From Planctomycetota bacterium (GTDB taxonomy: Bacteria > Planctomycetota > GCA-002687715 > DRQF01): a stretch of DNA of 19,346 bases. Position numbers and translations under genes: made by a program. Positions within the stretch are counted from its first letter, which is position 1. The number at the start of each line of letters is the position of its first letter. The notes beneath the pieces are model-generated. The model was not told the DNA's origin, did no database searches, and was given only the letters and a program-made list of their open reading frames with translations. Below, piece by piece: positions 1 to 19,346 of this stretch. The stretch lies in assembly GCA_027001995.1 (NCBI GenBank), contig JALTLO010000070.1, positions 1 to 19,346 of the forward strand, given 5' to 3'.

Positions 1-1446
1 GTGCCCTGTGACTTCTCGCAGCCAATGGGTGTAGCACTCTGACTTGTTGACACTCGTTTCTTCGAGCATACGTTTTTGAAACTTCTCAAGGGCTTTGAAG
101 TTCTCCGCTTGGGTGAGATCTCCTCGTACTCTCACATCGAAAGTCATAATGCCGCTAAAGTTGTCTTCGTACCAAGCAAGGTCTTGAATGAGGGGCTCTT
201 GCTCTGGCATTTCTTCCAGCCAATGAGAGTCTACGTTCAGTCTAGCAATGCCAACTAAGGCGAAAACTAAAACCCCTCCGAAAACGGCGAAAGTGAGTTT
301 GCGCTTGCCATAAGCCAATTTGCTGAATCCAGGTACACGAGCAAGCACACCCTTTTTGATTGGCCAGAATGACAGCATCAGCGGGACCACTGTGATGATG
401 GCTAAGAAAGCAATGAGAACGGCAATGCTAGCCTTGATGCCAAAGAGGCGAACCGCAGGGTGTTTGGCCACGATCAGGGAAAGGAATCCAATCGCCGTTG
501 TCAAAGAAGTGAAGAAACAGGCCGGGCCGATGCTGGCCATCATCTCTAATATCGCCCCATGGCGTTTCTTACCACTGAGGAGGCTCTCTTCGAATCGGTG
601 CATCATGTGTACAGCGTCGCAAACTGTAATCATGGTGATGATGCCAGGCACTGCCATATCGATAAGCCCGAAATCGAGCCCGGCGAGTACGAGGGCGGCA
701 AAGCAATAAATTTGGGCCAGGGCCACGACGGTCAGAGGAATGAGTATGCCACGGAATGTTCGAAAAATGAGAGGCAGAAGAATGGAGAAGACCAAGAGTT
801 CTAAGAGCAGGCCTTGTTTTAAGTCTGCTCCCATATATTTGCGCATAGCCCGCTTCGAAACTTCATCCCCAATGAAGTGAGCCCGCACATCTGGAGGAAC
901 AAAATTGTTTACGAACTCTTCGAGCCAGATGAGAAGGGCTGCATGTTCAGCGCCATCATCGTAGGAGGACTTCACCAAGAAAGTTGCGGATCGGCCATCC
1001 GCAGAAATCAGGCGGCGTTCCAAAAGTGGGTGCCTTGTTGCTGCTTCAAGGACTGTTTCGTTCGCTCGAAGAGTCTGGGGGAATTCTTGGGGCACTGGGA
1101 TCATGCCGAAATTGCTGACGACAGTGACAGTTCCCAAGGACGTGACATCCGCCACCTTTGGATCAGCTTCCAGTGCCGTGGAAAGTCCGGAAATCAGTTC
1201 AAGTTCTTTCTTCCCCATCACCAAGGGGAATTCCAACACGAAGATCTGGTCATAGAAATTCGGTGGTACGGAAGATTGGAACTCATCGACCCGTGCTTGA
1301 GTTTCCTCGTCAGCCCTCAAAATGGGCATGAGAGAAAAACTCAGATTGAGCTGGGGTAGCAGCTTGGCGGCGCTGAGGCTCAAAGAGATTACGACAATGA
1401 GAAAGAGCCATCGCCTGCGGCTAATGAGGTCACCAAATCGATCCAT
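1..1446 (-). CDS. MMPL/RND-superfamily transporter, 3'-truncated by the window edge (482 codons visible)
   Basis: Not in the ORF track because it has no stop inside the window. Read by hand, the minus frame is open from ATG at 1446 to base 1, with an in-frame TAG just upstream. It begins MDRFGDLISRRRWLFLIVVISLSLSAAKLLPQLNL: one TM helix, a soluble loop, then a TM bundle with MMPL-type motifs ITVCDAVHMMHRFEE and PACFFTSLTTAIGFLSL, then the start of a second repeat (FALVGIARLNVDSHWLEEMP). Confidence 0.88.
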   Translation of the reverse strand, partial: MDRFGDLISRRRWLFLIVVISLSLSAAKLLPQLNLSFSLMPILRADEETQARVDEFQSSVPPNFYDQIFVLEFPLVMGKKELELISGLSTALEADPKVADVTSLGTVTVVSNFGMIPVPQEFPQTLRANETVLEAATRHPLLERRLISADGRSATFLVKSSYDDGAEHAALLIWLEEFVNNFVPPDVRAHFIGDEVSKRAMRKYMGADLKQGLLLELLVFSILLPLIFRTFRGILIPLTVVALAQIYCFAALVLAGLDFGLIDMAVPGIITMITVCDAVHMMHRFEESLLSGKKRHGAILEMMASIGPACFFTSLTTAIGFLSLIVAKHPAVRLFGIKASIAVLIAFLAIITVVPLMLSFWPIKKGVLARVPGFSKLAYGKRKLTFAVFGGVLVFALVGIARLNVDSHWLEEMPEQEPLIQDLAWYEDNFSGIMTFDVRVRGDLTQAENFKALEKFQKRMLEETSVNKSECYTHWLREVTGH

Positions 1447-1707
1447 AGCTTTACTCTAACATTCATAGCATCGGGGTAAACCTCTGCTCATAGTCAAGAT
1501 GGGTCTTGTGAGGCCTTTTTTCCATGGTGGGACCTATTGAGTCGGGAGGAGGGCGGGGATGGGCAATCTTTAGTCTCTGGGGCGAATACCCCCCGTTCCC
1601 AAGGCTGTGGGATGCCGATAGCATTCTAACCTGCCTCATTGTGGAACCGTGTTCGTCCGCGAATCCTCAACTGCTTCAGGCAACGGCTTTCATGGGAGTT
1701 CGGGCTT

Positions 1708-2091
1708 TTGCAGGACCAAACAACATTTACCATCTTGTTTTGCGAAGATGATGATGCTGTGCGTTGCGTCACGCGGCGGATTCTGCAACGTGCGGGCTAT
1801 GAGGTGATCGCTGTGACGACTGGAGCGAATGCCCTCGAGATTCTGAAGGAAGATCCTCTGCGCATAGACCTCTTGATGACCGATGTTGTCATGCCTTCAA
1901 TGAATGGACCTGAGCTGGCAGCTGCAGCTCGCTTAGTCAACAGCGAATTGACGATCCTCTTCGTTTCAGGATTCGCAGCCCAGCACCTGGACGTTGTCGA
2001 GCAATTTGGCGAGCGGGCTGCGTTCTTGCCGAAACCCTATGCCAGCGCATCGCTGATCGAACTCGTTGCCTATTTGCTCAAGGGGCAGTGA
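1708..2091 (+). CDS. Single-domain response regulator (CheY-like receiver)
   Basis: Receiver motifs ILFCEDDDAVR, DLLMTDVVMP (phospho-acceptor Asp), ILFVSG and FLPKPY. In-frame TTG at 1708, with GGAG at 1695-1698, is preferred over the ORF-track start at 1639 because it removes a non-homologous extension. Confidence 0.88.
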   Translation: MQDQTTFTILFCEDDDAVRCVTRRILQRAGYEVIAVTTGANALEILKEDPLRIDLLMTDVVMPSMNGPELAAAARLVNSELTILFVSGFAAQHLDVVEQFGERAAFLPKPYASASLIELVAYLLKGQ

Positions 2092-2146
2092 CAACAATGC
2101 CACAGTGACTGGGGCTTGGTTTCTGCCGTGGTGGTGAGGACTTCAT

Positions 2147-3709
2147 CTACTCATCACTTTGGAGCCGGGGAAGGCCCATGGCGGCTAAGTAGTTTGCGAA
2201 TGCCACGAAACAAGAAGCATACGCTTCCGCTGTTGTGACTCTTGCTTTGGCGGTGGATTGTTCTCGCAGATTCACCCGCAATAAATCGCTTGCACCTTCC
2301 AAGAGTTTGTCTTGCTCAGCTCTTTCTAATGTTTGTGCTAGTTCCACTGACCGTTCGTAGAGCAAGAGATTCTCTCGTGCCCGGGAAAGTGCCGAGGCGG
2401 CGTCTCTGATTTCGGCTTCAATCTTGTCTGCGGTCAATCGCGCTTTTTGGGTGAGCTGGCTCATTTTGATCTGAGATTGTCGCAACTTCCCACGCGCAAC
2501 ACGTCGTGCCAGGGGCATCTCGAATTTGATGCCGATTCCGAATTCGAATGGGTCATCGCTTGAGTCAGCTGAAGTCGAACGGCCAATATCTTGGGACGCC
2601 GTGACAAAGGCGTCGAACTTAGGAAGCATGTCGTTATTTCGTTTGAATAAGTCCAGGTCTGCCGCTGCCAGATCGCAAAGAAAACCTCTCATTTCTGGGC
2701 GGTTCGCGATGCCGAAGGTCACATGGTTCTCCAAACTCTCGCTAAAAATGTCGGGTAGTTTCGGAAACCGGGGAATCCGATCGATAGTGAGCCGTACAGG
2801 GTTGCCTTCATTGTCGCGGTAATAGATCGATAGGCCAATTGTGGCCTTTTCGAACGTCCGCTTCGCCTGAATTAACTTGGCCTGCCTTGCAACGAAGAGT
2901 CTTTCGTTGTCGGTCAGATAAATCTCCGGCAGTTGCCCTTCCGCGACCAAGTCTCTTAAGGAAGTCCTGCGAGTTTCGGCCAACTCTAAGAGGTCTTGGG
3001 CAATCTTGATTTTTTGGGCGGCGGCCACACACTTCCAATACGATTCTGTTGCCTTGCGATAGAGGCGAACCCTCTCTTCACGAACGATTGGATCGGCCCG
3101 GTCCAATTCAATGCGTCGTTTCCACAGTTCCGCTCTTCGAGAGTCGATGGCGTTGCCCTTGAGCAATGGCACTTCGAAGCCGAAAAAGAATTCACCACCT
3201 GCATTTGTATCAATGTCGCCGTCATAGCTGCCGAAGTCACCTAAGGCATAGCGATACCCACTCTTGACTTTGGCACCCCATGTCTCAAGTGGTTGGGTGA
3301 TGTTGAAGTTGAGGTTGTTATTCTCGTAGTAACCCTCCACCTTATTCTTCGTTTCGAGGGTGACCAAGGTGTCGAAGCGGCCTTCCGCTGAAAGTAAGCG
3401 AGCCTCGGCTGCGGCAATCTCTAACTTGGCGGCGTGAAGCCCTGGGAACTGGTTTTCGACGGCATCAAGAACGTGTGCAAGATCGACATGTTTTTCCGCA
3501 GTTGCTTGCTTCACATTCTCGAGCGATTGGGGCAATGCTTCCGTACTCGGTTTGGTAGCCGATGTGGGTGCCGATGTCCGTCTTGGAACGGGTTTTCTCA
3601 GTTCGCTTGGCACCATCGGTCGACGTCGAACGATGGGTGGATCATAGGTCGCGCAACCCGTCAAGATGACGGCGGCGAACATGAATATGATGTTGCGCCG
3701 AAGTTTCAT
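2147..3709 (-). CDS. TolC-family outer membrane efflux protein, predicted lipoprotein
   Basis: ATG at 3709 overlaps the HlyD stop (ATGA) and gives MKLRRNIIFMFAAVILTGC, with a lipobox. A Pro/Thr-rich linker follows, then two OEP-like repeats (FEVPLLKG...RRAEL; FEMPLARRVARG...GASDLLRVNLREQ). Confidence 0.9.
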   Translation of the reverse strand: MKLRRNIIFMFAAVILTGCATYDPPIVRRRPMVPSELRKPVPRRTSAPTSATKPSTEALPQSLENVKQATAEKHVDLAHVLDAVENQFPGLHAAKLEIAAAEARLLSAEGRFDTLVTLETKNKVEGYYENNNLNFNITQPLETWGAKVKSGYRYALGDFGSYDGDIDTNAGGEFFFGFEVPLLKGNAIDSRRAELWKRRIELDRADPIVREERVRLYRKATESYWKCVAAAQKIKIAQDLLELAETRRTSLRDLVAEGQLPEIYLTDNERLFVARQAKLIQAKRTFEKATIGLSIYYRDNEGNPVRLTIDRIPRFPKLPDIFSESLENHVTFGIANRPEMRGFLCDLAAADLDLFKRNNDMLPKFDAFVTASQDIGRSTSADSSDDPFEFGIGIKFEMPLARRVARGKLRQSQIKMSQLTQKARLTADKIEAEIRDAASALSRARENLLLYERSVELAQTLERAEQDKLLEGASDLLRVNLREQSTAKARVTTAEAYASCFVAFANYLAAMGLPRLQSDE

Positions 3710-5028
3710 TTCTTGCTTCCGTTCTTTTTGTCTTGAGCTGCAGGAGGAGAGTCCAGGCTTGGCGGAAAGCCGTTGAGCTGCCGCCAAATCTCAAAGCCAA
3801 GTTTGACTTCGTCGAGCAGGACCCATCCTTTTACTTGCACACCTCGGCGTAGAAAACGACGCTCGGGCCAAGAATAGTCGTGAGCATCCGGTTGAACAAG
3901 AACGCGGAATTTTCCGTTGCCGTCGTCTTGAGAGTCGACCATGGTAACGATGCCACCAAAAGTTCCTTGGGCCACCGAGGGCCAGCCGACGAATTGAACT
4001 GCTGGCCACCCTTCGAATTGTAGGCGAACTGAACGGCCAGCGCTCACCAATGGGGCGTCGTTGCCTGCCAACCAGAGCTCAACGACCAAATCTTCGGAGT
4101 CTGGGACGAATTGGATGAGGCCGTCCCCTTTCTTGACGAGCTGTGAGTACGCTGCGCCATCGATACGAGAAATCACTCCATCACGGGGTGCCTTGATGCT
4201 CTGGGTTCCTTGCCGACCGAATTTTGTCATCGCATCCTGAACTTCTTTTTCAATGGATGCCACTTTCGCTACAGCTTCTTGGTATTTGCTGGATGCCTGT
4301 TCGAACTTGGCTTGTAGAGCGGCCCTCGTTTTCTCAACGGATGCCGCCTTTGCCGCTTGCTGATCTTTTGCCATTTGAAGTTTCGCTTCAGCACCCTCCA
4401 CCTTCGCGCTCGCAGAGTTGGCGGCGGCAACCGATTTTTGGGCGGACAGGACGGACGTCAATTTTTTGGCCAAGAGCCTACTTTGTCGATCTCCGTCCGC
4501 GACCTTCTGAAGTTGGTCTGCTTGAGCCGCCACAAGAACCTGTTCAGCGGTCAGAACTTTTTGCCGTGAAGCATTTAGTTCAAGCTGGGCCACCTGGACA
4601 GCGAGGTCGCGAGAGCCAGCCAAGCTTGCGACTTGATCCCGGAGGAGGGAGGCGCTGACCCGGGCGGCATCCAGTTTTTGGCGTGCCAATGCGACTTGTT
4701 GTTCAAGCCTCTGGGCGAATTTTGGGTCGAGATCTGATATCTCCATCAACAGTTGTCCGGCTTTCACGCGCTCACCTTCCCGGACCAGAAGACGGGATAT
4801 TTGTCCTGTTACTGGTGCTGGGATCATCTGGACACGGTCGATGGGGTTGAGAGCCATGATGCGACCGCGCCCGGCAATGTTCTGGCGCCATGGGGCGAAA
4901 AGCAAGATGATGGGCACGATGAGAACGATGAAAGCGACAATCTTGGCCGCTTTTCGAGTTGCTCGAGGAGGTTGTACAAGGTCATCCTCGTGGAGCTCAG
5001 GAGCTATTTTTGTAGCAATGGGGTTCAT
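3706..5028 (-). CDS. HlyD-family membrane fusion protein (periplasmic adaptor)
   Basis: N-terminal TM helix, lipoyl-like halves (IPAPVTGQISRLLVREGERVKAGQLL; IKAPRDGVI), a long coiled coil and a beta-barrel part with VRLQFEGWPAVQFVGWP. ATG at 5028 overlaps the ABC stop (ATGA) and has AGGAG upstream. Confidence 0.92.
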   Translation of the reverse strand: MNPIATKIAPELHEDDLVQPPRATRKAAKIVAFIVLIVPIILLFAPWRQNIAGRGRIMALNPIDRVQMIPAPVTGQISRLLVREGERVKAGQLLMEISDLDPKFAQRLEQQVALARQKLDAARVSASLLRDQVASLAGSRDLAVQVAQLELNASRQKVLTAEQVLVAAQADQLQKVADGDRQSRLLAKKLTSVLSAQKSVAAANSASAKVEGAEAKLQMAKDQQAAKAASVEKTRAALQAKFEQASSKYQEAVAKVASIEKEVQDAMTKFGRQGTQSIKAPRDGVISRIDGAAYSQLVKKGDGLIQFVPDSEDLVVELWLAGNDAPLVSAGRSVRLQFEGWPAVQFVGWPSVAQGTFGGIVTMVDSQDDGNGKFRVLVQPDAHDYSWPERRFLRRGVQVKGWVLLDEVKLGFEIWRQLNGFPPSLDSPPAAQDKKNGSKK

Positions 5029-6782
5029 TTCATTGTCTCCTGTGTCGCTGGTAGCGAAAGACGTGAGTCGCATTGGGCCGCCAGAGTCTTGGAGTTAGTC
5101 ACGATGATGAGGCTGCAGCGTTTCAGATTTGCTTCTAGGGTGTCCATGACTTCATCCCGCCCTTGAGGGGAGAGGTTATCCAGAAGGTGGTCAATCATGA
5201 GCAAACGAGGGCGGGAGAGAAGGACCCGCGCGATTGCGATTCGTCCAGCTTGTCCTGAGGACAAGGGGGCACCAGAGGGGAGCAATTTGGTTGCGAGTCC
5301 GTTCGGAAGTTCAAGGATTTGTTCCAGCAGTCCCACAGCCTTGAGAGTTTCATGGATCTCCTCAATAGGGATGTCGCTCCTGCCAAGAATAAGATTGTCG
5401 AGAATCGTAGCTTCCAACAGCCCTGGCTCTGAGGCCAAGGCGACTTCTTGACGAAATTTACCTAAGGGGATGTCTGCCAAATGGACGCCATCATAGATGA
5501 TACTTCCGGCCAATGGCTTGCGCAGGCCAAATATGGTTTCAAGCAGGAATGTCTTACCAACGCCATGGGGCCCCATGATCGCCAGGGATTTTCCAGGGGC
5601 AAGTTCGAAGGACACGGCTACGGGATCAACGAAGTGGGTCGGTTTGATAGGAACGGATCGTACTTTAAGCCCAGCAGCTACTTCTTTGGTCGCGATGGCT
5701 GGTCTATTGACTTCAGCCTCCATATCTAAGGTGGTGAGTTTTCCTACTTTGTCTACTGCGGCAATGAGATCGTACCACGTTTCAGCGAGCTTACCCATCT
5801 TGGCGACACTTTGTACGACTACAACAACGATGAGCTCGGCTGCAACCAGTTGGCCAATCGTCAATTCCCCAGAGACAACCAACCAACCACCAAGCCCTAA
5901 GACGGCGGTACTGGCAACAACCTGAACCCCGAGGGCTGCAACGATCTGGCCAAAGACGATTCGATAGTGGCGCTTGCGGAGGTCGATATAGTCGGAAGCA
6001 AGTTCCCTTGAGCGCAAGCGAACGAAGTTGGCGCTGCCAGGTGTTCGAAAGGCAAGAGGATGCCGCGCCAATTCTTCTAACCAAGCGGCGACTGCGTACT
6101 TGGCTTGGCTCTCTTTGATTGATGTTCGCATACCAGCCGCCAGTGGACCGAAGAAGACCGCTAATACCAAGAGAAGAAGGCCGATGTCCAAGAGTAAGAG
6201 AAGGGGGTGGTAAAGTGCGATCACAATGAACCCCACGACAATCGAAAGAACATTTCCTAAGCCAGCTAGGAGCAATTCTGAACTTCCTTTTTGGATCGTC
6301 ACGACGTCGAAGAAACGATTGACAAGTTCAGGGTTGTAGTAGCGATCCCGTACTTCCCAGCTCAAACGCCTGAGTCGCTCCGAGAGATCGGCGACCAAGC
6401 GTACGAAAATCCGTCGCTGGATAATCTCAACGATCCAAGTTTGAGTTGCCAAGACCGCTGCTCCCAGGACCAAACCTGAGAACAGTAAGCCTGAGAGGAT
6501 GATGATGGATGGGGCAGTTGCCCCGAAAGCAACGTTGTTCACCAGGGCCTGTACGGCCAAAGGTGTGGCCAGAAGTAGGGCGCCGTTGAGAATTGAAAAC
6601 ACAACGATTGAGCCTATATCGCCGCGGTCGGGCCTGAGGAGATGCCATAAGCGTCTAACAGGACTAATTTTCTGTTGTTTTTCTTCTTTTCGGGTCACGG
6701 CATTGTTGGCCTTATTCTCGGAGCCAGGATAACTTACTTTTGATTCATGATATAATTGTCCGGTATTTTTATCACCGTTCAT
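5025..6782 (-). CDS. Type I secretion-like ABC transporter (fused TMD + NBD, no C39 peptidase domain); start uncertain (ATG 6782 or GTG 6698)
   Basis: Multi-TM ABC membrane domain (ELVNRFFDVVTIQK; GELTIGQLVAAELI), Walker A GPHGVGKT, signature LSSGQ. Walker B is LLMIDH and the switch is IIVTNS, both non-canonical. Confidence 0.9.
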   Translation of the reverse strand: MNGDKNTGQLYHESKVSYPGSENKANNAVTRKEEKQQKISPVRRLWHLLRPDRGDIGSIVVFSILNGALLLATPLAVQALVNNVAFGATAPSIIILSGLLFSGLVLGAAVLATQTWIVEIIQRRIFVRLVADLSERLRRLSWEVRDRYYNPELVNRFFDVVTIQKGSSELLLAGLGNVLSIVVGFIVIALYHPLLLLLDIGLLLLVLAVFFGPLAAGMRTSIKESQAKYAVAAWLEELARHPLAFRTPGSANFVRLRSRELASDYIDLRKRHYRIVFGQIVAALGVQVVASTAVLGLGGWLVVSGELTIGQLVAAELIVVVVVQSVAKMGKLAETWYDLIAAVDKVGKLTTLDMEAEVNRPAIATKEVAAGLKVRSVPIKPTHFVDPVAVSFELAPGKSLAIMGPHGVGKTFLLETIFGLRKPLAGSIIYDGVHLADIPLGKFRQEVALASEPGLLEATILDNLILGRSDIPIEEIHETLKAVGLLEQILELPNGLATKLLPSGAPLSSGQAGRIAIARVLLSRPRLLMIDHLLDNLSPQGRDEVMDTLEANLKRCSLIIVTNSKTLAAQCDSRLSLPATQETMK

Positions 6783-6830
6783 TGCGCGACTCAATTAACT
6801 TGCTATATTTTTCATGAAATAAGTGTCATG
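6744..6830. promoter_or_regulatory. Divergent promoter region with two related operator-like boxes
   Basis: TTCATGATATAATTGTCCGG (6744-6763) and TTCATGAAATAAGTGTCATG (6811-6830) match at 16 of 20 positions. The second box contains the inverted repeat CATGA-N8-TCATG. A perfect extended -10, TGnTATAAT, lies at 6748-6756 on +, inside box 1. Confidence 0.6.
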
Positions 6831-6851
6831 TGAGTCTTGGAGGCATTTTTG

Positions 6852-7139
6852 ATGGAGAAACCCAGTGAATGGACGTTTCTTTCTAACTATGGCCATGTCT
6901 TGGTTGCCCTTGCCCGGGAGCCAGACGCCCGGCTCCGTGATATTGCGGAAGTGGTCGGAATAACGGAACGTGCCGTCCATCGTCTCTTGACGGAAATGGA
7001 AAGTGCTGGGGTGATTCACCGACATCGAGAAGGCCGTAGGAATCGATACACGATCGAAAGACAACGGCGGTTGCGCCACCCCTCAGAACGACACTGCACG
7101 GTGGGGGACCTCATCGACATGATTGTCGATGACCAGTGA
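6852..7139 (+). CDS. Small winged helix-turn-helix transcriptional regulator (MarR/ArsR-like, WTFLSNxxHVL family)
   Basis: WTFLSNYGHVLVAL...RLRDIAEVVGITERAVHRLLTEMESAGVI...GRRNRY gives an HTH plus wing. GGAGG at 6839-6843 lies 8 nt before ATG 6852. Confidence 0.9.
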   Translation: MEKPSEWTFLSNYGHVLVALAREPDARLRDIAEVVGITERAVHRLLTEMESAGVIHRHREGRRNRYTIERQRRLRHPSERHCTVGDLIDMIVDDQ

Positions 7140-7277
7140 GATGCTCTCGGCTGTTGTAACGGATCAAAGCCACGGTCTGTCTCCTATTCAGGAGATGTCC
7201 CAAACCCCAAGAACATCCCGGTTGGTTTCTCTTGCTGAAATGAGCCCTTCACCACTCTCTAAGTTACCAAGAGTCAC

Positions 7278-7316
7278 AAAGAAAAACCCCATCTCAAGCA
7301 TAGCTTGAGATGGGGT
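7278..7316 (-). terminator. Rho-independent terminator of the subtilase / LTD-PKD unit
   Basis: Perfect 14-bp stem ACCCCATCTCAAGC (7286-7299) / GCTTGAGATGGGGT (7303-7316) with a 3-nt loop. On the minus strand it runs into a T-rich tract (complement of AAAGAAAA, 7278-7285). It starts ~23 nt after the stop at 7340. Confidence 0.88.
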
Positions 7317-7339
7317 CTTCGATTCGTCAACGGTTTTGT

Positions 7340-9130
7340 TTAAGGGACCGTAAATTCGAAAGCGGCGGTTAATTGAACGAAAGGGCTTCCCGGTTGATAA
7401 ATCAGAGCCTGGAGGGTCGTGATAATTCCCGGAGGTAAATTGTCAAAGTTGACACTGAGAGACCCGGCCCCGGAGCTATTGAGCGTGGCCAAGAAGTCAA
7501 AGAATGCCACTGGGTTGAGGCCGTCGATGACGGGGAAAATGTCACTGTAGTTACTTGTGGCTCCCATAGTGCCGATATCCAATGAGCCCTGAGGAACAAA
7601 AACCTGGTTATTGCGGTTCAAAGGACCAGCCAACAAAATCCAAGGATATCCCGGTGTACCGCCAAAGCTGATATCGAGCTGGGATGAATTGACGAAGAAT
7701 GGGCCATTCTCCCCAATGACTGCACTCTTTCCGTTGATGTTGACGCCACCTGCAATATCCATGAATGCCAATGGTTGGTTTGCTTGACCGATATCTGGGA
7801 CCGGTGGTAGCTCCACCCGTACGTCGTCGATGAGCAAGCCGTCTGAAGGCAGATCAAAATTGTCCTGTTGGCTAAAAATGAGTTCAAAAGTTGAGGTCAA
7901 GCTCATTCCATTTGCAGTCACGAAGGCACCCAAGTCAAATTCGATTTCCTGCCAAGCGCTGGTTAGCCCTTGATGGGAAACTGCGAGCAGCGTCTGAACA
8001 CCGTCTGAAACGAAAAGTCCGTCATTGGCGTCAGGCTCATCTCCGGATTCCCGAGCCAAGTACTTAACTATGACTTCCGTTTCTGCGCTCAGATCGATGA
8101 TGAGAGTTGCCTGATTCAGATAAACCGTCCCTGTGGCCGTCGCTTCAAAGATGAGAGCGTCACCACCTGATCCGGGTGAAGTAGACGGCGGGTTTCCCAC
8201 GTATATTTGACCGATGGTTGTTGATGAGAGAGACCATGCTGAGTTGAGACTTCCGTTGTTGAACTCGTCCAAGAATGGGATCGTTGGTGGCACGATGATC
8301 TGAATGAAGGAGTTCAGAATGCTGGTATCACTGCCGAAGCTGTTGGTTACCGTCAGGCGCACGGTGTAGAAGCCCGTTGCGCCATAGGCAAAGCTGGGGT
8401 TCTGGGAAGTGGAGTCCGTGATGTTGTCTCCATCAAAGTCCCAAGCCCAACTGGTTGGTTGCCCCAAGCTTTGGTCGACGAACTGAATCGGTGTTCCAAC
8501 GGTTGATGTGGTTGGGGTGGCTGCGAACGATGCTGTAGGTGGGGCTGGAACCCCGGATTGCCCAGCATTCAATGCACCGGGAGAGCCAGTGCCTGAAGGG
8601 GACATGACCCAGTCCGCGTCTGTATCGCTGTCGTTATTGCTGATCCTTTGGAATACGTCTTGGGTATTCGCACCACCTGAGGGCACTGAACCAGTAAAGG
8701 AAGATAGGGGTGAACCCGTAGGTAGATTGCTGGGATTACCGAACAAGATCAAGTCCTGCCCAACATCGTTGTTGTCGTTGAGGGCGCAGGCCCCGCCGGT
8801 ATTCACAACCCAAACAATGTTTGCAATGCTGAATCTTTGGGTACCGCCAGGCAACACAGGGAGTGAAGCATTCTCGGCAATGACAATCGTCTCATTGGGG
8901 GCAATGATCGTGGTTGCAGGAAATGTCACACTGACTTGCGCACTGGGATCGGTGGTCATGGTGACAGTCCATCCGCTGATGTCTACGGCCAAGGCTGACA
9001 GATTGGCGATTTCGACGTAATCATTGCCGTCGGTGACGACCTCATTGATGACAACACCTTGGCCGTTCAGTTGGTTTCCAAAGGTAAGAAGGGCAAAAAG
9101 GGTGAATGCAATTAAGTACTTCATATTCAT
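7340..9130 (-). CDS. Secreted protein: lamin-tail domain + PKD domain + probable jelly-roll domain + conserved C-terminal domain
   Basis: Signal peptide MNMKYLIAFTLFALLTFG...; LTD motifs VVINEV...DYVEIANLSALAVDISGWTV...SPGALN; PKD motifs PTASF...FVDQSLGQPTSWAWDFDGD...QNPSFAY...GFYTVRLTVTNSFGSD. AAGGAG lies 7 nt before ATG 9130. Confidence 0.85.
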   Translation of the reverse strand: MNMKYLIAFTLFALLTFGNQLNGQGVVINEVVTDGNDYVEIANLSALAVDISGWTVTMTTDPSAQVSVTFPATTIIAPNETIVIAENASLPVLPGGTQRFSIANIVWVVNTGGACALNDNNDVGQDLILFGNPSNLPTGSPLSSFTGSVPSGGANTQDVFQRISNNDSDTDADWVMSPSGTGSPGALNAGQSGVPAPPTASFAATPTTSTVGTPIQFVDQSLGQPTSWAWDFDGDNITDSTSQNPSFAYGATGFYTVRLTVTNSFGSDTSILNSFIQIIVPPTIPFLDEFNNGSLNSAWSLSSTTIGQIYVGNPPSTSPGSGGDALIFEATATGTVYLNQATLIIDLSAETEVIVKYLARESGDEPDANDGLFVSDGVQTLLAVSHQGLTSAWQEIEFDLGAFVTANGMSLTSTFELIFSQQDNFDLPSDGLLIDDVRVELPPVPDIGQANQPLAFMDIAGGVNINGKSAVIGENGPFFVNSSQLDISFGGTPGYPWILLAGPLNRNNQVFVPQGSLDIGTMGATSNYSDIFPVIDGLNPVAFFDFLATLNSSGAGSLSVNFDNLPPGIITTLQALIYQPGSPFVQLTAAFEFTVP

Positions 9131-9147
9131 GTCTTGGCTCCTTCAGC

Positions 9148-11727
9148 TTAATTGACTGTCACTTCCGTGGCGGCAGTGAGCCGGACGTTGTTGATGTTGT
9201 TGTCCCAGATGGCAGCTTGGAAAGCACCGATTGTTCCCAATACGAATGGCGGCAGAGAGAAACTCAGAACCTTGCGCCCTGTTGGGCCGGTGTTGGCACT
9301 GGCATCCAAAATTGAAACAGGACTCACGCCATCCAGCAGAATTTGTATATCGCTGTAGATTCCTGGCCCAACGAGTCCCACATCCAAAGTACCGACCGCG
9401 CCGAAGTTTTCATTGCCAACTCCAAGAGGACCCAAATAAAGTTGGAAGCTACGGTTGGCCGGGCCTTCGAAGATATAAGTGAGCTCGCTACCCGGGCTGA
9501 GGTTGGCGTAGAACGGACCAGCGACTCCAATCTTCGGTTTTTGGCCATTGAGATTGACTCCATCAACGATCTGGAGGGAACTTCCGATTCGGTTGGCTTG
9601 ACCCGAATCTGGAATCGGGCTTGGAGCTGGATCGACTCCTGAGACGACTAAGGAAAAGTCAGCATCAAGAGTGCCGGTTTCTACGTGACCGTCTTGATTG
9701 ATCTCACTGGCGATCACGTCGACGGTCCAAGTCCCAGGTATTGGATTCTGAAGGAGTACTTGTTCGACTGTGTCGACCGTGTTGGAGACACCGCCGCTGG
9801 TCGAGAAGTTGTTGGCCATGAGACCGTTATTGCCAAAATAGATCGTTCCCATGGGGTCTGTGACTCGGACTGATAGATCGTTAATTCTTGCGACTGAAGC
9901 TGCCGGATTGCCCGCAGGATCAGCGTAGATCATGGTGACCCGAAGTGAGGCAGTTCCGCTTGGAACGGTATAGGAATTCGAGCTTGTGGAAAGGGGAGTT
10001 AGGACGACATCTTGATCGATCCATTGGAGACGATCTTTACGATTATATAGGATGTCTAAGCTTGGACGCCCCCAACCTTGGTGAACACGAGTTAAGTCGT
10101 CACCCAAGCCGCTAAATGCGTATTGGGTGGCGGAATTGATTAACAGAGCTTTTGCAGTTGTTGCGTGGGGTTTGTTCGTGAAAACGTCCCAATTAACGAG
10201 AGAGTTGCCAAAGATCCCATCGGCCCACATTTGATGCAGGAGGCCAATGTGCCCCGCAGTGATCGGTGTGGCCCCACTTGTTCCTCCAAAATTGGAGTAG
10301 CCCCCACTGGAATTGGCAGCGAGAGTCAGATCATAGAATGCGGAAATGTCGGGCTTGATTCTTCCGTCATCTGCGGGGCCGATCGAGGCACCGCCGGACC
10401 AAGTATCATCCGTGATGGTCAGCGTATTCTGGTGACGAATACCACCTACAGAGAGAATGTTCTTGGCCCAAGCTTGGGGCCTTGAATCTTGGTCGCCAGC
10501 ATTGCTTTGAGATTGGAGAACAACAATGTCGTGATCGAACAGAATATTGTCCATGTCCGCAGATGTGGTGGTGTAGAAGAATGTCCGAGCGCCTCCCCAA
10601 CTATTCGTTTGAAAGACACACCGAAGAGGGTCCTGAAGCAATTGCCCCGTTTCCGCATAGCGATCAACAATAACCTGGTAGGAAGTGAAAACTGGCTGTG
10701 CGTCAGGGAGGAACCCTCGAGCTTGAGGGTTGTTCATGCCAGTGCCGAAGACAATGCCATAAACGGAAGTGCCATGGCCTGTGTTGGTGGAATTACCTAC
10801 GTGGATGATTGCTGGGGTGGCTTGGAAGTCAGGATGGCTTGTTTCTAGCCCACTATCTTGAACATGTCCCCGAACACCCTGCCCACTGTAGCCTTCAATG
10901 GCTTCGATCGTGTCCGCACCTCCAAAAGCTCTGGCAATATCGAGGTCGTCTTCGGGTGCACTCCAGGGATCGACGAAAAGCACTTCATTGCGGTTAAGGA
11001 CGGCTATGAGTTGGTCTGGAGACAAAGTCGCATCGATGAGGAATCCGTGTGGGCTCACATAGTCTGTAACTTCACCTGAGATTCGACCGATGAAATCCGC
11101 CAGAGTGTTCTTTTCTTCTAATCCTTTTCGGGTGACGTGAATATGGAAACGTTTCGTCCTGAGCTGTCCAGAAGCGAGGGCAGCTCGTGTTTTCACATCT
11201 GTACGATAGGCTGGCTCATAGGTGCCAACCCAGCGAACAAAATTGAGACCTTGGACGATGGGAATCAAAGCTGGGTTCATGCGCACCAGATTCGCCTGCC
11301 ACGGAAAGACCTGGAGAACTTCGATGCCGATTGATTTCAGTGTTTCACGGTAAGCTTGGAGACCTTGAGTCTTGTATTGTATGAGGAAGAGTTGGTTTCC
11401 GACTTGAGAGCGCAGTGCCAGAGGGACTTCGGGGATCTTGTCGAGAGGATCAAAGTCTTTGTAGTGGAGTTTGAGATCATTTCTTTGGCGGCGTGTTGTT
11501 AAGCAGTGCTCTCCGCCATCTCGGCTAATGGCATAGTAGGAGTCGCCGCCGAATTCGAAGAGGGCGAAGGCATCACCATCAGTTGAGGCCAATTGCCAGT
11601 CGAGTGTTCTTGTGTCCACCTCCACTTCAAGAATCCCTTGGGCTTCAAGTCCGCTGCTAAGGCAAACGAGAAGAGCAAAGGACAAAGCTGTGAAATGAAG
11701 GTGCCGAAGTTGGCTCCGCATTATCAT
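9148..11727 (-). CDS. Secreted S8 subtilisin-like serine protease (KP-43/TagA-like) with extra C-terminal domain
   Basis: Signal peptide ending LEA and a long prodomain. Catalytic triad motifs GHVQDSG, TGHGTSVYG and GGTSGATP, plus GPADDGRIKPDI. A KP-43-type beta-barrel domain follows (LRVTMIYADPAG...INDLSVRVTDP...NTVDTVEQV...GTWTVDV). Confidence 0.93.
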   Translation of the reverse strand: MIMRSQLRHLHFTALSFALLVCLSSGLEAQGILEVEVDTRTLDWQLASTDGDAFALFEFGGDSYYAISRDGGEHCLTTRRQRNDLKLHYKDFDPLDKIPEVPLALRSQVGNQLFLIQYKTQGLQAYRETLKSIGIEVLQVFPWQANLVRMNPALIPIVQGLNFVRWVGTYEPAYRTDVKTRAALASGQLRTKRFHIHVTRKGLEEKNTLADFIGRISGEVTDYVSPHGFLIDATLSPDQLIAVLNRNEVLFVDPWSAPEDDLDIARAFGGADTIEAIEGYSGQGVRGHVQDSGLETSHPDFQATPAIIHVGNSTNTGHGTSVYGIVFGTGMNNPQARGFLPDAQPVFTSYQVIVDRYAETGQLLQDPLRCVFQTNSWGGARTFFYTTTSADMDNILFDHDIVVLQSQSNAGDQDSRPQAWAKNILSVGGIRHQNTLTITDDTWSGGASIGPADDGRIKPDISAFYDLTLAANSSGGYSNFGGTSGATPITAGHIGLLHQMWADGIFGNSLVNWDVFTNKPHATTAKALLINSATQYAFSGLGDDLTRVHQGWGRPSLDILYNRKDRLQWIDQDVVLTPLSTSSNSYTVPSGTASLRVTMIYADPAGNPAASVARINDLSVRVTDPMGTIYFGNNGLMANNFSTSGGVSNTVDTVEQVLLQNPIPGTWTVDVIASEINQDGHVETGTLDADFSLVVSGVDPAPSPIPDSGQANRIGSSLQIVDGVNLNGQKPKIGVAGPFYANLSPGSELTYIFEGPANRSFQLYLGPLGVGNENFGAVGTLDVGLVGPGIYSDIQILLDGVSPVSILDASANTGPTGRKVLSFSLPPFVLGTIGAFQAAIWDNNINNVRLTAATEVTVN

Positions 11728-11847
11728 AGTTGATCTCTTTCAAAAACTTGGAACGAGCGAGGCTCATCCTGCATTCAAATAGATTCCGACTTGCGGCATT
11801 CTGGTGTCGCGGTCGGTGTGGCGAATTGTTGTGGGCGCGGCAAATGT

Positions 11848-11892
11848 TTGTGATTACACAAGGATCATGAACTTGAATGACGATTCTTGCAA
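11848..11892 (-). promoter_or_regulatory. Candidate sigma70 promoter for the subtilase unit with adjacent inverted repeat
   Basis: On minus: TTGCAA (11892-11887), 17-nt spacer, CATGAT (11869-11864), followed by the inverted repeat TTGTG-N4-CACAA (11848-11861) over the expected +1. Confidence 0.35.
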
Positions 11893-12045
11893 GGCTTCTG
11901 CATTTTATCCCGAAGGAAAAGAAACATTCTGAGAGAAATGGAGGGTGGCTTTTGGCAGGACGCGGGACATTCAGGACAATCTGGCGAAAGATCTCTCGAA
12001 TACGTCGGAACCTCCTTCAACTTCAGGTGTTCGGTCACTTCCTGA

Positions 12046-13041
12046 TCATGATGGAGGTGAGTGGAAGGCTTTAATGAGCGTCTGGGCTCCCGTGGCTGGT
12101 GATATCGTTCCGTTTTGAACTTCTTCTTCAATGGCAGTGAGGGCAGCTTGGACGTGAGCATGAGCCTTGAAGTCTTCGAGCAATAGAGCTTTTAACTCCT
12201 GCCACAACCAACCCCGGAGTTGTTTCTTGCGCAAGGGAATCAGAGCTTTGTTGTTGCACAAATGACTGTGGTGCTTCTCGATTTCCTGCCAGACCTCGAC
12301 CAAGCCGGTTTTTTTGAGAGCACTGACCAGAAATGCCTGGGCGTGCCAGCCCTCGGTGTGGGGGCGCGTGTAGTGAAGAGCCGCCCCGTATTCGGACTGG
12401 GCTTCACGGGCCAAGGGCAAGTTTTTTCCATCGGCTTTGTTGACACAAACTAAGTCTGCCAACTCCAGGATCCCGCGCTTGATTCCTTGTAGTTCATCTC
12501 CTGCCCCAGGCAGCATGAGCACCAAGAAGAAGTCGACCATTTCAGCAACCATCGTTTCAGATTGGCCAACGCCGACGGTCTCAACCAGGACGACATCAAA
12601 GCCAAATGCTTCACATAGAAGCAAACTCTCGCGGGTTCGTGTCGCGATTCCTCCTAAGCTGCTGGCACTGGGCGATGGTCGAATGAAAGCGTTCGGGTGT
12701 TGAGCCAAGGCGTTCATCCGAGCTTTGTCGCCCAAGATGCTCCCACCAGAAATCGTGCTGGACGGATCGACGGCTAAGACCGCAATTGACTTGCCGCTTT
12801 CTGTCAACCAAAGCCCCAGGGCTTCAATGAACGTACTTTTTCCGACTCCAGGAACACCGCTGATGCCAATCCGTTTCGATTTGCCGGTCAGATGGGCAAT
12901 AGCGGTGAGCAACTCCTCTCGGCGCTGAATATCTTCAGGGCGAGAACTTTCCACCAAAGTAATAGCTCGGGCCAAAGTGCCCCGATCTCCGGCGGCAAAG
13001 CCCTGAATGATCTCACTCACAGTGAGGACCTGCCTTGCCAT
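12046..13041 (-). CDS. meaB: Methylmalonyl-CoA mutase-associated GTPase MeaB/ArgK
   Basis: LARAITLVES, Walker A GVPGVGKST, AVDPSS...GGSILGDK, VETVGVGQSE, GDELQGIKRG, NKAD. Start overlaps the mutB stop (TAATG). Confidence 0.97.
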   Translation of the reverse strand: MARQVLTVSEIIQGFAAGDRGTLARAITLVESSRPEDIQRREELLTAIAHLTGKSKRIGISGVPGVGKSTFIEALGLWLTESGKSIAVLAVDPSSTISGGSILGDKARMNALAQHPNAFIRPSPSASSLGGIATRTRESLLLCEAFGFDVVLVETVGVGQSETMVAEMVDFFLVLMLPGAGDELQGIKRGILELADLVCVNKADGKNLPLAREAQSEYGAALHYTRPHTEGWHAQAFLVSALKKTGLVEVWQEIEKHHSHLCNNKALIPLRKKQLRGWLWQELKALLLEDFKAHAHVQAALTAIEEEVQNGTISPATGAQTLIKAFHSPPS

Positions 13042-15203
13042 TAATTCTCGTCTCCGTTTGTTTTTAGGGATTTCTCCAGAACGTCCATCAACTGGTCAGC
13101 GGCTTGAGAAATAACTGTTCCGGGGCCGAAGACAGCCACGGCCCCGGCCTTGAGAAGACGAGGGTAGTCTTTTGGTGGGATAACACCGCCTACAACCACC
13201 AAAATGCCTGGCCGACCCAAGTCGTTCAAGGCCTCTCTGAGTGCTGGCACCAGGGTCATGTGTCCGGCAGCCAATGAACTCACCCCAACAATGTGAACAT
13301 CGTTCTCAACGGCTTGCTTAGCAGTTTCTTCAGGTGTCTGGAACAACGTGCCGATGTCCACATCAAAACCAATGTCGGCGAATGCTGTGGCAATGACCTT
13401 TTGGCCTCGGTCATGTCCGTCCTGTCCCATCTTGGCAATCAGGATGCGCGGTCGGCGACCGTCCAGCTCGATAAAGGCTTCGACTCGCTTTCTGACTGTT
13501 GTGATGTTTTCGTTCATGTCACCCACTTCAGCACTATACACTCCCGTGATTGATTTGATGGATGCAATGTGGCGTCCGAAGCTTGATTCTAAGGCTGAGG
13601 ATATCTCGCCCACGGTGGCCTTGGCGCGAGCAGCTTGAACGCTCAGGTCGAGGAGGTTGCCAGTTTTTTTGGCAGCGGCATCGCTCAGAGCCTTGAGAGC
13701 TTCTTGGGTTTGGCTCTCATCGCGTTCTGATTTGAGCTTGCCCAACCGCGTCAGTTGAGCCTTGCGGACTTTTTCATTGTCGACGGAAAGGACGTCTATC
13801 TCTTCCTCTTCTTCCAGGGGGAACTTGTTGATGCCGACGATTGTTTGCACACCCGAGTCGATCCTTGCTTGGGTCTTGGCAGCGGCTTCTTCAATGCGCA
13901 TTTTGGGAATGCCTGCTTCAATGGCGCGGACCATACCCCCCATGTCTTCTATTTCTGAAATATGTTGCCGAGCTTTGGCAGCCAAGTCGTGGGTTAGTTT
14001 CTCGACATAGTAGCTGCCACCCCAAGGGTCGACGACTTTGCAAGTACCAGATTCTTGACTCAATTGAATTTGCGTGTTGCGGGCAATGCGAGCTGAAAAA
14101 TCTGTAGGTAGAGCCAAGGCCTCATCCAGTGAGTTGGTGTGCAAGCTTTGGGTGTGCCCTTGGGTGGCGGCCATGGCCTCGATGCAAGTGCGAGGAACAT
14201 TGTTGAAGACATCTTGGGCCGTCAAAGACCAGCCGGAAGTCTGGCAGTGAGTTCTGAGCATGGATGATTTTGCGTTCTTCGGGTTGAATTGTTTCATGAG
14301 CTCGGCCCAGAGAAGCCGTGCTGCCCGTAATTTGGCGATCTCCATGAAGAAGTTCATGCCGGTAGCAAAGAAGAAACTCAATCTTGGGGCGAATGCGTCC
14401 ACGTCTAAGCCGGCCTCAATACCCGCCCGTACATAGGCAATACCGTCAGCAAGGGTGTAGGCCAACTCCAAGTCCGCCGTGGCACCGGCTTCCTGCATGT
14501 GATAACCAGAGATTGAGATGCTGTTAAATTTGGGCATCTTCTCTGAGGTGTAAGCAAAAATGTCGGAGATGATGCGCATGGATTCGGCCGGGGGATAAAT
14601 GTAGGTGTTGCGTACCATGAATTCTTTTAGAACATCGTTCTGTATGGTCCCGGCCAAGTCCTTCGGTGCCACGCCTTGCTCTTCTGCGGCGACAATATAG
14701 AGGGCCAAGATCGGGAGAACTGCGCCATTCATGGTCATGGAGACACTCATGCGGTCCAGGGGAATCCCGGCGAACAAGAGACGCATGTCTTCGATTGAAT
14801 CGATTGCCACACCAGCCATGCCAACGTCGCCAACGACACGGGGGTGGTCGGAATCATAGCCACGATGGGTAGCGAGGTCGAAAGCAATTGACAGTCCTCT
14901 TTGCCCCGCCGCAAGATTTCGACGGTAGAATGCATTGGACTCTTCCGCGGTGGAAAAGCCAGCGTATTGTCGAATTGTCCAGGGCCTTCGCACATACATA
15001 GTGCTGTATGGCCCCCGAACATAAGGGGGAAAGCCTGGCTTTGAGTCTAAATACTGAAGGCCCTCTAAGTCTTCTGGTCCATAGGCGCCGCGAAGGGAAA
15101 TTCCTTCTGGTGTGTTGTGTTTTACTTCGGTCGTGGCGGCGCTGGGTGGGGAGTCCTCTGGCTCTGGAAAGGCCACGGTCGAAAAATCTGGGATGCGGCT
15201 CAT
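13041..15203 (-). CDS. scpA: Methylmalonyl-CoA mutase, catalytic (large) subunit
   Basis: [13 protein letters not shown] (specificity Tyr), [31 protein letters not shown] and the B12-binding motif MGQDGHDRG...GVSSLAAGH. Equivalent to MutB. Confidence 0.97.
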
Positions 15204-17356
15204 GATTGGGTTGCCTCCATGTTGGAGTCACTCAGATAGAGGATGCCGCCGAGAATATGGATGGCGTCACATCCTTGGTAGATCGGCACGACGGTTGTTG
15301 GCATTTGGCAAGATAGCTTGTCAGTTCTACCAGCGATAAAGAGAGGGTGATTTTCTCCCAAGGCAGCGCTGAGCTTTTCTGCTAGTTCGCCAGCCTCGTT
15401 TTCATAGCCGCCGTTGCTGCCGCAGATGCAAACAGCATGGCAGGATGATTTCTTCCACGCCTCTTCATGGTCCTTCTCGCCGTCCTGAGCGATTTCCACT
15501 TCGATACCTCCGGCGGCGAAGAAGTTGGTGATAAAGGTAGAGCGGGGGCTGTATTCCCCTCGATTGCCAATGGTGGCCAGATAGATGCGAGGTCGCTTGT
15601 TCTTCGTGGCCAAGTGATCTGCGAATTCTCTTAGCTCCTCGAAGTCGCTGGCGTCCGATCGTCGGCGCAGAGGCTCCATGGCTTCGATTTCTCCACGGTT
15701 GACCATGCTCTGGGACATCTCGCCTATGGTAGAGCCGGCCATGGCTGCATGAATGGTCTCTGCCCAGTTCGTCAGATTCTTCAAACTGAGTGGGCCTCTG
15801 GTTTTCTTGTGGTTGGCCACAAACTCTTGAGATTTACTCAGGCTCTTGGTGAACTTGGCACCAAACTCCAGCTCTCGCTCTTCTTCCAAATTGGCGTATT
15901 CACTGACGCCGGTGATTGGGTCTTGCCGCCGTCGGGTGCGTCCTTGGCGGGCTCTCAGCCGTTCTGCTGCCATAGAATGAAGGGTTCCGTTGCGGAGGGC
16001 TGAGACCATGCCGCCTTCGGATTCAATGTCTTGCAGAACCTGCCAACAACGTTCACTGAGCTCGTCTGTCAGGGCCTCAACATAGTAGGAGCCTCCGGCT
16101 GGGTCGGCCACTTGCCCTAAGTGTGATTCTTCTCCAAGGATGATTTGTGTATTGCGAGCCACCCGTCTTCCCAAGGTGGAGGAGACGAAACCACTTCGTT
16201 CGAAAGAGTTTTGTTGGGGTGGAAGGTGATGGACGAAATCGCCCATGGTTGAGGGCCACCATGTTGGGCCCAGCATGAGATCATAGGGGGCGCTGGTAAT
16301 CTCGTCGGCCCCTGAGCAAATGGCCGCCATGGTTTGGGTGGTTGTCCTGAGCATGTTGATCCAAGGGTCGAAGCGCGTCAGGGTTCTTCTTGACGGCACA
16401 GCATGCAACTCTCCCGGAGTAGGGTGGTTGACGCCGCAACTTTCCAAGATGACATTCCAGAGAGAGCGAAGGGCTCTCACTTTGGCAATGCTTTGAAAAA
16501 TATCTCGCCCCATGGGGACCCGAAATGCAATTTGCTGGGCGGCACTCTCGACGTTCATACCAGCTTCTTCCATGGCCCGCAGGTAAGTCAGAGCTGTGGC
16601 CAAAGAGATAGCAATTTCTTGGGCACAACTGACTCCTGCTTCTTGCCAGGGCTCGGTGGAGACTTGGAATGTCTTCCCCGAAGGTAGTCGAGTTTCGACC
16701 TCCTTGGCCAAGTCGGCAGCTTCTCTGATGAGGTTGTTTAAACCTCCAGGAATCTCCCCGTCTCGAGCCAAGGATGCGATGGGATCGGCGTCAAAACGTA
16801 TCTTCGTTTTTCGGGTGTCGATTCCTCTCAGCTCTGCAATGGCCATAAAAAGAGCCGCCCCGCATAGGGCATTGGCACCCATGTCCAAATGCAGCTTTCC
16901 GTTCACTAAGTCGAGAGACCCGATGGCTTGATCAAGTTGGCTCAATTCGCAAATGGGGCAGCCTTCGACGCCGCTGTGTTCGATGGACTCGCTGTCATCG
17001 CTATCGAGGCCCAAGCGGGCCCCGCGATCGAAGACAAGCCAGGTCCCTGTGGCACCTCCGGCTTGGTCTTCTAAAATGGATGCTTCTAGATCATCCAAGT
17101 CGGCCAAGCTATGTCTTTGGGTGATTCCCCAGCTGACACCTGTTGCGCCACTTTCTTGATGACCTCGGCGATACGGAGATTGGCCGGGGCCGGGAGTCGG
17201 TTGAGGTGCATTTCTGTCCGCAGCATAGAGAGGCTCCGGTGAAAAACCCTCGATACTCTCTGGTTTGAGAACCCGGTCAAAATCACTCCCTTTCAATTCG
17301 GCTTCGACTTTCTTTCGCCAAGTCGCGGAATCGATGGGGGGGAAACCATCCGTCAT
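15200..17356 (-). CDS. mutA: Methylmalonyl-CoA mutase small (non-catalytic) subunit
   Basis: Mutase-like sequence ([25 protein letters not shown]...[23 protein letters not shown]) without the DxHxxG motif, and with MutA-type [20 protein letters not shown] upstream; ATGA overlap with mutB. Confidence 0.9.
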
Positions 17357-17395
17357 CTTTTTCTCCTGAAGCCGCTTTCGGACCAGCGGTCGGGC

Positions 17396-19321
17396 TTACA
17401 TGTTGCGGCGATATTGGCCACCAACGGCATAGAGTGCCCCTGATATCTGACCAAGGGTGCACACCTTGCACGCTTCCATCATTTCTTCGAAGACGTTGCC
17501 ATTCTGGATGGCTTTTTGGCGTAAGGCGTTCAGAGCAACAGTGGCAACTTCCTGGTTGCGCTCCTGAAATTTGATTCGGGCAGCGACGGCGTATTCTTTT
17601 TCAATATCCGTTGCTCGAATCACCTCTTCAGGAGTGATCGTCGGAGAACCTTGGCTATTGAGAAAAGTATTCACCCCAATGATCGGAAGGGTGCCATCGT
17701 GTTTCTGTGATTCGTAGAAGAGAGATTCTTCTTGAATCTTGCTCCTCTGGTACATGCGCTCCATGGCCCCCAAAACACCGCCTCGTTCGGATAAGCTGTG
17801 GAATTCATCTAAGACAGCTTTCTCGACCAATTCAGTGAGCTCTTCGATAATGAAGGAGCCTTGGGTGGGATTTTCGTTCTTCGCCAAACCTAGTTCTTTG
17901 TTGATGATGAGCTGAATCGCCATGGCCCGGCGAACGCTTTCTTCCGTTGGTGTGGTAATCGCCTCGTCGTAGGCGTTTGTGTGCAAAGAATTACAGTTGT
18001 CATTGAGAGCATAGAGAGCTTGCAGGGTGGTACGAATATCGTTGAAGTCGATCTCTTGAGCATGCAAGGAGCGACCGGATGTTTGAATGTGGTACTTCAA
18101 TTTTTGGGAACGTTCATTGCCACCATATTTGTACTTCATCGCTTTGGCCCAAATGAGGCGAGCGACCCGGCCAATGACGGAGTACTCAGCGTCCAGACCA
18201 TTGGAGAAGAAGAAACTTAAGTTGGCAGCGAAGTCGTCGATCTTCATTCCACGAGAAAGGTAGTATTCTACGAAAGTGAATCCGTTGGCCAGTGTGAAAG
18301 CTAACTGGGTGATTGGGTTCGAGCCGGCTTCTGCGATGTGGTAGCCAGAGATGGACACGGAATAGAAGTTTCTAATGCCATTGTCGATGAAGTACTCTTG
18401 AATGTCGCCCATCACCCGCAGAGCAAATTCCGTTGAGAAAATGCAGGTATTCTGGGCCTGATCTTCTTTGAGAATGTCAGCCTGGACTGTCCCTCGCACT
18501 TGCCGAATCGCGTCATGTTTGATCTTGGCATAGACATCTGGAGGGAGGACCTGATCTCCCGAGACACCCAGGAGCATCAGACCTAAGCCATCGTTTCCTG
18601 GTGGAAGATCACCTTGGTATTGGGGGCGGAGTTCACTTCTGCCTTCGTAGATGGCCGCGATCTTTTTTTCCACCTCTTCTTCCAGGCCATGTTCAACAAT
18701 GTACTTCTCACAGCACTGGTCGATGGCCGCATTCATGAAGAAGCCAAGGAGCATGGGAGCCGGACCATTGATGGTCATGGAGACTGAAGTCTTCGGGGAA
18801 GTGAGATCAAAACCGGAGTAGAGTTTCTTTGCATCGTCAACCGTGCAGATGGAAACACCAGAGTTGCCGACTTTGCCGTAGATGTCTGGTCTCGGATCAG
18901 GGTCTTCACCGTAGAGTGTGACCGAATCAAATGCCGTCGAAAGGCGTTTGGCTGGCATTCCAGCGGAAACGTAGTGGAAGCGTCGGTTTGTGCGTTCTGG
19001 TCCCCCTTCTCCGGCGAACATGCGAGCTGGGTCTTCTCCTTCGCGCTTCAGAGGAAAAACACCGGCGGCGAAAGGAAAGAAGCCTGGCACGTTTTCAGCA
19101 AGCTGCCAGCGGAGGATGTCGCCCCAATCTTTGTACTTGGGCAAGGAAATTTTGGGGATTTTTGATCCGGATAGGGAGGTGTGAAAGAGATCTTGTTTGA
19201 TCACCCGACCACGGACCTGAAATTCGTATTGATCAGCTCCGTAGCGTTTCACCAGATCTGGCCAATCACGCAGGAGTTTACGACTTTCTCCGTCAAGTGT
19301 TTCCTCTAAGTTGTTGTTAGG
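17396..19321 (-). pseudogene. icmF: C-terminal part (linker + mutase barrel) of fused isobutyryl-CoA mutase IcmF, apparently 5'-interrupted
   Basis: IcmF-type motifs [31 protein letters not shown] (Phe specificity residue), [38 protein letters not shown] and the terminal VGGQYRRNM. The frame is open up to 19321 ([27 protein letters not shown]) and closed upstream by an in-frame TGA at 19322-19324, so the B12-binding and GTPase domains are not in frame. The family call is strong; pseudogene status is less certain. Confidence 0.7.
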
Positions 19322-19346
19322 TCAAGTTGACCGTGAAATAAAAAGA
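19317..19346 (-). mobile_element. Possible end of an insertion sequence (or assembly junction) abutting icmF
   Basis: A different minus frame reads SFYFTVNLT* and ends at TAA 19317-19319, right where icmF coding sequence begins. It contains the palindrome GGTCAA-G-TTGACC (19320-19332). Only 30 nt are visible. Confidence 0.35.

Follow-up and report, generated by a model that had tools for sequence, protein, structure and literature searches.

The window analysed here is a stretch of 19,346 nucleotides from a Planctomycetota bacterium (contig JALTLO010000070.1). Two neighbouring genes on its minus strand encode secreted proteins, a subtilase and a protein with LTD and PKD domains, and both end in the same type of domain. 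The relevant features are the following.

9148..11727, minus strand: subtilase gene, 859 aa, secreted (ORF and Pfam)
11641..11727, minus strand: residues 1-29 of the subtilase, a predicted Sec signal peptide with cleavage before Gln (sequence and heuristic)
9151..9624, minus strand: shared domain, copy 1, subtilase residues 702-859, predicted all-beta Ig-like sandwich
9217..9219, minus strand: near-invariant Gln codon of copy 1 (Q837, late strand; conservation in database matches)
9175-9177, minus strand: conserved Ser/Thr partner of copy 1, T851
9138..9144, minus strand: Shine-Dalgarno-like GAAGGAG inside the 17-nt intergenic gap of the pair (seen in sequence)
7340..9130, minus strand: LTD-PKD protein gene, 596 aa, secreted (ORF and Pfam)
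7343..7807, minus strand: shared domain, copy 2, LTD-PKD protein residues 442-596 (alignment, profile search)
7409-7411, minus strand: invariant Gln of copy 2, Q574
7282..7320, minus strand: 18-bp hairpin directly 3' of the LTD-PKD gene (folding energy)

The subtilase consists, in order, of the signal peptide, an N-terminal region, a Peptidase_S8 domain (PF00082, residues 289-553, Pfam E 6e-14), a domain without Pfam match and the shared tail. In the LTD-PKD protein, a signal peptide (1-23) is followed by LTD (23-119), PKD (196-270), a domain of ~160 aa without Pfam match and the tail. The GAAGGAG sequence in the short gap suggests that the two genes form one operon. The hairpin (-33.6 kcal/mol, z -7.5, equalled in 0 of 200 shuffles) is absent from the list produced by the pattern scan; it is likely a terminator separating the pair from a downstream ABC/HlyD/TolC operon. 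Type I secretion by this neighbouring operon was considered and rejected, because both proteins carry Sec signals, because the hairpin and a regulator on the opposite strand lie between, and because in the 13 other loci read the pair had no ABC/HlyD/TolC genes next to it. The subtilase and its partner are kept adjacent across two families; among the 13 other loci, no further neighbour was common across families.

Alignment of the two tails by BLASTP (residues 443-595 of the LTD-PKD protein and 704-858 of the subtilase) gave 63 identities over 159 positions, with 10 gap positions and E 6e-21. The passengers are unrelated, since the next HSP between the two proteins has an E value of 0.94. The preliminary description, which had reported a ~155-aa C-terminal domain common to two otherwise unrelated proteins, is thus borne out, and all the motif blocks that it quoted are present in the alignment. 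Similarity of the tails at the DNA level is slight (best stretch 28 bp at 79%), indicating that no recent duplication took place. The Sec-type signal peptides announced for both proteins were also recovered: the N-termini read as cut before Gln (LEA/QG and LNG/QG), and both pass our heuristic.

As had been proposed, the tail belongs to no known family. No Pfam or NCBIfam match was found for the window tails, where the best hit was a chance match (E 0.17), nor for 22 further tails; PDB sequences gave no match either (best E 0.026), and the ESM Atlas returned only unnamed Planctomycetota clusters (117-139 aa, 0.90-0.91). The literature consulted, in the form of listings and the beginnings of abstracts, contained no description of the domain, and the terms "C-terminal", "secretion" and "S-layer" do not occur in the main text of the Saltatorellota preprint.

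The earlier expectation of many carriers, at the C-terminal end of signal-peptide proteins and restricted by lineage, was confirmed by profile search. The 155-residue tail of the window is the long form of a wider family. This long form was found on 34 proteins of the genome (C-terminal in 31), in each of 15 genomes of the order and on 147 of the 150 best database matches. The 34 carriers lie on many contigs, so that local duplication, which might have undone the claim, does not account for them. The wider family occurs on about 113 of 4194 genes (2-3% of the proteome; the genome is 92% complete). Across its 13 tail clusters (mean column identity about 18%; one row, L007, which contains X, was omitted from alignment A2), each cluster, when held out, outscored all but 1-13 of 3313 background C-termini. 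Of 301 Planctomycetota genomes, 55 carry the family in abundance and 242 yielded no member; counts are sharply bimodal, and presence is all-or-none by taxonomic family.

The domain nearly always occurs once per protein and at a terminus, and it is not repeated in tandem. In 104 of the ~113 carriers (about 92%) it lies at the C-terminus or at most 10 residues from it; this placement would be equally expected of an export signal, a point against reading the tail as an anchor. Searches with C-terminal seeds also retrieved copies elsewhere: six N-terminal ones that directly follow the signal peptide, three internal ones and two that stand alone, one of these at C22:79394-79909. Non-terminal copies are present in four other genomes as well (G137, G144, G196 and G010).

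Signal peptides were called by a heuristic together with reading of the sequence. Of 95 complete members, 90 passed the heuristic, compared with 1407 among 3219 other genes; with Gln at +1 required as well, the counts were 84 and 583. A glutaminyl cyclase is encoded in this genome; it was over the cut-off in only one of five carriers. The claim that passengers are varied stood for the wider family, where 18 passenger clusters include FG-GAP, beta-helix, LamG, MAM, S8, M10, CCP_MauG and GSDH, and was only modestly borne out for the long form, as one ~300-aa module recurs in 24 of its 31 C-terminal carriers, and a single passenger cluster takes in 115 of 132 database matches. The tails are hydrophobic, rich in Pro and Gly and low in charge. 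Their last 120 residues have a GRAVY of 0.45, against 0.06 for passengers, and the tail is more hydrophobic than the mean of its own passenger in 92 of 96 carriers. Those of the window are only mildly hydrophobic (0.18 and 0.29; for comparison, the LTD of the LTD-PKD protein reaches 0.36), which sits less well with an anchor. When 3514 genes are ordered by a codon-bias score, a weak measure, two carriers come 6th and 10th, a small signal.

Structure prediction followed by fold searches, a route pointed to in the preliminary description, gave an Ig-like fold. The subtilase tail is modelled as an all-beta sandwich (pLDDT 93.6), and the long-form model matches Ig and macroglobulin (MG) structures with Z 7.2-7.5 over 90-102 residues (rmsd 2.7-3.6). 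The model of a stand-alone copy has the fold of the window's tail, with Z 8.2-8.8 over 85-100 residues (rmsd 2.5-3.1) and the same top structural neighbours: CHIR-AB1 2vsd, LILRB4 6k7o, TEP1r 2pn5 and A2M 7s62. Although the predicted fold is common to the tail and to Ig-superfamily and MG domains, identity with these is 10-22%, and insertions that make up 55-65 residues of the long form do not align. An Ig-like fold is common and by itself indicates no function. The terminal strand, earlier thought of as an amphipathic one, is on prediction an ordinary part of the folded sandwich and not a free amphipathic tail. Conservation is strongest in the last two strands; a Gln (149 of 150 database matches) and a Ser/Thr (141 of 149), about 14 residues apart, are near-invariant, as is no other side chain of the wide family.

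Which tail occupies the C-terminal slot varies among the relatives of the subtilase. Among the 120 closest, at 49-94% identity, the C-terminal domain is the long form in 20 and the short form in 11. Of 22 relatives picked for scanning, five end in a GC-type dockerin and one (P0071) in a T9SS CTD, all over the cut-offs. FN3, LTD, Ig and FG-GAP domains fill the same slot in others, so some of its occupants are not tags. In sets of 40 genomes each, dockerin matches were present in 15 of the domain-rich and 17 of the domain-free ones; expansions of 12 or more occurred in none of the former and four of the latter, related genomes not being independent.

The architecture of signal peptide, passenger and terminal tag is well known, and three such systems were compared with the tail, which by sequence is neither a T9SS CTD, a PEP-CTERM nor a dockerin, as had been stated. 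One is the T9SS type A CTD of Bacteroidota (TIGR04183/PF18962), which likewise combines a Sec signal, varied passengers and a terminal Ig-like beta-sandwich whose last two strands are the most conserved, with about a hundred carriers per genome. However, it measures about 70 residues, whereas the tail family has 120-160 with hydrophobic insertions. It is also strictly C-terminal, its signal lying within the last 22 residues according to PMC4804311, whereas the tail is found N-terminal, internal and alone as well. The CTD models matched neither the window tails nor the 22 further tails (best E in the genome 0.11, below cut-off and at other loci), although they do detect P0071. PorV (NF033709) was not detected in this genome, where the control was, nor over cut-off in any of 40 domain-rich genomes, six of which gave weak partial matches. 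SprA (TIGR04189) in this genome, SprA_N (PF14349) in five genomes and UPF0164 gave no match, with no control over cut-off for these three. Dockerins (type I, PF00404; GC-type, NF041540) are also small terminal modules on many unrelated exported proteins in other Planctomycetota, but are built of calcium-binding loop-helix repeats, unlike the predicted all-beta tail. None was found on the tails or in this genome (controls detected), and no cohesin-like partner was identified. PEP-CTERM is likewise a lineage-specific C-terminal tag on exported proteins, but has a transmembrane helix and a basic tail, whereas our domain is folded and ends in a beta-strand without basic cluster; exosortase (PF09721) is absent from this genome (control detected). 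Among the matches listed for four fold searches there was no T9SS CTD or cohesin structure, which excludes neither.

We searched this genome for a translocon or scaffold reading the tail, as had been postulated, and identified none. Six secretins were over cut-off. Of 22 barrel-like candidates, 18 match TonB receptors, porins or other barrel families (Pfam, E <= 0.01). One of the four without Pfam match is a lipoprotein, the one that was profiled across genomes: its C-terminal region occurs in 51 of 55 domain-rich genomes and, beyond these, in 42 of the 246 others. Being wider in distribution than the domain, it is a lead only.

If the tail were, like the T9SS CTD, a signal for export across the outer membrane, recognised by a specialised secretin system or by a translocon not yet described and possibly removed afterwards, this would explain the Ig-like fold with its conserved last two strands, the Sec signals with Gln at +1 beside a glutaminyl cyclase, the all-or-none distribution and the T9SS CTD in the slot of P0071. 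We nevertheless consider this reading rather unlikely, given the copies here that are N-terminal (six), internal (three) or stand-alone (two) and the non-terminal ones in four other genomes, the lack of PorV over cut-off, the assignment of most barrel candidates to known families and the patchy glutaminyl cyclase. Stand-alone and N-terminal copies would fit with carriers that co-assemble into a protein coat or lattice displaying varied head domains, as would the hydrophobic, Pro/Gly-rich, low-charge composition, the codon-bias ranks and the adjacency of the window genes across two families. Yet one lattice would have to be built from 13 clusters of such low identity, no structural gene was found to dominate, and the codon signal is small, which makes such a coat improbable.

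We give equally little credence to an ordinary accessory Ig-like domain, capping or ligand-binding, spread by paralogous expansion with no targeting role. The generic Ig/macroglobulin fold (best Z 7.5 and 8.8) and the paralogy of long-form carriers speak for it; against it are the nearly constant single terminal copy, which is not tandem as in spacer Ig domains, the 18 passenger clusters and the bimodal genome counts. A covalent link formed or accepted by the Gln and Ser/Thr, be it an intramolecular ester bond or an amide bond with an amine of the envelope, is very improbable. It was suggested by the near-invariance of these two side chains and by the top Foldseek matches of the stand-alone model, which are Thr-Gln ester-bond repeats such as Cpe0147, but these are weak (E at least 1e-3, TM about 0.4, rmsd about 8) and such repeats are missing from the 50 best VIA matches. 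Moreover, according to 10.1101/2025.03.26.645365, the Cpe0147 ester needs a His/Asp base and buried acids, with Thr and Gln 130 residues apart, whereas the two residues lie close together here and no His is conserved.

The explanation that we favour, while granting it only about an even chance, is that the tail is a self-contained, predicted Ig-like domain that stays on the protein and docks non-covalently at a common envelope site. The nine N-terminal or internal copies and the two stand-alone ones among ~113 argue against a signal read at a free C-terminus, and an uncleaved envelope anchor is more likely. Of the original proposal of an export or surface-attachment domain, attachment therefore fits better than a C-terminal export signal. 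Carriers would be exported by Sec, cleaved before Gln, and may cross the outer membrane through one of the secretin channels of the genome. Binding could involve the hydrophobic insertions and the face bearing Gln and Ser/Thr, to a membrane lipid or a shared envelope protein; both the partner and the location of the anchor we wholly infer. The tail would then do in these planctomycetes what dockerin-type and T9SS tails do on related proteins elsewhere. The 155-residue form may be an order-restricted elaboration, already present on the conserved gene pair of subtilase and partner and then multiplied in this taxonomic family.

More tentatively, the domain could serve as address tag in a surface-display system, as yet undescribed, of deep-branching Planctomycetota, with Sec export, crossing of the outer membrane without T9SS parts and docking on a dedicated envelope partner, possibly a large uncatalogued lipoprotein family beside pilus genes (C204:49829-52408). 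This uncatalogued domain offers a way to recognise by sequence the exported proteome of lineages that are largely uncultured. It also poses the question of how diderms without T9SS or exosortase parts retain a hundred different enzymes and adhesin-like proteins at the surface, and, if it proves to be a portable anchor, would be a new surface-display module.

The tails of two adjacent genes were compared:
9148-11727, minus strand: subtilase gene, 859 aa
7340-9130, minus strand: LTD-PKD protein gene, 596 aa
7 nt ahead of the second gene's start: GAAGGAG
just after the stop of the second gene (LTD-PKD protein): hairpin of 18 bp

Alignment of the last 155-158 residues gave 63 identities over 159 positions (E 6e-21) and nothing outside the tails (next E 0.94), in agreement with the preliminary description, which had counted about 60 identities in about 155 positions between otherwise unrelated proteins. 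The Sec-type signal peptides that it proposed fit both N-termini, which are signal-peptide-like with a putative cut before Gln. At the DNA level, no similarity was detectable between the tails past 28 bp. Because GAAGGAG precedes the second start and the hairpin follows the second stop, the two genes likely form one operon. The pair stands side by side, in one order or the other, in G001, G002, G006, G007, G012 and G014 (other Planctomycetota genomes) and at a further locus, L011; no neighbour was conserved across families among the loci compared. In the window, a TolC-like, HlyD-like and ABC transporter operon (2147-6794, minus strand), seen beside the pair in none of 13 other loci read, is divergent from a MarR-type regulator (6837-7139, plus strand). 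Upstream of the subtilase, a putative MeaB-like GTPase and methylmalonyl-CoA mutase subunits were read by eye (11865-19252, minus strand). Close relatives of the subtilase carry the label Planctomycetota.

An iterated profile seeded with the two tails converged on 34 proteins in the source genome (5.2 Mb, 92% complete), which rules out a local duplication of two adjacent genes. The predicted terminal position held for 31 of them, one a fragment, which end 0-1 residue from the stop, and not for the other three, where this long form is N-terminal or internal. It was present in 15/15 other genomes of the order; outside the order its profile matched weakly in 14/285 genomes, mostly over the last 40-70 positions. 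When a 41-row alignment was searched against 1.84 billion representatives, 532 matches were obtained (E <= 0.001), and in 147 of the best 150 the domain stops within one residue of the C-terminus. The long form sits on a limited range of passengers: a module of about 300 aa ending in a MAM-like domain is common to 24 of the 31 carriers, and 115 of 132 database matches sit in one passenger cluster. Since its adjacency persists in several genomes and it lies outside this expanded group, the window's gene pair appears to be old and to predate the expansion. Three carriers stand in tandem in the source genome (contig C83, 407-6169); on a weak score of codon bias, with ribosomal genes as the reference, two of them stand 6th and 10th among 3514 genes, a hint that these surface proteins may be abundant.

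The weak matches outside the order correspond to a form of about 120 aa in which FG-GAP, GSDH, LTD and other proteins end. A profile of the final 48 residues, iterated against 3411 C-terminal segments, collected 98 proteins. As such iteration is circular, each of 13 tail clusters was left out of the profile in turn; the median of the held-out cluster still outscored the 3313 background C-termini, with 1-13 exceptions. A lenient signal-peptide heuristic, independent of the profile, was passed by 90 of 95 complete members versus 1407 of 3219 others (84 versus 583 with Gln at +1 added). The variety of passengers anticipated earlier was found in this wider family, whose passengers fall in 18 clusters and include, among 20 scanned, FG-GAP, beta-helix, CCP_MauG, M10, S8, GSDH and LamG. 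With three profiles combined, 113 of 4194 mechanically called genes carry the domain: at or near the C-terminus in 104 (2 stand-alone proteins and 2 fragments included), directly after the signal peptide in 6, and internally in 3. It was C-terminal seeds that first brought up the non-terminal copies, some of which were put into the wider-family alignment A3 only afterwards. Stand-alone and early copies in the source genome are:
C22, 79394-79909: stand-alone, essentially signal peptide plus domain; model with Ig-like core
C22, 38638-39231: stand-alone, essentially signal peptide plus domain
C204, 31921-34152: secreted, N-terminal or early copy, by motif only
C60, 16450-18807: secreted, N-terminal or early copy, by motif only
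C182, 34587-36620: secreted, N-terminal or early copy
C176, 3766-5775: secreted, N-terminal or early copy
C43, 16521-17540: secreted, N-terminal or early copy

Several proteins with an early copy run on into a similar-looking unannotated domain, and such proteins are possibly structural envelope proteins. Over 301 genomes of the phylum, scoring up to 15 matches per genome, A3 gave at least 5 in 55 genomes, while 242 had none and the other 4 had 1-2; among the families listed, the distribution is all-or-none by family.

AlphaFold2 predicted an all-beta domain (pLDDT 93.6 and pTM 0.88 for the subtilase tail, pLDDT 86.9 for a stand-alone member). In structural comparison the two models share their top entries, which are Ig and macroglobulin domains (Z as high as 7.5 and 8.8), and Foldseek returned antibody V domains (E ~1e-4); the predicted Ig-like fold is a common one, into which the long form would have some 60 residues inserted. 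Across the wide family just two side chains are near-invariant, a Gln and a Ser/Thr some 14 residues further along: 98/98 and 96/98 in members selected on that same region, 149/150 and 141/149 in database matches selected on the whole domain. Tails are hydrophobic and charge-poor (GRAVY 0.45, versus 0.06 for passengers), 92 of 96 exceeding their own passenger's mean and 63 of 96 every passenger window; the window's two are milder (0.18 and 0.29). Nine positions outside the predicted strands carry at least 70% large hydrophobic residues.

Of 8000 sequences scored against the subtilase core, 2297 were relatives with E <= 1e-60. Among the best 120 of these (identity 49-94%), 20 have the long form as their tail and 11 the short one. 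Among 22 chosen for a domain scan, comprising other-tailed and short-form members, a GC-type dockerin (NF041540) closes 5 and a T9SS type A domain (TIGR04183) closes 1, all over cut-off. Two further relatives have PF00404 in precomputed annotation, and others finish in an FN3, LTD, Ig, FG-GAP or unnamed domain or are fragmentary. Another tail was seen in relatives P0022, P0029, P0033, P0045, P0056, P0069, P0070, P0088, P0100, P0115 and P0122, most finishing in a DQVRW-like motif; two are labelled Fimbriimonadaceae or Armatimonadota, and the three scanned had no NCBIfam match. This is perhaps a further unnamed lineage tag.

Our best reading, about evenly poised between right and wrong, is that the shared domain is an uncleaved envelope anchor, as many unrelated exported proteins bear it as a single hydrophobic, Ig-like module at one end, where it exchanges with dockerin and T9SS tails, yet it is tolerated N-terminally and alone. 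As an anchor it would function like dockerin and T9SS tags, but it belongs to neither class. The main rival, which we regard as rather unlikely, is an export signal for an undescribed translocon; in its favour, passages of one article describe T9SS CTDs as likewise Ig-like, with the signal within the last two strands (PMC4804311). PorV, dockerin, exosortase and SprA (whose profile gave no control match over cut-off) were not found in the source genome, and none of 40 domain-rich genomes had a PorV match over cut-off. The source genome has a glutaminyl cyclase and six secretins over cut-off, several within type II/pilus-like gene clusters. Three candidate outer-membrane proteins look barrel-like and lack a Pfam match (C88, 1783-3369; C44, 21341-22822; C43, 37978-39444).

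The search for co-occurring machinery yielded one candidate partner of the shared domain:
C204, 49829-52408: uncatalogued lipoprotein (L095), 859 aa, with Gly-rich linker

Its gene adjoins pilC/pilT-like and prepilin peptidase genes. The C-terminal 270 aa or so define a multi-copy family (relatives L115-L120 and L141-L160; Pfam match in 0 of 7 members scanned) present in 93 of 301 Planctomycetota genomes. The family co-occurs with the shared domain in 51 of the 55 genomes rich in the latter but is not specific to them, as 42 of 246 others also have it; it is nested with the domain, and shared ancestry alone could explain the co-distribution.

The shared domain has no catalogue entry, and no description of it turned up in the article listings and passages searched. 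What this analysis contributes is the long form confined to the order, the test with held-out clusters, the copies that are non-terminal or stand alone, the domain's profile across the phylum, the slot swap on the subtilase and one candidate partner.
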